Shown: piece by piece, positions 1 to 64,000 of the stretch
Position numbering within the stretch: position 1 is the first letter of the stretch
How the letters are laid out: the number at the start of each line of letters is the position of its first letter
NCBI GenBank assembly: GCA_964483955.1
Contig: CAZADM010000001.1
Coordinates: 20,719-84,718, forward strand
Reading direction: 5' to 3'
Length of the DNA: 64,000 bases
From: an uncultured Candidatus Saccharibacteria bacterium
GTDB taxonomy: Bacteria > Patescibacteriota > Saccharimonadia > Saccharimonadales > Saccharimonadaceae
Notes under the pieces: model-generated
Seen by the model: only the letters and a program-made list of their open reading frames with translations
The model's database searches: none
Told to the model about the DNA's origin: nothing
Position numbers and translations under genes: made by a program

Positions 1-267
1 TATATGGCACGTAAAATCGCCGTCGACTATCTAAGGCAATTCAACGCCCAGGAGGTGTATGTGACGTTGGCGTATGCTATTGGGTACAGCCAGCCTATCC
101 AGGCTCAGGCGGTTGTTGACGGTGTTGTTCGAAGGGTTGAGGGGTACGACCTATCGCCTCGCGGCATTATTACAACACTCGACCTACTGCAGCCGATATA
201 CGAGCAGACTGCCCGATACGGTCATTTTATTGATGCGACAGCACCATGGAACGTGCCGCTTAAGTAG
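1..267 (+). CDS. metK: S-adenosylmethionine synthetase, C-terminal fragment (5' end lies outside the window)
   Basis: The ORF is open to the window edge. LDLLQPIYEQTARYGHFID..PW matches the conserved MetK C-terminal block (LDLL.PIY..TA.YGHFGR..FPWE). Confidence 0.85.
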   Translation, partial: YMARKIAVDYLRQFNAQEVYVTLAYAIGYSQPIQAQAVVDGVVRRVEGYDLSPRGIITTLDLLQPIYEQTARYGHFIDATAPWNVPLK

Positions 268-299
268 GCTCCGGCTATTTCACCTGCCCGTACCGCTCA

Positions 300-308
300 T
301 GGTATAAT
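300..308 (+). promoter_or_regulatory. Extended -10 promoter element TGGTATAAT upstream of the 342 CDS
   Basis: Exact TGnTATAAT lies 34 nt upstream of the ATG at 342, in the intergenic gap after metK. Confidence 0.5.
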
Positions 309-341
309 AAAATCTAATGAGTCAAAGAGGTGTAGGTATAT

Positions 342-953
342 ATGGATAATGATAAGTTTCGTTCGTCTGACAGAAGGGTTGTAAATGCTTCGGGTGCTGG
401 CCGCTCCAGTAACTCGACGTATCGGTCAGAAGAGCCTCGATATGTCGCTCCGTCTTCGCGGTCGCAAGATACACTACCTCCTGTGGATGGTGATCAACGA
501 CACACTAGCAAGAACCGTGATGCTCGCCGTCGCTCTTCTCGCACGGTATGGCCGTGGGGCGTCATCTCCTTACTTGCTGTAGCTATGGGTGCTGGTGTGT
601 GGCTGTACATGCATTTTTCCCAAGATGAAAAATCGGGTATTGATACCGGAAAATATCAGGCAATCTTCCTGACAAACGGCGAACACTATTTTGGCAAACT
701 AGAACGACAAAACTCAGAGTACTATAAACTGTCAGACGTATACTACCTGAAGCAGAAGGATACGGCTTCAGATGATGGCACAGCAAAGCAAACTGACCAG
801 ACAGAGTTTGAGCTACGCAAGCTTGAAAAGGAAATTCACGGATCGTCCAATACCATGTTCATTTCAGACAAGCAGGTGCTCTTCTACGAAAATCTGACAG
901 ACGATAGCAGGGTAGTCCAGACTATTGGTCAATACGTCCAGCAGCCGAAATAA
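342..953 (+). CDS. Hypothetical single-pass membrane protein (basic, disordered N-terminus and one TM)
   Basis: The ORF fills the gap. One hydrophobic segment (WPWGVISLLAVAMGAGVWLYMHF) follows an Arg/Ser-rich N-terminus. I recognise no family. Confidence 0.55.
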   Translation: MDNDKFRSSDRRVVNASGAGRSSNSTYRSEEPRYVAPSSRSQDTLPPVDGDQRHTSKNRDARRRSSRTVWPWGVISLLAVAMGAGVWLYMHFSQDEKSGIDTGKYQAIFLTNGEHYFGKLERQNSEYYKLSDVYYLKQKDTASDDGTAKQTDQTEFELRKLEKEIHGSSNTMFISDKQVLFYENLTDDSRVVQTIGQYVQQPK

Positions 954-954
954 G

Positions 955-1542
955 TCATCGGAGTGACTGAATATACGCCGTCCAGCTCGACGGCGATATA
1001 TATTGTTCGGACTTGATCATAATAAGAACCTTGCCTTTGATAAGAAGCACAGACTGAGGACCCTTTGCCGAGGTGCCTATATACGCAGCAGTGCCGGGCA
1101 CCTGGTTTGTTGCGTTAAATTTCTTTGCCATCTCGGCAAGGCTTTTCTCTGGCGACTCTTTGAAGTCTTTCGGCAGGACTTGCTGACTCACAAGGATATC
1201 GACAGTATCGATCGAATCTTGATAGGCAAACACAGCTTCCGCGTCGGGTGGGCTTACTCGCTTCCATCCACCCAGACTACCTACCGACTTGCCACTAGGC
1301 AAGATGGTAGTAAATGATGGCTTATCGCCCGCTGCGGTGAGTGGGTACTGCGAGACAACGGTGCTTACAAGTGCAATAACAAGAATTAGGGTAATTGCCG
1401 CTATGGCAATAATTTTTTTTCGTGAAAACTTGTCAGCTATTTTTGTATGCCATTTTGTTTTAACTAACGGCGAAGGAGGCGATGTCTGCTGTGAGCGGCG
1501 TTCAGGCTGCTTAGTTTGTACCTTTTCATCATCAAAATCCAT
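955..1542 (-). CDS. Hypothetical single-pass membrane protein
   Basis: A 195-aa ORF with a charged N-terminus, one TM (IIAIAAITLILVIALVSTVV) and an extracytoplasmic globular part. It is tightly packed between its neighbours. Confidence 0.5.
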   Translation of the reverse strand: MDFDDEKVQTKQPERRSQQTSPPSPLVKTKWHTKIADKFSRKKIIAIAAITLILVIALVSTVVSQYPLTAAGDKPSFTTILPSGKSVGSLGGWKRVSPPDAEAVFAYQDSIDTVDILVSQQVLPKDFKESPEKSLAEMAKKFNATNQVPGTAAYIGTSAKGPQSVLLIKGKVLIMIKSEQYISPSSWTAYIQSLR

Positions 1543-1573
1543 TACTTTCTATTCTACCATAAGGAGAATAGGG

Positions 1574-3586
1574 TCACTTGTTGCTATAGGCAAACTTCAG
1601 TGTGCTCACGTAGGCGTGTGCATCGTCCTTACTTTCCATGGTGATCTTTATCACAATGCTTTCCCCGGCCTCAAAGCCACAGTCGGCAGGGTCGGCGGTG
1701 CCTGTCGCGTAGCCCGATTGCCAGCCCGTCTGTGCGCCGGTTGATGCGACGACTGCCGTTCCGCAGGCTGTAAGTCCAGAGGCACCCTTTTTATATATTT
1801 GGTAGTCAACTGTTGCATCGGCACTATCGGTACGAGCAAGAAGCTGGGCTGAGTCTGAGACAAATTCCTTGAAGTTTGCCGGGAGCTCATGGGTAATAAA
1901 GATGCTCTTTTCCTGAGTTGTTGCCTGATCTGAAGTCCAGTGGTAGAAGTTGTAGGTTTCATCTTGGCTACAGATTTCAAGTTGTGAGTTTGACCCGTCG
2001 TAGATACCAAGGTCACTTGAACAGATGCCGGAGGTGAGCTGACCGATACCACTTCCTTGTGTAACGCTGTTCGCGTATTCAGGACTAACGCTGACGAACG
2101 TATCAGGGCTCGATCCACAATCGCCCCAGCCTTCAGCTTCGTAGCACTGCACCTTACCAAGTGTAGTGTCGTAGTACATACTACCAACAAGTGATTGATC
2201 GAGTATTTCTGGTGCTTCGCTACTTTTGTCGAGTGTCATCAGGGTTGTTTGTGTGTCATCGGCACCGTTTCCAACCTGTACATTATCGCTGCCTCCTCTT
2301 TGTATAGGTGCTTCCTCGCCACTTGAAAGGCTTGAGGTTGTCCAGTCAGAGCCATTCCAGAATAGTGTTGCTGTCATGTTTGGTTTCATTGTGACGGTAT
2401 TTTGTGTTCCAGTTCCACCATTCATAGAGAGTGTGAATATTTCTGATGTACCAGCCGCAGTGGCGTAGATAACGCGGCCTGCGGTTGTTCGGGTAGGGTC
2501 GTTGAGCGTGAAGGTAAGATCCGCGGTTTCTGCATTGAGTATGACCGCACCATTGTTGTCGATATTATCTTGGTTGACGGTACAGTTGCTATTGCAGCTT
2601 TGCTCTACTGCGGTTTTGTATGCTGGCGTGCTGATAATAACCAGACCATCGCTGCCAGTGCCGGTTGCACTGCCGCCACTAATGATGACATCGCCGCCGT
2701 TTCCGTTAACGCCGCCTGCATTTCCGCCCTGTAGCGAGAGGGTACCTCCATCTGCACCCGTGCCACCGCCGCCGATGCCAGCTGCAATACTAAGGCTTGA
2801 ACCCTCGGTATCGTCCGCTGCTTCACGAACGCTGATGGTTTGGTCGGTGCTACTGCCAAACTCTATTGCACCAGTCTTCTTGATAGTGAAGACATCAACT
2901 GTAGAGTCTTGGAGTTTAATAATATCTCCAGAGCCGGTTTTATTGATGAAGATACTAGTAGTATCTATGCCGGCATCCGTCTGAACCCCTTGTCCAAGCT
3001 GGACGAGATCGTCTGCGGTTTTTCCGTTTACCGCTCCAGAGTTGATGGCGTACGGTGTTGCGGTAATTCGCTTCATTGGCAGCATTTCACCGTCCGCTAC
3101 ACATCCAGTACCTCCGAAATCAGAACAAGCCACGGTATTACCCGCGACGTTTACAGAAAGCCAGATTGTATCGGCATCCCAGTTTACCGAGGTGCCAAAC
3201 GGTGTGACGGCCCCAAGGTCAACTGCCAGGAATCCGTTTTTCACCTGAACGCCACCATCTGCCTGCCCGTCATTTATGTGGGTTTCGGTCCATTTCAGGG
3301 TCCCTCCGGGGTTACCGGCTTCTGTTCCTGTGCCACCTTCGTAAAGTTTGAATTGAACATTGTAGTAACCATCAGGAACAGGGACCCCTGCTGCGTTCAG
3401 GAGTCGACCTTGAAATCCAATAGTTTTCGTCACGTTGGGTGCTGCAAGGGCAGGAATAGCTCCAAGTGATGTTGTAATAATAGCAACAAATAGGAGGAGT
3501 AGCCCTACAAATGGCAGGAAAGTCCTGTGACGATACATAAAAATGGATCGTCTAAAAATAGTGGTTAAGTGATACCACACTGTCAT
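1574..3586 (-). CDS. Large secreted surface protein with a tail-fibre-like N-terminal module and Gly-rich repeats
   Basis: A signal/TM segment (FLPFVGLLLLFVAIITTSLGAIPALA) is followed by IGFQGRLLNAAGVPVPDGYYNVQFKLYEG...WTE...VQVKNGFLAVDLG, then TPYAINSG and a GGGGTGADGGTLSLQGGNAGGVNGNGGDVIISGG stretch. The start could instead be the Met at 3538. Confidence 0.7.
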   Translation of the reverse strand: MTVWYHLTTIFRRSIFMYRHRTFLPFVGLLLLFVAIITTSLGAIPALAAPNVTKTIGFQGRLLNAAGVPVPDGYYNVQFKLYEGGTGTEAGNPGGTLKWTETHINDGQADGGVQVKNGFLAVDLGAVTPFGTSVNWDADTIWLSVNVAGNTVACSDFGGTGCVADGEMLPMKRITATPYAINSGAVNGKTADDLVQLGQGVQTDAGIDTTSIFINKTGSGDIIKLQDSTVDVFTIKKTGAIEFGSSTDQTISVREAADDTEGSSLSIAAGIGGGGTGADGGTLSLQGGNAGGVNGNGGDVIISGGSATGTGSDGLVIISTPAYKTAVEQSCNSNCTVNQDNIDNNGAVILNAETADLTFTLNDPTRTTAGRVIYATAAGTSEIFTLSMNGGTGTQNTVTMKPNMTATLFWNGSDWTTSSLSSGEEAPIQRGGSDNVQVGNGADDTQTTLMTLDKSSEAPEILDQSLVGSMYYDTTLGKVQCYEAEGWGDCGSSPDTFVSVSPEYANSVTQGSGIGQLTSGICSSDLGIYDGSNSQLEICSQDETYNFYHWTSDQATTQEKSIFITHELPANFKEFVSDSAQLLARTDSADATVDYQIYKKGASGLTACGTAVVASTGAQTGWQSGYATGTADPADCGFEAGESIVIKITMESKDDAHAYVSTLKFAYSNK

Positions 3587-3738
3587 TTTTTGTGTTTTTC
3601 TTTATTTTACACCTGTTATTTTGTATAAAATATTTGTTTCACTTATGACGTGTGGTGGTCCATCTAAAGCTTATGCCTATTGTACCGAATTGGGACGTTT
3701 TTGGCAATAAAGCACTCCATCTCGCTTATGTCTTACTG

Positions 3739-3747
3739 TGCTATAAT
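3739..3747 (+). promoter_or_regulatory. Extended -10 promoter TGCTATAAT upstream of the 3784 CDS
   Basis: TGnTATAAT is followed by AGGAG (3766-3770) and the GTG start at 3784. Confidence 0.5.
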
Positions 3748-3783
3748 GAGCAATAAGAATACGGTAGGAGAAACGAAAATATC

Positions 3784-4623
3784 GTGAAAATACACACAGT
3801 GATATCAGGTGTACTTGTCGGCATTGGTCTTTTCTTTGTTTTCAGCAGCTCTGTGCATGCAAACGGTGGCGGCGGTAACGTCCAGGGGTACGCCGCCGAT
3901 ACAGACATTGATAATGGCACAATAGTGCAGCTTGTCGAAAAAGATGCGGGCAAAGTAAAAATTGTCTCTCAGAAGAACCTTCAGAATATGTTTGGGGTAA
4001 CTGTTGATCGTAGTGTGTTGCCTATTACTATTTCTTCGGGTGACGAGCAGAACCAAGTGTATGTGGCCGCATCTGGTACATACAACGTTCTTGTGAGTAA
4101 TCAAGCCGGCGATATTAAGTCTGGTGATTATGTAACCCTCTCTGCAATAGATGGTGTTGCAATGAAGGCTGGCACCGAAGAGAAGACGGTATTTGGTCGG
4201 GCAAATGCAGGCTTTAATGACCAAAGCGTTGTACTGGGATCTGTTCCGCTCAAGGACGTAAATGGGCAGGCAAACAAGACGGTCAAGCTGGGTTCTATCC
4301 CGGTGACAATTAATATACAACGCAATCCAAATGAAAAAAGTACAAAAGTGAAGGTGCCCGAACCCTTAGAGCGACTTGGTCAGGCAATTGCCGAAAAAGA
4401 AGTGAGCCCGCTACGTATCTACCTCAGCCTCGGGATTACAGCTATAAGTATTATTGCGGCAATCGTCATACTCTACTCGGGTGTTCGCAACAGCGTCATC
4501 TCTATAGGACGTAATCCAATGTCGAAGAAGTCAATCCTTCGTGCGTTGCTGGAGATTATTTTGACAAGCCTTCTGATTTTAATTATTGGGCTATTTGCGG
4601 TATATTTACTATTGAGGTTATGA
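3784..4623 (+). CDS. Secreted beta-rich protein with a C-terminal two-helix membrane hairpin; first gene of the F1-like ATPase cluster
   Basis: GTG start with an SD, and a signal peptide (..FFVFSSSVHA/NG). The C-terminal hairpin is LSLGITAISIIAAIVILYSGVRNSVISIGRNPMSKKSILRALLEIILTSLLILIIGLFAVYLLL. Confidence 0.7.
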   Translation: MKIHTVISGVLVGIGLFFVFSSSVHANGGGGNVQGYAADTDIDNGTIVQLVEKDAGKVKIVSQKNLQNMFGVTVDRSVLPITISSGDEQNQVYVAASGTYNVLVSNQAGDIKSGDYVTLSAIDGVAMKAGTEEKTVFGRANAGFNDQSVVLGSVPLKDVNGQANKTVKLGSIPVTINIQRNPNEKSTKVKVPEPLERLGQAIAEKEVSPLRIYLSLGITAISIIAAIVILYSGVRNSVISIGRNPMSKKSILRALLEIILTSLLILIIGLFAVYLLLRL

Positions 4624-4654
4624 TTATTTAATCAGAAAAAACGGGTAGGATTGT

Positions 4655-5401
4655 ATGGGATTATTCCGACGAAAAACAAACAAACAGGCAGTGGGTTCAT
4701 CTCCAGAAGAGGTGCAGTACTTTTTTGACGAATATTTTAGCGAAGAGCTGCGCAATAGAGGGCGTTGGTATTTTGAAAATGTCATCAAAGAGAATGCCGA
4801 GCGCTTTAAGGGTGATCTTGATGCGACAATAGATGATATTAATAAGCAACTGAAAGAACAGGTGACGAGTCGTCTAGACCAAGCAATTTCCCAGATTGAC
4901 CATGAGCTCAAAGAGCACGTTACTCAACAACTTGAGAACAAGTTTACAGAGTATACAGAGGCTATGAAATCTGCTCAAGATACGACACTTGAATCACTTC
5001 AAGAGAGTGCTCGATCACTCCAGGGTCAGTATGAGGATTTGCGTTCAACGCTCCGGAAAAACGTTGAAGACCAGAAAGTGACGCTCACTAATGTCTTCGA
5101 GGAGAATAAGGTGCGGATTGCAGCTATGCATGAAGCGCAGAACATGGCACTTGAGTCACTCAGCCATAGTGTTGAGGCACTGCAGAAGCAACATGAAACC
5201 CTAAAGACTACACTCGAGACGCACGTTGCCGCCCAACAGGAAGTGTTTGTTGATGCATTTAAGAATAATATGGCACAGGTTATTGAGCACTACGTCCTTG
5301 AGGCGTTAAGTGGACAGTACGATCTGAAGGACCAACTACCGTCAATTATGCAGCAACTTGAAGATAAAAAGCAGGCAATTGCGGAAGATATGAAACTATG
5401 A
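4655..5401 (+). CDS. Soluble all-helical coiled-coil protein (possible peripheral-stalk analogue; no TM helix)
   Basis: A 248-aa protein with heptad-like, Glu/Lys/Gln-rich sequence throughout. Its stop overlaps the next start (ATGA), so it is translationally coupled to the delta-like gene. Confidence 0.65.
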   Translation: MGLFRRKTNKQAVGSSPEEVQYFFDEYFSEELRNRGRWYFENVIKENAERFKGDLDATIDDINKQLKEQVTSRLDQAISQIDHELKEHVTQQLENKFTEYTEAMKSAQDTTLESLQESARSLQGQYEDLRSTLRKNVEDQKVTLTNVFEENKVRIAAMHEAQNMALESLSHSVEALQKQHETLKTTLETHVAAQQEVFVDAFKNNMAQVIEHYVLEALSGQYDLKDQLPSIMQQLEDKKQAIAEDMKL

Positions 5402-5910
5402 GCACGGCGTCTGTTTCGGTGTATCAAAGTTATGTTCTGCCATCAACAGTGGCAACCGGCCGTGACGTTGCCCGGTTACTTGCTGAATTTGAACGAATTG
5501 ACAACGAGATGACCGCTGCAGCTGTCGTGTCACATGATGAAGCCCGCCCTGAGGTAGAAGTGGCGGATATCGTCCGTGATTTTCTTGATAGAAATGAGTT
5601 TTCGCTCGACAATACAAATGATCGCAGTGAAATGATCACGCAACTCCGACTATTGAAACGCAAAGCCCCTGTTGTTCACATGGCATTTGCCGTAGAAGCA
5701 GATTCAGCCAGTCTTGGGCGTCTTGTCGATTGGTTTCGTGAGTCAATTCACCCGCAGACGCTTCTTGTTGTGGGTTATCAGCCATCGCTTGTGGCCGGAA
5801 CGTATCTTCGAACGCCAAATCACATCTACGACATGAGCTTACGGTCTGCATTTAAAAAAGGTCGTGAAAAACTACTTCATGAACTGGAGGTGCTTAGTGG
5901 CGACAAGTAA
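5398..5910 (+). CDS. atpH: F1 ATPase delta (OSCP)-like subunit, diverged
   Basis: It sits immediately upstream of alpha. The C-terminal pattern AFAVEADSASLGRLVDWFRESIHPQTLLVVGYQPSLVAGTYLRTPNHIYDMSLRSAFKK resembles the delta consensus (..v.l...vDpsLiGG..v.vgd.viD.S.r..L). Confidence 0.6.
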   Translation: MSTASVSVYQSYVLPSTVATGRDVARLLAEFERIDNEMTAAAVVSHDEARPEVEVADIVRDFLDRNEFSLDNTNDRSEMITQLRLLKRKAPVVHMAFAVEADSASLGRLVDWFRESIHPQTLLVVGYQPSLVAGTYLRTPNHIYDMSLRSAFKKGREKLLHELEVLSGDK

Positions 5911-7339
5911 GATATTTGAAGAGCTTGTAGAGTCGGGTGCACCGGTGGGTGAGGTTATTGCCCTCGATGCATTTATGGTGAAGGTTAAGGGGCTACAGCC
6001 AACAAACGTTCATGCACTCGTTCGTTTTGAAAATGATGTTCGCGGCTATGTTCACCATGTTTACGAAGATTACGTCATGGTTATGAAGATGGACCCAACA
6101 CCGCTAAAAATTGGTCTGGTATGTACTATTGAGGCCGACGACATGACAACGAAGGTCGGTAAGAATTACGTCGGTCGTGTCGTTAACGTATTTGGTGAGC
6201 CTATCGATGGCAAAGGGCCTATCGAACATGACGATAAATGGGATGTGTTTCACTCTGCACCAATGCTCTATGAACGCGAGCTCCTTGATTCTCAGCTAGA
6301 GACGGGCATTACTGTTCTTGACATCAATTTCTCGCTTGTGCGTGGTCAGCGTATGGCCGTTCTTGGTGATGGCAAGGTGGGGAAGACGGCCCTTACGACG
6401 CAGATTGCTATTAATCAGAAGAATACCGACATTACCGTCATCTATGTCCTCATTGCAAAGCGTCAGCGTGATGTTGCACAGCTGGTTGATCGTCTTGAGA
6501 AAAATGGGGCAATGGACAAAGCAATTATTATTGTGACAAATATGTTTGAGTCACTCGTCCTTACCTACTTGGCACCCTATATCGGTGCGGCACATGGAGA
6601 GTATTTTTGGCAAAAACTTGGTATGGATACGCTGGTGATTTATGATGACCTAACAAGCCACGCACAAGCATATCGCGAAATCGCCCTTATTGCCGGCGTC
6701 TCGCCTGGTCGCGACTCGTATCCTGGTGACATGTTCTATACGCACTCATCTCTTGTCGAACGGGCTGGTCGCATCGCCTCAAATAAGGCGAGTCAGACGA
6801 TATTGCCGATTATCTACGCCCCTGGTGGTGATATTACTGCGTACCTGCCGACAAACGTCATGTCAATGACTGATGGCCAGTGGATTCTTGACATGAAGGT
6901 ATTTAAGGACACAATGCGTCCCGCTGTGAGTACCGGTCTTTCTGTGACCCGCGTGGGTGGTGTTGGTCAGAATAGTCGTCAGAAGGCACTAGCTGCAGCA
7001 CTGAATAAGACACTCGCTGGGTATCGACAGGCGGAAGAGTATGCACACTTTGGAACCGAGCTTTCACCGGAGGCACAGGCTGACTATGATAAGGGCGGTA
7101 TGCTTTTCAAGGCGATGAATCAAGAGATTGGAGAGAACTACAATCTCATGGAGCAGCAGTATATCCTTGACATCATCCTTAATTCTCAGCCCGATGAAAT
7201 TCTTGATATTCAAAAGTTAAAAGAGAAGGTGCACGACTATGCCGCAAAAACGGTAGAGAAGGGCGATCAGAGTAATTTTGAGGCACTTCGCGATTCCCTT
7301 AAGGCTGAAATTGCCACAAAGAAGGAAGTAAAGAAGTAA
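5897..7339 (+). CDS. atpA: F1 ATPase alpha-like subunit (diverged; Walker A is GDGKVGKT)
   Basis: GDGKVGKTALTTQIAINQ, YDDLTSHAQAYREIAL...PGRDSYPGDMFYTHSSLVERAG. The likely start is the GTG at 5897, 7 nt after TGGAGG. The ORF track begins at 5864. Confidence 0.85.
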   Translation: MATSKIFEELVESGAPVGEVIALDAFMVKVKGLQPTNVHALVRFENDVRGYVHHVYEDYVMVMKMDPTPLKIGLVCTIEADDMTTKVGKNYVGRVVNVFGEPIDGKGPIEHDDKWDVFHSAPMLYERELLDSQLETGITVLDINFSLVRGQRMAVLGDGKVGKTALTTQIAINQKNTDITVIYVLIAKRQRDVAQLVDRLEKNGAMDKAIIIVTNMFESLVLTYLAPYIGAAHGEYFWQKLGMDTLVIYDDLTSHAQAYREIALIAGVSPGRDSYPGDMFYTHSSLVERAGRIASNKASQTILPIIYAPGGDITAYLPTNVMSMTDGQWILDMKVFKDTMRPAVSTGLSVTRVGGVGQNSRQKALAAALNKTLAGYRQAEEYAHFGTELSPEAQADYDKGGMLFKAMNQEIGENYNLMEQQYILDIILNSQPDEILDIQKLKEKVHDYAAKTVEKGDQSNFEALRDSLKAEIATKKEVKK

Positions 7340-7340
7340 T

Positions 7341-9833
<2,493 letters not shown>

Positions 9834-9837
<4 letters not shown>

Positions 9838-10946
9838 TTTGTAATGAAATAGTCAAATGAAAATGTCTGGTTTGCTGGTGCTGCATTGGCGGTGCATATA
9901 CTGAAGTTTGCTGCACTTCGGTTGACGTAGTACTGCACCTGTCCGGCTGCTTGGCCAACCGGGCTTACAATAACGCGTGGCTGTCGGTCAAATTGCCTAT
10001 TGAAGTTAATCTGTGTAAAGCAGCCAGGTGCCGGGCTATTGCCAGTCTGGATATTGATAGTTCCAGCAGTATCTGAGCCACTGAGTGAAAGTGTGCCGCC
10101 AGACCCTAGGGTTGTGTAGTTAAGTGTGCCACGCCCTGGTGTCGGGCCTGTAAAGCCAATATGGTTCGGAACCTCTAGTGTTGCATTGCCGCTTAAGATG
10201 AGCCGTGTGACAGTAAGCTGGTTTGCTGTGATTGGTCCGCTGAGGGTTGTTGCACCTGATACCGATAGGTCTCGCATTGTGGTTGCACCCTGTACTGCAA
10301 GTGTGTTCTGGACCTGGAGTGTGTTTGACTGGGTGTCGCTTAGGTTTGCTGTTCCGGATATGGTAATGCTTGGAGCTTGAATATTTCCACCAGTTTGAAG
10401 AGTACCTGCAATATTAGTACTACCGCGCATGAGCGTCTGTCCTGCGATAATAGCATTTCCTTGTATGGTGAGTGTTTGGGACGTATTGCCAACGGAAACG
10501 TCGGTATTTGCAAGCTGCTCTAATGTTTTGTCTGCGAGTTCTTGTGTCGCAATGTCTACGACGGGATTTGCCCTTTGGTTGTTTAGATAGTTTACGACAG
10601 TAATAGCACCCGCAACGACAAGGAGGAGGAAGAAGATCAGAAAGTACACATTCACCTTCTTTAGGAAGCGCTTTAAGGCTGACGGCTTTTTCTCTACGGA
10701 TGTTGCGGCTGGCATTTCGCTGGATGCCATTTGTTCTGTGCGTTCTTGCTCAAGATCCTCTGGGGTTCGACTGAGTGCATCTGCTGGTGCTGGCTCGCCG
10801 GCTTCCTCCTGCCCTGCTGGTGCGGTGTCGTTCTCTTGCTTGGTGCTTTCTTCAGTTGACGGGGCAGCATCAATAGGAGTGTCGGGCACCCGGCTTGTGT
10901 CCTGATCTTCTGCTGGAGTATCTTGCGGTTTATTTTCTTCGTTCAT
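9834..10946 (-). CDS. Type II membrane protein: acidic/Pro-rich cytoplasmic tail, one TM, extracellular beta-helix-like repeats and a possible H-type-lectin-like C-terminus
   Basis: TM is VYFLIFFLLLVVAGAITVV. Repeats run TLTIQGNAIIAGQTLMRGSTNIAGTLQTGGNIQAPSITISGTANL...LAVQGATTMRDLSVSGATTLSGPITANQLTV. The C-terminus is INFNRQFDRQPRVIVSPVG...FSFDYFI. The stop codon overlaps the atpC stop. Confidence 0.7.
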
Positions 10947-11051
10947 AGTACTTGTAGGTGTTATGCTTATGCCTTCTAGTGTACTATACCTCTGCGGATG
11001 ATACTAGCTATACCTCGGGTTTGTATTTTTTACAGTGCTGCGTGATAATAG

Positions 11052-11804
11052 ATGAAGACGCTTATGCGAAATAAATATACATATAAAGGTGTGAGACTTG
11101 TACAACTGTGCTTTGTCGCGGTATTTATTGCTAGTGCACTTGCATTGCCTGTCCAAGCTGTAACGTCGTCATCGGAGAATTATCAACTTACTGAGTCGCA
11201 ATTTAATGGCGGGACTGTCGCCGAGGGTTGTTCCGAGAGCTACTGTAGCCAGGCTTCTATAGGTGATATGAGTGGCTCGGTAGGCAAGAGCTCTGCGGCT
11301 TTTGACCAAAAACCAGAAGACGAACCAATCCTTGAAGTGATTGTCGATCCCGGCGAGTCTAATCTTGGTGCACTGACAACTGAACATACGGCAACAAAAA
11401 CGATGATTGTCCGGATACGGAATAATCTCAGTGAGGGATATGTACTTCAGCTTATCGGTGCGGCACCGAAGTTTGGTGAGCATTCACTCAGAACCTACGC
11501 CGTTCCTACGGCTTCAACGCCCGGTATAGAGCAGTTTGGGATAAACGTTGTTGCAAACACAACGCCACTTATTGGGGCAAGTCCCGCACAGATCCCTGGG
11601 GGGCAGGGCGTATTTGGTGATGCCTATGACGGATACAATACACCCAATCTATTCAAGTACACAAGCGGTGATGTTATTGCCAGAAGTACTCGCTCTGAAG
11701 GGCGTACAGACTATACGGTGAGCATGATTGTCAATATTGCAAACACAACACCTGCGGGTAAGTATGTGGCCGACTTTGCAGCCGTTGTTATCCCCACGTA
11801 CTAG
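11052..11804 (+). CDS. Secreted protein A of the surface locus (small WxL-like subunit)
   Basis: Signal peptide (..ALALPVQA/VTSS), GIEQFGINVVANTTP, and the C-terminal end NTTPAGKYVADFAAVVIPTY. Confidence 0.75.
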   Translation: MKTLMRNKYTYKGVRLVQLCFVAVFIASALALPVQAVTSSSENYQLTESQFNGGTVAEGCSESYCSQASIGDMSGSVGKSSAAFDQKPEDEPILEVIVDPGESNLGALTTEHTATKTMIVRIRNNLSEGYVLQLIGAAPKFGEHSLRTYAVPTASTPGIEQFGINVVANTTPLIGASPAQIPGGQGVFGDAYDGYNTPNLFKYTSGDVIARSTRSEGRTDYTVSMIVNIANTTPAGKYVADFAAVVIPTY

Positions 11805-11934
11805 CATTTCTGTGGATAACTAGAGACTGTGGAAAACTTATTGACGGATTTCATTGCCAAGCCATACTGATAATGCTAAAATATCGACGTAACCCTATTG
11901 TAGGGAGCAGTAAAATAAACATAGAAGGAGACAT

Positions 11935-13509
11935 ATGAGTACTCATAAACTCAAGTCAGTCGCACAGCGCGGTTCTATGCTAGTGGCGGCAGCAGCTCTT
12001 GTAGCAGCAACAATCGCCCCAGCAGCAGTATTCGCTGATGCACTCAATCCTCTAACCGAGCGTTCATTGCTACTTAGTAGCTCTGCGCCAGGTTTCCAGG
12101 ATACGGACGGTTCAGGTAATTCAACCGCTAGTCCAAACCCATCCGCAACGGGTGGTCTATCAACAGACCCTGGATACATTCCAGGTACCTATGCACCTGC
12201 GGGATCTGGTGCAAACGGTATGAAGACTGGTCAGTCATTTAGCTTCCGCGTCAGCACAAACAGTTCATCGTCAAATGCAGTGAAGGCATTTACGCTTCAG
12301 TACTGTACGGAAGCTGCCGGTCTCTGTAAGGCTCCAGGTAACAATACTGGAGATGCACGTGCATTCGATCGTGAAGCTAACGGTACCCAAGGTGATGCCC
12401 GTACTCCGGATCGTCTATCAAATGCAGCGTCTAAGGCTGACAGCAAGAGCGACCTTGATGTAAACTACACATCACCAGTTGCTGGTACAGACTTCCAGAT
12501 CTTTGTTGACGGTGTAGATCAGTCTACTGGCTGGACAATGACAACAAGTAACGTAGAAGATTTCGCTCACTCCGGTGCACTTACTGGTAAGAAAAACTTC
12601 ATTACACTTGCAAACGGAACTGGTATCAACCCTGCTGCAAATGCAAAGATTGAGATTAAGTTCTTTGCAACTGAAACTAACTACATCACTAATCCAGGCT
12701 CAGGTGCATTCTTTGTAAAGATGAATACATACAACAGTGAGCTTCCTGCAGACCACCTCCCAGCAACCGATGAGAATATCATCGACGGTGGTGTTACTGT
12801 TGCAAACGTGATGACTGATTCAATCCACATCACAACAAAGGTACTTGAAACAATGGCCTTCTCTGTGGGTACGCAGAACCCTGATACAGTTGTTAAGGGT
12901 AGTGCTAACGATCACGGTACATGTGAAAGCATCCTTACTCCTAACGGTAACCGACTCCAGCTTGGTAACCCTGACGCTGAATACTCACTTGAGACAGGCA
13001 AGGCTTATGATGTAAAGTCATGGTGGCGCCTCTCATCTAACTCATCTGGTGGTGCAACAGTCTACTACTCAGGTGAAACACTTGCAAACACAGTTGGTGA
13101 CGTTATTGCCCCAATTGGTGGTACACGTGCAACAAGTCAGCCAGGAACAGAGCAATTTGGTCTTGCGTTCATGGATCACGATGCTACTTCAACCTCATTT
13201 GAAGAGCAGCGTGCAGCAAACGCTACGCGTTATCGCAATCCAAATCTCTACGTCCTTAACGAAGGTGAACAATACAACTACGGTAACGGTACACTTGACA
13301 ATGGAAGTGGCGGTGCGGGTACAGCACAATTCGCATTCCTTCGCTCAAGCCTTACAAACCCTGTAGCTATTGCAGACAACCTTGGTGCAGAAAGTTCAGT
13401 TCTCACCTGCGAGACTGCTCAGATGCGCTACGTTGCGAACATCGGTGCAGATACACCAGCTGGTGTCTACACAACTAAGATTAACTACCTTGCTGCTCCA
13501 CAATACTAG
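11935..13509 (+). CDS. Secreted protein B of the surface locus (probable major structural subunit)
   Basis: Strong SD (GAAGGAGA) and signal peptide (..PAAVFA/DALNP). The mature N-terminus carries ERSLLLSSSAPG. It also has GTEQFGLAF, the C-terminus DTPAGVYTTKINYLAAPQY, biased codon choice (ggt/ctt/aac) and a strong terminator immediately downstream. Confidence 0.85.
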   Translation: MSTHKLKSVAQRGSMLVAAAALVAATIAPAAVFADALNPLTERSLLLSSSAPGFQDTDGSGNSTASPNPSATGGLSTDPGYIPGTYAPAGSGANGMKTGQSFSFRVSTNSSSSNAVKAFTLQYCTEAAGLCKAPGNNTGDARAFDREANGTQGDARTPDRLSNAASKADSKSDLDVNYTSPVAGTDFQIFVDGVDQSTGWTMTTSNVEDFAHSGALTGKKNFITLANGTGINPAANAKIEIKFFATETNYITNPGSGAFFVKMNTYNSELPADHLPATDENIIDGGVTVANVMTDSIHITTKVLETMAFSVGTQNPDTVVKGSANDHGTCESILTPNGNRLQLGNPDAEYSLETGKAYDVKSWWRLSSNSSGGATVYYSGETLANTVGDVIAPIGGTRATSQPGTEQFGLAFMDHDATSTSFEEQRAANATRYRNPNLYVLNEGEQYNYGNGTLDNGSGGAGTAQFAFLRSSLTNPVAIADNLGAESSVLTCETAQMRYVANIGADTPAGVYTTKINYLAAPQY

Positions 13510-13540
13510 ACCGACATATTATTTGTAGGTAATCTTGAAT

Positions 13541-13572
13541 ACAGCCGCGCATGTCGCGGCTGTATTATTTTC
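13541..13572 (+). terminator. Rho-independent terminator after gene B
   Basis: A perfect 9-bp stem, ACAGCCGCG / CGCGGCTGT, with a 5-nt loop, followed by ATTATTTT. Confidence 0.8.
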
Positions 13573-13627
13573 TCGCCTCAGTCTTGTTAGTGTCAGGATC
13601 GGTATTATCTAGTACAATAGGTATATA

Positions 13628-14707
13628 ATGAAGCACAGGGTATATAGAATTCATCCAGAGGTAAGCCACTGGCGGCATATTGGCCCAGAGGTGTTTATTG
13701 CTCTTGTGCTCTCTGTGCTAGTACTTATACCTTCAGTCGGAGCTGCATCTTTCCGTTTCCAGGAGCGAAGCCTCTATATGAACAGTACAGCTCCCTCTGA
13801 AGAGACGTACTACAAAGTCTCTTTTCGCTACATGAGCCCGCTCCCTGTTGGTTCGGTCGATATGTTGTTCTGTATTGACCCAATTCCACACCATGAATGC
13901 ATCGCACCTGCCGGTCTTGATGTTTCACGCGCGGAATTGTCGTCGCAAACAGGTGAGACTGGCTTTACTATATCCTCAAAAACTACCAACAGGATTGTCC
14001 TTTCGCGTACACCATCTTCAATTCCTGTCCAGAATGAATCTTCTTATGTGTTTGATAATATAGTTAATCCAACTGATACAACGCAATCATTTTCTATACG
14101 CCTGAAAAGTCACAGTACTAATAACGCCTCCGGCCCGCAAATAGATTTCGGATCAATAAAGGGCCAGGTTACAAACGGCATCAATATTGAAACACAGGTG
14201 CCACCGATGCTCATTTTCTGTCTTGCGGAAGAGGTATCAGACAACTGCACCGAAACTAACGAGACCTACTTTAGGGATCTGGGTGAACTTACGCCTTCTG
14301 ATACACTGTCTACACAGTCACAGATGGCTGTTGGGACAAACGCAACTGGTGGTTTTGCTGTAACCGTCTATGGAACGCCAATGAGTGCGGGTATTCATAC
14401 CATCCCATCCCCTTCAGAGCCAACAGAAAGTAAGCCCGGAAGTAATCAGTTTGGGATCAATCTTGTGGAAAATAGCATACCTCAAGTGGGGAGGAATCCA
14501 GAAGGTGTTTGGGCAAATGCAATTGTCGCCGACGACTATTCTGAAACCAATAAATTCAAGTACACGCCTGGTGATGTTGTTGCATATTCACCCAATGTCA
14601 GCTTGATGAAGAAATTTACCGTTAGTTATGTCGTCAATGCAAGTCCTAACCTTCGAGCTGGTGTATATAGCACAACACTCACGTATATAGCGAGCGGACG
14701 CTTTTAG
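13628..14707 (+). CDS. Secreted protein C of the surface locus (paralog of B and F)
   Basis: Signal peptide, mature N-terminal FQERSLYMNSTAP, a ..FC.....ECIAPAGL block, GSNQFGINLVENSIP, and the C-terminus NLRAGVYSTTLTYIASGRF. Confidence 0.8.
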   Translation: MKHRVYRIHPEVSHWRHIGPEVFIALVLSVLVLIPSVGAASFRFQERSLYMNSTAPSEETYYKVSFRYMSPLPVGSVDMLFCIDPIPHHECIAPAGLDVSRAELSSQTGETGFTISSKTTNRIVLSRTPSSIPVQNESSYVFDNIVNPTDTTQSFSIRLKSHSTNNASGPQIDFGSIKGQVTNGINIETQVPPMLIFCLAEEVSDNCTETNETYFRDLGELTPSDTLSTQSQMAVGTNATGGFAVTVYGTPMSAGIHTIPSPSEPTESKPGSNQFGINLVENSIPQVGRNPEGVWANAIVADDYSETNKFKYTPGDVVAYSPNVSLMKKFTVSYVVNASPNLRAGVYSTTLTYIASGRF

Positions 14708-14762
14708 TGGTACAATACAGCTTATACTTATAGTCAAAGTAACGTGAGGGAATAACGAATAC

Positions 14763-15818
14763 ATGAAACGCTTTGCAAGCATTATTACTGCATTTGCTGT
14801 CGCTGCAACAGTTGCCTTTATGCCGTCTGGTGATGCTGCTGCGCAGTCGTCGGCCGCATTAAGCATTACACCAAAGAAAAACTACACCATAGAGGCGGGA
14901 AAGAGTGTCAGGGACACACTCACAATCAGGAATCTTGATCGTGAACGTACGCTTGATCTTACGCTTAATGTTGTAGATTTTACATTTAAAGACGACGGGG
15001 GTACTCCGGAGTTGATGCTGGCAGAAGATGCACCACAAACGACATGGTCGCTAAAGCCTTTCATTAAAGTGCCTAAGACGGTGAAGATTAAGCCAATGGG
15101 AAGCGAAACACTCGATATGAGTGTCGCTATTCCGGCCAAGCAAGGTGCGGGCAGCTACTACAGTGCAATTGTTTACTCTTCTGGAACTCCAGAGGGCGGC
15201 AACGTTGGGCTCAGTGCATCTGGCGTGACGCTTGTATTTGCAAATGTCCCTGGAACGGTAAAAGAAAACCTTACGCTAGAAAAGTTTGGTTTATATAGGC
15301 CTGAAGCAGATGGTAAGCAGGCGAAGTACCTCAGGCTTGCAATTAATAATCCACAACGCGTTGCCTATACGCTTGCAAACGAGGGGAACGTTGCCGAGAG
15401 CCCGGTTGGTTCTATTACCCTTCGCCATATGTTTGGTCAAGAAGTTAACGTGACCGACATCAACCCGCAGGGTTCACTTGCACTTATTGGACAGACGCGA
15501 ACTTTTGTCGCCTGTCTTGCAACAAAAGATGCCAACCTCGAATTAAATGGTGAAGAACGATCAAACGCGAAGGTCTGTGACGACCAAGTGCTATGGCCAG
15601 GAATTTATACTGCAACAATAGATGCCTACTACGGGCAAAACGGTAATAATACTAAAGAAATTACTGGAACGACGTGGTTCATTTATGCACCGTGGTGGTC
15701 TCTCGTAATTCTTCTTCTTGTTATTGTCGGGGTTATCCTCCTATCGTTCAAAATTACCCGGGCGAGTAAGTCGAAGCGTCGCACAAATCGTTCAAGAAAA
15801 TCTGCACTTCGTCGGTAA
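14763..15818 (+). CDS. Ig-like surface protein with a C-terminal TM anchor and basic tail (DUF916/DUF3324-like; CscA/WxL-interacting-protein-like architecture)
   Basis: Signal peptide, then LSITPKKNYTIEAGKSVRDTLTIRNLDRERTLDLTLNVVDF..., AIPAKQGAGSYYSAIVY, a second beta domain, and WWSLVILLLVIVGVILLSF + KSKRRTNRSRK. Confidence 0.7.
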   Translation: MKRFASIITAFAVAATVAFMPSGDAAAQSSAALSITPKKNYTIEAGKSVRDTLTIRNLDRERTLDLTLNVVDFTFKDDGGTPELMLAEDAPQTTWSLKPFIKVPKTVKIKPMGSETLDMSVAIPAKQGAGSYYSAIVYSSGTPEGGNVGLSASGVTLVFANVPGTVKENLTLEKFGLYRPEADGKQAKYLRLAINNPQRVAYTLANEGNVAESPVGSITLRHMFGQEVNVTDINPQGSLALIGQTRTFVACLATKDANLELNGEERSNAKVCDDQVLWPGIYTATIDAYYGQNGNNTKEITGTTWFIYAPWWSLVILLLVIVGVILLSFKITRASKSKRRTNRSRKSALRR

Positions 15819-15842
15819 AGTAACTATAAGGTGGAGTGTGAA

Positions 15843-16763
15843 ATGCACAAAGCAAACAGCCCGATAGTCTTAATAAAGAAGGTGACCCTCGTTTTCGTAG
15901 GGTCGCTTCTGCTTACCGTCCTGCTGCTCTCAAATCATGCAAGTGCCTTGACACCACTTCCGACACCAGATCCTAAGCCAGGATCGTTTGGTGTTGAAGC
16001 GACTAAGATGAAAGATCCGCCCACTGTCAGTGCTTCAATCTCAGTTCCGGGCAATGGCGCTCAATTTTCCACCTCACCAACAACAGTAAGTGGCACCTGC
16101 CCCGAGGATCTTCTTGTCCAAATATTTAACAACAATGTAATGGTTGGTGCCGTTGTATGTGAGAACGGAAGCTTTTCGATACAAGTGAGCCTTTTTGCGG
16201 GGACTAACGAGCTTACGGCAATCGTGTACGATGAACTTGATCAGGCTGGCCCTGTCTCTGCCGTTGCTACCGTCACCTATACGGACACCCGCTTTAGTGC
16301 CTTCGGGCAGCTTATTACGCTCACAAGCTCATATGGAAGGCGTTCTGCTCCAACAGGGACGCAACTTGCATGGCCGCTTCAACTTTCAGGGGGCACTGGT
16401 CCGTACGCTTTCAGTATTGATTGGGGTGATGGGTCAAGTGCGGAGCTTAAGAGTCAATCTCTTGCAGGGCTAGTGAATCTTTCGCACACATATAAAAAAG
16501 CGGGCATCTATCCAGTAAACGTTAGGGTGACCGACGCTAACGAGGTGAGTGCGTTCCTCCAGGTTATAGCCGTCTCCTCTGGTATTGTCGAGCAGACCCC
16601 AGAGGAAAAGAAGGCAGCCGAGGAAAAGATTGCCGTCTTATGGATTCCTTCTGCTGTTGCCGTAGGGCTTCTTGTTCCAACATTTTGGCTTGGACGACAA
16701 AGTCAGGTTGTGTCAATTCGCAAAAAGATGCTCAAGGAGCGCGACACGTACGCACAAAAATAA
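15843..16763 (+). CDS. PKD-domain / bacterial-Ig-like surface protein with a C-terminal TM anchor
   Basis: FSIDWGDGSSAELKS..LSHTYKKAGIYPVNVRVTDANEVS fits the PKD consensus WDFGDGS..H.Y...G.Y.V.L.V.D. C-terminal TM is LWIPSAVAVGLLVPTFWL. AAGGTGGAG precedes the ATG at 15843; the ORF track starts at the GTG at 15831. Confidence 0.75.
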   Translation: MHKANSPIVLIKKVTLVFVGSLLLTVLLLSNHASALTPLPTPDPKPGSFGVEATKMKDPPTVSASISVPGNGAQFSTSPTTVSGTCPEDLLVQIFNNNVMVGAVVCENGSFSIQVSLFAGTNELTAIVYDELDQAGPVSAVATVTYTDTRFSAFGQLITLTSSYGRRSAPTGTQLAWPLQLSGGTGPYAFSIDWGDGSSAELKSQSLAGLVNLSHTYKKAGIYPVNVRVTDANEVSAFLQVIAVSSGIVEQTPEEKKAAEEKIAVLWIPSAVAVGLLVPTFWLGRQSQVVSIRKKMLKERDTYAQK

Positions 16764-16826
16764 CATCCCCTATAGTCGAGTTGCCGTACACAACCGTAAG
16801 GGGTATGTGATACACTGGAGTGAGGT

Positions 16827-17981
16827 ATGTGGAGACGTTTTTTGAGGGACCTATTGTTCACCATCCACACGAGGCGGTACTTGAGGCCTATCGGCCTTGT
16901 CGCTATGATGGGTGGTATCTTGTTGACGTTTTCTTCTTTTGCTGCCGCAGAGCAGCTACCAAGCCGATCGGTTCAGTTATCAAGTGCATCGGCTGCCGCA
17001 ACTGACGTTACGTATATCTTTGATTTCACTGTGAATTCAGCTGCAGGCGCATTTGTTGTTGATTTTTGCAGCAATTCTCCACTTGTGGGAAGTGCTTGCG
17101 TTGCTCCGGCTGGTATGACTGTCGCTGGTGTGACAGTTTCTCCTTCTGGGTATGTGAAAAATGCAATGGATAGTAATACGTTTGCTGTTGCTGCGACACT
17201 TGCGGCCGAGTCGACACATACGGTAACCGTAAGTGGTGTCACAAATCCGTCCGCCTCTGGTGTTGTGTATGCTCGTATCATTACTTATGACACACTTACC
17301 AACGCCCAGCTCTACACCCCAGAGGACTTAGGGGCAGGAACTGTCGACGGAGGCACTATAGCGTTTTCGATTACAGACACGGTGGGTGTGAGTGGCTCTG
17401 TTCTGGAGAGTGTTACGTTTTGCGTATCGGGTACGGTAATTGGTGAAAACTGTACTAATGTCGCACAGCCAGTCTTGAAACTAGGTGAACAGACCGGTGA
17501 TGTCCTTGCTTTAACCCCTTCAGCAGTGAGTGAGGGTGTTATCTATGCACAGGTCTCAACCAATGCTGCTAATGGTGTGACAGTTAACCTGAAAAGCAGT
17601 GCAATGCAATGTGGCGGGCTTTTGCGTGCTGGTGGCGGGGTAGCGTGCGATATCGGCCCAGCACTTGATGATGGCATATCTGCGGGGCAGGCCCTGTTTG
17701 GTGTAAAGGTAGAGCCAATTACAGACACCGCACCACAGGCATCGGGTGTCTTTAAGGCGGCAACCGGCTCTATATATGGGCCGCTTCGTTTTTCTCTTAA
17801 CTTTGTTTCTGGGGATGCGAGTGGCATAACGAGTACGTTTGGCGACCCCTTCCTTGATACTGACGATGCACCTGCAAATAACAAAAATGTCGCTTTGAGA
17901 TTTGGTGCAAGTGTGAGTAACGATACACCAGCGGGTCTCTACTCTACCGATTTGAGCCTTATAGCTGCTGGGAAGTTTTAG
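16827..17981 (+). CDS. Secreted protein F of the surface locus (paralog of B and C)
   Basis: Signal peptide (..FSSFAAA/EQ), mature N-terminal SRSVQLSSASAA, VVDFCSNSPLVGSACVAPAGM, GQALFGVKVEP, and the C-terminus NDTPAGLYSTDLSLIAAGKF. Confidence 0.8.
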   Translation: MWRRFLRDLLFTIHTRRYLRPIGLVAMMGGILLTFSSFAAAEQLPSRSVQLSSASAAATDVTYIFDFTVNSAAGAFVVDFCSNSPLVGSACVAPAGMTVAGVTVSPSGYVKNAMDSNTFAVAATLAAESTHTVTVSGVTNPSASGVVYARIITYDTLTNAQLYTPEDLGAGTVDGGTIAFSITDTVGVSGSVLESVTFCVSGTVIGENCTNVAQPVLKLGEQTGDVLALTPSAVSEGVIYAQVSTNAANGVTVNLKSSAMQCGGLLRAGGGVACDIGPALDDGISAGQALFGVKVEPITDTAPQASGVFKAATGSIYGPLRFSLNFVSGDASGITSTFGDPFLDTDDAPANNKNVALRFGASVSNDTPAGLYSTDLSLIAAGKF

Positions 17982-17985
17982 TGAC

Positions 17986-19026
17986 ATGGCAGGTCATCTG
18001 TTTCGTTACGCGATAGCGATTGGCCTCTCTGTAGTTCTTTCTGCTAGCTGTGTCTTTATCTTTGCTCAGGGCGTATCTGCACAGGAGAGTAAGACGGCAA
18101 ATGTCCTAAAGGTCTCTCCGGTACGTACTGACATTGAAGTGTCGCCTGGTGGAACGAAAGTTATACAGGCGACCGTTGCTAATCTTGCGGACGCTCCTAT
18201 AACCGTGCGTCCAGTTGCAAATGACTTTATTGCAGGTGACGAGCGCGGCACTCCCGCTTTGATTCTAGAAGAAGATGCATTCGCTCCGACCCATAGCTTG
18301 AAGCGTTTCATGTCCCCGCTCTCTACGGTGACAATACCTGCACGCAGTGCAAAGACCATCCAGGTTGTGATTACCGTCCCGCCAACGGCACAGGCCGGAG
18401 GTTATTTTGGGTCTGTACGGTTTATGCCGAGCGACCCGGACGAGGGAGGGCAGGTGAATATGAGTCCAAGTGTGGCTTCGTTGATACTACTGAAGGTACC
18501 TGGTGCTATGGTTGAAGAATTACGCGTTGCGTCTTTCTCTGTGCAGCAAGGTGATTCGAGTGGGTTTTATTTTAGGTCACCAGACAATATCTCGGCATTA
18601 GTTCGTTTTGAGAATAAGGGGAATGTACAGATTGCACCACTGGGTAAGATTCAAGTGCAAAAGCGTGATGCTGTTGTGTTTGAATCTGATTTCAATACAG
18701 TAAATCCGTACGATATGATTCTTCCTAATAGTACGCGCCGCTGGGACGTACCTATAAAAGAGCTTGATGCTTTTGGATATTACACACTTACTGCAACGCT
18801 GACATATGGCTCTAAAAACAAAACACTAGAGTTGTCTCATTCATTCTGGATTGTGCCACTTTGGGCACTTCTTGTTGCGATACTACTGGTGGTGATTGTT
18901 GTAGGCGGTGTTGTTGCCCTGATCATCTTCGGTATAAGAAAGTTGCGACGCCCCGCTTCGCATAGCCCACGACAAGGAATACAGCTACGGAAGCACCGAA
19001 AGCGTCGTCGCAGATTTGGTCGCTAG
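17986..19026 (+). CDS. Second Ig-like surface protein with a C-terminal TM anchor and poly-basic tail (paralog of 14763-15818)
   Basis: LKVSPVRTDIEVSPGGTKVIQATVANLADAPITVRPVANDF..., VPPTAQAGGYFGSVRF, MILPNSTRRWDVPI...GYYTLTATLTYG, and the TM WALLVAILLVVIVVGGVVALIIF + RKHRKRRRR. Confidence 0.7.
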   Translation: MAGHLFRYAIAIGLSVVLSASCVFIFAQGVSAQESKTANVLKVSPVRTDIEVSPGGTKVIQATVANLADAPITVRPVANDFIAGDERGTPALILEEDAFAPTHSLKRFMSPLSTVTIPARSAKTIQVVITVPPTAQAGGYFGSVRFMPSDPDEGGQVNMSPSVASLILLKVPGAMVEELRVASFSVQQGDSSGFYFRSPDNISALVRFENKGNVQIAPLGKIQVQKRDAVVFESDFNTVNPYDMILPNSTRRWDVPIKELDAFGYYTLTATLTYGSKNKTLELSHSFWIVPLWALLVAILLVVIVVGGVVALIIFGIRKLRRPASHSPRQGIQLRKHRKRRRRFGR

Positions 19027-19087
19027 TGGTATCTCTCTATGATTGGCGACAGATGACGCGGGCTCCTCGTTAGGGTACACTAGAGTA

Positions 19088-20284
19088 ATGCAGACATTTT
19101 CTTTTACTATTACACACGCCCCTGGGGACTCGCGGTTTATGCGTACAGGTATCATTTCAACACCGCACGGCGATATCCATACACCGGCATTTATTCCAGT
19201 TGGTACGCAAGCGGCAATGAAGGCGCTGACAGTTGATATGATGGAATCGGTTGGGGCCCAGGCATTACTTTCAAATGCGTACCACCTTTATATCCAGCCG
19301 GGCCACGAGCTTATTCGTCAAGCCGGTGGCATACATTCTTTCATGAATTGGAAAAAGCCTATCTTTACAGATTCAGGTGGGTTTCAAGTACTTTCACTCG
19401 GGAGCGGCTATAAAAAGACAATCGAGATGTCCACTGGGACTGCAACTGAGAACACTAAGAAGAGTGCACGTCACGCCTTTGTAGATGAGGATGGGGTGAC
19501 GTTCAAGTCACACAGAAATGGCTCTTTGCATACATTTACGCCAGAAGTATCTATGAATATACAGAATGGTATTGGTGCCGATATCTGTTTCGCATTCGAT
19601 GAACTTACTTCACTTGTAGATCCTTATGACTATCAAGTGGAGGCATTAGAGCGAACGCGGCGGTGGGCAATCCGATCACTCGACGAGTTTAAACGGCTTC
19701 GCGAGACCACAGAGAATTACCAGGCACTGTTTGGTGTCATTCAGGGGGCGAATTTCGAGGATTTGCGCAAGAAGGCCGCAAAAGATCTTGGTGCTATGGA
19801 TTTTGATGGGTTTGGCATCGGTGGTGCTATTGAGAAGAGCCAACTTGGCGAGATTGTCCGTTGGGTGAATGAAGAGTTGCCGGCAGATAAGCCGAAACAT
19901 CTTTTGGGAATTAGCGAGCCAAGCGATATTTTTGCTGCAGTCGAGCAGGGTGTTGATACATTTGATTGTGTCGCACCTACGCGTGAAGCAAGAAATGGTG
20001 CTATCTACACGTCCAGCGGGCGATATAGCGTCACTACGGCGGCAAATCGGCATGAATTTACTCCGCTAGAGGAGGGGTGTGCTTGTTACGTATGCCAGAA
20101 CTATACGCGTGCATACATGCACCACCTCTTTAAAGCCAAGGAAATGCTTGCCTCGACACTTGCCTCGTATCACAATGAGTGGTTTATTATTCATCTTGTC
20201 GACAATATTCGCGAAGCCATTGCAAATGGAACGTACGATTCTTTTAAGTCTGATTTCTTTACTTCGTACTACAAGAATAAGTAG
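19088..20284 (+). CDS. tgt: tRNA-guanine transglycosylase (queuine tRNA-ribosyltransferase)
   Basis: TPHGDIHTPAFIPVGTQAAMK, FTDSGGFQV, GIGG, and the Zn motif CACYVC...H. The start is set at the Met at 19088 (MQTFSF..). Confidence 0.9.
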   Translation: MQTFSFTITHAPGDSRFMRTGIISTPHGDIHTPAFIPVGTQAAMKALTVDMMESVGAQALLSNAYHLYIQPGHELIRQAGGIHSFMNWKKPIFTDSGGFQVLSLGSGYKKTIEMSTGTATENTKKSARHAFVDEDGVTFKSHRNGSLHTFTPEVSMNIQNGIGADICFAFDELTSLVDPYDYQVEALERTRRWAIRSLDEFKRLRETTENYQALFGVIQGANFEDLRKKAAKDLGAMDFDGFGIGGAIEKSQLGEIVRWVNEELPADKPKHLLGISEPSDIFAAVEQGVDTFDCVAPTREARNGAIYTSSGRYSVTTAANRHEFTPLEEGCACYVCQNYTRAYMHHLFKAKEMLASTLASYHNEWFIIHLVDNIREAIANGTYDSFKSDFFTSYYKNK

Positions 20285-20423
20285 AAAAGTACCCATTAGC
20301 GGCACTTTTTCGCCAAAAACGACGCTTGTTGATAAAATTACTACACATTTCTTGTTTATGGTTATTGCAAGGGGTCAGACGCTTATGTATGATAGAGAAA
20401 AGGGCGTTTCAAAAGTGCCATTC

Positions 20424-20452
20424 TTGACTCATGCAATGTAAATTGCTACTAT
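20424..20452 (+). promoter_or_regulatory. Near-consensus sigma70-type promoter TTGACT-N17-(TGC)TACTAT in the tgt/dsbA intergenic region
   Basis: -35 TTGACT (20424-20429), a 17-nt spacer ending in TGC, and -10 TACTAT (20447-20452). Confidence 0.55.
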
Positions 20453-20534
20453 AGATGATGTGTCCCGTGCCAAAACTAATAATTAAAGGTCGGAGTGTTC
20501 GGGGCTGTACATAGTACAAGGAGTGAATAATCAC

Positions 20535-20627
20535 ATGCCAATAGCCGTCGAATTTGTGTCGTCACGACGCAAAAAGATAGCAGTGGATGTGGTGCCTGCC
20601 GAATGGCAAGTCTTTATTGCACATTAA
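20535..20627 (+). CDS. Candidate 30-aa small ORF (MPIAVEFVSSRRKKIAVDVVPAEWQVFIAH)
   Basis: AAGGAG lies 11 nt upstream of the ATG, between the strong promoter at 20424 and the terminator at about 20683. No homology is assessable by eye. Confidence 0.3.
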   Translation: MPIAVEFVSSRRKKIAVDVVPAEWQVFIAH

Positions 20628-20675
20628 ATCTCTTCTAAGGATTTAAAAAAGCCGTGCAATTATACACATGCAAAA

Positions 20676-20712
20676 AAATAAAACACCCCAAGGCACCGGG
20701 GTGTTTTTGTAT
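20676..20712. terminator. Bidirectional intrinsic terminator between the small transcription unit (+) and the dsbA-like gene (-)
   Basis: Stem ACACCCC / GGGGTGT is flanked by an A-run upstream and TTTTT downstream, so both strands read hairpin plus U-tract. Confidence 0.75.
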
Positions 20713-20728
20713 TGATGGACGTAACTGC

Positions 20729-21415
20729 TTAGAGTAATGCGTCAATTTCTTTCTTTAAAGCGGTGAGGTCACTATTAGAAATGCCCTGTGCTGCCTCGTC
20801 GGAAATTTTCTTACCATTGAGAATAAACGTCGGTGTCGATGACACTTCGTCTTTCTTTCCAAGTGCTTGATCAAAACTAATCTTTTTCGCTACCTTTTCG
20901 CTTGCAAGGTCTTGCTTGAAGGTATCCGAATTAAGCTGAAGTGCTTCTGCATACTTATTAAATATTTCGGTGCGTGATGTAGGGTCTGCATTTTGCCACT
21001 CAGCCTGTGCCTGGAAAAGATTGAGGTTCATTTCCCAGTACTTTCCCTGGAGCCCAGCTGCTTCTGCTGCAGCTGCGGCAGCTTTTGCATTAGGGTGAAT
21101 GGTAGTGAGTGGGAAATTCCTAAATACAAAAGCAATTTTATCACCATACTCATCCATGAGAAGCTTCATGTTTGGCGATGCCCCTGCACATCCTGGGCAT
21201 TGAAAATCACCATACTCAATAAGAACAACCTTGCTATCCTTATTTCCCATTACGTGGTCACCAATAGTACCGCTGGCATCTGATCCGACGAGAATTGTCG
21301 ATGTGTTAACTGCCGATACGTCAAGCGGCGGGTTTGCTATGCGTGTCCATGCTATGAGGCTTCCCAGCACTAGAACGACGGCAGTCACAAATATAATCCA
21401 ACCTGTTTTTGTCAT
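20729..21415 (-). CDS. Membrane-anchored DsbA/BdbD-family thiol:disulfide oxidoreductase
   Basis: N-terminal TM (WIIFVTAVVLVLGSLIAW) and the thioredoxin motif YGDFQCPGCA. The start is set at MTKTGW (21415); the longer ORF-track N-terminus overlaps the divergent neighbour. Confidence 0.8.
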   Translation of the reverse strand: MTKTGWIIFVTAVVLVLGSLIAWTRIANPPLDVSAVNTSTILVGSDASGTIGDHVMGNKDSKVVLIEYGDFQCPGCAGASPNMKLLMDEYGDKIAFVFRNFPLTTIHPNAKAAAAAAEAAGLQGKYWEMNLNLFQAQAEWQNADPTSRTEIFNKYAEALQLNSDTFKQDLASEKVAKKISFDQALGKKDEVSSTPTFILNGKKISDEAAQGISNSDLTALKKEIDALL

Positions 21416-21470
21416 GTATTCCTCCTGTTTTCTCATACTATTGTACCAGACGCTGGGGTACAATAGAGAC

Positions 21471-22481
21471 ATGCTTATGTCTATTGTACTTATTATTGTG
21501 TTTGTGCTTGCGGTTATTTTAGGCTCCGTGCCGCTTCCCTCGGATTCTCTTCGACGCTCAGAGCTTATTCGTCGTGCGAAGCATTCTGCCGCCTTTAAAA
21601 AACGGCTTGAACGGGATAGCCTGCATGTCCATGCAAGGACAATGCTTGGTGCCACAAGTATCTTTGTGGCGATACTCTTTACTTCACTAACCGTTGTAGC
21701 GTACGGCTGGCTTGGTGGTGTGTTTGTCTCGTGTGTCGCTGCAGTGTTATATGTATTTCTAGTGAGGCAATCAGGCGTTCGCACACTTAGTGCTCGTTTA
21801 TTCCAGTATGTAGACCCGTATGTGTTTGCATTTGCACGCAAAGTGCCGCCTGTTTGGAAATTCCTGCGTATTACTCCAAGGCACCCAGTAGCCGATACCC
21901 TCGTGCTTTCGTCAAGAGAGGAGCTTGAAGAGGCGATTGCCCTGTCGGCCGATGCCCTCAGTCATCGAGAGCGGCAACTTCTTGGCCATGTACTTGCTTT
22001 TAACGATAAGAAAGTTTGTGACGTTATGACGCCACGGTCTGTGATACGAACGGTTAATAGGGCAGAATTTCTAGGTCCACTTGTTCTTGATGAGCTCCAT
22101 AACACTGGACACGGTCGCCTGCCAGTTATTGACGGTGATATCGATCATGTTGTCGGTATATTGCATTTGCGTGATTTGCTATCTCTTGAGAACAAGAAGT
22201 CCGCAATTGCAGAGGCACTTATGGAGAAGAAAGTTTTCTATGTAAACGAAGATACTGCACTGTACAGTGCACTTGCAAGCTTTATTCGTCACCATCACCA
22301 CCTCTTCATTGTTGTGAATAATCAGCGGGAAACGGTTGGTCTCTTGACACTTGAGGATGTTATCGAGGCACTTATAGGTGAGGCGATAGTCGATGAGGAC
22401 GATCAGAATACGGACATGCGTAAGAAGGCGGCTCAAAAAGCAGGCGAGAATAATAACAGCCCTCATGGCATCTACCTCTAG
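21471..22481 (+). CDS. DUF21/CNNM-type membrane protein with a CBS-domain pair (CorC/hemolysin family)
   Basis: TM-rich N-terminus followed by DVMTPRS..., HGRLPVIDGDIDHVVGILHLRDLL, LFIVVNNQRETVGLLTLEDVIEALIGE. The start is set at MLMSIVL (21471). Confidence 0.75.
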   Translation: MLMSIVLIIVFVLAVILGSVPLPSDSLRRSELIRRAKHSAAFKKRLERDSLHVHARTMLGATSIFVAILFTSLTVVAYGWLGGVFVSCVAAVLYVFLVRQSGVRTLSARLFQYVDPYVFAFARKVPPVWKFLRITPRHPVADTLVLSSREELEEAIALSADALSHRERQLLGHVLAFNDKKVCDVMTPRSVIRTVNRAEFLGPLVLDELHNTGHGRLPVIDGDIDHVVGILHLRDLLSLENKKSAIAEALMEKKVFYVNEDTALYSALASFIRHHHHLFIVVNNQRETVGLLTLEDVIEALIGEAIVDEDDQNTDMRKKAAQKAGENNNSPHGIYL

Positions 22482-22516
22482 AAAAGTTCCCCTTACGGTG
22501 GTAAAATAAGGGTACT

Positions 22517-23830
22517 ATGACACGAGTACTTACCGATACAATCGCCTCTCATATAGGCGAAACCATCACAATTGAAGGATGGCTACACAAAAAACGTCTT
22601 CTTGGCGGTCTTAATTTTATTACACTTCGCGATCGCCGCGGCCTCGCTCAGACGCTTGTAGAAGATAAGGCTGAAGTAGAGAAATTGCGTGGCATGCAAA
22701 TTGGTACCGTTCTAAAGCTCACGGGTACCGTTGTTGCAGATGATCGTGCACCTGGTGGTGCAGAGCTTCACGATGTCCATGTTGATGTCCGGGTTCCTGT
22801 GATAGATGAATCTCCTATTGAAATCGACAAGCCGCTTGATCATAAATCTGAAAATCTAGACACACTTTTTGAGCATCGTGTCATTGGATTGCGTAACCTT
22901 CAAGAGGCGGCAATCTTTAAGATACAGGCAGAGGTAAAAGATGCCGCACGTTCATACTTTGCCGCACATGAGTTTACCGAGTTTAACTCACCAAAGCTCC
23001 TTCCTGCGGCAACAGAGGGCGGTGCAGAGGTATTCAAGCTCGATTACTTTGGTAAAGAGGCGACACTTGCACAAAGTGCACAGTTCTATAAGCAAATTAT
23101 GGTGGGTGTTTTTGAACGCGCGTATGAAATTAATCCGACATACCGAGCTGAGCTATCCGCAACTACCCGTCACATGACTGAATTCATTCATATCGATGCC
23201 GAAATGGGGTTTGTGACCTTTGATGAGCTCCTTGAGACCGTGGGTGGCCTCATCCACTCTGTCGTTGATCGCGTATGGGAAAAGCACGAAGCATCACTAA
23301 AGCGTTGGAACGCTACCCCTGTAAAGCTTTCTGATACACTTCCACGGATGGCTCTTGAAGAGGTGCATGAACTATACTCAAAGGCAACAGGCGAAGACAC
23401 TCGTGGAGAGAAAGACCTTCGGCCTGATGAAGAGCGTTGGGTTACTGAGTATACAAAGAAGAAGTTTGGTAGCGAGGCGGTTTTTGTAGTAGATTGGCCT
23501 GTTGATGAAATGAAATTCTATCATCGTATCTCTGCAGATACTCCGCAGTTTGCCGAACGTGCAGACCTTATCTTCCGCGGTGTAGAGGTTGCAACTATTA
23601 GTATGCGAGAACACCGCTACGACGTGCTTCTTGATCAGCTTGTGAATATTGCAGGTGGCGACCCTGAGGCCGAAGGCTTTAAATATTACCTTCAGGCATT
23701 CCGTTATGGCTTGCCACCACATGGTGGGTTCGGCATGGGGCTTGAACGTCTTACGCAGAAGATTGTCGGCTTGAAGAATGTTAAAGAGGCATCGCTGTTT
23801 CCTCGGGATATCAACCGCCTCGGTCCCTGA
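22517..23830 (+). CDS. aspS: Aspartyl-tRNA synthetase, archaeal/eukaryal-type short form (probably non-discriminating)
   Basis: 437 aa with an OB-fold N-terminus (FITLRDRRGLAQ), LAQSAQFYKQ, the class II motifs YRAE..TTRHMTEF and GLPPHGGFGMGLERL. Confidence 0.85.
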   Translation: MTRVLTDTIASHIGETITIEGWLHKKRLLGGLNFITLRDRRGLAQTLVEDKAEVEKLRGMQIGTVLKLTGTVVADDRAPGGAELHDVHVDVRVPVIDESPIEIDKPLDHKSENLDTLFEHRVIGLRNLQEAAIFKIQAEVKDAARSYFAAHEFTEFNSPKLLPAATEGGAEVFKLDYFGKEATLAQSAQFYKQIMVGVFERAYEINPTYRAELSATTRHMTEFIHIDAEMGFVTFDELLETVGGLIHSVVDRVWEKHEASLKRWNATPVKLSDTLPRMALEEVHELYSKATGEDTRGEKDLRPDEERWVTEYTKKKFGSEAVFVVDWPVDEMKFYHRISADTPQFAERADLIFRGVEVATISMREHRYDVLLDQLVNIAGGDPEAEGFKYYLQAFRYGLPPHGGFGMGLERLTQKIVGLKNVKEASLFPRDINRLGP

Positions 23831-23838
23831 GGGCACAT

Positions 23839-24687
23839 ATGGAAACCACGCCACTTCAGGGCACACTGACACCGGAAGAAGTTTACGAATTCCAGGAGCA
23901 TATCTGGGAGCAGGCGAAACGTCTCTATCGGCCAATGCCATGGCGTGAAGACCCAACCCCGTACAGGGTACTTGTCAGCGAGATTATGCTTCAGCAAACA
24001 CAGGTAGACAGGGTGTTGCCAAAATTCTTGGCGTTTATGGAGAGGTTTCCGACGCTTGAGGTGCTTGCAGAGTCGCCGCTTGCTGATGTTCTGTTACTTT
24101 GGAATGGACTTGGCTATAATCGTCGGGCGAAGTTTCTTCATGAGGCGGCAAAAAAGCTCTGCGAAGAGCACGGCGGCACCTTTCCCAGGACGGTCAAGGA
24201 GCTTACCTCCCTGCCAGGCGTTGGGGTGAATACGGCAGGGGCACTGCTTGCCTATAGCTTTAATATTCCACAAGTATTTATAGAAACGAATATTCGAACC
24301 GTCTACTTCTTTCATTTTTTCCAGGATACAGACGTCATTGATGATGTTACAGTGCGTCATTATGTCACGCAAACAATTGACAGGGAACATCCCCGTGAAT
24401 GGTATTGGGCACTTATGGACTACGGGACGCACTTAAAGAAGCAGGGACTTGGCTTTAACAGTAAGAGCCGACACTACAAGAAGCAGGCCCCACTAAGAGG
24501 GAGTATTCGGGAGGTGCGTGGTCAGATATTGAAACTACTCACCAGTATGGAAACAAAATCAGTTCCGTATAGCCTTCTTGAGGATACGTATATCGATGAT
24601 GAGCGTTTTAAGCGTGCCTACGACGGCCTTGTGGACGACGGGCTGATAGTGTTACGGCATGACAATACGGTGCATCTTGCGTCATAA
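23839..24687 (+). CDS. HhH-GPD base-excision DNA glycosylase (MutY/Nth-like) without the 4Fe-4S cysteine cluster
   Basis: YRVLVSEIMLQQTQVDRV, GLGYNRRAKFL, LPGVGVNTAGA. No Cys-x6-Cys-x2-Cys-x5-Cys after the WYWALMDYGT block. Confidence 0.75.
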   Translation: METTPLQGTLTPEEVYEFQEHIWEQAKRLYRPMPWREDPTPYRVLVSEIMLQQTQVDRVLPKFLAFMERFPTLEVLAESPLADVLLLWNGLGYNRRAKFLHEAAKKLCEEHGGTFPRTVKELTSLPGVGVNTAGALLAYSFNIPQVFIETNIRTVYFFHFFQDTDVIDDVTVRHYVTQTIDREHPREWYWALMDYGTHLKKQGLGFNSKSRHYKKQAPLRGSIREVRGQILKLLTSMETKSVPYSLLEDTYIDDERFKRAYDGLVDDGLIVLRHDNTVHLAS

Positions 24688-24692
24688 AAAGG

Positions 24693-24698
24693 TATAAT
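24693..24698 (+). promoter_or_regulatory. -10 box TATAAT 8 nt upstream of the ATG at 24707 (candidate leaderless promoter)
   Basis: ggTATAATaagggtatATG. There is no room for an SD-containing leader if this -10 is used. Confidence 0.4.
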
Positions 24699-24706
24699 AA
24701 GGGTAT

Positions 24707-25258
24707 ATGCGTGTTATTTTTCGCTATTTAATTATTGTCTCACTGTCACTTGCGGCGGTATTTTTACTTGGGTCTATTGGGCAGTCACCATCTGTTAGTG
24801 CTGCGTCCGAACCACTTTCTGACGAGCAGCGGGTAGCAATCAAGAGCCAGTGCAGCCAAATTAAATCTTCCCTTGGTCAATTGCATGCGTCAGATGCACT
24901 TTTGCGAGTGAACCGTGGTCAAGTGTACGAGTCGCTTTCGAGCAAAATTATGTATCCGTTTGTTGCTCGGCTTTCATCTAACGGGCTTGATAGCAAAGCA
25001 TTAAATGCACGAGCAGCACAATACAAGCACGAGCTGTCGCAATTCCGAGCAGACTACATTCTCTATGAGCAGAAGCTTTCAGAGACCCTCAGGGTCGACT
25101 GTCGACAAAAACCCGAGGACTTCTATAGAGTTCTCATGGAGGCACGTAGCCTCCGCCAGGTTGTGCATAAAGACGTCCAGAACCTCCACCGCACCATTGA
25201 TGATTACGGTGTGTCAGTGCGTGACTTTTCGCTTAATTTTCAGCGGGTTGCCGAGTAG
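24707..25258 (+). CDS. Hypothetical secreted helical protein
   Basis: Signal peptide (..GQSPSVSA/ASEP). The ORF fills the gap and abuts the next gene. Confidence 0.55.
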   Translation: MRVIFRYLIIVSLSLAAVFLLGSIGQSPSVSAASEPLSDEQRVAIKSQCSQIKSSLGQLHASDALLRVNRGQVYESLSSKIMYPFVARLSSNGLDSKALNARAAQYKHELSQFRADYILYEQKLSETLRVDCRQKPEDFYRVLMEARSLRQVVHKDVQNLHRTIDDYGVSVRDFSLNFQRVAE

Positions 25259-25639
25259 ATGACTGGTACTACGCATAGCACCAAAGACCACACGCCAGCA
25301 CTGTCGCGTCCATTCTGGATGCGTCATCAGCTTCTTATGCTTTTGATCGGATCAATTACAGCGGCACTTCTTCTTACCGTAGTAAGTGTTTTTATTTACA
25401 CACAGTCTGGTGCTGCACAACTCGATCTCAGCCGTCCCGGGTATCGTGCTGTCAGTGACAAGGTGGAATATGGGCCGGACATGGATACGTACGACAGCAC
25501 AGGGCCTGTAACGGCAGATTCACTCAAGGATTTTACTACGCTGTATACAGAGCAGTCAGAGAAGGCTAAAGCTGTTGATGCATTTTCCGGTGACCCACTC
25601 AACCCAGAGGTGCTTGGGTTTGGTTCTAGCTCTCAGTAG
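25259..25639 (+). CDS. Hypothetical single-pass membrane protein
   Basis: The ATG directly follows the upstream TAG. TM is LLMLLIGSITAALLLTVVSVFIY. Confidence 0.5.
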   Translation: MTGTTHSTKDHTPALSRPFWMRHQLLMLLIGSITAALLLTVVSVFIYTQSGAAQLDLSRPGYRAVSDKVEYGPDMDTYDSTGPVTADSLKDFTTLYTEQSEKAKAVDAFSGDPLNPEVLGFGSSSQ

Positions 25640-26933
25640 GTAGTTGGTTATTTGCGTGTGATGACGTCTGTGCATACTGACGAACCCACGCATCAATTGA
25701 GCCAGCACCCATGCAGAGGACGAGGCTTCCGTTGGACCGGGCGGTTGTAATTGCGGTAGCTAGATTGTCGTCAAGTTCGGCTTCATAGACAGGGGTTTTT
25801 GGGGATAGGTTTTGCGTCAGATGCTGTGGCGTAAGCACGGGCTGACTTGGATCTTCTCTGGTAAGAAACGTTGGAAGCCAATAGATAGCATCTGCACCGT
25901 CAAAAACATCATCAGTATAATCTTTCTGTATTTCGTGCTGCCTTCTATTTTGGTGGGGCTGGTATACAAGTACCACAGAAGACGCTACTTCTTTTGCAAG
26001 TTGGAGTGTCGCTGTGATTTCCTTTGGATGATGCCCGTAGTCACTATAGAGGAGTGGGGCAATACGCTCGAAGCGCCTATCTGTACCAGGGAAGTCATTG
26101 ATAATAGCCATGGCGACATCTTTCGAACAGAGCGAAAGGTGAGAGAGGAGATTCCATACCAGCGTTGCATTTTTTCGTACATGAGCACCCGCAATGGACG
26201 CGTCATGTTTTGTGAGGATATCCTCGGCATCGTCTAGTACGGTCATAGCCATTGACAGGGGTGCAGTACTGTACGCAAGGTCAGACTTCCATGCTATTGT
26301 GTATCCGGATTGTTTTATGTACTGCACAAATGCTTGTTTGTATATGTCTTCAGTTGGATAGGTGTCGGGGTGGTCGTAGTCTATAGAAGTGATGAGTGAT
26401 ATTTCCGGAGTAAAGTGGAGGAAGTTTCGGTCAAATTCATCGCACTCGTATATAAAATACTCACTATCTGGATTATAGGCACCGCTTGGCCCAAATGACA
26501 AAGTTGTTCCCACTGAATAGCTGACTGGAATGCCAAGTTGTTTGAATGCCCAAACCGCAAGCCCTGTTGTACTTGTCTTTCCGTGTGTTCCTGCGACAGC
26601 AATCATTTTAAGAGAATGAGATTTAAGGAATTCGGCAAGGAATTCGTCACGTTTTGCAGTGCGAATGCCAAGCTGCTTCGCCTTCATGAGTTCTGGGTGT
26701 GTATCAGGAAGTGCAGAGGTGTACACAAACCAGTCAAGTGGATGAAGGAGGTGTTGTTTTTCCAGGAAGTACCCATCTTGCCCTATGGACACTGTGATGC
26801 CTTTTTCTGTCAGTTGCTGTGTAATGCGCCCTTCTGCCATATCTGAGCCCACGACAGTATCTCCTGCATCATGTGCAATTTCAGCAAGGGGTCCTATGCC
26901 GACGCCGCCAATGCCGGAAAAATAGATATTCAT
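25626..26933 (-). CDS. murC: UDP-N-acetylmuramate--L-alanine ligase (MurC/Mpl family)
   Basis: MNIYFSGIGGVGIGPLAEIA..GSDM, VAGTHGKTSTTGL, ECDEFDRNF, IDYDHPD. Confidence 0.85.
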   Translation of the reverse strand: MNIYFSGIGGVGIGPLAEIAHDAGDTVVGSDMAEGRITQQLTEKGITVSIGQDGYFLEKQHLLHPLDWFVYTSALPDTHPELMKAKQLGIRTAKRDEFLAEFLKSHSLKMIAVAGTHGKTSTTGLAVWAFKQLGIPVSYSVGTTLSFGPSGAYNPDSEYFIYECDEFDRNFLHFTPEISLITSIDYDHPDTYPTEDIYKQAFVQYIKQSGYTIAWKSDLAYSTAPLSMAMTVLDDAEDILTKHDASIAGAHVRKNATLVWNLLSHLSLCSKDVAMAIINDFPGTDRRFERIAPLLYSDYGHHPKEITATLQLAKEVASSVVLVYQPHQNRRQHEIQKDYTDDVFDGADAIYWLPTFLTREDPSQPVLTPQHLTQNLSPKTPVYEAELDDNLATAITTARSNGSLVLCMGAGSIDAWVRQYAQTSSHANNQLPTES

Positions 26934-27019
26934 ATGTTCAGTATACCACCTGTCGGCTTGTTTAAGGTGTCAAACTGTGTCATAATGGTGGAAAATAGCC
27001 CACGAGGTAAACATAAAAA

Positions 27020-28237
27020 ATGATACGAAAATTCTTCCATACGTTGCTTTTGCGTCGCCGCTTTTGGCGCTACGCGACAATGAGCGAAGTTGCAGAAATC
27101 TATATTGCACGCATGCTGAGAATAGCCGCATTGTACATGGTAAGTGCATTCATTGTCATCTACCTTTACCAGAACGGCTTTTCTGTGGCAAAAATCGCAT
27201 TTATATGGGCACTCTGGTATGCCTTTAAGGCCATAATAGCGCTTCCGTTTGCTACCGTTATTGCCTGGATTGGGCCAAAACACGCTACATTCATTTCCAA
27301 CCTTCTCTATATTCCCGCTATGATACTCATCGCCCTATTACCCGAGCATGGGCACTGGCTTCTTGTTCCAGCACTTATTCTGCAGGGGTGCAGTACGGTT
27401 CTGTATACCATATCCCATTCGGTCAACTTCTCTAAGGTGAAGAGTGTCCACAAGGCGGGCAAAGAAATTGCCGTTATGAATATACTTGAAAAACTAACTG
27501 CAAGTATAAGTCCAATGGTTGGTGGGTTTGTTGCGATGGTATGGGGTCCACAGGTAGTGATTGTTCTCTCTGCCTTCCTCTTTTTATTTGCCGCTGCACC
27601 ATTATTTAAGACCGGAGAGCAAGTTCAGACGCGTCGCGTACTTACCTTTCGGGGATTCTCGTGGCGACTTTTCTTCTCTCAGTTCGCAGGTCATTATGCA
27701 GTAGGGTATGATGTTTTCGTCTCTGGTGCTGCCTGGTCACTTTTTGTGGCTATTGCTGTTATTGGTATAGATAAAAACAACGAGGTGTACGCTATAACGG
27801 GGGTGCTGCTTTCGGTTGTATTCTTTGTGTCACTTGTCTTTTCCTACCTCTTCGGACGTCTTGTCGATCGACGGAAGGGATGGGAGCTCTATAAGGCGGG
27901 TGCGGCCATGACTATTGCCGTGAATGCTATGCGACCATTTATAACAACAACAATTGCCGTTGTTGGCATAAACGCCTCTCGTGAAGCCACACATACGGCC
28001 TACATGCTTCCCTATACACGCGGCGTCTTTGACACTGCCGACGTATCGGGTGCACGTTCAACGTATATCGGTCTTGTAGATTTAACCTCTAATCTTGGTG
28101 CCTCTGCCGCCGCCGCCCTTCTTGGAGTGCTCGCACTTACTATGCCCGAGGATACGTCGTTCAGGATCTTTTTCCTTATCTCTGCGTTTGTGATGCTGCT
28201 GCTATTCACTATACGGTTCCCACTTTATAAGAAGTAA
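27020..28237 (+). CDS. MFS-type transporter
   Basis: About 12 predicted hydrophobic segments, 405 aa, and a central cytoplasmic loop (KTGEQVQTRRVLTFRG). Confidence 0.6.
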   Translation: MIRKFFHTLLLRRRFWRYATMSEVAEIYIARMLRIAALYMVSAFIVIYLYQNGFSVAKIAFIWALWYAFKAIIALPFATVIAWIGPKHATFISNLLYIPAMILIALLPEHGHWLLVPALILQGCSTVLYTISHSVNFSKVKSVHKAGKEIAVMNILEKLTASISPMVGGFVAMVWGPQVVIVLSAFLFLFAAAPLFKTGEQVQTRRVLTFRGFSWRLFFSQFAGHYAVGYDVFVSGAAWSLFVAIAVIGIDKNNEVYAITGVLLSVVFFVSLVFSYLFGRLVDRRKGWELYKAGAAMTIAVNAMRPFITTTIAVVGINASREATHTAYMLPYTRGVFDTADVSGARSTYIGLVDLTSNLGASAAAALLGVLALTMPEDTSFRIFFLISAFVMLLLFTIRFPLYKK

Positions 28238-28324
28238 GCTGCCTGCTTGTATCACCCCTCTTCGTGCTATACTAATAATATATTGTGAGGGTGGGAGCAC
28301 TCAGTATGCCAGTAGGGCGGAATT

Positions 28325-28957
28325 GTGAAATCTAAAGAAGTAGTACATAGAGGAATTGAACGGCTGCAGTATGTAAAGACATGGCAGCTGGTTATTGTGT
28401 TGATTCTATTTTCTTTTATAGCCGCGACATTTTTAAGGCTCAATAATATCGGAATGGTCCAAAGAAGAGACGCCGTATTGGCCGCTGACCAAGAGGGAAG
28501 TCCTGAAAAGATACATCAAAGATTGTACGATTTACAACATTATGTCGCACGCCACATGAACACCGATCTGGGCCTTGGTGTACCACTGAACGCCAGTTAT
28601 GCTAGAGATTACCAAACCTGGCAACAGAGCCGCTATGGGGTGAATAATCCAAATGGAAATATCTATAAAAAAGCACAAGAAGTATGTGCACCGCAATTCT
28701 CGTCTTATTCACAAGCATATCTTCAATGTACCACTAATGAATTGGCAAAATATCCCGCCGCTGATGCCGAAAATAATGATGCCGATAAGCCTCGGAAGGA
28801 AACCTACGTTCACTCCTTTACATCACCAGCCTGGAGTCCTGATTTTGCCGGGTGGAGTCTGTTGATTGTTGGTGCAATTGCCGTGCTCATTGTCGTCCGA
28901 AGTATTGCGTATCTTGTCCTCAAATTCCTCTTAAATAGGCAGTATAAGCGGATTTGA
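28325..28957 (+). CDS. Hypothetical membrane protein (N- and C-terminal TM helices, extracytoplasmic middle)
   Basis: GTG start. TMs are WQLVIVLILFSFIAATFL and WSLLIVGAIAVLIVV. Confidence 0.5.
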   Translation: MKSKEVVHRGIERLQYVKTWQLVIVLILFSFIAATFLRLNNIGMVQRRDAVLAADQEGSPEKIHQRLYDLQHYVARHMNTDLGLGVPLNASYARDYQTWQQSRYGVNNPNGNIYKKAQEVCAPQFSSYSQAYLQCTTNELAKYPAADAENNDADKPRKETYVHSFTSPAWSPDFAGWSLLIVGAIAVLIVVRSIAYLVLKFLLNRQYKRI

Positions 28958-29025
28958 TGTTGACAGCACCCCCCGTAAGGCGGTACGCTAACACCGTATA
29001 GAACTAATAGGAGGTATATACTTAT

Positions 29026-29232
29026 ATGGCGTATAGTCACACAAATTCCAAAGGCATCACTTATTACCTGCACAGCACCGAAGTTACACTTCGTGGCGGT
29101 AAGCCGCAGACAATCTTCTTCTTCGCTAAGGTTGAGAAGAACGAAAAGGGTACTCCTGTAGACCTTCCTGCTGATCGTATTGTGAAGGAAAACCCACGCA
29201 ACGGTTTCCTTACTGTTTCTAAGAAGAAGTAG
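29026..29232 (+). CDS. Small basic hypothetical protein (68 aa)
   Basis: AGGAGG lies 7-8 nt upstream of the ATG, and an intrinsic terminator follows. Confidence 0.55.
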   Translation: MAYSHTNSKGITYYLHSTEVTLRGGKPQTIFFFAKVEKNEKGTPVDLPADRIVKENPRNGFLTVSKKK

Positions 29233-29310
29233 TTTTACACAGGTACGAAAAAAGCACTTGCACCATAAGCGGATTCCGCCTATACTAAGTTCAAACAAAC
29301 AGGTGCTTAA

Positions 29311-29341
29311 AAACACTCCCATTCCCCGGGAGTGTTTTTAT
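29311..29341 (+). terminator. Rho-independent terminator
   Basis: Stem AACACTCCC / GGGAGTGTT followed by TTTATTT. Confidence 0.75.
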
Positions 29342-29456
29342 TTACCCGCTTAGTGCTTTCTTGTTGAAATGAGCAAAGCCCCACTAGATAGTACCTAGTG
29401 GGGCTATAATAGCTCCTGAGTGTGTCTGTGCTGCTTGTATGTGCGTGTCACTGCGT

Positions 29457-29717
29457 CTATAGTGCTGGTGCGAGCTGTGAGATCTGGGTGATCTTATCCG
29501 GCCGAAACCCAGACCAGTGATCTATGCCATCTTCAAACAACTCACTCTCGGCAAGAACAACGGGTGCTTGTAGGTAGCCGAGCTCCTTGACTTGCTCAAG
29601 GGCCTGAGGACTTTCCGACAAATCGATGACGTTGTATTTCATGCCCGCAGAATCAAGTGCTCGGTATGTTGCCGTGCATTGAACACAGCTTGGCTTTGTG
29701 AAGACGGTGATGACCAT
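29457..29717 (-). CDS. nrdH: NrdH-like glutaredoxin
   Basis: MVITVFTKPSCVQCTATYRALD...YLQAPVV has the CVQC redox motif and NrdH length. The Met at 29717 has better SD spacing than the GTG at 29726. Confidence 0.8.
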   Translation of the reverse strand: MVITVFTKPSCVQCTATYRALDSAGMKYNVIDLSESPQALEQVKELGYLQAPVVLAESELFEDGIDHWSGFRPDKITQISQLAPAL

Positions 29718-29904
29718 CGCTATCACTTCCTTTCAAGTAAGAAGAGGGGGAAGGTCCCGCTCTTATGATTAAAAGGGTGCAGTAGACTATATTCAGGAGC
29801 GATTCATGCACTCAAGAATAAGGAATACTACCCCCTACGGTGTACTCAACCCTCCAGTGAGAGTGCGAATCTAGGCCTTATTGTATGCCAATCCGCACAT
29901 AAGT

Positions 29905-29962
29905 GCGAGGGATATATGGTGGGTAAGTGTAGTAAAATACGCTATATATGGTGGATAACTGC
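29905..29962. repeat. Tandem direct repeat ATATATGGTGGnTAAnTG x2 with a 32-bp period (candidate operator)
   Basis: The copies start at 29912 and 29944. The second copy on the minus strand reads CCACCATATATAGCGT, 13/16 to the NrdR-box consensus acaCwAtATaTwGtgt. Confidence 0.5.
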
Positions 29963-29988
29963 TGTAAAGGCAGGGGGAGAGGGGCGCA

Positions 29989-30018
29989 TTGACTTTTCCC
30001 TCTCCTCTATGTCATAAT
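29989..30018 (+). promoter_or_regulatory. Promoter TTGACT-N18-CATAAT, 6 nt upstream of the ATG at 30025 (candidate leaderless)
   Basis: -35 at 29989-29994 and -10 at 30013-30018. No SD lies between the -10 and the ATG. Confidence 0.45.
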
Positions 30019-30024
30019 GCCGGC

Positions 30025-30876
30025 ATGGAAACGTACAGTGCTCCCTCGACAGAGCTGGCGACAAACACTTCATCACCTGAAACGGCACCGGTGCCTCTTT
30101 TTGACGGATGGGATGAGGAAGGGTTTAAGCAGGAGCTACCACGTCAGGATGCCTCTGCTGAGATAATTCGGGGGAAAATAGGACGACGGGCTCTTGCAGG
30201 ACAGGAGCGGGGAGCACCTCGCTACCCTCGTGAGCGGCCCATTCAGGATGTTATTGCCGAACTTAAGCAGTCACGCGAGCGGGAGGATCGAGATGACCCT
30301 TACGGCGACCTAGGAGGTGGCCTCCGTACATCTTTACGCAATGAGTATGGCCGTCGTTATGGCTTTATTGACCCAATCGAGGCATACCAAGATTGGCATA
30401 CGGAAACTCAGCAGGCAGTAGAGCAGCTTCGGCTCTACGACATGACCACGGCTGACATTGCAGCAATGACCAAGCACGACAGGCGTATCTTTAGTCTGCA
30501 TGCTTTTTCTTTTGACGAATCGCTGAAGAGCACTGCACATCTCATCGACGTCTATCAGGGCGAGGTATTGAGTGGATCGCCTCTAGAGCGTCGTTTTGGA
30601 AGGCTGCGTACCCCATCCGAGCTTATTTCATATAGAAAGACGTTACTGCAATTGCACGGTGCAATCGGGCAGAGTGATGTTATGACTGCTGTTCGACAAG
30701 AGCTTTCTATACCATCGCCAAAACAGCACTGGTACTACGAGGCTCGAAGCAAAGTGCTCCACAAGGCGTGTGCAGACAAGCAGAAGCGGGGAGATGTTAT
30801 TGCCGTGTATGAGCGTGATAAGTTTAGGGTAGAGCGGGTGCGGAGTGAAAGTGGCTATTTAAGCACCCAAGAATAG
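30025..30876 (+). CDS. Hypothetical soluble protein (Arg/Glu-rich)
   Basis: A long ORF with no TM and no recognisable motif. The start is set at the Met (METYSAPS) just after the promoter. Confidence 0.5.
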   Translation: METYSAPSTELATNTSSPETAPVPLFDGWDEEGFKQELPRQDASAEIIRGKIGRRALAGQERGAPRYPRERPIQDVIAELKQSREREDRDDPYGDLGGGLRTSLRNEYGRRYGFIDPIEAYQDWHTETQQAVEQLRLYDMTTADIAAMTKHDRRIFSLHAFSFDESLKSTAHLIDVYQGEVLSGSPLERRFGRLRTPSELISYRKTLLQLHGAIGQSDVMTAVRQELSIPSPKQHWYYEARSKVLHKACADKQKRGDVIAVYERDKFRVERVRSESGYLSTQE

Positions 30877-30890
30877 CCCCGATTGTCACG

Positions 30891-31142
30891 ATGGCTGTTG
30901 GGACGCTCGCAATAGGGACGGTGTATTACAAGTACATCGAAGACCTTACGTGGCTTGACTCGCTCTTCTTTTGCGTTATGACCCTAACGACTGTGGGGTA
31001 CTCAAGTGTAGCTATTACGAGCGATGCCGGTAAAGTATTTACTATCTTCTATGCAATCTTTGGTGTTGTTATTCTCGCCTCCGCTGCAAATTATCTTGTG
31101 CAGAAGGCTTTATTGAAGCACGCGGCCGATGGATCGCATTAG
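30891..31142 (+). CDS. Minimal K+-channel-like pore protein (83 aa; filter TTVGYS)
   Basis: WLDSLFFCVMTLTTVGYSSV followed by an inner helix (VFTIFYAIFGVVILASAANYLV). Only a short first hydrophobic segment is present. Confidence 0.55.
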   Translation: MAVGTLAIGTVYYKYIEDLTWLDSLFFCVMTLTTVGYSSVAITSDAGKVFTIFYAIFGVVILASAANYLVQKALLKHAADGSH

Positions 31143-31167
31143 AGGGGTCTCTCTGAAGGATACACCG

Positions 31168-31203
31168 ATAAAACAAAAGTAAACAAAGGGGTTCTTTGTT
31201 TAC
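31168..31203 (-). terminator. Intrinsic terminator downstream of the tRNA at 31229-31304
   Basis: A perfect 10-bp stem, GTAAACAAAG / CTTTGTTTAC, with a 5-nt loop. The minus strand continues TTTTGTTTTAT. Confidence 0.7.
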
Positions 31204-31228
31204 TGGATAGTATTGAAATGATAAATAC

Positions 31229-31304
31229 TGGTGGGGCTGGTTGGAATCGAACCAACTACCAAGTGGTTATGAGCCGCCTGCTCTAACCGATGAGCTACAG
31301 CCCC
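31229..31304 (-). tRNA. tRNA with CAT anticodon, probably tRNA-Ile2 (lysidine-modified); elongator Met not excluded
   Basis: Hand-folded cloverleaf GGGGCTG/CAGCCCC acceptor, loop CTCATAA, TTCGATT T-loop and encoded CCA. The body resembles E. coli tRNA-Ile2 (GAGCAGGCG.CTCATAA....TTGGT). Confidence 0.8.
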
Positions 31305-31355
31305 AATACTTTCAATTATACCTTAGTTTCGCGTATTTCAAACACACTCTGATGG

Positions 31356-31361
31356 TATAAT
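31356..31361 (+). promoter_or_regulatory. Extended -10 promoter (TGGTATAAT) upstream of the ftsB-like gene
   Basis: TGGTATAAT spans 31353-31361, 23 nt before the ATG at 31385. Confidence 0.45.
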
Positions 31362-31384
31362 AAGCGTAAGAATAAACAAAAAGT

Positions 31385-31858
31385 ATGAATAGCCGAAAAC
31401 TTTACGCAACAGTATCGCGAATCAAACATCGATACGTCACGTTCAATAACGTCGTCGTTGCGGTAGCTTTTCTTGTTGCTGCGGGTTGGCTATGGGGTTC
31501 TCTTCGTGTTATGGATACAAACTATATGCTTCAGCGACAACTCGATAGTCGGCAACGTGAGTTAATGGTTGCTCGGCTCCAGAAGGAGAATTTTGAACTT
31601 CAGAAACGATATTACGAGACTAATGAATATAAAGAGATGGCGGCACGAGAGTTTCTTGGTCTTGTTATGCCCGGCGAACGCGTGTTGATTCTCCCTGCAA
31701 ACACAGAAGCGGCAAAGCAAGCTGATACGGCAGTTAAAACGACGGATCGTATTTCAGTTCCAGAGGAGAGTAATCTCGAGCAGTGGACAAACTTTCTTTT
31801 TGGCGGGTATAGCCGAAATATCCAGCTATCGCAAGAAGATTCATCACAATCAAAGTAG
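31385..31858 (+). CDS. Septum-formation initiator FtsB/DivIC-family protein
   Basis: One TM (VVVAVAFLVAAGWLWG), a coiled coil (LQRQLDSRQRELMVARLQKENFELQKR) and EYKEMAAREFLGLVMPGERVLIL. Confidence 0.7.
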   Translation: MNSRKLYATVSRIKHRYVTFNNVVVAVAFLVAAGWLWGSLRVMDTNYMLQRQLDSRQRELMVARLQKENFELQKRYYETNEYKEMAAREFLGLVMPGERVLILPANTEAAKQADTAVKTTDRISVPEESNLEQWTNFLFGGYSRNIQLSQEDSSQSK

Positions 31859-31914
31859 CTGCATGGTGATTTTTGCAAACAAAAAAGACCTTCCAGTCTT
31901 TGAAAAGTCTTTCT

Positions 31915-31992
31915 TGGTAGCGGGGGCAGGATTTGAACCTGCGACCTTGTGGTTATGAGCCACACGAGCTAACCGGGCTGCTCCACCCCGCG
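31915..31992 (-). tRNA. Initiator tRNA-fMet (CAT)
   Basis: CGCGGGGTGGAGCAGCCCGGTTAGCTCG....CTCATAA....GGTCGCAGGTTCAAATCCTGCCCCCGCTACCA is close to E. coli tRNA-fMet, with an unpaired 1:72 (C:U). The anticodon stem has only two of the usual three G-C pairs. Confidence 0.85.
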
Positions 31993-32078
31993 GCACTACC
32001 CTCTAAGTATAGCAGATATGTGAACAAAATACAAATGGTTGCGACTCTGTTTTTAAGGGAGTATGATGAAGGTACATA

Positions 32079-32639
32079 ATGGAGGTATCAATTATGAGAG
32101 TACTCGAAACTTTTGAACGTACCGTAGGTGAATGGCTACAGCCACTCCCGCACCTTCCAGCCTCGTGGAGGAAATGGCTTGGTCGAAATGTGTGGTGGAT
32201 AATTGTCATCGACCTCGCCCTATCGGTATTTGCACTTATTGGTGCTGTAGCAGTCTTTGTCACGGGAGCTAGTATTCTGACAGGCCTTGCAGTGTCGGGG
32301 TATCTCCCTGCACAGACGGCATCGGGTGCCGCTTTACTGCAGGCTGGAAGTGCACTCACTCTCTCGCTTGTCCAAGTAGTGATTCTTGCTCTGTCGGTGC
32401 GCCCTCTTCGTCAGCAGGAGCGGCGTGGATGGGAGCTCCTCTTCCTTTTATTTATCGTCAGTGCTATATCAGTTGTTGTAAGTGCGATTCTTTCGTTTGA
32501 CCTGTCGAGTATCTTCCTAAGCCTTATCTCGGGAGCGATTGGCCTCGCAATTAGTGCCTATCTGCTATTCGAAATTCGCGACAGCTTTACTACTGCAACT
32601 ACCCAACACCCGCCCAAAGAGCGTAGCGAAAAAGAGTAG
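32079..32639 (+). CDS. Hypothetical polytopic membrane protein
   Basis: About 4 hydrophobic helices and a charged C-terminus. It fills the gap. Confidence 0.5.
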   Translation: MEVSIMRVLETFERTVGEWLQPLPHLPASWRKWLGRNVWWIIVIDLALSVFALIGAVAVFVTGASILTGLAVSGYLPAQTASGAALLQAGSALTLSLVQVVILALSVRPLRQQERRGWELLFLLFIVSAISVVVSAILSFDLSSIFLSLISGAIGLAISAYLLFEIRDSFTTATTQHPPKERSEKE

Positions 32640-32655
32640 CCCTTGCGTGACGCCC

Positions 32656-34029
32656 TTAAGCGAGTTTCTGGGCGGTAACCCGGACCACTTCACCCCAAGA
32701 TAAGAATGCATGAGGGGTCTCGGCTAGTTGTGCCGCTGTAAGCCCGTATTTAACTGCTAGCCCAACCTCGTGAATCATCTCGGAGGCGTGGGGTGCAGCA
32801 ATAGTGCCTCCAAGAATAACACCTTTCTTATCGGTGATGAGTGTAACAAATCCGTCGCGAAAATCTGCCGTATTACTTCGGGCAATAATTGATAGTGGCG
32901 TTGTTGCCTTCTTGATAGCAAGGTCTCTTCGTGCGCAGTCGTCTTCCGATAGCCCAACGTGTGCAATCTCAGGGCTGACCGATACAATTGTCGGAATTGC
33001 TGTATAATCTGGCGTGAGCTGATTTTTATGAAGAATATTATGTGCGACGATACGGCTCTCAAGGAGTGCTGCGTATGTATTTTGATGGCGACCAAGGACA
33101 TCGCCGGCAGCAAAAATATGTGATGTTGTTGTGTGCAGTGAGTCGTTCACCTCTATGCCCGTAGGTGTGTATGCGACAGATGCATTTTCAAGGCCAAGAT
33201 CAACATTTGCTTGTCGACTACTTGCAACAAGAAGGACGTCTGCACGGATATGTTTTTCTGTATCACCGCGCGACACAAGTACTTTGACGCCAACGCCTTC
33301 CTTCTGGATCGAAAGTACTCGGCTATGTGTCAGTACTGTTGCTCCTTTTTGCTCTGTCAGCGTTTTCTCAATAAGGTCGCCCACTTCACGGTCGAATGTC
33401 GGGAGTAGCCTTGCGGATTGCTCTGCGATGTATACTTTTGTGCCAAGTGTTGCCATAATGTGGGCAATTTCTATTGCGTCAGCACCGCCGCCAACTATAA
33501 ATAGGCTTTTGGGCGGGCGAAGGGTCTCTAGGATTGTTCGTGGTGTTTCATACTTCACGTCGGCGATCCCTTGGACTGAAGGAGTAGTCCATGAGGATCC
33601 TGTTGCAATAAGGAAGTGCTTTGCAGATAGGCGGCGTCTATTTACTGATATCTCGTGAGGTGTTAAGAAATGTGCCCTGCCTTGAAATGCACTTATATTG
33701 TGCTTTTCGTAAAAGCGTCGATTATTTGCCGCCCCTGTTCGCTTTACCGCGGTCTCTTTCCAGGCCCGTATAGAAGGGTAGTTATATCCCAGTGTTGCCG
33801 GACGAAGCCCGAAGCGGCCTGCTTGCTTTGCCTCGTCATAGATACGCGTTGCGTGCAAAAGGGCCTTTGTTGGTACGTCGCTCCAGTTCGGAGAGTCACC
33901 GCCAAAAGTATCCTCTTCAATGATTGCAACTTTTTTACCTTCGCGGGCGACTATCGTTGCCGCCGCACTGCCCCCGGCACCGCTTCCGATGACAATAAGG
34001 TCGTAATCAAATGTGTGTTTTTTTGCCAT
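32656..34029 (-). CDS. Class-I pyridine-nucleotide-disulfide-oxidoreductase homolog (Lpd/GR/MerA fold) lacking the redox-active CxxxxC
   Basis: FAD fold YDLIVIGSGAGGSAAA, NAD fold LFIVGGGADAIE, IFAAGDV and a dimerisation domain. The active-site block reads GGDSPNWSDVPTKALL instead of GGTCLNVGCIPSKALL. Confidence 0.8.
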   Translation of the reverse strand: MAKKHTFDYDLIVIGSGAGGSAAATIVAREGKKVAIIEEDTFGGDSPNWSDVPTKALLHATRIYDEAKQAGRFGLRPATLGYNYPSIRAWKETAVKRTGAANNRRFYEKHNISAFQGRAHFLTPHEISVNRRRLSAKHFLIATGSSWTTPSVQGIADVKYETPRTILETLRPPKSLFIVGGGADAIEIAHIMATLGTKVYIAEQSARLLPTFDREVGDLIEKTLTEQKGATVLTHSRVLSIQKEGVGVKVLVSRGDTEKHIRADVLLVASSRQANVDLGLENASVAYTPTGIEVNDSLHTTTSHIFAAGDVLGRHQNTYAALLESRIVAHNILHKNQLTPDYTAIPTIVSVSPEIAHVGLSEDDCARRDLAIKKATTPLSIIARSNTADFRDGFVTLITDKKGVILGGTIAAPHASEMIHEVGLAVKYGLTAAQLAETPHAFLSWGEVVRVTAQKLA

Positions 34030-34043
34030 GAAAGAGGTGCTCC

Positions 34044-34340
34044 TTATAATATCGATCGATGATTTTCGTAGAGATAGCTTGCGTCTGGGTGGTAGGTTTT
34101 GAGGCGTGTTGCTGCAATTCTTCTTAGGTCTGCGCTTGTAACCTCTGGTCGTTTTTCGAGCCAGACAAGGACTTCATCGGTTACCTTTCTTGCAATTGAC
34201 TCTGCTTGTCCAGTTGGTGCTCCAGAGCTAATACACGCAATGACAATGCTTTTTAGTAGCTTCTCTCTGTTGAATGGCTCTAGTGTTTGTTGGAGCCTCT
34301 TTTTGCTTTTTCGCTTCAAAACATGCACGTCGTTATTCAT
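34044..34340 (-). CDS. Stand-alone ATP-cone domain protein (NrdR-like without the zinc ribbon)
   Basis: VLKRKSKKRLQQTLEPFNREKLLKSIVIAC....AESIARKVTDEVLVWLEKRPEVTSADLRRIAATRLKTYHPDASYLYENH fits the ATP-cone pattern. There is no CxxC pair. The start is set at MNNDV (34340). Confidence 0.7.
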   Translation of the reverse strand: MNNDVHVLKRKSKKRLQQTLEPFNREKLLKSIVIACISSGAPTGQAESIARKVTDEVLVWLEKRPEVTSADLRRIAATRLKTYHPDASYLYENHRSIL

Positions 34341-34342
34341 GG

Positions 34343-35059
34343 CTAGATACCCCCCACCGTTGCTGCAATAACTTGCTGGATGTAGATAAAGAACCCAAGG
34401 ATGATAAGTGCACTGCCGGCGGCAAACTGTAGGAAGCGTTTGTTTGCTTCTCTCCATTTTTGTATGCCGCTAATTGAATGCCCGGCACCTATGCGAGCCC
34501 AAACAATTGCCAGTCCAAGGAGTGATATAACGACATAATAAACAAGACCTAAGAGGTGCCATTCTGGTGGTAGCTCAAGGATAACGAGACCTGCAAGAAC
34601 GAGCGAGGGAAGGATAAAGAGCCCCTCGGCGATGACGGTGACAAGCCCAAGGCTAAATGCTTCAACGCTTTGTTTTGTGGCCTTGCTTCGTTCTGTAAGG
34701 TGATGGGCGAAGGCTCGCGGAATCCATAGCTCTGTACCTTTTCGCTTATGTCTGTAGTAAAACAGCCAGACGGCAATGCCAATCCCTAGGGATAGGCCCG
34801 AGCCAAGTGTCCATGCAAGTAAAGGTGTCCCGCCGTTAAATAGGTGAAGGAAAATCAATATAGTAAGAGAGAGAAGCAGGAGTGACATAACCCCAGCACC
34901 AAAAGTATACGCTGCGGACAGCCGGAAAACCTTAGCCTGTGATTTTTTTGTACCAATTGCGTGACCACTCATAAGTGTAAGTACGCCAATACTGAGCTGG
35001 AAACTTGCGTGCACAAGTGCTGCGAGCCCAAGGATTGCAAATGCGGAGAAGATATCCAT
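34343..35059 (-). CDS. Hypothetical 6-TM membrane protein
   Basis: 238 aa and strongly hydrophobic throughout. It lies 2 nt from the downstream ATP-cone gene. Confidence 0.55.
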   Translation of the reverse strand: MDIFSAFAILGLAALVHASFQLSIGVLTLMSGHAIGTKKSQAKVFRLSAAYTFGAGVMSLLLLSLTILIFLHLFNGGTPLLAWTLGSGLSLGIGIAVWLFYYRHKRKGTELWIPRAFAHHLTERSKATKQSVEAFSLGLVTVIAEGLFILPSLVLAGLVILELPPEWHLLGLVYYVVISLLGLAIVWARIGAGHSISGIQKWREANKRFLQFAAGSALIILGFFIYIQQVIAATVGGI

Positions 35060-35239
35060 AGTGTTTATTTTTTTAACCTCTGCATTAGTTATACCATAAG
35101 CAGAACAGGGGTGTCAAAAGTGAATCGGAGTACAATGCAGTACAAGACTATTGACTTATTATCAAACTTATGCTAATATAAAAATATACATCAGCTCACT
35201 AGAGCACAAAAACAAAAAAACAAAAAGGAACACACATTC

Positions 35240-35377
35240 ATGGAAATTATCTCCGACACTATTATCGAACCAGTAACTATGTCAGAAGTTCTTTCAATGG
35301 CGACATGGGATAGGCAGCGCACCCCAGATGAATTAAAGGGATTTCTTGCTCAGCGTGAAGCTGTGCTTGGGCTATAA
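35240..35377 (+). CDS. Candidate 45-aa small ORF (MEIISDTIIEPVTMSEVLSMATWDRQRTPDELKGFLAQREAVLGL)
   Basis: Preceded by TGCTAATAT (an extended -10-like element near 35172) and AAAGGAA about 10 nt upstream of the ATG, in an otherwise empty 330-bp gap. Confidence 0.3.
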   Translation: MEIISDTIIEPVTMSEVLSMATWDRQRTPDELKGFLAQREAVLGL

Positions 35378-35391
35378 TCAAAGCTTGGGTA

Positions 35392-37344
35392 CTAGTACGG
35401 AAGGGGTGTTTCGCCGTCAATCTTCAAACTGACCGCAAAACCACCACCCGGTGCTAGCCGTACAGTGAGCGATGAATCTTTAGTTACCTTTGACGTCTCA
35501 ATAACATACGCCTCTGGATTCTCTTGCCAGTGTGCAGTGTCCGCATCACGATATACGGTTGCATTATACGGGCGATACTCTGGAAGGAAGCTGAGGTCGA
35601 TGGTAACCGTCCGATCATTTTCGTTGGTAACGCCACCAATATACCAATTATCACTGTCGCGGTCTCTGCGTGCGACAACGAAATACTCCCCAATTTCACC
35701 TTCAAGTGGAACGGTTGATTCCCAGTTAACGGGGACGTCTTTGATGAACGTGAAGGCGTCAAGATGCTTTTTGTAATGTTCGGGAAGATCAGCGACCATT
35801 TGCAAGGGGCTATAGAGCGTGACGTAAAAAGCAAGTTGCTTCGCCAGTGTTGAACTGATCTTTCGTGATGTGCCCGAGAGGTTGAAGAGACCAGGGGTGT
35901 AGTCGAGTGGACCAGATAATACCCTTGTGAACGGAAGAACTGTTGTATGGGCAGGGGTTACCGCACCACCACCTTCGTACTCTTGCCCCATGACACCTTC
36001 GCGGGTCATCAGGTTTGGCCAGGTTCGTTCGATACCAGTCCCCTTGACTGGTTCGTGTATATCAAGCATGATCTTTCGCTCTGCGGCAAGCTCGACAGTT
36101 TTCTGGTAATGTCGGACGCCAGCTTGTGACGAGTGAAACTCTTTACCGTTTGATCGTGGGCTTACGTAGCCTGTTTTGATGTAGCGGACGCCAAAATGAC
36201 GATAGTAATCATAGGCCGCCGGAAGTTGCCATTCATAGTGAGCCATATTCCCCGACGTTTCATGGTGTCCGACAATATCAACGCCCTGCTCTTTTGCGTA
36301 TGATGTTACTGTTCGTATGTCGAAGTCGGGGTAGGGAAGCATAAAGTCCATTTTATCGCCGTTTTGCGTCCAGTCGCCGTCCCATCCTTGGTTCCAACCT
36401 TCAATAAGAAGGCCCCTGATGCCTAGTTCTTTACAGGCATTAATGTAGCGAATAGCATTGGCGGTTGTTGCCCCGTGCTTGTCGCCACTTTCCCAGGTAA
36501 AGTACTTAAGGAACATTCCCCACCAAATTCCCATGAATTTTGTTGGCTGAATCCATGAAGTATCATCAATTTTTGAGGGTTCATTGAGGTTGAGCATGAT
36601 ACGCGACTTTGTTAAGTCGATAGCTTTTTGTGCAACAATGACCGTTCGCCAAGGCACGTTAAAAGGCAGCGGTACTTCGCCAATAACCCGTGTTGATAGT
36701 GGCGTGATGCGGCTTGCAAGCCCGGTTTCTGTTGGAATGAGGTTCATTGAGCCGTAGTTGTAGAGTGCTGCTTCGTGGAGTGAAAGATATCCCTCATTGT
36801 CAGGGAGCTCTATAGTGAGCGGCGTGTGGGCAATCCCCATGCTAGGGAGTGGACTCTTTTGGTATAGATGCTCGTAGTGGTTTTGGCCAAGTGCGGGAAT
36901 CCACCACGCAGAGGACGCTGGTGTGATGTTAAATTCAGTTTCTTCGCGAAGGAGGGTGATACTCTCTTGCTCGCCGTGGAGTTCATAGCGGAAGCCAAGC
37001 CCTTCATTAAAAAGCCGGAACCGAATGGTGAACGAGGGGAGTGAAACAGAAAGTTCATTGTGGATATCCTGGATAAACTGCTGTTCACCCCATGGCTGCT
37101 CCCAGGTTTCGTCGTGGAAAGACTCCCTGAATTGTGGCGAGTCGTTTACGTAAAGAAGGTTGTTTTCGTCTTTATCGTAGAGTGAAAGGGATGATTGACG
37201 AATGAGCGTTGTAGTGCTCCGCTGAAGGGCATACCATAGCCTTGAAGAGGTAATATCGTTACCAACAGTTAAAGAAAGACCACCGTCCGGAGAGTGGATG
37301 GTGTGGGTTGCAGCGTCGGTTGATATGTCTGTGTGTTTTTCCAT
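35392..37344 (-). CDS. Glycoside hydrolase family 97-like (alpha-glucosidase/alpha-galactosidase type)
   Basis: 650 aa. The N-terminal beta domain (LWYALQR...FRLFNEGLGFRYE), the TIM-barrel blocks GLLIEGWNQGWDGDW, YIKTGYV and LMTREGVMGQEY, and the C-terminal beta domain fit my recollection of GH97. Not verified by search. Confidence 0.65.
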   Translation of the reverse strand: MEKHTDISTDAATHTIHSPDGGLSLTVGNDITSSRLWYALQRSTTTLIRQSSLSLYDKDENNLLYVNDSPQFRESFHDETWEQPWGEQQFIQDIHNELSVSLPSFTIRFRLFNEGLGFRYELHGEQESITLLREETEFNITPASSAWWIPALGQNHYEHLYQKSPLPSMGIAHTPLTIELPDNEGYLSLHEAALYNYGSMNLIPTETGLASRITPLSTRVIGEVPLPFNVPWRTVIVAQKAIDLTKSRIMLNLNEPSKIDDTSWIQPTKFMGIWWGMFLKYFTWESGDKHGATTANAIRYINACKELGIRGLLIEGWNQGWDGDWTQNGDKMDFMLPYPDFDIRTVTSYAKEQGVDIVGHHETSGNMAHYEWQLPAAYDYYRHFGVRYIKTGYVSPRSNGKEFHSSQAGVRHYQKTVELAAERKIMLDIHEPVKGTGIERTWPNLMTREGVMGQEYEGGGAVTPAHTTVLPFTRVLSGPLDYTPGLFNLSGTSRKISSTLAKQLAFYVTLYSPLQMVADLPEHYKKHLDAFTFIKDVPVNWESTVPLEGEIGEYFVVARRDRDSDNWYIGGVTNENDRTVTIDLSFLPEYRPYNATVYRDADTAHWQENPEAYVIETSKVTKDSSLTVRLAPGGGFAVSLKIDGETPLPY

Positions 37345-37432
37345 GATGCCTTATTATTCTGGTTACGCTTTATTATGGCGTATTTGGGCTGGGGTTGCAA
37401 CTGCACGCAGGGTCTTTTTATCCCCGTACTGT

Positions 37433-37479
37433 ATAAAATAAAAAACATCTGCCAGCCCTGCATATAGTTGACAGATGTT
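37433..37479 (-). terminator. Intrinsic terminator downstream of tRNA-Met
   Basis: An 8-bp stem, AACATCTG / CAGATGTT, with a 20-nt loop. The minus strand continues TTTTTTATTTTAT. Confidence 0.5.
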
Positions 37480-37493
37480 CCTTGATGATTTCT

Positions 37494-37570
37494 TGGTAGC
37501 AGCGACAGGAATTGAACCTGTGACCTCAAGCTTATGAGTCTTGCGCTCTAACCAACTGAGCTACGCTGCC
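37494..37570 (-). tRNA. Elongator tRNA-Met (CAT)
   Basis: GGCAGCGTAGCTCAGTTGGTTAGAGCG.....CTCATAA.....GGTCACAGGTTCAATTCCTGTCGCTGCTACCA. The D-arm and T-arm closely resemble E. coli elongator tRNA-Met. Confidence 0.8.
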
Positions 37571-37823
37571 ATAAATTACAGATATCATTCTATCAAATTT
37601 TATTCCATTTGGCTAGATAGGGACGTGAAAACGGCTGTTTATTTTGCTATACTAAGGGCGCCATATGATACACACCCCTGTCGCATAAAGTTGTGCGATA
37701 GGAAGGCGTCCCTCGTACACGGTCACTCATATCGTCTTCGGATCTCCCTATGCAAGAAACGAGCAGGGAGGAACGGGCGAACAATCCAATACGTTTCTCG
37801 ACTAATATAAACGAGGAATTATT

Positions 37824-38090
37824 ATGAATGACGAAATCTTTCTAAATGAACAAGTATCTGTCGTTGCGGTGTTTCGGCCGGGGCCGCAGCCATGCTTGCC
37901 TGTTAAATTTAAGCGTGCCAACGGTAAAGAGGTGCACGTCACAGAGCTGGGGCTGCGACATCCTGTTTCAAAAGGGGCAAAAACACTCCATATTTTTGAT
38001 GTGACTGACGGTGGTGCAGATTATAGGCTCGAGTTTGACAGCTATCATCTAACGTGGTGGCTGACTAGGGAGGCGGATCATTATGAGTAG
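37824..38090 (+). CDS. Small hypothetical protein, translationally coupled to dinB
   Basis: 88 aa, with an SD-like GAGGAA upstream. Its 3' end overlaps the dinB start by 8 nt. Confidence 0.5.
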   Translation: MNDEIFLNEQVSVVAVFRPGPQPCLPVKFKRANGKEVHVTELGLRHPVSKGAKTLHIFDVTDGGADYRLEFDSYHLTWWLTREADHYE

Positions 38091-39336
38091 TAGTCCGTTT
38101 CCGGGTCTTGGCAGTTATAATACTGAACGCCCAATGATTATGCACGTTGACCTCAACAGCTGCTTTGCGACAATTGAGCAGCAGTCTCGGCCGCAACTTC
38201 GAGGCCGTCCGGTGGCAATCGTGAATCGTCGTACGGAACATACGGCCATTGTGACAGCAAGCTACGAGGCAAAAGCGTGCGGTGTGACGGTGGGTATGAA
38301 GGTCAAGGAGGCACGACGCCTGTGTCCGGACATTATTGCATTAGAGGTTGACGCCCCGAAGTACCGCTTTGTGTATCATAAGCTCCTTGCCATTATGCAA
38401 AGTTACTCGGCCCATGTGGTGATGAAAAGTATTGATGAGGGAGTAATTGATTTTCATTACGCAGATGAGGCAACACAAGCCCGTGATCTTGTTGAGATTG
38501 GTCATGAAATCAAGCAACGCCTGAAAGATGAGGTGGGTGTGTGGATGCGGTGCAATATTGGGATTGCTCCTAACCGTTTTCTTGCAAAGACGGCGGCGGG
38601 TCTGCATAAACCAGACGGGCTTGATGTTATTACGGCCGATACACTTCGCGGCACGCTTGGGGACTTAAAGCTGACTGATCTGACGGGCATTGCACAGAAA
38701 AACAAAGCCCGCCTTGTGAGTGTTGGTATTATGACGCCACTTCAGTTTCTTGATGCAGATGTCGAGGTGCTTCGGAAGATCGTATTTAAGAGTGTTGTTG
38801 GTGAGTGGTGGTATATGCGGCTTCGCGGCTTCGATGTTGATGACAAGGAAACAACCATGCGACGTATTGGCAGGCAGTATGTTCTTGAGCAGTTTGATAT
38901 GACGCATGATGATATTTTGCAACGACTTCATCATCTTTGCGAGTCTGTTGGGGGTCGTCTCCGGTACAGTAAAAAATCTGCACGGGGTGTCTATGTATAC
39001 GCACGAACACGAAGCGGGGAGTACTGGCACGCATCGCATCTTTCGTCACTTCCTTTTTTTAGCGATGCTACACTATATGCTCATGCTGCTCGGCTGATAA
39101 AAGGTGTGCCGTCAGATATTCGTGAAATCGGTGTTCACTGTTATCAGTTGGGGCCGCATACGGTATCGCAGTTGAGTCTTTTTGCTGACGCAATGGCGCG
39201 CGATCAGAGTATTGCATCGACAATAGACACGATTAATATTCGGTTTGGGGTCCGGACTATCCATGCAGCAAGTACATTGCCAACAAATGCGTATATGCAC
39301 GAGCGTATCCCTTTTGGAAGTACACGATATTTATAG
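38083..39336 (+). CDS. dinB: Y-family DNA polymerase IV
   Basis: MHVDLNSCFATIEQQSRPQLRGRPVAIV, SIDEGVID, palm, finger and little-finger regions of appropriate length. Confidence 0.85.
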   Translation: MSSSPFPGLGSYNTERPMIMHVDLNSCFATIEQQSRPQLRGRPVAIVNRRTEHTAIVTASYEAKACGVTVGMKVKEARRLCPDIIALEVDAPKYRFVYHKLLAIMQSYSAHVVMKSIDEGVIDFHYADEATQARDLVEIGHEIKQRLKDEVGVWMRCNIGIAPNRFLAKTAAGLHKPDGLDVITADTLRGTLGDLKLTDLTGIAQKNKARLVSVGIMTPLQFLDADVEVLRKIVFKSVVGEWWYMRLRGFDVDDKETTMRRIGRQYVLEQFDMTHDDILQRLHHLCESVGGRLRYSKKSARGVYVYARTRSGEYWHASHLSSLPFFSDATLYAHAARLIKGVPSDIREIGVHCYQLGPHTVSQLSLFADAMARDQSIASTIDTINIRFGVRTIHAASTLPTNAYMHERIPFGSTRYL

Positions 39337-39623
39337 AAAATTATGGTAGTATATAACGTAAGCACCTCGTAGTATGCGGGGTGAAACAATTTGGCGTACC
39401 CACCTAAGGTCTTGATGTAAAGATACGGTGGAAAATCACACAAGAGAACTATGCTAAACCCGTCGTTTAGATACTCTTGTGTGTTGTATGGGGAAACTCA
39501 TGCAGAGTCATTTACTTGGCTCGTCTGGCGGCGGGTTCTGTGTATATCAACAGAAATCGCCCTCTGTAATGAATCTGTTATAATAAAGGAAACGACTGTA
39601 AACGAAACGGAGTTTCTTTTTTT

Positions 39624-40343
39624 ATGGCTGGACATAATAAATGGTCTAAGATTAAACGTGACAAAGGTGTAAACGACGCAAAACGCGGGGCTGTTTTTAC
39701 GCGTATTGGAAATCAAATTGCTATTGCTGCACGCGGTGGTATTGATCCAACAATGAACTCGGCACTTGCCCTTGCTATCGAAAAGGCAAAGCAGGCAAAT
39801 ATGCCAACGGCAAATATTCAGCGGGCGATTGATCGTGTTGCGGACAAGAATGCTGCTGCCCTTGAGGAAATTACCTATGAAGGAATGGGTCCTGGTGGTA
39901 TTGGTATTATTATCGAAACAGCAACTGACAATAAAAACCGTACATTCCCAGAGGTGCGTAATGCACTCTCTAAGAATGGCGGCCGCATTGCCGATGCTGG
40001 AAGCGTCATGTTTCAATTTACTCGCAAGGGTGTCCTTACTGTTGCGGCAACGGGTGAAGACGCACTTCTTACTATTCTTGACGCTGGTGCAGAAGATGCT
40101 ATTGAAGAAGATGACGAAATCACAGTTTACACCGAGCAGAAGGATCTTGCAAAAGTGCGACAGGAACTTGTTGACGCCGGGCTTTCTATTACGGGTGCAG
40201 AATTGCAGTACGTTCCACAGTCGACAATTCCTGTGACTGAAACGGAAGTTGCGGAAAAAATTATGAAGGTGCTTGATGCAATCGACGACCTTGACGATGT
40301 GACAAACGTTCACACTAATGCCGATATTCAGGTAGAAATTTAA
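39624..40343 (+). CDS. yebC: YebC/PmpR-family transcriptional regulator
   Basis: MAGHNKWSKIKRDKGVNDAKRGAVFTR..., MPTANIQRAI, YEGMGPGGIGIIIE. Confidence 0.9.
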   Translation: MAGHNKWSKIKRDKGVNDAKRGAVFTRIGNQIAIAARGGIDPTMNSALALAIEKAKQANMPTANIQRAIDRVADKNAAALEEITYEGMGPGGIGIIIETATDNKNRTFPEVRNALSKNGGRIADAGSVMFQFTRKGVLTVAATGEDALLTILDAGAEDAIEEDDEITVYTEQKDLAKVRQELVDAGLSITGAELQYVPQSTIPVTETEVAEKIMKVLDAIDDLDDVTNVHTNADIQVEI

Positions 40344-40364
40344 AATACTTTTGTGTAAATAAAA

Positions 40365-40396
40365 AAAGATCCCGGCATTTGGGGTCTTTTCTATTT
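40365..40396 (+). terminator. Rho-independent terminator after yebC
   Basis: Stem AAAGATCCC / GGGGTCTTT (one G:U pair) followed by a T-rich run. Confidence 0.65.
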
Positions 40397-40437
40397 AGTT
40401 AAGCGTCATTTTATATTGAGTTGGCATACTAATAGGT

Positions 40438-41952
40438 ATGCTGAAGAAAACAAGGAAACTATTAATGCTGGGAATAATGGTTTGCGCAGGTAGTGCGTAT
40501 GTAACCCCTACATACGCTTCTTCAGCTATCCTCCTACCGGGTGATACGCACGGTGTTATTATGACGCACATATACCCAGCAACAGAATCTGGTGCTACGC
40601 ACGAGCTTATCGCACTACTCAATACTACAGACGAACCAATAGATGTTTCCCAATGGTGTGCTCGTAATAAAAATAACCACTCACTATTTTGCTTTTCAAA
40701 TGAGGCGGGTGACACCTACGTTATTTCACCGCATCAGTCTGTTGTTATTGTCTCTGAAGACTACGCAGCAACCACTGCTACGAGTGATGATGTTGTATAT
40801 GATCATATATTTAGTGTTGCCAATAAATCAAGCGGTAGTCTTGTTGGTTCGAATGACACAGTGCAGCTTTATGACGAGATGGGCCGGCTTGTTGATGGGT
40901 GGTCATGGACGGCGACAGTACCAAAGGGCAATGGGTACATTCGCCACCTACCACACCTGGGCGAGGGCGAGGTATTGGCAGGGATACCTAGTTTTACCCC
41001 TGCACCTATCGTTCAGGTGTCTGGCGGTGGGCTTGTAAAGGAGGCGTCTCCAATTATTGAAGAGGAGGTTCCGTCGGATGACAGGGAACTTAAGAGTGCC
41101 AGTGTGTATATCTCGGAAATCTACCCCAATCCGGTTGGTGCAGATGGTGGTAATGAGTTTGTGGAGCTGGTGAATCAAGGCGATGTAGCGGTCTTGCTTG
41201 ACGCGTTTGCACTTCGTATTACGTCGGGCACTACTCGTAAGATACATTCATTTCCGAGCGGTGTAAGTATAGCCCCTGGGCAATACCTAGCGTTTAGTGA
41301 TACAGATATGAAGTACACGCTCAATAATTCCGCGGGTCAGGTAGAGCTGATCGACAGGTCTGTACTTGCTACTGGCGAGGTTATGGACGACGTTTCCTAT
41401 CAGGCACCAAAGGAAGCGGCATCATGGGCACTGTTTCTACTTGAACAGGATGCGGGTGTGGCATGGGAGTATACCTTAGAGCCAACACCAGGCGGTATAA
41501 ACGTACGCATGTCGCCCGACTCCGCCACGGCTCAGGCGAGCGATGATGAGCCAAAGCCTTGTGCTGACATGTACTACAGGAATCCTGAAACAGGTCGGTG
41601 TAAAAAGGTAGTAGTGGCATCTCTCCCAAGTCCTTGTAAAGAGGGGCAATACAGAAGCCCGGATACGGGTCGGTGTCGGAATATTGCCGCGGTAGCAAGC
41701 CCCACTCCATGCAAGCAGGGTCAAGAACGCAACCCCGAGACAAATAGATGCCGGAATAGTGTAAAGATGACCACAGTGGGTGACGGCACGGGCGTATCGA
41801 CAGTAAAAGAGGTGAGAGGTAGTATCGCATGGTATGCATGGGCGACGGTTGCTGCCGTTGTTGCCGGGGTGTTCAGCTATGCGGCCTGGGAGTGGAGGGT
41901 TGAGCTGCAGGGTGTATACAAGAAACTCTTTCGTAAAGGTGCCGATTCGTGA
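40438..41952 (+). CDS. Surface protein with two lamin-tail-like domains (LTD), a triple Cys-hairpin repeat and a C-terminal TM anchor
   Basis: Signal peptide. LTD hallmark ISEIYPNPVGADGGNEFVELVNQGDVAVLLDAFAL, plus a weaker N-terminal copy (THIYPATESGATHELIALLNTTDEPIDVSQW). Three copies of PC..G.YR.PeTgRCrN. TM is WATVAAVVAGVFSYAAW. Confidence 0.75.
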   Translation: MLKKTRKLLMLGIMVCAGSAYVTPTYASSAILLPGDTHGVIMTHIYPATESGATHELIALLNTTDEPIDVSQWCARNKNNHSLFCFSNEAGDTYVISPHQSVVIVSEDYAATTATSDDVVYDHIFSVANKSSGSLVGSNDTVQLYDEMGRLVDGWSWTATVPKGNGYIRHLPHLGEGEVLAGIPSFTPAPIVQVSGGGLVKEASPIIEEEVPSDDRELKSASVYISEIYPNPVGADGGNEFVELVNQGDVAVLLDAFALRITSGTTRKIHSFPSGVSIAPGQYLAFSDTDMKYTLNNSAGQVELIDRSVLATGEVMDDVSYQAPKEAASWALFLLEQDAGVAWEYTLEPTPGGINVRMSPDSATAQASDDEPKPCADMYYRNPETGRCKKVVVASLPSPCKEGQYRSPDTGRCRNIAAVASPTPCKQGQERNPETNRCRNSVKMTTVGDGTGVSTVKEVRGSIAWYAWATVAAVVAGVFSYAAWEWRVELQGVYKKLFRKGADS

Positions 41953-41971
41953 CGCACTCATCTGTTTAGCG

Positions 41972-41977
41972 TATACT
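41972..41977 (+). promoter_or_regulatory. -10 box TATACT 7 nt upstream of the ruvC ATG (candidate leaderless promoter)
   Basis: gcGTATACTAAAGGGAATGA. Nearly the same 18-mer precedes ruvA. Confidence 0.5.
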
Positions 41978-41984
41978 AAAGGGA

Positions 41985-42464
41985 ATGAGAATACTTGGTA
42001 TTGACCCTGGTACGGGAATTATGGGATTTGGTGTTATTGAAGTCACGGGGACGACACTTTCACTTGTCGACGCCGGAGTTATTACAACGCCAGCCCATAC
42101 ACCGCATGATGAGCGCCTTGAAGATATTTACCATAGCCTGGTTGAAATTATCACAACAACGAAACCTGATATGCTGTCAATTGAGAAGCTGTTTTTTATG
42201 CGGAATATCACCACTGCTATGTCTGTTGCTGAAGCACGAGGTGTCGCACTTTTGAGTGCACGTCTTCACTCGCTTCCGATTCATGAGTATACACCTATGC
42301 AAATTAAACAGACGGCAACGGGGTATGGCCGGGCGGATAAAAAGCAGGTTCAAGAGATGGTTCGGGTACATCTGAATCTTCGTGATGTGCCAAAACCGGA
42401 CGATTGTGCCGATGCATTGGCGGCTGCAATTACCCATGCGTATATGATGCGTTCAGCTCAGTAG
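41985..42464 (+). CDS. ruvC: Holliday-junction resolvase RuvC
   Basis: MRILGIDPGTGIMGFGVIE, ...LSIEKLFF.., DCADALAAAITHA. Confidence 0.9.
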   Translation: MRILGIDPGTGIMGFGVIEVTGTTLSLVDAGVITTPAHTPHDERLEDIYHSLVEIITTTKPDMLSIEKLFFMRNITTAMSVAEARGVALLSARLHSLPIHEYTPMQIKQTATGYGRADKKQVQEMVRVHLNLRDVPKPDDCADALAAAITHAYMMRSAQ

Positions 42465-43074
42465 TGAAAAACTCTTTCTTGATGACCGCCAGGAGCAGCA
42501 GTCTGTAATACATTGCCCTGTTGTTGTAGAGAGGGCTTATTTTCCAGGTGTGCATCCAGTCACCTCTGCGTCCATGAAGGAAGAAGCCAACGCTCGAGTA
42601 GCGGTCGTATTCCCAGTCAGAGTGGCGCGTATGGAGGAGTGTTGTTTCGTGGAGTGCAGTATGGGGGCCGGCAAGCGTACAGATACTCACCTTTAGTGTT
42701 GCACCTGGAGGGTTGTTGGGATGTTCATTTTGCTGAAATTCAATAAGACTATTAATAATCACTGCACAAAAGTTAGCTACGTCGGCGTATGACAAGGAAA
42801 ATAGCACAAAAGACATATCATCCGGAAGAATTGAGAAGGCAAGTAGGTCAATGTGTCGCGGAAGGCGTGCGTATACTGGATGGTCATTGTCGCCAATTTT
42901 GTATCGAAGCACATCTTGAAGTGTTGCGACAATACACGCTCGTTCGCTATTGGAATGAATAAAACGACGCGACCCCGATGCGGATGGGGATGTGACAATC
43001 TTTACCCGGTAATAGTGGGCGGTGTACTGATAATGATCTATAGAACTTCTCATAGATGTCATTATGCGATGCAA
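42430..43074 (-). CDS. IS200/REP-associated-tyrosine-transposase-like protein, apparently catalytically degenerate (HUH motif absent)
   Basis: Overall layout YYRVKI....IVATL...... ILPDDMSFVLFS (where PNHVHLL is expected) ...HTRHSDWEYDRYSSVGFF (where YIH.NP....W.wSS..y is expected). It is antisense between ruvC and ruvA and overlaps the ruvC 3' end by 35 nt. Confidence 0.45.
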   Translation of the reverse strand: MHRIMTSMRSSIDHYQYTAHYYRVKIVTSPSASGSRRFIHSNSERACIVATLQDVLRYKIGDNDHPVYARLPRHIDLLAFSILPDDMSFVLFSLSYADVANFCAVIINSLIEFQQNEHPNNPPGATLKVSICTLAGPHTALHETTLLHTRHSDWEYDRYSSVGFFLHGRRGDWMHTWKISPLYNNRAMYYRLLLLAVIKKEFFTTELNASYTHG

Positions 43075-43150
43075 AAATGAGATGGTAATAAAGTTTTTGC
43101 TTAAAGTACTAGTATTACTGGATCACTTCAGGTGTCCACTGCGAGGGTGG

Positions 43151-43156
43151 TATACT
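43151..43156 (+). promoter_or_regulatory. -10 box TATACT (TGGTATACT) 7 nt upstream of the ruvA ATG (candidate leaderless promoter)
   Basis: tgGTATACTAAGGGGAATGA. Confidence 0.5.
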
Positions 43157-43163
43157 AAGGGGA

Positions 43164-43739
43164 ATGATTGCACACGTAAAAGGCACAGTTGCTGAAAAAT
43201 TTGGAAACGCCATTATTGTTGATGTACAAGGGGTGGGATATGAAGTGCAGGTCTCTGGGCCCGACTTTGATGCAGCCCTTTTGCAAGAAGAGGTGAAGTT
43301 TTTCACTTATCATCATGTTCGCGAGCAGAGTCAGGAACTTTTTGGGTTCACCTCACTTGCGATCAAGAAGCTTTTTGAACTTCTTATTACAGTACAGGGT
43401 GTTGGGCCAAAGGCTGCACTCGCAATCCTCTCTATTAGTAACGGCGAGGACGCACGCAATGCAATTGCCCGCTCTGATAGTGCGTATATTGCAAAGGCTA
43501 CGGGGGTAGGAAAGAAGATTGCTGAGCGAGTTGTCGTTGACCTATCAGACAAAGTGGGTCTTCCGGTGACGTTTACGCAGGGTAATGCTATGCCTATAGC
43601 AACACCGGTGGACGATGAAGCACTCGAAGCACTTGTCGCACTTGGGTATACGCTCCAGGACGCAACGTTAGCACTTGAAAAGGTGCCAGTGGACCTGCCA
43701 ACATCAGAACGTGTCAGACGGGCATTGCAGGGAGCATAA
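43164..43739 (+). CDS. ruvA: Holliday-junction helicase subunit RuvA
   Basis: [30 protein letters not shown], HhH motifs ([25 protein letters not shown]) and the C-terminal domain III. Confidence 0.9.
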
Positions 43740-43740
43740 T

Positions 43741-44757
43741 ATGGCGATTGAGCGAATTGTTGACACGAGTGTTCATGAAGAGGATGGTGACGAGCAGCTT
43801 ATTGAAGTTTCCCTTCGACCGCAGACGTTTGCGGAATATGTTGGTCAAGAACGCCTCAAGACAAATCTCCAGCTTGCAATAGACGCTGCGAAAAAAAGAG
43901 ATGAAACGCTGGACCATATTCTCCTCTATGGTCCGCCAGGGCTTGGCAAGACGACCATGGCTTCTGTTGTCGCACGTGAAATGGGTGCTAATATCCGCAT
44001 TACAGCCGGCCCCGCCATAGAGCGTGCCGCGGATCTTGCGAGTATTTTAACTGGCTTGCAAGATGGTGACGTTCTTTTCATTGATGAGATACATCGTCTT
44101 AGTAGAACGGTTGAAGAGGTTCTTTATGCAGCGATGGAAGATTTTAAACTTGATATTATGATTGGCAAGGGTCCGGGTGCGCGAAGTGTACGGCTCGACC
44201 TCCCGAAGTTTACTATCATAGGCGCCACAACAAGAACTGGGTCACTTGCGGCACCACTTCGCGATCGGTTTGGTCATATTTATCGCCTTGAATTTTATAA
44301 GCCAGAAGAGATTGGTTCAATCATCTCTCGTGCCGCGTCAATTTTAGGAACCCGTATTGATACTGATGCCGCGGACATCCTCTCTACCCGTGCACGTCTT
44401 ACGCCCCGCATCGCAAACCGCCTCCTTAAGCGTGTTCGTGACTACGCCGATGTAAATGGGGACGGGTTTATTGACATTTCAATTACTACACAGGCACTTG
44501 AGCTCCTTGAGGTCGACGAGCTTGGGCTTGATGCGGGGGATCGACACCTCCTTGAGCGTATGATCGACGTGTATGGTGATAACCCTGTTGGGCTGACAAC
44601 GCTTGCTGCATTGACGGGTGATGAAACGGCAACAATTGAAGATTTCTATGAGCCGTACCTCCTGCAGATAGGATTGATCGAGCGCACACCTCGCGGCCGT
44701 CGTGCAACTCGTCGTGCTTTTTCTCATTTAGGGAAGACAGCAAAGGCCGATACTTGA
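43741..44757 (+). CDS. ruvB: Holliday-junction helicase RuvB
   Basis: [40 protein letters not shown]. The start is at the Met at 43741, 1 nt after the ruvA stop. Confidence 0.92.
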
Positions 44758-44761
44758 TATA

Positions 44762-45436
44762 ATGGTCCGTATGGAAAATGAATCTTCACCACAAGGCCAG
44801 CCGACGGTTGTGCATGTTGCCCGCCCTCTTGATCCGCAACAGATTGAACTGACACCAGAGCAGCAAAAACGCCACGAGCGCTCACTTCGTTTATACCCAC
44901 ATGTCAATTTGAGTAAGGGTGAGTATGTTATGCGTGCTGTACGTCGGCACCCTATAGGGCTTGTACCGCCACTGGGGGCGGGCGTTGTGATGATCTCCCT
45001 TGCCCTCTCTGTGTTGGTGAATTATGACCAAATCATTACCTTTGTGCCAGTACTTGATACGTCAGGTGGCTTCCAGTCACTTCTGATGGTTGTCGTTGCA
45101 TTTGTCATTGCTGTTTCACTGGGCATGTTTATTGCGTATTATGTCTACACCCGCAATACGTTCTTTATGACAAACGAAAGCGTTATACAGGAAATACAGC
45201 ACAGCATTTTTTCTCATCAAGAACAGACCGTCAGTCTGGGCAATATTGAAGACGCGAGCTATACAAAGAAGGGTATTCTGCAGCAGATCTTTGACTACGG
45301 GGATATTCGTCTCAGTACTGAAGGTGATGAGACTACGTATCGATTTAGCTATGTTGCACACCCGAAAGGGCATATTGCACATCTTAATAATGCAATTGAG
45401 GCCTTTAAGAACGGGCGGCCAATTCCCGAAGATTAA
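44762..45436 (+). CDS. Membrane protein with a bacterial PH domain (YdbS/YdbT-like, bPH_2)
   Basis: GEYVMRAVRRHPIG, two TM helices, then FFMTNESVIQ...LGNIEDASYTKKGILQQIFDYGDIRLST. Confidence 0.65.
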   Translation: MVRMENESSPQGQPTVVHVARPLDPQQIELTPEQQKRHERSLRLYPHVNLSKGEYVMRAVRRHPIGLVPPLGAGVVMISLALSVLVNYDQIITFVPVLDTSGGFQSLLMVVVAFVIAVSLGMFIAYYVYTRNTFFMTNESVIQEIQHSIFSHQEQTVSLGNIEDASYTKKGILQQIFDYGDIRLSTEGDETTYRFSYVAHPKGHIAHLNNAIEAFKNGRPIPED

Positions 45437-45825
45437 TTCTTACTTTTCTTGACGAAGTCATCTTCTTCTTCAAGGATTGCCCGTAGTGTGTACCCTGTAC
45501 ATTGATTGTTTTCCGTACATCCGGTTGGTTCGTAACGGTAATCGCTTTCGCCTTCACCTATGCGGACACCCTGGGGGTCTTTTAGGAGGTCTGGCTGAAG
45601 TGTCGGGAGTGTTTCTGCCGATAATACCCTTGGGTAGGCTGAAGTATCTTTGTAGTAGACGGACTCAAGAGTGTGGTACATGCTGTTAATTGCAGTCTTG
45701 CGTGCATCGTCACGACCTATGGCTGCTACAGTGCTTTTCTGGGTAAAGAAGAGGATGCTTGCAAGAGCAAGAATAGTGACTACGATAAGTATTTCTATAA
45801 CAGTAAATCCGCGTGATAATTTCAT
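45433..45825 (-). CDS. Type IV pilin (prepilin with N-terminal methylation motif)
   Basis: MKLSRG/FTVIEILIVVTILALASILF is a class III signal with G-1 and E+5. A C-terminal disulfide loop is present (CTENNQC). Confidence 0.85.
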   Translation of the reverse strand: MKLSRGFTVIEILIVVTILALASILFFTQKSTVAAIGRDDARKTAINSMYHTLESVYYKDTSAYPRVLSAETLPTLQPDLLKDPQGVRIGEGESDYRYEPTGCTENNQCTGYTLRAILEEEDDFVKKSKN

Positions 45826-45859
45826 CTCCCTATATTATAACAAATTAACTATCCAAGGG

Positions 45860-45865
45860 TATAAT
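45860..45865 (+). promoter_or_regulatory. -10 box TATAAT upstream of recA (with SD AGGAGG at 45880-45885)
   Basis: gggTATAATaagaatatataagAAGGAGGgaagtatATG. Confidence 0.5.
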
Positions 45866-45892
45866 AAGAATATATAAGAAGGAGGGAAGTAT

Positions 45893-46948
45893 ATGGCAAC
45901 TAAGAAAACTGAAACGTCTGATACTACCAAAAAGAAAACGTCCCAACCCAGCGCAGCATCAGAGGCAAAGCTTAAAGCACTCGGTCTTGCACAAGAGCAA
46001 ATTAACAAGCAATTCGGCGATGGTGCTATTCGCCGTCTTGGGGATACAAAAACTGTTGATGTAGAGCTTATTAGCAGCGGTGCATTAAGTCTCGATCTTG
46101 CACTCGGTGGTGGATACCCTAAGGGGCGAATTGTCGAAATCTACGGTCCTGAATCATCAGGAAAGACAACGCTCACACTCCATGCAATTGCTGAAATCCA
46201 ACGTAAGGGCGGTACGGCAGCATTTGTTGATGCAGAGCATGCACTTGATCCAGCGTATGCACGTCGCGTCGGTGTTGATACTGACAGCCTTCTTGTTGCA
46301 CAGCCTGATAACGGCGAACAAGCACTTGAAATTGTAGAGACACTCGTTAGGTCTAACGCTGTTGATCTTGTGGTGGTTGACTCGGTTGCGGCACTTGTAC
46401 CTCAAGCAGAGATTGATGGTGAAATGGGCGATAGCCACATGGGGCTTCAAGCTCGACTCATGAGCCAAGCACTCCGTAAATTGACGGGTATCATCAATAA
46501 GAGTAAGACAATCGTCATCTTTATTAACCAGATTCGCATGAAAATTGGCGTGATGTTTGGTAACCCAGAGACAACAACTGGTGGTAATGCCCTAAAGTTC
46601 TATGCATCTGTCCGTATGGATATTCGTCGTACTGGTCAAATTAAGGCGGGCGAAGAGATAATAGGCAATAGAACTAAAGTCAAGATTGTAAAGAATAAGA
46701 TTGCACCGCCTTTCCGTGTTGCAGAGTTTGATATTATGTACAACCAAGGCATCTCAAAGACGGGCGACGTACTTGACCTCGCAGTACAGCATGGCATTGT
46801 AGGGAAGAGTGGGGCGTGGTTTGATTATAGCGATGCCAAGATTGGACAGGGGCGCGAGGCAGCAAAGCAATATCTTGCTGATCACCCAGAAGTTCTTGAC
46901 GAAGTAGAGTCTAAGGTGCGTGAAAAAGTTGCCACAGAGGACGCGTAA
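45893..46948 (+). CDS. recA: Recombinase RecA
   Basis: [69 protein letters not shown]. Confidence 0.95.
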
Positions 46949-46972
46949 CCCTCTTGCTATAGGGATGAGCTG

Positions 46973-47611
46973 GTGAAAATCACCGCCCTGAAGCCGCAGA
47001 AGAGTAATAGAGATAGGGTAAATGTCTACATCGACGGCAGTTACCTATTTTCTCTCGATCTTTCGCAGGTAATAAGTCTTGGGGTGAAGACCGGTGTCGA
47101 ATATACCAAGGAAGAGCTGGACGATATTCAAGAAGAGTCTGCCTTTGGTAAGCTCTATGCACGTGCACTTGAATATAGTCTTCTCCGCCCGCACAGTATG
47201 CATGAGTTGAGACAGTATCTTTACCGAAAAACTCGTCCAGTAAGAACAAAGACGGGCAGTATTCGTCCTGGATACTCGGCAGCGGTCGCGGAGCGTGTTT
47301 TTAACAGGGTCGTCGAGCGGGGGTATGTAGATGATACCCACTTCGCCTCCTATTGGATTGAAAATCGGCGTCTCAAGAAGGGTGCAAGCGAGCGCCTTTT
47401 ACGGAGTGAATTATCTGCAAAAGGCGTTGCTCTGGGTATTATCGATGCAGCCCTTCAAGATTCGTCCCGATCCGACCAAGATGAGCTTAAGAAGGTTGTT
47501 GAGCGTAAATGCTCACGATACACCGATAAGCAAAAGTTTATGCAGTACCTTGTGCGACAAGGCTTCTCTTATGATGATGTCAAGGAAGTGCTCTCAACCT
47601 GGGGTGATTGA
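46973..47611 (+). CDS. recX: Recombination regulator RecX
   Basis: It lies immediately downstream of recA, with a GTG start. VNVYIDGSYLFSL....ALEYSLLRPHSMHELRQYL and a three-repeat helical layout. Confidence 0.75.
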   Translation: MKITALKPQKSNRDRVNVYIDGSYLFSLDLSQVISLGVKTGVEYTKEELDDIQEESAFGKLYARALEYSLLRPHSMHELRQYLYRKTRPVRTKTGSIRPGYSAAVAERVFNRVVERGYVDDTHFASYWIENRRLKKGASERLLRSELSAKGVALGIIDAALQDSSRSDQDELKKVVERKCSRYTDKQKFMQYLVRQGFSYDDVKEVLSTWGD

Positions 47612-48159
47612 GCGGGTGGCCGGAACGGATTGACGAAGCTTCCTCTTTCGGCAGCAGAGAGTGGCTCTGTTGTATGCTGAGAAGCGGATTTGACCGTTAT
47701 GACAGAGTCGTCTACTGAAACTATCTGAGATTTGTGTATGAGCGAACCTGTGTCGGTGATACTTCTGAGAAAACCTTGTTTAACGGCTATTTGTTGGATT
47801 TCAAAGGTTTGTGTATCAAGTGTATAGTCAATCACCTTGCCGAGTTTTTTGCCATCGATAGTTTGAACCTGCATACCCAGGAGTCGAAACTTTAAATCCC
47901 TAATTTTTTCAAGTGCAACAACATCACCAGCTGCAACAAGCTCATCGGCGGCATCTATTACGACACCAATTTGACTCACATCCCGAATATCGGCGCTGAG
48001 CAAGAAAAGAGTATCTGGTGTGCTGGGTATTTTGACGCCATAGGCGATTATCTTAAATGAGTAGGGGTTGATTATTGGCTCTTCAAGAACCCCGATGCGA
48101 CCGCCGGTGTGTATGCTTAGTATCGCTGAGCCTGTTATGCTTGAGCCGTTCGCTAGCAT
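47569..48159 (-). CDS. Tandem PRC-barrel-like protein, last gene of the pilus operon
   Basis: Two beta-barrel-like halves (GRIGVLEEPIINPYSFKIIAY.. and GKKLGKVIDYTLDTQTFEIQQIAV..). It is co-oriented 3 nt after the upstream gene. The 3' end overlaps the recX 3' end by 43 nt. Confidence 0.5.
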   Translation of the reverse strand: MLANGSSITGSAILSIHTGGRIGVLEEPIINPYSFKIIAYGVKIPSTPDTLFLLSADIRDVSQIGVVIDAADELVAAGDVVALEKIRDLKFRLLGMQVQTIDGKKLGKVIDYTLDTQTFEIQQIAVKQGFLRSITDTGSLIHKSQIVSVDDSVITVKSASQHTTEPLSAAERGSFVNPFRPPAQSPQVESTSLTSS

Positions 48160-48162
48160 ATT

Positions 48163-48453
48163 CTACTCCGCCTTGAACGGATTGAACCTTCCGCTAGGGA
48201 GGGGCGGGGCTTCGCTTACACTATCGCTTTGATGGAGTGGTTGAAGAATTGAACTCGCTGCTGCTGCCGATGGATCGACTTGTGTCTGCGTGGAAGTGGC
48301 TGGGTCATCTGATTCTGGTGGGTTGAATATAGCATTATTAATAAGTAGCACAACACACGCAAGAATAGCCGCAATAAAGATAATAAATACCGTAAGGTGG
48401 TATCGTTTAAATAGTGCAACGGCACCTCTCTTTGATAGTTGGGTGTCTTTCAT
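48163..48453 (-). CDS. Small single-pass membrane protein in the pilus operon
   Basis: TM is LTVFIIFIAAILACVVLLI, followed by a Pro/Ser-rich tail. It is tightly packed in the operon. Confidence 0.5.
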   Translation of the reverse strand: MKDTQLSKRGAVALFKRYHLTVFIIFIAAILACVVLLINNAIFNPPESDDPATSTQTQVDPSAAAASSILQPLHQSDSVSEAPPLPSGRFNPFKAE

Positions 48454-48467
48454 ATAAATAAACTCCT

Positions 48468-48998
48468 TTATCTCACTGCAACGCCAATGACGAGCGTCTT
48501 AACGGCAATAGAATTACCCGTCGGTGAATTACTGGTGTTTGTGAGCGAAATGGATTGCACTGACATTCGTGGTAAATTCTTTTCAATAGATGTCATGAAC
48601 TGGAGCAGGTTATTGTACGAAGGGGTATTTGACACCTTCACTGACAGGGCCTGCATACTCTGCGTTGACTGAGCCTGGTCTGTAGTGATACTTGTAATTG
48701 TTACACCAGTAAGTTGTGCATATGTGCGAATGTCTTTTTCGGCTTGTGCCTGAGCTGTCGCGAGGGGTGCAAAATATAGAGATGCCTTCGTAAGTGCTGT
48801 TGTATCAAGTGTTGTAGAGCCCTCTGCTGGCGTTGATAGGTTTGCGGCGATGAGCTTCTGATTAACGGTCTTTGCGTAGGGCGGCAGGTCTCTATAGGCG
48901 AAGAATAAGAGCACGCCAATCCCAGCGATAACCGCAAAAAGCATAAAGCCGAAGAATCGAGAGAGTGATGTTACGGCTGAAGTTTTTTTCTGTTTCAT
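48468..48998 (-). CDS. pilO: PilO-like pilus assembly protein (assigned by position and topology)
   Basis: One N-terminal TM plus an extracytoplasmic domain. It overlaps the pilN stop by 4 nt. Confidence 0.5.
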   Translation of the reverse strand: MKQKKTSAVTSLSRFFGFMLFAVIAGIGVLLFFAYRDLPPYAKTVNQKLIAANLSTPAEGSTTLDTTALTKASLYFAPLATAQAQAEKDIRTYAQLTGVTITSITTDQAQSTQSMQALSVKVSNTPSYNNLLQFMTSIEKNLPRMSVQSISLTNTSNSPTGNSIAVKTLVIGVAVR

Positions 48999-49561
48999 GG
49001 AAGAGCACTCCCTCTAGTTTGGTTATTGCTTATTGTGGCTGATAGGGTAATTTTTACAGGGTGTTGTTGTACGTCTTTTGACCCACTGTCTGTGGAAGTT
49101 GTACTTACTGCCGTAAATATACCTGATGACTCGAGGGCCGTCTTGATAGTCTCTGCTTGACTTTCTTGTTTTGCATACGTAGTGATAGAGAGTGGCCCGC
49201 CTTGAAGTTGCTGTGGGGTGATTTCAATACTTTTTATCACGACATCAGTTGGGAGAGCCTGGGCTAATGATGTCAGAATGGCTGACATTGCAGTAGTTTG
49301 TGTTTGCTGGGAGGACGCAATGTTTGCCAGTAGTGCCGCGGTATCACCCTGTCCTTCGGTAGTAGTACTCTGGGTGACTGCAAGTTGTTTGTCTGCACTT
49401 TCCTCGCTGAGCTTGAGCGACTGTTGTGAAACGTAAAGTGCAGTGCTAATGAATAAGAGTGCGACAAAAAGAACGCCAATATACCGGGCAAGTATAGTAT
49501 TGGATCGAGCTGCTCGAATTTCCGACTTTTTTTCTGTAGGAAGGAGATTTATCATTTCCAA
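48995..49561 (-). CDS. pilN: PilN-like pilus assembly protein
   Basis: N-terminal MINLLPTEKK (the INLLP hallmark) and one TM (YIGVLFVALLFISTALYV). It follows pilM. Confidence 0.7.
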   Translation of the reverse strand: MEMINLLPTEKKSEIRAARSNTILARYIGVLFVALLFISTALYVSQQSLKLSEESADKQLAVTQSTTTEGQGDTAALLANIASSQQTQTTAMSAILTSLAQALPTDVVIKSIEITPQQLQGGPLSITTYAKQESQAETIKTALESSGIFTAVSTTSTDSGSKDVQQHPVKITLSATISNNQTRGSALP

Positions 49562-50610
49562 ATTGCTCCTGGTGAAACGCTTGCCGCACCCGCTGCTGTG
49601 ATGTATCGAGGACGAAGTTGTTTCGGAGGTTCTTCAATAGACCCGAAGTCAAGCTTCTGCCAGGGACTTGCAACGCGTGCTGCGATAATGATATTTTCGG
49701 TAAAATAATCACCTATGCCGGGCATATTACTTCCACTTCCCACGATCAGTAGCTGTTCGAGTTTTCGTTCGGTGTCAACGCGCTCTGTGTAGTATCGCAT
49801 CACCTTCTTTACCTCTGTAATGATTGCGTCAAGGCTTGGCTTCACTGCCTCTCTGATTCTCTGTTGACGAGGACCCGCGGTAAGCCCATTGAGTACCTTG
49901 AGTTGATGGGCATTTTCCAGGGATATGTTCATCTTTTTGGCGATATCGAGCGTGAATGTATTGCCCCCTATGGCAGTGCCGCTTGTCACGCGAACCGAAC
50001 CCTTGTCGAGAATGGCGATATCTGTTGTTGTTGGTCCGATATCAACAATAACCGTAGGGAGTGTGCCGTCTTCTGTGGCCGTAAGGACCCTGGCTACGGA
50101 GTTGATGCTTGGCTCGATGAGTGTCGGAAAGAGCTTTGCACGTTCAATGCTGTTTGTGATATTGTCTATGACTACCCTGGACATGGCACTCATGAGAACT
50201 GTGATGGTTTTGTTTTTTCGCTCAATAATTTGATAGTCGATATAGAGCGTTGAGATGGGCACTGGTATATACTGCTCTGCCTCTAACGATACGGCTTCGT
50301 CTAGTGATTTCTCTGCTGAATCTGGAAGGGTGAAGGTACGAGTGTAGCTTCTGGCGGTAGGGACGGCAACGGCAACTCGTGTGCCACTTATAGTGCCAAC
50401 GATACTTTTTGACATCAGTTCTTTGAGTGTATCGGCGAGAAAGGTGCTAGAGCTGTTTTCAAGCGATTCTCGCATCTTTTTTGGATCCACGTCAACTGAC
50501 CCGTATCCATTTACGAGCCATTTTCTTCCATCAACTGACATCACCTTTATACCAGAATGACTGATATCAAGGCCGATGAGTGGTGTATCCTTGTAGAAAA
50601 ATTTTGACAT
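49552..50610 (-). CDS. pilM: PilM, actin-like ATPase of the type IV pilus alignment complex
   Basis: IGLDISHSGIKVM, VIVDIGPTTTDIAI, GGNTFT, LLIVGSGSNMPGI. Confidence 0.85.
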   Translation of the reverse strand: MSKFFYKDTPLIGLDISHSGIKVMSVDGRKWLVNGYGSVDVDPKKMRESLENSSSTFLADTLKELMSKSIVGTISGTRVAVAVPTARSYTRTFTLPDSAEKSLDEAVSLEAEQYIPVPISTLYIDYQIIERKNKTITVLMSAMSRVVIDNITNSIERAKLFPTLIEPSINSVARVLTATEDGTLPTVIVDIGPTTTDIAILDKGSVRVTSGTAIGGNTFTLDIAKKMNISLENAHQLKVLNGLTAGPRQQRIREAVKPSLDAIITEVKKVMRYYTERVDTERKLEQLLIVGSGSNMPGIGDYFTENIIIAARVASPWQKLDFGSIEEPPKQLRPRYITAAGAASVSPGAIWK

Positions 50611-50667
50611 GTGCCCACTTATAATTACTTTATTCTATTATAGCATGAGCGGTATACCGAAAGAAGT

Positions 50668-51897
50668 CTATTTGATGTTCTGAGAAAGCTGTGCAATTGG
50701 TAGCATGACACTTGCAGCAATAAGGCCGACGGCACCACCCATAAAGACGATCATCGCAGGTTCGATGATAGAGCTTAGTCCGTCAACGGCAAGGTCAACC
50801 TCTTCTTCGTAGAAGTCGGCGACCTTGACAAGAACGGTATCAATTTGCCCTGTTTCTTCGCCGACGGCAAGCATCTGTGCAACGATTGAGGGGAACCTGT
50901 CGTCCTGCTCGATTGCAGATGACAGTTGGCCGCCGTTCTTTACCATTTCTCCGGCCTTCACGAGACTTTCCTCGAAAAGTGCATTTCCTACGGCGCGCGA
51001 AGTAATTGCAATTGCCTCAAGTACAGCAACACCCGCACCCATAAGTGCAGAGAATGTTCGTGCAAAGCGTGCAACAGCTAACTTTCGTACAAGTGTACTG
51101 ATAACGGGTATCTTCAGTAGAAGTGCATGAAACTTATATCGCCCCTTGGGTGTGTGAACGTACCAGACGACACCAAGGATGGCGGCGGCGATTACTGGTA
51201 TGATGATGAACCAGTATCCAGTAATGAATCCACTCAATCCAAGCATGAAGACCGTAATGCCTGGAAGCTTCGCATCGGGGCCGCCAAGATCCGTAAGGAT
51301 GGTGCTGATCTGCGGGACTACGAAGATCATAAGACCAAAGAAGGCGAGGATAGCGATGCCAATAAGGACGGTAGGGTAGGTCATTGCACTGCGTATTTTT
51401 TTTCGCATCGCCGCACTTTTTTCAAGTTGCTCTGCAAGACGGTGGAGGATATCATCAAGAATACCCGCAGACTCACCAGCACGAATCATATTAACGTAGA
51501 TATCGTTAAACGTGCTTGGATGCTTTTCAAGTGCATCTCCCAGTGACGCACCGCCCTCGATGTCTTTGGTTACCTGAGAGAGTATCTGTTTTAGTGCTTT
51601 GTCATCGGCGTATTTTTCTATGGATGTGATAGAGCGAAGGAGCGGAACGCCGGCACCTACCATGGCACTGAGTTGCCGGGTGAAGGATACAAGGCTTGCG
51701 TGCTTTACTCGCGAGTTATTGAAGAGTCTATCTAGTGACAGCGAACTTGTTTTTGCGTCCTTGAGTTGCTTTATGCTGATAGGCCGGAGTCCTTGCTTAG
51801 TGAGGGCTTCAATAACACTTGCCCTGTCTGGCAGTTCGGTCTTCCCCTTGATGGTGTTATTATTTCCATCGGCAGCAATATATGAGAAAAATGACAT
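50668..51897 (-). CDS. pilC: PilC / GspF-family platform protein
   Basis: Two T2SS-F repeats (FTRQLSAMVGAGVPLLRSI ; FARTFSALMGAGVAVLEAI) and 3-4 TM helices. Confidence 0.9.
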   Translation of the reverse strand: MSFFSYIAADGNNNTIKGKTELPDRASVIEALTKQGLRPISIKQLKDAKTSSLSLDRLFNNSRVKHASLVSFTRQLSAMVGAGVPLLRSITSIEKYADDKALKQILSQVTKDIEGGASLGDALEKHPSTFNDIYVNMIRAGESAGILDDILHRLAEQLEKSAAMRKKIRSAMTYPTVLIGIAILAFFGLMIFVVPQISTILTDLGGPDAKLPGITVFMLGLSGFITGYWFIIIPVIAAAILGVVWYVHTPKGRYKFHALLLKIPVISTLVRKLAVARFARTFSALMGAGVAVLEAIAITSRAVGNALFEESLVKAGEMVKNGGQLSSAIEQDDRFPSIVAQMLAVGEETGQIDTVLVKVADFYEEEVDLAVDGLSSIIEPAMIVFMGGAVGLIAASVMLPIAQLSQNIK

Positions 51898-51903
51898 ACT
51901 GGG

Positions 51904-53688
51904 CTACTCCCTGTTTACCCTTACAACTTCTTCGATGGTGGTTTCACCTCTGAGTGCCTTGATAAGTCCGTCGATACGCATACTTACCATACCCTCTCTC
52001 AGTGCCTGTGCGTGAATTTGATCGCTTGTTGCCTGTGCCATAATGAGATCTTTGATGGCGGTCGAGCTGGTGAGTACTTCGTAAATACCAATACGACCCC
52101 TGTAGCCTTCTTGGACTTCATCTGTGTTGAATGTCGCATCAGCCTTCCAGAGGTGGAGAATATCTGTCTCACTTGTGCTGAGTGGTGTGTCGCCGCCAAG
52201 TTCCTGTTCGGCTGCCCGTTTCTCTAGTGCGTGAAGTACCCTGTAGCTATCGGGGCTATCTTTTAGGCCAAACATTTTCAGGATAGACAGTTTCTCTTCG
52301 TTTGACGGTGTGTAACTTTGTCGCGAATCTTTATGAAGTCGTCGCACGAGTCGCTGTCCAACAACCGCACGAACGGTACTGGCAATGAGGAAGGGCTCGA
52401 CGCTCATGTCGAGGAGACGGGGAAGGGCTGTCGCTGCATTATTTGTGTGCAGTGTGCTAAATACCATGTGCCCAGTAAGTGCAGCTTGAATAGCAAGGTT
52501 AGCAGTTTCACTATCTCGAACCTCACCAACCATGATGATGTTTGGGTCTTGACGAAGGAGCGCCCTGAGTCCATTTGCAAATGTCATGCCCGCCTTCGGG
52601 TTAGTTTGCGTTTGGTTTACTCCTACAATCTTATACTCAACCGGGTCTTCTACGGTTGAAATGTTAACGTTAGGCCTGTTGAGCATTGTCAGGATGCTGA
52701 AGAGACTGGTTGATTTACCAGAACCTGTTGGTCCAGTGACAAGGACAATGCCGTTTGGCTGGTGCATTTCGCGGGTAATATCTTCTAGTGATCGACCCCA
52801 GTAGCCAAGCTCTTTAAGGCTGATGGCTTGGTTTGATTCGTCAAGAATACGCATGACAATTTTTTCGCCGTCGACAATTGGGAGTGTGCTGACACGAAGT
52901 GCATACTGCCGTCCACCGACATTGATTTTGAACCGTCCATCTTGCGGCACACGACGCTCGTCAATTTTAAGATTTGCAAGAATTTTTACGCGACTTGTGA
53001 GTGCCCCGACAACGTTCTTTGGAAGCCGGTTTACTTCTTTAAGGACGCCGTCAATACGGTAACGTACCTGAATGCCATCTTCCCTAGGTTCGATATGAAC
53101 GTCGCTGGCATGCGAGCGGACGGCATACTCTAGAAGGAGGTTGACAGTTTGTGCGATTGGCGAATCTTCGGCGATATCTTTTTCGGCAATAACTTCAACG
53201 CCATCACCCTGCTCTCGCTGGATATCGATAACTTCATCAAGCTCTTTTGTGACATCTCCGCGGTACATATCAAGTATCGAGAGAATATTATCCTTGCTTG
53301 CAATGTAAATCTTTGAGTTTGTGCCCGTTTCTTTTTGAATGAAGTTAATAGCCTGAACGTCATCAGGGTCTTCCATGGCGATGTGGTGAACGCCAGCTTC
53401 ATCTACCTTGAAGAGCACCGCCATGTACTGACGTGCGACACGTTCTGGGATTGTTTTCAGGACATCACTAGGGACAGAGGCGGGGTCTATCTCTATGAGC
53501 GGAATGCCCGTGTATTCTGAATATTGTTCAAGAAGTGTCTTTTCCGAGGCAATACGTTGATCGGTGACGATTTCAAGTAAAGAGCGTTTTGAACGGACAG
53601 CCTCTTCTTTGAGGCTTGCTAACTGCTTAGGAGTTACAAGTTTTGCCCGCCCAAGCACCGTTTCCAGGGTAGTATCGGAAATGCGCAT
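51904..53688 (-). CDS. pilB: PilB / GspE-family assembly ATPase
   Basis: Walker A GPTGSGKSTSL, Asp box EDPVEY, Walker B IMVGEVRD, His box TGHMVFSTLHTN, and an N-terminal GSPII_E_N-like domain. Confidence 0.92.
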   Translation of the reverse strand: MRISDTTLETVLGRAKLVTPKQLASLKEEAVRSKRSLLEIVTDQRIASEKTLLEQYSEYTGIPLIEIDPASVPSDVLKTIPERVARQYMAVLFKVDEAGVHHIAMEDPDDVQAINFIQKETGTNSKIYIASKDNILSILDMYRGDVTKELDEVIDIQREQGDGVEVIAEKDIAEDSPIAQTVNLLLEYAVRSHASDVHIEPREDGIQVRYRIDGVLKEVNRLPKNVVGALTSRVKILANLKIDERRVPQDGRFKINVGGRQYALRVSTLPIVDGEKIVMRILDESNQAISLKELGYWGRSLEDITREMHQPNGIVLVTGPTGSGKSTSLFSILTMLNRPNVNISTVEDPVEYKIVGVNQTQTNPKAGMTFANGLRALLRQDPNIIMVGEVRDSETANLAIQAALTGHMVFSTLHTNNAATALPRLLDMSVEPFLIASTVRAVVGQRLVRRLHKDSRQSYTPSNEEKLSILKMFGLKDSPDSYRVLHALEKRAAEQELGGDTPLSTSETDILHLWKADATFNTDEVQEGYRGRIGIYEVLTSSTAIKDLIMAQATSDQIHAQALREGMVSMRIDGLIKALRGETTIEEVVRVNRE

Positions 53689-53743
53689 AATGGTTACGTC
53701 TATTGTATATGATGTTAATTGAAAACACTAGTCCTGATGATGG

Positions 53744-53749
53744 TATAAT
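53744..53749 (+). promoter_or_regulatory. Extended -10 promoter (TGGTATAAT) 7 nt upstream of the tsaE ATG (candidate leaderless)
   Basis: gaTGGTATAATaaagactATG. Confidence 0.5.
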
Positions 53750-53756
53750 AAAGACT

Positions 53757-54194
53757 ATGATTATAGAGGTCGTCGGTGAAGAGGCTATGAAGCAATTTGC
53801 GCACAGCATTGGTGCACAGCTTCGTGGTGGTGAAACACTAGAACTTATTGGTGATATAGGTGCCGGTAAGACGACATTCACAAAAGGCCTTGCTGCCGGG
53901 CTTGGCGTGCAGGATGACGTTCAGAGCCCGAGCTTCACTATTAGTAGGGTATATGACGGACGTGATGGTATGCAGCTGGTGCATTATGATTTTTATCGTC
54001 TTGACGACCCCGGTATTGTTGCCGCAGAGGTTGCAGAGTTTTCTCGCGACCCAAAGACAGTAACAGTTATTGAGTGGGCGGATACTGTACGTGGGGTACT
54101 TCCTGATGACCGCATGCGTGTTACATTATCTTCGCCTACCGACGCCTCGCGTACAATTGAAATTACAGGACTTCCGAAGGGTATATCGTTATGA
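53757..54194 (+). CDS. tsaE: tRNA t6A37 biosynthesis ATPase TsaE
   Basis: LIGDIGAGKTTFTKGL, SPSFTI, HYDFYRL, VIEWAD. The start is set at MIIEVVG (53757). Confidence 0.85.
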   Translation: MIIEVVGEEAMKQFAHSIGAQLRGGETLELIGDIGAGKTTFTKGLAAGLGVQDDVQSPSFTISRVYDGRDGMQLVHYDFYRLDDPGIVAAEVAEFSRDPKTVTVIEWADTVRGVLPDDRMRVTLSSPTDASRTIEITGLPKGISL

Positions 54195-54577
54195 TTCTTT
54201 TCATCAACACGTCAACACCAGTGTGCACACTTTTCATACAACACGAAGGCCAGCTCCATGAGTTTTCTTGGGAATCTGGTCGTAGTCTGGCGGCAGGCCT
54301 TCTTGGGTTTATTCAAAAAACACTTGCCGGATTTAATGCTCAATGGTCTGATATTTGCGGGATAGTGGTCTTTAGGGGTCCTGGAAGTTTCACTGGGTTG
54401 CGTATTGGTATTTCCGTCGCGAATGCAACTGCGTCTAATCAACACATACCTATTGTTGGGGTGGTGGGTGATGAATGGGTTGCCCAGGGGATTGAACGGC
54501 TTGCTCGGCAAGAGGACGATAAGATCGTTCTTCCCGAGTATGGTGCAGAAGCACACATTACAACGCCGAGAAAATAG
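54191..54577 (+). CDS. tsaB: TsaB-like protein, N-terminal half only (128 aa)
   Basis: ILFINTSTPVCTL..., GPGSFTGLRIGISVANA. It overlaps the tsaE stop (ATGA) and is about half the usual TsaB length. Confidence 0.75.
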   Translation: MILFINTSTPVCTLFIQHEGQLHEFSWESGRSLAAGLLGFIQKTLAGFNAQWSDICGIVVFRGPGSFTGLRIGISVANATASNQHIPIVGVVGDEWVAQGIERLARQEDDKIVLPEYGAEAHITTPRK

Positions 54578-54737
54578 ACTTGTCAATACTGTCTTAAGAG
54601 GGCTACAATAAGAGGTAGGTCCATCGTTATCATAACTGTGCGGTGGATTTTCTGATATTTTTTGAACATTTAGGTGCATTTTGATACTTAAAGACAAGCC
54701 AGATACTTGTCTTGGTGCAACTAAGGAAGGACATTTT

Positions 54738-56249
54738 ATGATAGAAATGATTATTGCCGCAGTGGTTGGTATTGCTGCGGGTATTGGGGGTACCTATACG
54801 TACGATCGCCGCAAAAGGGCACGCAATAACACTGCTGCAGATCAGGTGCTGGTTGATGCGAAAAGCAAAGCAGGCGACATTGTACTAAAGGCAAAAGAAG
54901 ATGCACTCAGCCTCACTAACGAAGCAAACCGCGAAGAGGCCGAGCGTCGTAAGAGCTGGCAGAAGACCGAGAATCGGCTTGCGGAACGAGAGCTCAATCT
55001 TGATAAGAAGCTTGACGAGCTTGATATTCGTACGGAAAAGCTACGCAAGCATGAAGATGAGGTCGAATCATTGAAGGATGAGATTCGCGACATTCGCACT
55101 CGTCAGCAAGACAAACTTGAAAAAATTGCAGGCCTTAAAAAGGGCGAAGCTGCCGAAAAGCTTCTTGAGATGACAGAGCGAGATATCAAGAATGATCTTA
55201 CGGGCCTTGTCTCGAAGCTTCAGAACGATGCAAAAGAGACCGCTGAAGAGCAGGCTCAGCTTATCCTGGTGACTGCAATGGAACGAATGAGTAGTGAGGT
55301 GACTGCAGAGCGAACCGTTACTGCACTGAAGTTAACCGACGATGAAATGAAGGGCCGTATTATCGGTAAGGAAGGGCGTAATATCCAAGCACTCCAACGT
55401 GCAACGGGCGTTGATGTACTTGTTGATGATACACCGGGAATGGTAATCCTCTCCAGCTTTGATCCGCTCCGAAGGCAGGTTGCCCGGCTAAGCCTTGAGA
55501 TGCTCATGAAGGACGGGCGTATTCACCCAGGTCGTATTGAAGAGGTTGTTGCCAAGGCAACCAAGGAAATTGACAAAGAAGTTGTTCGAGCAGGCGAGGA
55601 TGCTGCACGCGAGGTGGGTGTTATCGGAATTCCAAAGGAAATGATACGTCTCTTGGGAGAATTGAAGTTCCGCACTAGCTACGGGCAGAATGTGCTTATG
55701 CACAGTACAGAGATGGCACACATGGCAGGGCTGATTGCAGAGGAGATTGGTGCCGATGTTCGCACAGTGAAGACAGCAACACTACTCCATGACATTGGCA
55801 AGGCGGTCACGCACAAGGTTGAAGGGAAGCATCACCATATTGGTGCTGAGCTTGCTCGTAAGTATGGCATGAGCGACGCTATCGTGCATGCTATTGAGGC
55901 ACACCACGATGATGTCGAGGCAACCACTGTTGAGGCACTTGTTGTTCGTGTTTGTGATGCTTTGTCTGCGGCACGGCCAGGTGCACGTAATATTAGTGCA
56001 GAAAATTTCGCAGAACGTATGCGTGATCTTGAAAATATTGCAAATAGCTTCCCAGGAATCCAGAAGTCATATGCTATTAGTGCGGGTCGTGAGGTTCGAG
56101 TTATTGTACGCCCAGAAAATGTCGACGACTTGACGGCGATTAAGCTTGCACGTGACATTGCCAATAAGATTGAAGGGACAATGCAGTACCCTGGGACAAT
56201 CAAGGTGAATGTCATCAGGGAGACGCGAGCGATAGAGTTTGCGAAGTAG
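54738..56249 (+). CDS. rny: Ribonuclease Y
   Basis: N-terminal TM (MIIAAVVGIAAGIGG), coiled coil, KH domain (GRIIGKEGRNIQALQRATGV) and HD domain (LLHDIGKA...HHHIGAE). The start is at 54738, after AAGGAAGG. Confidence 0.92.
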   Translation: MIEMIIAAVVGIAAGIGGTYTYDRRKRARNNTAADQVLVDAKSKAGDIVLKAKEDALSLTNEANREEAERRKSWQKTENRLAERELNLDKKLDELDIRTEKLRKHEDEVESLKDEIRDIRTRQQDKLEKIAGLKKGEAAEKLLEMTERDIKNDLTGLVSKLQNDAKETAEEQAQLILVTAMERMSSEVTAERTVTALKLTDDEMKGRIIGKEGRNIQALQRATGVDVLVDDTPGMVILSSFDPLRRQVARLSLEMLMKDGRIHPGRIEEVVAKATKEIDKEVVRAGEDAAREVGVIGIPKEMIRLLGELKFRTSYGQNVLMHSTEMAHMAGLIAEEIGADVRTVKTATLLHDIGKAVTHKVEGKHHHIGAELARKYGMSDAIVHAIEAHHDDVEATTVEALVVRVCDALSAARPGARNISAENFAERMRDLENIANSFPGIQKSYAISAGREVRVIVRPENVDDLTAIKLARDIANKIEGTMQYPGTIKVNVIRETRAIEFAK

Positions 56250-56274
56250 TAAGTAGACTTTTAATGAGAGGGTG

Positions 56275-56943
56275 CTATAGGTGGCGCAGTGCTGCGGATC
56301 CTAGAGCACTCTTTTTAAGTTCCTTTGCACGTCTCATTTTTTTATCGGCTTCTATGCGTAGTTCGGCAAAAGTCATCCCTGGTAATCCGATCGTGGAACC
56401 GATGGAGACACCAAAGGAGGTATCTGCAAGTTTCGGCTGCTCCTCTAGGATTTTATCAATATTTGCGTGAATTCTTGTTGCAATTATATCGATATCATCG
56501 ACACCTATCGGCATTTGCGAGTGGTCACTTCGTACGGTCTTGTCTGCGATTATAATAAACTCATCGCCTCCAATACGTGCGACGATATCATCTACTCGTA
56601 CTGAGGCTGTAAGGGCTTCGGCAACAACTTGAATTGTCTGGTCTCCAACCTCATGTCCAAAATGCTTATTGATTTGACCAAAGTTGTCACCGTCAATAAA
56701 GAAGATGGCTTTATTGGCTGCATCATGGTCCTCTAGGTGGTCGGACAAGCCCTGGCCATTAAGCAATCCCGTGAGGCCGTCGTGAGTTGCCCGGTATCGT
56801 TCGTATTCTAGCTGTTCTTTCTGTTGAGCGTGTTGCTCTAGTAGATTGGCGTATGATTCCAAAAGTCTATCAGGGTTTGAGTCATAGGAAAAATCACTTT
56901 CTGCAAGCACCTTTATCTCTTTGCTATCACCTGAGAAAATCAT
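56275..56943 (-). CDS. Single-domain GGDEF diguanylate cyclase with an intact I-site
   Basis: THDGLTGLLN, FFIDGDNFGQINKHFGHEVGD, RVDDIVARIGGDEFIII (RxxD five residues before GGDEF). Confidence 0.85.
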   Translation of the reverse strand: MIFSGDSKEIKVLAESDFSYDSNPDRLLESYANLLEQHAQQKEQLEYERYRATHDGLTGLLNGQGLSDHLEDHDAANKAIFFIDGDNFGQINKHFGHEVGDQTIQVVAEALTASVRVDDIVARIGGDEFIIIADKTVRSDHSQMPIGVDDIDIIATRIHANIDKILEEQPKLADTSFGVSIGSTIGLPGMTFAELRIEADKKMRRAKELKKSALGSAALRHL

Positions 56944-57011
56944 AGTTAGTCTATTATAACATAATCAGGTTAAAAAATCAATATTCATTTGGTCGGAGCC
57001 CTTACAGGGGG

Positions 57012-57048
57012 GTGTAAAATAAATAACCACCGTTAGTAGTGGTTATTT
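57012..57048 (-). terminator. Intrinsic terminator downstream of tRNA-Pro
   Basis: A perfect 10-bp stem, AAATAACCAC / GTGGTTATTT, with an 8-nt loop. The minus strand continues TATTTTAC. Confidence 0.65.
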
Positions 57049-57107
57049 CTAAATCCATGCGGATTAATTTCGAATTTCTAATGCACTTGTTTCTAATAAG
57101 AGCATTA

Positions 57108-57184
57108 TGGTCGGGGTGAAAGGACTCGAACCTTCGACCTCACGGTCCCAAACCGCGCGCGCTAGCCAACTGCGCCACACCCCG
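57108..57184 (-). tRNA. tRNA-Pro (TGG)
   Basis: Hand-folded as CGGGGTG TG GCGC AGTTGGCTA GCGC G CGCGG TTTGGGA CCGTG AGGTC GAAGG TTCGAGT CCTTT CACCCCG A CCA. Confidence 0.9.
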
Positions 57185-57285
57185 ATAACAGGGCTACAGA
57201 ATACTGTAACTTTAGTAATTATATGATATTTGCTTCTAAAATGCTAGTAGAAAGTATTATAATTGTCCTGTATAAATAAGGGGGT

Positions 57286-58800
57286 ATGAAAGTTATTCTC
57301 GGTATTTTACTAAAGATCGAAAAGTATTGGCTGCTTGTGGCTGCCCTTGGTGCATTTTCTTTCTTCCTTATCACGCTATTTGTATCTACTGGGCAGTCGG
57401 TGTGGTTTGACGAGGGGTACTCAATCCTTTTGGCGAAAAGTAGCTACGGCGAGCTTCTTTCGCTTACTGCTGTTGATGCACATCCGCCGCTCTACTACCT
57501 TTTGCTAAAAGCATGGGGGGATACATTTGGGTATGGTGAGTTTGCACTGAGGAGCCTGAGTGCTGCACTAATGGCTGGTGCTGTTTTTGTTGCGACGGTC
57601 CTTGTCCGACGAATGTACTCGGTTCGGGTGGCACTTATTGCGTTGCCGTTCATAATCCTTTCACCGTTTGTATTGCGATACGGATATGAGATACGTATGT
57701 ATGCACTGGCAACACTTATTGCCGTCGCTGCAACGTACGCACTCCTTCGGGCACGGTCTGAAAAGGGTCGGCTATGGTGGGGGGTGTATGCCGTTTTGGT
57801 TGCCCTTGGTATGTACACGCTCTATATGATGGCCGCAGTATGGCTTGCGCATCTAGTGTGGCTTATGTGTGTTTCAGTAAAATCTAAAGATCGAAAACCG
57901 CTGCTGCAATCACCCTGGGTCTATGCCTTTGGGGGTGCAATTGTGCTCTTTGTCCCGTACATCGCTACGTTTTTCCGCCAGCTCACAAGTTCTGCGCTGC
58001 CTGGGATAGGTAATGAAATAACAATTTCACAATTAGCACATATTGGCGGCATGCTGACAATGTTTACGCCCGAATGGTCACTTGGTGGTGTCTTAAGTAT
58101 CGTACTTATTGCGGGAGTGACTATTGCTTCGATTCTTGCGGTGAGGGCATATCGCTCTATGACATCTATTCAGAAGAGGTATTACCTCCTCATTCTTTCT
58201 CTTGTGGCTACTCCGGTTATCTTTTATGCACTCGTGTCTATTATTAGTCCTATTTTCATTGTCCGCTATATGGCACATACAGCTATATTCTTTTCTATCT
58301 TTACTGGTATTGCCGTCGCTTTTGCTCTACTGCGTACTGGTATGAGCCGGCCCCAGAGGATACGTACTGCTATCGCAAGTGTCGGCCTTCTGTGTATGCA
58401 TGTGTTTGGTGTTGTTGTGCTAAATAATACGGGCAACTTTATCTTTGAGCGAATGCAGCACCCATCTACAGCACTTGTAAAGGAAGTTGTTTCTTGCGAT
58501 GATTCGACGCAAGTTATTGCAGAAGATCCGTATACCTATATAGATGCTGTCTATTATTTTGGTACATGTCCTTTGTACTTCTTTAGTCCAGAGAACGTTG
58601 CGTACAAAGGCGGATATGCAATGCTCCATAACAGCACTTTCCGCGTCGCTTCAGGGCAAGATGTTACAGCTCGGACTGTTATTGTACTTGGCTGGGAGGG
58701 GAAGGACTCAAATATCTCTCTTGGGTCGCGGTATCACAAAGAAGCCGTTTATACATTTGATAAGCAGCGAGTAACACGGTACCAGCTTATCGCGGAATAA
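57286..58800 (+). CDS. GT-C fold glycosyltransferase (ArnT/PMT, GT39/GT83-like)
   Basis: About 11 TM helices, an N-terminal loop WFDEGYS, DAHPPLYYLLLKAWG, and a C-terminal soluble domain. Confidence 0.7.
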   Translation: MKVILGILLKIEKYWLLVAALGAFSFFLITLFVSTGQSVWFDEGYSILLAKSSYGELLSLTAVDAHPPLYYLLLKAWGDTFGYGEFALRSLSAALMAGAVFVATVLVRRMYSVRVALIALPFIILSPFVLRYGYEIRMYALATLIAVAATYALLRARSEKGRLWWGVYAVLVALGMYTLYMMAAVWLAHLVWLMCVSVKSKDRKPLLQSPWVYAFGGAIVLFVPYIATFFRQLTSSALPGIGNEITISQLAHIGGMLTMFTPEWSLGGVLSIVLIAGVTIASILAVRAYRSMTSIQKRYYLLILSLVATPVIFYALVSIISPIFIVRYMAHTAIFFSIFTGIAVAFALLRTGMSRPQRIRTAIASVGLLCMHVFGVVVLNNTGNFIFERMQHPSTALVKEVVSCDDSTQVIAEDPYTYIDAVYYFGTCPLYFFSPENVAYKGGYAMLHNSTFRVASGQDVTARTVIVLGWEGKDSNISLGSRYHKEAVYTFDKQRVTRYQLIAE

Positions 58801-59914
58801 TCTTGAATAGGAATTTTGTTCTTACGGCGGTGTAGATTATCGCAAGTAGCAAAAGCGAACCAAGTGCGTTAATGACGATATTAGTTCCTGTGCCTGGAGT
58901 AATAAGAAGGTGTGCAAAAAAGAGTAGTATGGCATGGAGAATGTATACATACAGTGAATTTTGCCCAAAGGGAATGAGTATCCACCCCAGGTATTTTTTT
59001 ATTACCGCTTCGTACCTATTGAATGCATAGAATCCAAGGGCAAACCACAAAGAGAAGAGTACAAGTCGAAGAGGCGAGAGGGCCTCTTTATTGAAAAGTG
59101 GTGCGAGTGTTGTCGAAATTGAATTGGCTAATTCGGATCCAGGCAACCCAAGTGCAGGGATGACCGAGATGATGATATTCGACACGAGCGTTATTGCTGC
59201 AATACTAATGATAGGGGTGAGAATGCGCTTTTTTGTCTGTTCTTTTAGGGCTGCCCATCGCTCGGCAAGGGGCTCCCAGTAGAACCCAACTGTTAGACCG
59301 GCAAAGAAGATGAATTGCCACGAGAAGAGCATAAGGAGCTCTACCGAGTTGCCAGTGAGGGACTGGATGATCGGGAAGAGTGCCCAGACACCCGCACTGA
59401 CAGCCATAAGCATGTGCCATTTATTCTTTCGGAGAAGCCAGAGGGCGAGTGGGCTGATGATAATGAATACACTATAAAGGCGAAGGAAGTCGGCCCATCC
59501 ATAAATATAGTTAAAGCTAAGGGCTCCAATAATAACAGAGATAATTGATTCATCTGGTGGTCTAATTCCCGGCTTAAGTCCAGGGTTGTCGATAAATAGC
59601 CAGCCAATGAAGGTGAATGCGAGCATGAGAACGACGCTTGTTGCGTATAGGACGACACCACGATTTAACAGAAGGAGTGCGGCTTTTCTGAACGGCTCGT
59701 TAAGGAGCTTCCGTCCACGTATGATCCCAAGGACGATGCCCGAGATAAAAAAGAAGCCCTCTGCAGCAGATACGAAGAGCGATCCTCTTAGTGCCACCCA
59801 ATCAAGGCCATTTGGGTACCATTGAAGATGGTTGAGGATAATTGAGACCATGAAATAGCCTCTGAGCAAATCAAAAGTAAGGATTCGTTTCGATTTTTTT
59901 GTGTCTGCAGCCAT
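58787..59914 (-). CDS. Acyltransferase-3/OpgC-like polytopic membrane protein
   Basis: FDLLRGYFMVSIILNHL plus about 10 TM helices. The 3' end overlaps the convergent GT gene by 14 nt. Confidence 0.5.
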   Translation of the reverse strand: MAADTKKSKRILTFDLLRGYFMVSIILNHLQWYPNGLDWVALRGSLFVSAAEGFFFISGIVLGIIRGRKLLNEPFRKAALLLLNRGVVLYATSVVLMLAFTFIGWLFIDNPGLKPGIRPPDESIISVIIGALSFNYIYGWADFLRLYSVFIIISPLALWLLRKNKWHMLMAVSAGVWALFPIIQSLTGNSVELLMLFSWQFIFFAGLTVGFYWEPLAERWAALKEQTKKRILTPIISIAAITLVSNIIISVIPALGLPGSELANSISTTLAPLFNKEALSPLRLVLFSLWFALGFYAFNRYEAVIKKYLGWILIPFGQNSLYVYILHAILLFFAHLLITPGTGTNIVINALGSLLLLAIIYTAVRTKFLFKIIPR

Positions 59915-59966
59915 CTATTTTATTATACCGCACAAGACCTTGTGTAAGCAGGAGTATACTAAGAGC

Positions 59967-60812
59967 ATGAAGTTTATTGTTGCCACTAGTGGCGGTGTTG
60001 ATTCTATGGTACTGCTTGATATGATGGTGCGGCATTTTGGTGCTGCGTCTATTGTTGTTGCCCATTTTGATCATGGCATCCGAAAGGAATCGCATGAAGA
60101 CGCTCAGTTCGTGCGGACGCAAGCTGCTCTCTATGGATGCACCTTCGAACTTGGTCATGGGGAGCTTGGTGCCAGTGCAAGTGAGGAGAAAGCCCGGAAG
60201 TACAGATACGCCTTTCTTCATGGGTTGTCCGTGAAATATACCGCAACCCTCGTTGTTGCACATCATCTTGACGATTTGGTAGAGACGGTGGCACTGCAGC
60301 TTATGAGGGGTACGGGATGGCGGGGCCTTACTCCGTTTGGGCAGTTTGTCGTGCGGCCACTGTTACGTATGACAAAACAGCAACTTATTAGCTATGCCGA
60401 GCGGCACGGAATTGACTGGCATGAAGACGCTACAAACAGTGGCTTAAAGTATGCCAGGAATCGGATTCGGCCAGCGGTCTCAAAGCTCCCCCTTGATAGC
60501 AAGCTTCAAGTTGCCGCTTTGGCGACACGGCAATGGGAAATTAGAAGGGAAGTTGAGGCCGAGGTGGCAAAGCTTGTCCCGGGGCCTCAATTTTCTCGTT
60601 ATTTTTTTATCATGCTTGATACTGCCGTCAGAGAAGAGCTCTTGCGTCACATTGTTAGGGGAAGGTTGACACGACCACAGCTGGCACGCCTGGGGCTTGC
60701 TGTTTGCGTTGCAAAGGCCGGAACTATATATCATGCAGGCTCTGGTGTTAAAATCCACTTCACTACTCGTCAATTTACTGTGGAACTGGTAGAATTAAAG
60801 GAAGATAGTTAG
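59967..60812 (+). CDS. tilS: tRNA(Ile)-lysidine synthase, short form
   Basis: PP-loop VATSGGVDSMVLLDM, HFDHGIR..S, AHHLDDLVET, YARNRIR. The start is set at MKFIV (59967). Confidence 0.85.
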   Translation: MKFIVATSGGVDSMVLLDMMVRHFGAASIVVAHFDHGIRKESHEDAQFVRTQAALYGCTFELGHGELGASASEEKARKYRYAFLHGLSVKYTATLVVAHHLDDLVETVALQLMRGTGWRGLTPFGQFVVRPLLRMTKQQLISYAERHGIDWHEDATNSGLKYARNRIRPAVSKLPLDSKLQVAALATRQWEIRREVEAEVAKLVPGPQFSRYFFIMLDTAVREELLRHIVRGRLTRPQLARLGLAVCVAKAGTIYHAGSGVKIHFTTRQFTVELVELKEDS

Positions 60813-60853
60813 TGAGTTATTTCTCCAATTCCTGAAAGGACATGTAGTTTTTT

Positions 60854-62716
60854 ATGGCAGCAACCGCCCCATCACCGAAAAAGAAATCGAGTACCATTTT
60901 ACGCCTGACACTTTTCTGGGCTATTGTTGTGTTTGGCGCACTTGTCGTCTATGCAATGACCGCACCAGGCGAGTCACTTAAAGAGGTGGCAATTTCTGAT
61001 GTTATTAAGCGTGCGAATGACGGGAAGATAAGTAAGATTGTCGTTGAGGGGAACTCCCTTACTATTACGCCAGAGGGGAGCGACAAGCCAACCGAAAAGT
61101 CACTCAAGGATGGCTCTGGAAGCCTTCAAGATCAAGGCCTTAAGGATAGTGCAAACGTTACTATTGAGGTAAAGCAACCGTCCAATACGGGTGATATAAT
61201 CTGGAATCTCGCAATTATTATCCTCCCCGTTCTTCTTATTGTTGGTTTCTTCATGTTTATGATGCGACAAGCCCAGGGTCAGAGCAATCAAGCAATGGGA
61301 TTTGGAAAGTCCAAGGCTAAGCTGTACGGTGAAGATAAGACGAAAGTTATGTTTAGCGATATTGCTGGAAACGAGGCTGCAAAACAAGACTTAGAAGAAG
61401 TTGTAGACTTTCTTAAGAGTCCAAAGAAGTACGAATCGTTGGGTGCAAAAATTCCAAAGGGTGTTCTTCTTGTAGGTCACCCCGGAACCGGAAAGACAAT
61501 GCTTGCTCGTGCGGTTGCGGGCGAAGCGGGGGTACCGTTCTTCAGTATCAGTGGTTCTGAATTTGTTGAGATGTTTGTTGGTGTGGGTGCATCTCGTGTT
61601 CGAGATTTATTTGCGAAGGCGAAGAAGAATGCACCGGCAATTATTTTCATCGACGAAATTGATGCCGTTGGCCGTCGCAGGGGAAGTGGCATGGGTGGTG
61701 GTCACGATGAGCGTGAGCAGACATTAAACCAAATTCTTGTTGAGATGGATGGTTTTGAAGTTGGCGCAAACGTTATTGTCCTCGCTGCAACAAACCGTGC
61801 AGACGTTCTTGATCCGGCACTACTTCGTCCAGGTCGCTTTGATCGACGAACAAACATTACACTTCCCGAGCGTAAAGATAGGGAGGCTATATTGAAGGTT
61901 CACTTCAAAAATAAGCCAACAGAAAAAGATGTAGATATAGCGGCACTTGCGGCAAAGACTGCAGGGTCTTCGGGTGCTGACCTTGCAAATATTGCTAATG
62001 AAGCGGCAATTATTGCTGCACGACGTGATTCTAAGAAGATATCAAACGCCGACCTCACAGAGGCCTTCGAAAAAGTGGCTATCGGTCCTGAGCGTAAGGC
62101 AAAAGTTATTAGCGATGATGAAAAGCGAATGACTGCATATCATGAAGCAGGCCATGCAATTGTTGGACACGTTCTTCCAGACAGCGACCCTGTCCACAAG
62201 GTAACTATCATCCCTCGTGGTGGTACAGGTGGCGTAACCTGGTTCCTTCCTCCTGAAGACCGAAGCTACACTAGTATTATAGAGTTCAAGGACATTCTTG
62301 CTCGAGCTATGGGTGGACGCGTCGCAGAGAAGGTAATTTATGGATCAGAACGGGTGACAACTGGTGCAGGATCGGATCTCCGTATGGCCACACAAATTGC
62401 CCGAGATATGGTTATTGAACAGGGTATGGGGACGAAGCTCCGTGACCAGGTATTCCATGAAGATAACGGTGGTATGGTATTTGACAAGATCACCCATGAA
62501 CGCCCTTACAGTGATGAGACGGCACGTGAAATTGATGCAGAGGTCGCCACTCTTATCAAGGAAGCTGCAGTTCGTGCAGAGGCTGTCATTGTAGCTAATC
62601 GACAGGCACTCGACGCCCTTGCTGATGCACTTGTCGAACAAGAAACGCTCGACGAGGCCGCTGTTGCAACTATCCTTAAGGACGCGAAGCTCCCCAAGGA
62701 CGCCGCATTGTATTAA
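60854..62716 (+). CDS. ftsH: ATP-dependent zinc metalloprotease FtsH
   Basis: Two TMs, AAA+ module ([37 protein letters not shown] region [20 protein letters not shown]) and Zn site HEAGHAIV. Confidence 0.95.
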
Positions 62717-62751
62717 TTGCCTAGAAGACAGGCACAGCATGACTGTTATCC

Positions 62752-64000
62752 ATGATAAATTTTAAGAAAACTATCTCACTGGCAAATAAAAGGGTGCCGC
62801 TCAAGATTGCGGCAGCCCTTCTTGCCGGGTCCTCTCTGGTTGCAAGTATCCTTGGACTTCTGCGTGATAGGTTACTTAACGGCATGTATTACACAACATA
62901 TCCTACGGGTATCGATGCGTACACTGTTGCATTTACAATCCCCGACTTTATGTTTTTTATTCTTGTCTCGGGTGCACTGAGCGTTACATTTATTCCCGTA
63001 TTCAATCAGCGTCTTGCAAAGGGTAATAAGCGTTCAGCGTGGGAGCTTTCGACAAGTCTATTGAATTTTCTTGCACTGCTGACACTTGCAACGAGTGTCC
63101 TTATCATTATCTTCGCCGAGGTTCTTGTAAAATATGTCGTTGGCCCAGGGTTAGATGAATCAAGTACACACCTTGCAGTAAGTATGATGCGTGTTATTGC
63201 AGTGAACCCATTCCTATTTGCCGTTGCAACGGTTTTCGCAAGTATGCAGCAGGCGGTGGGGCGGTTTGCCTTTTTCGCACTTGCTCCAGTACTTTACAAT
63301 ATAGGTATTATTATTGGCGCCTTGTTCTTCACAAATGGCATATCTCTGTTTGGGTACCAGCTGTTTGAGGGCGGTATTATGGGTGTTGCACTAGGCGTGG
63401 TGCTTGGTTCTATATTGCAGCTTCTTGTTAGTAGCTTGGGTCTGCTAGGAATGGGATTTGACTACCGATTTAAGATATTCTGGCGTAACAAGGGGTTTCG
63501 ACAAGTGTTGCGATTACTCCCGCCACGGTCGCTTGATCAGGGGATAGATTACGTCAATAGTATTGTTGAAACTAATTTAGCATCACGATTGGCAGCCGGG
63601 AGTGTCCGTGCCTACCAACAGGCAACCTCACTTTCATTTGTTCCTATTAACCTTATCGGCGTGGCTATAAGTACGGCGGCATTTCCCAAGATGACAGAGC
63701 GTCTTGGGCAGGGGCGACCCGATCTCTTTAGGCGTGAGTTGCAATCAGTACTGCGTGTGATCGTCTGGCTGGCGCTCCCTACTGCAGTAATTGCCTACTT
63801 TGGCCGTGGTTACCTTGTGAACTTTATTAATAACGGCGGTGATCAATATATGTCAAGCATCCTTGGTATTCTTGCGGTCTCTATTCTTTTTCGGTCTATT
63901 TACTTTATTGCCGCACGAAGCTTTTATGCACAACAAGATACAAAAACGCCGCTCTATATATCGATCTTTACTATCGGGACTAATATCATTCTTGCAATTT
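62752..64000 (+). CDS. murJ: Lipid II flippase MurJ/MviN, N-terminal part (3' end lies outside the window)
   Basis: My own translation from the ATG at 62752 gives MINFKKTISLANKRVPLKIAAALLAGSSLVASILGLLRDRLLNGMY...GIDAYTVAFTIPDFMFFILVSGALSVTFIPVF, which fits the MurJ N-terminal pattern. It stays open to the window end, so it is absent from the ORF track. Confidence 0.8.
   Translation, partial: MINFKKTISLANKRVPLKIAAALLAGSSLVASILGLLRDRLLNGMYYTTYPTGIDAYTVAFTIPDFMFFILVSGALSVTFIPVFNQRLAKGNKRSAWELSTSLLNFLALLTLATSVLIIIFAEVLVKYVVGPGLDESSTHLAVSMMRVIAVNPFLFAVATVFASMQQAVGRFAFFALAPVLYNIGIIIGALFFTNGISLFGYQLFEGGIMGVALGVVLGSILQLLVSSLGLLGMGFDYRFKIFWRNKGFRQVLRLLPPRSLDQGIDYVNSIVETNLASRLAAGSVRAYQQATSLSFVPINLIGVAISTAAFPKMTERLGQGRPDLFRRELQSVLRVIVWLALPTAVIAYFGRGYLVNFINNGGDQYMSSILGILAVSILFRSIYFIAARSFYAQQDTKTPLYISIFTIGTNIILAI

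Follow-up and report, generated by a model that had tools for sequence, protein, structure and literature searches.

The Pam pilus of ultrasmall CPR bacteria, encoded by the pam operon and described in Candidatus Mycosynbacter amalyticus JR1, consists of thin host-contacting filaments whose subunits are linked by strand exchange (Troman et al., bioRxiv 10.64898/2026.03.03.709456). In that species, cryo-EM revealed the donor-strand assembly of PamA and PamB, while the roles of PamT, PamE, PamR, PamC, and PamD come from AlphaFold complexes, from which PamR was proposed as pilus terminator and membrane anchor. The same preprint likens the chaperones to PapD/FimC and regards the system as exclusive to CPR bacteria, names a tail-fibre-like gene as central to the pam neighbourhood, reports an association with ATP synthase, and mentions CorB. 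It contains no mention of DUF916, WxLIP, or WxL.

Pam pili share truncated Ig-like pilins, donor-strand exchange, and a chaperone with two Ig lobes with the chaperone-usher (CU) pili, including Pap, Fim, Csu, CFA/I, and Caf1. However, Pam has neither an usher nor an outer membrane, its chaperones are membrane anchored, and its major pilins have two domains, the donor strand being supplied by an internal linker and not by an N-terminal extension. The Pam filament is also extended instead of coiled (Troman et al.). Sortase-assembled Gram-positive pili are likewise surface fibres with Ig-like subunits in bacteria lacking an outer membrane, but Pam relies on non-covalent strand exchange to join its subunits, in place of isopeptide bonds. 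A further system for comparison is the WxL/Csc cluster of Lactobacillales, Listeria, and Enterococcus, which comprises CscA/WxLIP, the small WxL protein CscB, the large WxL protein CscC, and the LPXTG protein CscD. In the WxL literature, WxLIP is viewed as a peptidoglycan and host binder.

Organization and identity of the locus

The window analyzed here is a stretch of 64,000 nucleotides from an uncultured Candidatus Saccharibacteria bacterium. As the first-pass annotation had reported, seven consecutive open reading frames (ORFs A to G) lie on its plus strand between positions 11052 and 19026, and all encode signal-peptide proteins, in which basic n-regions and hydrophobic h-regions precede AxA-like cleavage sites. 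At their C termini, products D, E, and G carry a hydrophobic helix and, after it, a poly-basic tail. The other four (A, B, C, and F) share an internal QFG(I/L) or ALFGVKV motif and a (T)PAG.Y…aromatic-COOH C terminus; the motifs had been quoted correctly, except that B reads QFGLA and not QFGLN. Neither an LPXTG motif nor the TLxTC signature of sortases was found in window ORFs of at least 80 amino acids (aa), in agreement with the earlier reading. This sets the locus apart from sortase-assembled pili and also from WxL/Csc clusters, as the Pam anchor is a transmembrane (TM) helix instead of an LPXTG protein with its sortase.

We assign the locus with high confidence to the pam operon of a strand-exchange pilus, in which PamC and PamD belong to the WxLIP (DUF916-DUF3324-TM, CscA) family. 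The assignment draws on curated NCBIfam models, on components, masses, cysteine counts, and neighbours that match the preprint, and on synteny, conserved motifs, and the folds of PamT and PamC. Product A (PamT, a single-domain tip pilin; 11052 to 11804; 250 aa) scores 268.1 bits against NF058579 (CPR_pilus_PamT; cut-off, 240 bits), and product E (PamR, RbmA-like/PKD with a TM anchor; 15843 to 16763; 306 aa) scores 368.6 bits against NF058578 (CPR_pilus_PamR; cut-off, 300 bits), both above the equivalog cut-offs. The Pam pilin C domain model NF058581 (cut-off, 55 bits) is exceeded by A (155 bits), B (65.8 bits), and C (155.4 bits). Product F remains under this cut-off, at 33.8 bits, and has the invariant G/F/G columns of the other pilins.

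Product B (11935 to 13509; 524 aa) is a PamA-type large major pilin of 54.5 kDa with 4 Cys, compared to 55.3 kDa and two Cys pairs for PamA in the preprint. Similarly, the PamB-type small major pilin F (16827 to 17981; 384 aa) has a mass of 39.0 kDa and 6 Cys, compared to 38.7 kDa and three Cys pairs for PamB (Troman et al.). The PamE-type two-domain pilin C (13628 to 14707; 359 aa; 39.1 kDa; 4 Cys) is presumably the proximal subunit that takes the PamR strand, an identity that follows from the gene order relative to the order of the preprint accessions. The putative names PamA, PamB, and PamE were given on size, Cys count, and gene order, rather than on alignment with M. amalyticus. The remaining products, PamD (D; 14763 to 15818; 351 aa) and PamC (G; 17986 to 19026; 346 aa), are membrane-anchored two-Ig-domain chaperones with matches to the WxLIP/DUF916 and WxLIP/DUF916-DUF3324 families, respectively.

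The genomic context is conserved. The operon is preceded by atpD and atpC, encoding the beta and epsilon subunits of ATP synthase (8204 to 9837, plus strand), and by a divergent gene for a tail-fibre-like protein (9834 to 10946, minus strand). The order atpD-atpC-(tail-fibre-like)-T-A-E-D-R-B-C is constant in all 80 species-level Saccharimonadia loci with enough flanking sequence, which bears out the synteny expected for the seven genes; the string bef'TAEDRBC was seen in 28 full-length loci, and 48 loci have the tail-fibre-like gene upstream in the opposite orientation. Its product has an N-terminal membrane anchor, is rich in repeats, and gives a weak Bactofilin-like match. Downstream, a membrane-anchored DsbA-like thiol-disulfide oxidoreductase with a CPGC motif (20729 to 21415, minus strand) is paired with a CorB-like gene (21231 to 22481, plus strand), and this pair follows the operon in 22 to 23 loci. 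The oxidoreductase could possibly supply the disulfides of the pilins, whose cysteines are paired.

Compared to the Pam system of M. amalyticus JR1, the locus has the same seven components in identical order and shares the neighbouring ATP synthase, tail-fibre-like, and CorB-like genes, with agreeing sizes and Cys counts, and its PamT and PamR pass the equivalog models. It differs in belonging to another Saccharimonadia species, with TM7i as the closest named relative (PamC, 67% identical). The filament structures come from M. amalyticus, and the evidence for the present genome comes from sequence and modelling. The locus encodes a conserved surface apparatus of a Saccharibacteria-type (CPR) genome that is very likely used for host contact, as had been proposed. 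The first-pass annotation had missed the prior description as a donor-strand-exchange pilus with NCBIfam models.

The pilins resemble chaperone-usher pilins rather than WxL proteins

PamT consists of a signal peptide, a Cys-containing N-terminal region of low model confidence, and a truncated Ig-like pilin domain (residues ~90 to 250), the core of which has a pLDDT of >90 in the AF2 model. [quoted passage not shown] The E values are modest (best, 2.5e-3), and the list of matches is coherent. In PamA-type B, an N-terminal beta-sandwich is followed by a linker/donor strand and a C-terminal pilin domain; among PamA orthologs, the linker DGGVTVANVM.SI.ItTKVLETM.FSVG and the C terminus TPAGiYTTKINY.AAPQY are highly conserved.

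Among 129 to 147 orthologs representing the four pilin classes, invariance is limited to three columns, which in PamT numbering are G129, F162 (of QFG), and G236 (of PAG). The C-terminal aromatic residue is kept in 64/64 PamA, 66/67 PamE, 76/76 PamB, and 56/57 PamT orthologs (syntenic for PamB and PamT). These invariant columns and the conserved aromatic residue indicate that the motifs are not due to chance. The C terminus forms an alternating hydrophobic strand with this aromatic residue. It may resemble the C-terminal motif of CU pilins.

According to the first-pass annotation, the motifs of A, B, C, and F are W-to-F/Y versions of those in WxL proteins, and the whole locus is a diverged WxL/Csc complex. 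These four proteins would then be bound non-covalently to the wall with a WxLIP-like partner, and no pilus would be formed. The two kinds of cluster do run parallel: both contain a small single-domain protein, large proteins with a C-terminal shared domain, a two-Ig TM partner with a strand that AlphaFold predicts to insert into the substrate domain, and a small anchored protein beginning with a short beta-strand. Moreover, the relationship of D and G to WxLIP is genuine. However, the pilin domains have no WxL motifs and no detectable WxL similarity in sequence or fold searches. The Pfam WxL model matched 0/129 and 0/80 Pam pilins, even at an E value of ≤10, and hhalign gave probabilities of 0.1 to 0.3% with both narrow and diverse profiles. 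These sequence tests are weak evidence, since WxL domains are so divergent that the WxL profile gives only 21 bits against the solved long-WxL chain 9i25_A. The same chain is missing from the best 50 Foldseek matches of the PamT model, which are filled by CU pilins. In addition, PamT lacks any Trp, and the C-terminal pattern P.G.Y.x.l.l is generic for Ig strands, aligning equally well with a strand inside PamC. Finally, cryo-EM shows that Pam orthologs form filaments (Troman et al.); Pam filaments are long, whereas none have been reported for WxL proteins. We consider a WxL/Csc complex improbable; its kinship claim holds for D and G, while Pfam and hhalign, and Foldseek for the PamT model, detected no homology between WxL domains and A, B, C, and F. 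The idea that WxL clusters are a Firmicutes feature does not strictly apply either, as a DUF916/WxL-like gene pair is present on a Streptomyces plasmid.

A consensus scan revealed promoter-like sites at 11854 to 11882 and 13590 to 13618, as well as a terminator-like hairpin with a 12-bp stem and a T-rich tail (13538 to 13566, plus strand) immediately 3' of the PamA gene. Such elements would be consistent with the major pilin being expressed separately and at a high level, but serve as a lead only, because the total number of sites does not exceed the shuffled expectation.

PamC and PamD are related to WxLIP

The first-pass annotation had recognized D and G as paralogous two-domain TM proteins with a DUF916/DUF3324 layout. 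Both statements proved correct. The two proteins align with an hhalign probability of 100% (E value, 8.5e-40; 27% identity across 278 columns), and Pfam WxLIP_PGBD matches 116/116 PamC and 62/66 PamD orthologs, with 24.9 bits for G itself. In a BLASTP comparison, G matches an E. mundtii WxLIP with an E value of 2e-10. Compared to five WxLIPs, PamC reaches an hhalign probability of 98.9% (E value, 1.9e-17) over 245 columns that include both domains, the APNS motif, and the TM helix; the previously noted GGYFGSVRF and ILPNS blocks pair with WxLIP GvvLGAVqF and mAPNSNFnF. As controls, PamR and the tail-fibre-like protein stay below 1%. PamD reaches 96% against a Streptomyces DUF916 protein and 75% against Firmicutes WxLIP. 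PamC and PamD share the architecture of WxLIP, in which the signal peptide is followed by a DUF916-like domain, a second Ig domain containing APNS, and a TM helix that precedes a basic tail.

For the PamC AF2 model (pLDDT, 87), Foldseek ranks 1 to 3 are the solved E. faecium WxLIP entries 9i1y and 9i25 (E value, 4e-12), followed by the CU chaperones CfaA, CupB2, YadV, DraB, CsuC, SafB, and Caf1M. The PamT and PamC models thus retrieve CU pilins and CU chaperones, respectively.

The likeness could alternatively reflect convergence on a tandem Ig/Fn3 fold, with PamC and PamD acting as ordinary membrane-anchored adhesins instead of chaperones. The PamC model has 365 Foldseek matches at an E value of ≤1e-3, among them transglutaminase, C5a peptidase, and CEP192; many PamC homologs likewise have matches to Pfam fn3_5 and NPCBM_assoc, the DUF3324 model has no match in PamC, and, on sequence alone, the PamC HMM fails to find EfmWxLIP1 at an E value of ≤1. 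The sequence signals are specific, however, as a tblastn search of 7.3 Gb of plasmids with PamC gave 12 matches, all to DUF916 genes, and the hhalign alignment extends over the second domain, APNS, and TM helix. Target-normalized TM-scores of 0.42 to 0.57, the highest among the matches listed, belong to WxLIP and CU chaperones, compared to 0.1 to 0.3 for generic Ig proteins, and each operon has two conserved paralogs beside four pilins. Convergence is therefore very unlikely in our view. We place PamC and PamD in the WxLIP family of Firmicutes and Actinobacteria; this connection is an addition of the present analysis, as none was found in the searchable literature. It suggests that WxL clusters may likewise use donor-strand complementation.

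Proposed assembly of the Pam fibre

Judging from their signal peptides, all seven products would be exported by Sec. In the AlphaFold complexes of Troman et al., PamC and PamD are predicted to be tethered to the cytoplasmic membrane by their C-terminal helix. The fibre would begin at the tip with PamT, which has no donor strand, after which PamB, PamA, and then PamE would join, the linker strand between the N- and C-terminal domains of each taking the place of the strand that the chaperone provides to the preceding subunit. By orthology with M. amalyticus, we infer donor-strand assembly for the present locus as well. The resulting fibres are thought to make the first contact with the host bacterium.

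PamR is a PKD/FnIII protein, for which a PKD domain had been annotated earlier, with Pfam scores of 29.5 bits (PKD_4) and 28.0 bits (PKD), both over the cut-off. Its N-terminal Pro-flanked strand, PGSFGVEATK, is predicted to enter the last subunit, and its C-terminal TM helix would anchor the fibre. An alternative GTG start of the PamR gene is located at 15831.

The pam operon and its products

Seven open reading frames (ORFs) on the forward strand, confirmed from the sequence, make up the locus: pamT (11052-11804), pamA (11935-13509), pamE (13628-14707), pamD (14763-15818), pamR (15843-16763), pamB (16827-17981), and pamC (17986-19026). All seven products carry Sec-type signal peptides, and the sequence shows a C-terminal hydrophobic helix with a basic tail behind it in PamD, PamR, and PamC. 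The first-pass annotation had quoted an internal QFG motif and a C-terminal PAG motif in PamT, PamA, PamE, and PamB. Both are present, with a slight deviation in PamA, which reads QFGLA. Across 129 to 147 orthologs from all four pilin classes, only three columns are invariant, namely, G129, F162 (QFG), and G236 (PAG) in PamT numbering. The C-terminal motif is conserved among the pilin orthologs, in which an aromatic end residue is essentially universal. The pilin motifs are not due to chance.

The products were compared with the curated NCBIfam models of the Pam system, which are based on the work of Troman et al. (bioRxiv 10.64898/2026.03.03.709456). PamT matches its equivalog model NF058579 with 268.1 bits (cut-off, 240) and PamR matches NF058578 with 368.6 bits (cut-off, 300); PamR also scores above the Pfam PKD cut-offs. 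Model NF058581, for the C-terminal domain of Pam pilins, recognizes PamT (155.2 bits), PamA (65.8 bits), and PamE (155.4 bits) above its cut-off of 55 bits. PamB stays under this cut-off with 33.8 bits (E = 3e-8) and has the invariant columns and syntenic position common to the pilins.

The names PamA, PamB, and PamE were assigned here by size, cysteine count, and gene order. In the preprint, cryo-EM of the filament of "Candidatus Mycosynbacter amalyticus" revealed two pilins, PamA, of 55.3 kDa with two Cys pairs, and PamB, of 38.7 kDa with three such pairs, in which a linker strand is received by the neighboring subunit. The counterparts in the window measure 54.5 kDa with 4 Cys (PamA) and 39.0 kDa with 6 Cys (PamB); PamE, the third pilin of the published operon, is 39.1 kDa with 4 Cys. 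The same work describes PamT as a single-domain tip, PamC and PamD as PapD/FimC-like chaperones with a C-terminal transmembrane (TM) helix, and PamR as an RbmA-like, TM-anchored protein and proposed terminator (bioRxiv 10.64898/2026.03.03.709456). Two such chaperones with a C-terminal TM helix are encoded in the window operon, and their paralogy, suggested by the first-pass annotation, is borne out by hhalign (100%). The accession order of the preprint, once reversed, reads T-A-E-D-R-B-C, which is the gene order found here. The window locus thus matches the published description of Pam. As an unremarkable example of a system that the preprint and NCBIfam already cover, it is no discovery in itself.

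Conservation of gene order and neighboring genes

One genome of each GTDB species was scanned with a degenerate pattern; a PamC relative turned up in 147 genomes, from which 80 loci were kept and converted to gene strings by ORF calling and phmmer. The complete string atpD-atpC-(tail-fiber-like gene, opposite strand)-T-A-E-D-R-B-C occurs in 28 of the 80 loci. The remainder represent the same string truncated at contig ends, with two exceptions: L079, a rearranged locus in which PamC is turned around with respect to the other pam genes, and a locus with a duplicated PamE (gene string bef'TAEEDRBC). Synteny in related genomes therefore holds across the 80 loci apart from these two. The first-pass annotation had named a lack of synteny in relatives and a C-terminal motif not conserved in orthologs as points that would speak against its proposal of a remote WxL/Csc surface complex; since gene order is kept and the motif is conserved, neither objection stands.

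Nearly all loci are labeled Saccharibacteria, Saccharimonadia, or Patescibacteria. Typical pam operons also sit on three short contigs (loci L020, L036, and L055) assigned to Chloroflexi, Acidobacteriota, and Dongiaceae; these assignments look like contamination from binning of metagenome-assembled genomes.

ATP synthase genes, a tail-fiber-like gene, and a CorB-like gene are the conserved pam neighbors reported previously (bioRxiv 10.64898/2026.03.03.709456). Immediately upstream of the operon in the window lie atpD, atpC, and the tail-fiber-like gene (9834-10946, minus strand), and downstream lies a gene pair (20729-22481) consisting of a DsbA-like oxidoreductase gene on the minus strand and a divergent CorB/CNNM-like gene. 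The tail-fiber-like protein has an acidic low-complexity N terminus, one TM helix, Gly/Thr/Asn-rich repeats, and a weak Bactofilin-like Pfam match (21.5 bits); its gene is present in 48 loci. The DsbA-like protein is membrane anchored and has a CPGC motif. In 22 to 23 of the 80 loci, the two genes are again found downstream of pam, and the combination of pilins with paired cysteines and a DsbA-like gene often nearby fits the Pam mechanism. The long ORFs of the pair overlap solely via upstream alternative start codons.

A hairpin with a 12-bp stem and a T-rich tail (13538-13566) lies 29 nt past the pamA stop codon and is followed by a promoter-like site (13590-13618). This arrangement suggests that the major pilin gene may be a separately tuned transcription unit. 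In a scan for promoters and terminators, counts did not exceed shuffled expectation, and the pamA hairpin alone stands out.

PamC and PamD resemble the WxLIP proteins of Firmicutes

The first-pass annotation had likened PamD and PamC to the DUF916/DUF3324 proteins of WxL clusters (WxLIP, or CscA). This part of its reading is upheld by family matches, by profile alignments spanning both domains, and by fold comparison. PamC (24.9 bits; E = 2e-5) and PamD (15.1 bits) of the window score under the gathering cut-off (27.3 bits) of Pfam WxLIP_PGBD (PF06030, formerly DUF916). The model is matched by 116/116 PamC homologs (E ≤ 0.01; best, 2.6e-10), one of which is named "DUF916 domain-containing protein" by NCBI, and by 62/66 PamD orthologs (E ≤ 0.1; best, 1.1e-7). 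Taken over the PamC and PamD orthologs, rather than over the two window proteins, the DUF916/WxLIP family signal is unambiguous. DUF3324 (WxLIP_HBD, PF11797) yielded no Pfam match in PamD, PamC, or the PamC homologs.

A tblastn search of 7.3 Gb of plasmid sequence with PamC gave 12 weak matches, in Enterococcus, Listeria, and Streptomyces, all 12 of which fall on annotated DUF916 or DUF916-DUF3324 genes; bona fide WxL clusters were obtained from them. BLASTP aligned PamC with a WxLIP of E. mundtii at an E value of 2e-10. When the PamC alignment was compared with five Firmicutes WxLIPs using hhalign, the match reached 98.9% (E = 1.9e-17) over 245 columns comprising both domains and the TM helix. 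It pairs GGYFGAVRF of PamC with GvvLGAVqF of WxLIP and, in the second domain, ILPDSARRW with mAPNSNFnF, the very blocks flagged by the first-pass annotation. PamD reached 75% against the same WxLIPs, and the controls, PamR and the tail-fiber-like protein, remained under 1%. A PamC HMM did not reach EfmWxLIP1 from sequence alone.

An AlphaFold2 model of PamC (116-sequence alignment; pLDDT, 87.2) comprises two beta domains and a helix at residues 292 to 320. Compared with 350,542 PDB chains using Foldseek, its three best matches are the E. faecium WxLIP chains 9i1y_A, 9i25_C, and 9i1y_B (E = 3.8e-12 to 3.5e-11), aligned over both domains (271 to 273 columns) with a TM-score of 0.52 to 0.55 normalized by the target. 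The next matches with a good TM-score are the chaperone-usher (CU) chaperones CfaA, CupB2, YadV, DraB, CsuC, SafB, and Caf1M. Because WxLIP is itself CU-chaperone-like, the Pam and WxL literatures can be reconciled. PamD (351 amino acids [aa]) and PamC (346 aa), both within the length of about 320 to 380 aa expected of a WxLIP, share the signal peptide, TM helix, and basic tail of WxLIP, judging from sequence and model, and WxLIPs are 337 to 365 aa long according to the WxL literature.

Searches of the Pam preprint and the WxL literature retrieved no statement linking the two systems, and the relationship between PamC/PamD and WxLIP is apparently unreported. Pam has been presented as exclusive to CPR bacteria, with PapD-like chaperones (bioRxiv 10.64898/2026.03.03.709456); the PamC/PamD family is in fact found here in Enterococcus, Listeria, and Streptomyces. 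In the WxL field, the WxLIP family, described across Lactobacillales, is viewed as a binder of peptidoglycan and host, with a TM helix that inserts into host membranes. The link assigns the CPR pilus an origin within a wider lineage of bacteria that lack an outer membrane, and this connection across families, rather than the locus, is the part worth passing on.

The PDB entries 9i1y and 9i25, released on 2026-01-28, contain the E. faecium WxLIP alone and "bound to long WxL." A literature search for the 9i25 complex, or for a link of WxL to pili, chaperones, or donor strands, found nothing.

The Pam pilins resemble chaperone-usher pilins

The first-pass annotation had further proposed that PamT, PamA, PamE, and PamB are WxL proteins with Trp replaced by Phe or Tyr. 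The layout is that of a WxL cluster, in that pilin genes adjoin a WxLIP-type gene and the shared domain occupies the C terminus in all four proteins. No profile or motif match to WxL was obtained for them, and no fold match for PamT. The Pfam WxL model (PF13731) matches none of the four proteins, 129 orthologs, and 80 diverse PamT representatives at E ≤ 10; the positive controls, true WxL proteins, reach 166 to 196 bits. PamT contains no Trp at all, and no significant profile alignment backs the Phe/Tyr substitutes proposed for the two Trp-x-Leu motifs. With hhalign, the Pam C-terminal domain reached 0.1 to 0.3% against Enterococcus-only and diverse WxL profiles, and the -glob mode gave nothing usable. 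The proposed equation of QFGIN with GWxL fared no better: a forced low-confidence alignment instead puts the first WxL motif on the invariant s.GY.lQ of the Pam domain, and neither assignment is significant.

A Streptomyces WxL-like family (12 members) that is encoded beside a DUF916 gene and ends in ...TPVGDYAGTLTLTLL was considered as a bridge between Pam and WxL and was rejected. By hhalign, this actinobacterial family reaches 28.5% to WxL (first motif) and 8.3% to Pam (C-terminal strand only), both weak. The same P.G.Y.x.l.l strand pattern also aligns to a PamC strand and is therefore a generic Ig feature.

WxL domains are extremely divergent, and the solved WxL chain 9i25_A scores only 21 bits against the WxL profile. 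Since this divergence weakens sequence tests, PamT was compared at the level of structure. Its model was built from 80 aligned sequences, taken from a search of 1.84 billion representatives that gave 449 clusters at E ≤ 1e-3, and has a core pLDDT of >90. Its neighbors in the PDB are almost all CU pilins, including the FimA rod, the PapG pilin domain, CsuA/B, CsuE, FimG, FimF, PapA, and CfaB; others are the donor-strand fibers TasA and the Sulfolobus thread. Chain 9i25_A is not among the best 50 Foldseek matches. PDB sequence searches with PamC, PamA, and the PamT and PamC profiles, in a set without the Pam cryo-EM structures, gave nothing relevant. The Pam pilins are CU-pilin-like, judging by the PamT model, in agreement with the preprint. 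The WxL/Csc reading is thus half right: it stands for the chaperones and is unproven for the pilins, in which WxL membership found no match.

Nothing usher-like was found among the seven genes or their neighbors, and no trans-envelope machinery has been reported for Pam (bioRxiv 10.64898/2026.03.03.709456).

Seven of 129 pilin orthologs of the pilin genes (window 11052-17981) weakly match Pfam DUF2808 (best E, 1.8e-4), a cyanobacterial family. These matches could indicate that a relative of the domain exists outside CPR bacteria.

Assembly mechanism and a possible common system

The best-supported mechanism is that of the preprint, transferred here by orthology to the window genome. The Pam products would be exported by Sec, and the membrane-anchored PamC and PamD would cap the pilin groove. 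Stepwise donor-strand exchange would then proceed from the PamT tip to PamB, PamA, and PamE, and PamR would anchor the fiber. For M. amalyticus, cryo-EM provides the filament structure and the strand donation of PamA and PamB (bioRxiv 10.64898/2026.03.03.709456); the roles of PamT, PamE, PamR, PamC, and PamD are putative. Local details agree with this mechanism: the linker is the best-conserved part of PamA, PamR has a conserved N-terminal strand flanked by Pro, and a strong hairpin lies behind pamA. By orthology with M. amalyticus, the window subunits probably polymerize into extracellular filaments by donor-strand exchange; for the window itself, a CU-pilin-like fold and a conserved linker strand were observed.

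A wider interpretation, which we consider possible but somewhat improbable, is that Pam in CPR bacteria, WxL/Csc in Firmicutes, and the DUF916-linked genes of Actinobacteria represent one ancient usher-less system for envelopes without an outer membrane, in which membrane-anchored WxLIP-type chaperones act through donor-strand complementation. The homology of PamC/PamD to WxLIP and the parallel logic of the clusters speak for it, as do the strand features described next; homology of the substrate domains, Pam pilins versus WxL, is not supported by the comparisons made. The WxL literature describes a buried WxL platform beneath an N-terminal strand that is mobile and attached through a long linker, and an AlphaFold prediction in which a strand of DUF916 (WxLIP) inserts into WxL. 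Mobile and inserting strands of this kind are what donor-strand systems typically show.

In five Firmicutes clusters, the small WxL protein and a tiny LPXTG partner start with a similar short strand (GQITF, ASIKF, ATVTF, SIGFTG, VGITF, or VGISF), followed by a Pro/acidic linker. In the Enterococcus WxL clusters (L001, 6740-7054; L084, 4603-4911; L085, 7459-7794; L086, 6930-7475; L numbers denote collected loci), the small LPXTG protein is made up of no more than a signal peptide, the short strand (here SIGFTG, VGITF, or VGISF), the Pro/acidic linker, and a sorting signal, and this strand is similar to the one at the N terminus of the small WxL protein in its own cluster. By analogy, this layout is what a PamR-like anchoring donor subunit might be expected to look like. 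The window has no LPXTG or sortase signature, as the first-pass annotation had observed.

If a common system exists, WxL proteins would not simply be "peptidoglycan-binding": WxLIP would chaperone them, donated N-terminal strands would join or anchor them, and the tiny LPXTG partner (CscD) would take the anchoring role that PamR has in CPR bacteria. Combining both systems provides a testable mechanism for the retention of WxL proteins on the Gram-positive surface, an old question.

On a Streptomyces goshikiensis plasmid (NZ_CP115937.1; locus L002, 5861-8819), a DUF916-only TM-anchored protein is encoded directly after a GH43-ricin protein. In the latter, the C-terminal ~170 aa resemble a WxL domain weakly (19.5 bits with Pfam WxL; GWSL motif) and end in YTPVGDYAGTLTLTLL-COOH. 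DUF916/WxL-like pairs therefore exist in Actinobacteria, in this case attached to a glycoside hydrolase.

Follow-up and report, generated by a model that had tools for sequence, protein, structure and literature searches.

Seven genes (A to G; positions 11052 to 19026) in a 64,000-nucleotide stretch of DNA from an uncultured Saccharibacterium (referred to here as the window, with all features below lying on its forward strand) raise two related questions: which surface structure their exported products form and, if these products polymerize by strand donation, which strand is donated. A first-pass annotation had proposed donor-strand-type polymerization with B as the highly expressed major subunit, and had given the donor role to a conserved mature N-terminal strand shared by B, C, and F. 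We conclude with high confidence that the locus is a pam operon, encoding a CPR-type Pam pilus, and that strand exchange would proceed through the linker between the two pilin domains, not through the N-terminal motif. The Pam pilus is a system already known, and the window contains one more orthologous pam operon. The evidence from the window comprises orthology, expression signals, patterns of conservation, and monomer models; filament formation by its products is probable by analogy with the orthologs of "Candidatus Mycosynbacter amalyticus," the material here being genes and monomer models.

Gene content and orthology of the locus

Genes A to G are one-to-one orthologs of PamT-PamA-PamE-PamD-PamR-PamB-PamC of M. 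amalyticus (45 to 64% identity by BLASTP), and each window protein has its best BLASTP match to a different Pam protein of that bacterium. Gene order is identical in M. amalyticus (CP045921) and in a second genome. The flanks of the window locus and of CP045921 have ATP synthase genes and a "tail-fibre-like" gene in common, whereas pamC is followed by tgt in the window and by a methyltransferase gene and CorA in M. amalyticus. The NCBIfam equivalog models for PamT (NF058579) and PamR (NF058578) both score above their cutoffs. The model for the Pam pilin C domain (NF058581; cutoff of 55) gave 155 bits for A, 65.8 for B, and 155 for C, and F, at 33.8, fell below the cutoff. Identity to the characterized Pam proteins is modest (45 to 64%).

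Cryo-EM has shown that PamA and PamB of M. amalyticus form filaments by donor-strand exchange (preprint by Troman et al., bioRxiv 10.64898/2026.03.03.709456), at resolutions given as 2.8 Å for PamA and 3.6 Å for PamB in the main text and as 3.3 Å for PamB in the supplement. According to the same preprint (10.64898/2026.03.03.709456), the filament is linear and not coiled, stretches of PamA and PamB alternate in single filaments, the N-terminal domain contributes to the intersubunit interface, and no trans-envelope machinery is reported. In the proteome of M. amalyticus, PamA occupies rank 2 and PamB rank 9 (Table S1 of 10.64898/2026.03.03.709456). The orthologs thus bear out both the donor-strand-type polymerization and the highly expressed major subunit of the first-pass annotation. 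Taken together, the Pam orthology, the equivalog matches, and the published filaments support B as the major pilin, A as the tip, and D and G as chaperones.

Gene B (pamA; 11935 to 13509) encodes a major pilin of 524 amino acids (54.5 kDa; 4 Cys), which aligns from end to end with M. amalyticus PamA (P0047, i.e., WP_260763287.1/QHN43273.1) at 55% identity and is 70% identical to the nearest PamA in the genome collection. Gene A (11052 to 11804; NF058579, 268.1 bits against a cutoff of 240), previously read as a cap or tip, is indeed an equivalog of the single-domain tip pilin PamT, and is 57% identical to PamT of M. amalyticus. The N-terminal signal peptide is its sole hydrophobic segment, and of the pilin architecture it has just the acceptor domain; N-terminal domain, linker, and N-terminal motif are all missing. 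Gene C (13628 to 14707) encodes PamE, a two-domain pilin and predicted base adaptor (57% identical to M. amalyticus PamE). Gene F (16827 to 17981; 6 Cys) had been taken for a minor subunit; it is instead PamB, the second major pilin (45% identical to WP_260763280.1, PamB of M. amalyticus), and 415 homologs of it were found. The database gene call for F begins at Met28, with the product listed as 357 amino acids. Although F is below the NF058581 cutoff, its 45% identity to the cryo-EM-resolved PamB extends over the full length. The numbers of Cys residues in B (4) and F (6) equal the reported two and three disulfide pairs.

The pilins have signal peptides only, and C-terminal transmembrane (TM) anchors are found in D, G, and E. 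An LPx[TSA]G motif is absent from all proteins of the locus, and none of the seven genes encodes a large beta-barrel protein that could be an usher. Pfam matched no family in the pilins A, B, C, and F, and no relative of B, F, G, or D was found by sequence in a copy of the PDB that does not contain the cryo-EM entries of the Pam filaments (25PZ and 25QA; EMD-80296/80297).

Expression signals of pamA

Several signals had been read as marks of high expression of B, and they withstand comparison with the rest of the window. The Shine-Dalgarno sequence of pamA, GAAGGAGA (11924 to 11931), lies 3 nt 5' of the ATG at 11935 and is the strongest of the locus, the 6-nt AAGGAG core occurring upstream of no other gene in it; AAGGAGA is also present upstream of pamA in seven related loci. 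Among the 56 nonoverlapping open reading frames (ORFs) of at least 120 amino acids in the window, B has the lowest effective number of codons (Nc of 39.9; the next value is 46.3), as expected from the restricted codon choice noted before, and its GC3 (0.37) is tied for the lowest. This restriction is strong in the window but is not seen in pamA of M. amalyticus (Nc of 49.5).

The terminator reported right after B is also confirmed, with a stem longer than the 9 bp claimed. This intrinsic terminator (13538 to 13575) has a 12-bp stem (13538 to 13566) around a perfect 9-bp core (ACAGCCGCG/CGCGGCTGT), with a loop of 5 nt and a tail rich in T; its folding energy is -20 kcal/mol (z = -5.2), and none of 200 shuffled sequences folded as well. 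A comparable GC-rich hairpin lies 3' of pamA in all eight loci compared, those of L002 and L003 having been missed by a simple scan and found by direct reading and RNAfold.

Upstream of pamA is a promoter-like site with an extended -10 element (11854 to 11882; TTGCCA-17-TGcTAAAAT), in which 10 of 12 consensus positions are matched. The extended -10 sequence TGnTAAAAT precedes pamA in the window and in loci L002, L003/L004, L007, and L010, and the corresponding sequence is TGCTACAAT in L006 and TGCTATCAT in L009. A second promoter-like site (13590 to 13618; GTGTCA, 17 nt, TACAAT) could serve pamE and the genes downstream, and an TAGTACAAT element occupies the same position in L002, L003, L007, and L010. 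Since such sites lie both before B and before C, gene B looks, from its sequence, like a transcription unit of its own that would run from promoter to terminator. This expression design, a separate pamA unit with a strong Shine-Dalgarno sequence, is conserved across Saccharibacteria, its signals recurring in the eight loci compared. The folding energy of a small hairpin in the 5' untranslated region of pamA was not significant (z = -0.19), and its sole support is conservation with compensatory changes across loci.

Two conserved segments of the pilins

Two segments of PamA are candidates for the donated strand. The mature N-terminal motif (LTERSLLLSSSAPG; 12052 to 12093, B residues 40 to 53), proposed as the donor by the first-pass annotation, recurs at residues 44 to 57 of both C (FQERSLYMNSTAPS) and F (LPSRSVQLSSASAA) but not in A, and its reported distribution is thus upheld by our comparison. 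It is invariant in 120 PamA orthologs and at least 90% conserved in 120 PamB orthologs among the matches listed (orthologous groups were sampled at approximately 120 such sequences each). The block described downstream of it, Y.F.F...DFC...C.APAG, is clear in C and F and degenerate in B, with the Cys pair kept. The C-terminal aromatic residue noted before is present in all four pilin-type proteins.

The second segment is the interdomain linker (ANVMTDSIHITTKVL; 12799 to 12846, B residues 289 to 304), the probable donor strand, which is 100% identical in eight loci and shows little or no variation in 120 PamA orthologs among the matches listed. A linker is also found in C (GINIETQV). The linker shows an alternating I-x-I-x-T-x-V pattern, whereas in the N-terminal motif only two positions are consistently hydrophobic and an Arg is invariant. 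The motif is conserved as strongly as the linker and is more alike between paralogs. To the published account of Pam pili, our comparison adds that this motif (ERSLxLxSS) is conserved to the same degree as the donor linker.

The AlphaFold2 (AF2) model of full-length B (pLDDT, 86.5; pTM, 0.77) contains two confident beta domains separated by residues 289 to 304, the only internal segment left unplaced (pLDDT of <50 and no secondary structure). The modeled N-terminal domain, with two short helices and approximately 11 to 13 strands, fits the published description of PamA. A construct restricted to the N-terminal domain, without the linker and the C-terminal domain, was used to probe indirectly the packing of the N-terminal strand. 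In this construct the motif is still modeled as a strand (E44-47; pLDDT, 85 to 92), so that E44-47 is part of the modeled N-terminal domain whether or not the C-terminal domain is included. It is this truncation that suggests packing of E44-47 within its own N-terminal domain, insertion between subunits being something that a monomer AF2 model cannot show. Foldseek searches of the PDB with the full-length and N-terminal-domain models returned nothing at an E value of ≤0.001; weaker matches were to generic beta-sandwich adhesins and CBM3, with the self-complemented FimA/CS20 marginal (E values of 0.02 to 0.04). PamA of M. amalyticus has a glycosylated Ser at residue 356; the residue of that number in B, compared without alignment, is Lys.

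Chaperones and membrane anchor

Genes D (14763 to 15818; PamD, 57% identity) and G (17986 to 19026; PamC, 46% identity) encode membrane-anchored chaperones, and this orthology agrees with their earlier description as Ig-like accessory proteins. D has a C-terminal TM segment (residues 304 to 335) followed by a basic tail, and G has one at residues 283 to 321. PamC and PamD are predicted to complement the C-terminal domain of the pilins with a strand (10.64898/2026.03.03.709456). No PapD signature (PapD_N/PapD_C) was found in D or G by Pfam at E values of up to 1. The Pfam family PF06030 matches G (E value of 2.2e-5; 24.9 bits) just below its cutoff of 27.3 and is found in 98 of 120 PamC orthologs among the matches listed. 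In hhalign comparisons, the PamC profile aligned with WxL-interacting proteins (WxLIP) over 248 columns (probability, 99.1%; E value of 5e-19), and PamD aligned with Firmicute WxLIP (probability, 96.5%; E value of 8e-10). The target consisted of six DUF916-family proteins, namely, five DUF916-DUF3324 WxLIP from Firmicutes, of which three were annotated and the other two were read as ORFs, and one DUF916 protein from Streptomyces. Judged by these profile alignments, PamC and PamD are full-length homologs of the Firmicute WxL-interacting proteins (DUF916-DUF3324). This relationship is new here, the Pam preprint making no mention of WxL or DUF916 (10.64898/2026.03.03.709456).

Gene E (15831 to 16763; NF058578, 368.6 bits against a cutoff of 300) encodes PamR, an RbmA-like membrane-anchored protein assigned as terminator and anchor, which is 64% identical to its M. 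amalyticus ortholog and has a PKD domain and a C-terminal TM segment (residues 267 to 287). Translation may in fact begin at the ATG at 15843. The strand at the N terminus of PamR (GSFGVEATK), for which insertion into PamE is predicted (10.64898/2026.03.03.709456), is similar to the linkers of the pilins (SIHITTKV and GINIETQV) and not to their N-terminal motif.

Identity of the donor strand

The donated strand is most likely the interdomain linker (B residues 289 to 304), and the N-terminal strand favored by the first-pass annotation is not supported as the donor on three counts, i.e., the preprint names the linker, the motif stays ordered in AF2 models, and the linker is unplaced. The main text of the preprint repeatedly locates the strand connecting the two domains of a pilin in the adjacent C-terminal domain (10.64898/2026.03.03.709456). 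We consider it very improbable that, in B, C, and F, the strand at the mature N terminus (ERSLxLxSS) inserts into a groove of the neighboring subunit in the manner of the N-terminal extension of chaperone-usher pilins. Such insertion would suit a motif that is invariant among orthologs, common to paralogs otherwise only approximately 23% identical, and missing from the tip protein A; moreover, the legend of supplementary Fig. S5 in the preprint speaks, ambiguously, of a "donated N-terminal linker" (10.64898/2026.03.03.709456), and the mature N termini of PamA and PamR share AL(N/T)PL, the latter being the end predicted to enter PamE. However, the strand of PamR that looks like a donor resembles the linkers, and the motif, with its invariant Arg, lacks their alternating pattern. 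The motif is also ordered when both linker and C-terminal domain are removed, and the one internal segment that finds no place in the full-length model is the invariant linker.

An intermediate arrangement, in which the linker donates and the N-terminal strand either, as an edge strand of its domain, packs on the C-terminal domain of the neighbor or continues the sheet of that domain, or else is a handle for the PamC/PamD chaperones, seems unlikely to us, if not strongly so. Either role would explain why the motif is conserved across paralogs that must be interchangeable in one filament: among PamA, PamB, and PamE, the motif is better conserved than the remainder of the N-terminal domain, and this domain itself adds to the interface in filaments where PamA and PamB stretches alternate (10.64898/2026.03.03.709456). 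A pTM of 0.77 despite the unplaced linker further suggests a modeled contact between the N- and C-terminal domains. Nevertheless, the motif is modeled equally well without any C-terminal domain and thus needs no partner for folding. It is far harder to accept that the locus encodes no pilus at all but a WxL-type surface complex, in which A, B, C, and F would be wall-bound adhesins held by D and G without polymerizing; we regard this as extremely improbable. The clear WxLIP homology of D and G, the combination of a small single-domain protein, larger proteins with its C-terminal domain, and a membrane-anchored two-Ig protein, and the UniRef name of PamA ("WxL domain-containing protein") would all fit such a complex. 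Against it stand the ortholog filaments resolved by cryo-EM in M. amalyticus, the absence of a WxL domain from the pilins in Pfam, HMM, and profile-profile comparisons, and the lack of an LPxTG protein in the locus.

With the linker as donor, assembly would proceed as follows. Pam subunits would be exported by Sec, each with a C-terminal Ig-like domain lacking one strand. This gap would be filled first by a strand from a chaperone and then by the donor strand of the next subunit, and neither an usher nor an outer membrane would take part in this donor-strand exchange. The conserved linker (..SIHITTKV.. in B), which joins the N-terminal beta-sandwich to the C-terminal domain, would be the donor, in effect an N-terminal extension of the chaperone-usher type to which an additional domain has been fused on the N-terminal side, and ERSLxLxSS would be the first strand of the N-terminal domain. 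PamA (B) would form the abundant part of the shaft and PamB (F) would be the second shaft pilin, with PamT (A) at the tip, PamE (C) as base adaptor, PamR (E) as membrane anchor and terminator, and PamD (D) and PamC (G) as membrane-anchored chaperones with two Ig domains. Pam pili are abundant thin filaments involved in the host contact of a parasitic CPR bacterium, and they represent an assembly by donor-strand exchange that is usher free.

Relationship to other fibers and WxL clusters

In archaeal threads, the type V pili of Bacteroidota, TasA, and Ena, beta-strand complementation yields very stable thin fibers without an usher, through terminal strands of single-domain or otherwise differently built subunits. 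To our knowledge, none of these systems has membrane-anchored PapD-like chaperones, and Pfam and Foldseek gave no sequence match or significant fold match between them and the Pam pilins.

The chaperone-usher pili (Pap/Fim) are closer in design. In both systems, the subunits exported by Sec contain an incomplete Ig-like domain with an aromatic residue at its C-terminal end, the donor strand immediately precedes this domain, chaperones with two Ig-like domains fill the groove first, and the tip subunit lacks a donor strand. In pap and fim operons, the gene for the major subunit is followed by a terminator that sets stoichiometry. Unlike these pili, the Pam system has no usher and no outer membrane, and its chaperones are anchored in the membrane and carry no PapD signature in Pfam. 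A classical pilin has a single domain and donates its N-terminal extension, whereas Pam pilins have an additional N-terminal beta-sandwich before the donor strand, so that the candidate donor is internal, and two different pilins make up the shaft.

The Pam system of M. amalyticus agrees with that of the window in its seven genes and their order, in the numbers of Cys pairs, in having two-domain pilins with a conserved linker, and in the C-terminal TM segments of the chaperones and PamR; the source organism differs, the window being from another, uncultured Saccharibacterium.

The WxL clusters of Firmicutes are related to the Pam locus through PamC and PamD, whose homology to WxLIP spans the two Ig domains as well as the TM helix; these chaperones and WxLIP are similar in size and have a signal peptide and, at the C terminus, a TM helix followed by a basic tail. 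The clusters also follow a similar logic, with one small single-domain protein and larger ones sharing its C-terminal domain. An AF2 prediction has a strand of WxLIP completing the incomplete beta-sandwich of the WxL domain (Hassan, Chaudhuri & Williamson 2023, PMC10599100). However, WxL proteins are described as peptidoglycan bound and not filamentous, and the Pam locus has neither defined WxL motifs nor an LPxTG partner, which is common, although not universal, in WxL clusters. By eye, the C-terminal domain of the pilins might be taken for a WxL domain (..NLG.., G[YFW]x[LV]x, ..PAGxY..), a candidate that we rejected as unsupported after four tests (hhalign with separate profiles, hhalign with pooled profiles [Neff of 3.8], two-way hmmsearch, and Pfam on 120 orthologs). 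The hhalign probability between the Pam pilin C-terminal domain and WxL domains was <1%, hmmsearch against nine WxL domains was not significant in either direction, and the Pfam WxL domain (PF13731) was absent from 10 pilin-type proteins (window A, B, C, and F; PamT, PamE, and PamB of L002/L003; and P0047) and from 120 PamB orthologs among the matches listed.

Placing PamC and PamD in the WxLIP family goes beyond the literature consulted and ties the CPR pilus to widespread but poorly understood surface-protein clusters of Gram-positive bacteria. If the pilin C-terminal domain were a diverged WxL domain, the WxL proteins of Enterococcus, Listeria, and Lactobacillus might polymerize or be handed over by donor-strand exchange, with a short conserved strand and a Pro-rich spacer before the WxL domain acting as the donor. 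It is conceivable, although we hold it to be rather doubtful, that Pam pili and the WxL/WxLIP (Csc) clusters of Firmicutes and Actinomycetota are branches of an ancient monoderm "chaperone without usher" system.

Identification of a Pam pilus operon

Seven consecutive genes (A to G) of an uncultured saccharibacterium, all on the forward strand between ATP synthase genes and tgt, correspond to the components of the Pam pilus of Candidatus Mycosynbacter amalyticus, a parasitic saccharibacterium whose thin filaments were studied by single-particle cryo-EM (Troman et al., bioRxiv 10.64898/2026.03.03.709456). That study found two pilins, PamA (55.3 kDa) and PamB (38.7 kDa), and the same operon encodes the single-domain tip PamT, the third pilin PamE, the membrane-anchored terminator PamR, and PamC and PamD, which are PapD/FimC-like chaperones whose C terminus forms a membrane helix (10.64898/2026.03.03.709456). 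Each of the seven genes, and also a "tail-fibre-like" gene upstream of them, pairs one-to-one with its own best match in M. amalyticus, and the order is identical: A (11052-11804) matches PamT (57% identity), B (11935-13509) PamA (55%), C (13628-14707) PamE (57%), D (14763-15818) PamD (57%), E (15831-16763) PamR (64%), F (16827-17981) PamB (45%), and G (17986-19026) PamC (46%). The best M. amalyticus homologue of B (P0047; QHN43273.1/WP_260763287.1) is PamA itself. Across the species collection, the closest genome shares 70% identity with the window in PamA. Two starts are uncertain, namely, that of gene E (15831-15845), where the ATG at 15843, preceded by AAGGTGGA, may replace the GTG at 15831, and that of gene F (16827-16910), which a public collection calls from Met28 (357 aa) instead of 16827.

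Curated models point to the same system. A matches the NCBIfam equivalog "CPR-type pilus protein PamT" (268 bits; cut-off, 240), E matches "pilus system RbmA-like protein PamR" (369 bits; cut-off, 300), and A, B, and C all exceed the cut-off of the C-terminal domain model "Pam pilus system pilin subunit." The cysteine counts of B (four) and F (six) match the disulfide pairs published for PamA (two) and PamB (three) (10.64898/2026.03.03.709456). A, B, C, and F carry a signal peptide only, D, E, and G end in a membrane segment with a basic tail, and no LPxTG motif was found in the proteins of the locus. By every membership feature that sequence can address, the locus belongs to the Pam family, and filament formation is predicted here. 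The Pam system, with its annotation models, was already known.

The orthology bears out several roles proposed in the first-pass annotation, which had described a donor-strand fibre: B is the major subunit (PamA and PamB rank 2nd and 9th in protein abundance in the M. amalyticus cell; Table S1 of 10.64898/2026.03.03.709456), A is the tip or cap, as indicated by its PamT equivalog match, and D and G are Ig-like accessory proteins, being orthologues of the chaperones PamD and PamC. F, previously regarded as a minor subunit, is a second shaft pilin (PamB), and its codon use here is ordinary (effective number of codons [Nc], 54.3). C is predicted to act as the proximal adaptor, with E as the anchor.

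Between atpC and pamT, the reverse strand (9834-10946) encodes a conserved 370-aa membrane protein, termed "tail fibre-like" in the preprint (10.64898/2026.03.03.709456), with an acidic, proline-rich N terminus, one transmembrane helix, a repeat-rich beta region, and a weak bactofilin-like match. The protein shares 58% identity with its counterpart in M. amalyticus and occupies the same position in two related pamA loci (L002 and L003). On the 3' side of the operon (21231-22481 and 19043-20284) lie tgt and a gene for a protein with CBS-domain/CorB-like sequence. A CorB-like gene near pam operons was noted previously (10.64898/2026.03.03.709456). The gene content between pamC and this gene in M. 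amalyticus is unlike that of the window.

Expression signals of pamA

The view that gene B carries the strongest Shine-Dalgarno sequence in the locus and a restricted codon choice was upheld. The sequence GAAGGAGA (11924-11931) lies 3 nt upstream of the ATG, and the six-base AAGGAG core precedes no other gene of the locus. The Nc of gene B (39.9) is the lowest among 56 non-overlapping ORFs in the window, of which the next has 46.3 and the majority have 50 to 58. The terminator described downstream of B is present and stronger than first stated, with a 12-bp rather than a 9-bp stem (13538-13566) that includes a perfect 9-bp GC-rich core and is followed by a T-rich tail (-20 kcal/mol; z = -5.2; none of 200 shuffled sequences folded equally well). 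Promoter-like sites precede both gene B (11854-11882; extended -10 box, 10/12 matches) and gene C (13590-13618).

Comparison of related loci shows that these pamA expression signals are conserved. A GC-rich hairpin with a T-run occurs within about 50 nt downstream of pamA in all eight loci, including the window, and in several loci a TAGTACAAT box lies after the hairpin and before the following gene. The seven loci that include upstream sequence all have AAGGAGA before pamA and an extended -10 box, which reads TGnTAAAAT in five and TGCTACAAT or TGCTATCAT in two. The codon restriction is lineage dependent: in a comparison of 11935-13509 with 10001-11602 of L002 and 10001-11596 of L003, the Nc of pamA was 39.9 in the window, 44.4 in the closest relative (the minimum of its own locus), and an unremarkable 49.5 in M. 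amalyticus. The M. amalyticus gene lacks the restriction, although its product ranks second in protein abundance in that organism.

A small stem-loop about 10 nt past the -10 box opens the pamA leader (11883-11934; about 9940-10000 in L002) and also occurs upstream of pamA in L003, L006, L007, L009, and L010; an A-rich leader and AAGGAGA follow. The stems vary among loci with complementarity kept (CCCT/AGGG, CCTCT/AGAGG, CCCC/GGGG, and CCCTG/CAGGG), and the folding energy alone is not significant (z = -0.19). This element could be a 5' mRNA-stabilising hairpin.

The donated strand and the N-terminal motif

B, C, and F share a mature N-terminal segment (B residues 40-53, 12052-12093; C residues 44-57, 13757-13798; F residues 44-57, 16956-16997) that A lacks in the alignment, as originally described. 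Eight positions (L40, T41, R43, S44, L45, L47, S49, and S50) are invariant among 120 PamA orthologues, and the motif is at least 90% conserved among 120 PamB orthologues. The Cys-pair block that was said to follow it in all three proteins stands out in C and F and is less strict in B. The C-terminal residue is Tyr or Phe in each of A, B, C, and F.

Two candidates for the donated strand were weighed, namely, this motif, favored in the first-pass annotation, and the inter-domain linker (B residues 289-304). Besides the C-terminal strand, the PamA alignment contains two short, fully conserved segments: the mature N terminus (..ALNPLTERSLLLSSSAPG..) and G285-G312 (GGVTVANVMTDSIHITTKVLETMxFSVG), with 100% identity across eight loci. 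In the AlphaFold2 model of full-length B (120-sequence alignment; pLDDT, 86.5; pTM, 0.77), two confident beta domains are interrupted by low confidence only at the protein start, the signal-peptide cleavage region, and the conserved linker core at residues 289-304, which has a pLDDT of <50 and no secondary structure in the monomer. Being invariant yet unplaceable in the monomer model, the linker appears donor-like. When residues 1-288 were modeled without the linker and the C-terminal domain, the motif was still a beta strand (E44-47), and confidence rose from 78 to 85 (block 41-50) and from 88 to 92 (block 51-60). The model thus assigns the motif to the N-terminal domain, independently of the acceptor domain.

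The linkers of PamA (S-I-H-I-T-T-K-V), PamE (G-I-N-I-E-T-Q-V), and PamB (T-V-G-V-S-G-S-V) show the alternation expected for a groove-filling strand. The PamR N-terminal strand, predicted to insert into PamE (10.64898/2026.03.03.709456), has a sequence (S-F-G-V-E-A-T-K) like those of the linkers and unlike the ERSL motif. Conservation, sequence pattern, and monomer models, which are an indirect test, thus indicate that the donor is probably the inter-domain linker, although one supplementary legend refers to a "donated N-terminal linker" (10.64898/2026.03.03.709456). The inter-domain linker would be functionally equivalent to a chaperone-usher-type N-terminal extension with an extra domain fused before it, and this extra domain would have the motif as its first strand. 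The donor-strand fibre proposal was accordingly right in kind (B as the major subunit, A as the tip, and Ig-like helpers) and wrong in its choice of strand and in the role of F.

The motif, [LF]x[ED]RS[LIV]x[LMI]xS, equals the donor linker in degree of conservation and is common to three paralogues with about 23% identity elsewhere. According to the preprint, single filaments contain alternating stretches of PamA and PamB, and the N-terminal domain takes part in the inter-subunit interface (10.64898/2026.03.03.709456); the motif may thus contact the C-terminal domain of a neighbor at the N-terminal domain interface or, alternatively, a chaperone. Either contact would require it to stay compatible among paralogues. 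Just past the predicted signal-peptide cleavage site, PamR (SAL(T/N)PLPTP..; gene E, 15831-15950) and PamA (ADALNPLT..; gene B, 12037-12060) have AL(N/T)PL in common, which may be a coincidence or may point to a shared context for processing or docking.

Relationship to chaperone-usher and WxL systems

We rejected classification of the locus as a classical chaperone-usher system: it has no usher, no PapD signature was found with Pfam, and, in contrast to the classical systems, its chaperones are membrane anchored and its pilins have two domains. Foldseek comparisons with FimA and CS20 were marginal (E, 0.02-0.04). By analogy, the Pam locus would work like a chaperone-usher system rather than being a member.

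Beyond the known system, the points of interest are the role of the N-terminal motif and the homology of PamC and PamD to the WxL-interacting protein (WxLIP); "WxL" and "DUF916" have no occurrences in the preprint (10.64898/2026.03.03.709456). G, D, and their M. amalyticus orthologues match PF06030 (WxLIP_PGBD, equivalent to DUF916) just under the Pfam cut-off, and precomputed annotation assigns this family to 98 of 120 PamC orthologues. A tblastn search of a plasmid collection with G gave 12 weak matches, all in WxLIP-type genes (8 annotated as DUF916 or DUF916-DUF3324 and 4 in records without such annotation). The comparison set comprised WxL clusters (five, all from Firmicutes) and a Streptomyces DUF916 gene; the homology concerns 14763-15818 and 17986-19026 of the window and L012 and L014 to L017. 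With hhalign, the alignment of PamC to WxLIP extended across 248 columns and took in the two Ig domains as well as the membrane helix (probability, 99.1%; E = 5e-19), and PamD also aligned (96.5%; E = 8e-10). These alignments show that PamC and PamD are full-length homologues of the Firmicute WxLIP (DUF916-DUF3324-TM). Homology of the subunits to WxL proteins is not implied: Pfam, HMMs, and hhalign found nothing to relate the sequences of the Pam pilin C-terminal domains to those of WxL domains, and the provenance of the UniRef name for PamA ("WxL domain-containing protein") is unclear.

The organization of the WxL clusters follows the logic of Pam, with a membrane-anchored WxLIP, a small WxL-domain-only protein, and larger proteins with a C-terminal WxL domain. 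For these systems, Hassan et al. (PMC10599100) predicted with AlphaFold2 that the incomplete beta-sandwich of the WxL domain is filled by a strand from WxLIP. The small proteins (L012, 5071-5874; L014, 5125-5838; L015, 4936-5742; and L016, 5063-5857) have a strand-like conserved segment (..ITFTPG, IKFKAG, VTFLED..) and a Pro-rich spacer followed by the WxL domain, a layout that recalls a donor strand placed before an acceptor domain.
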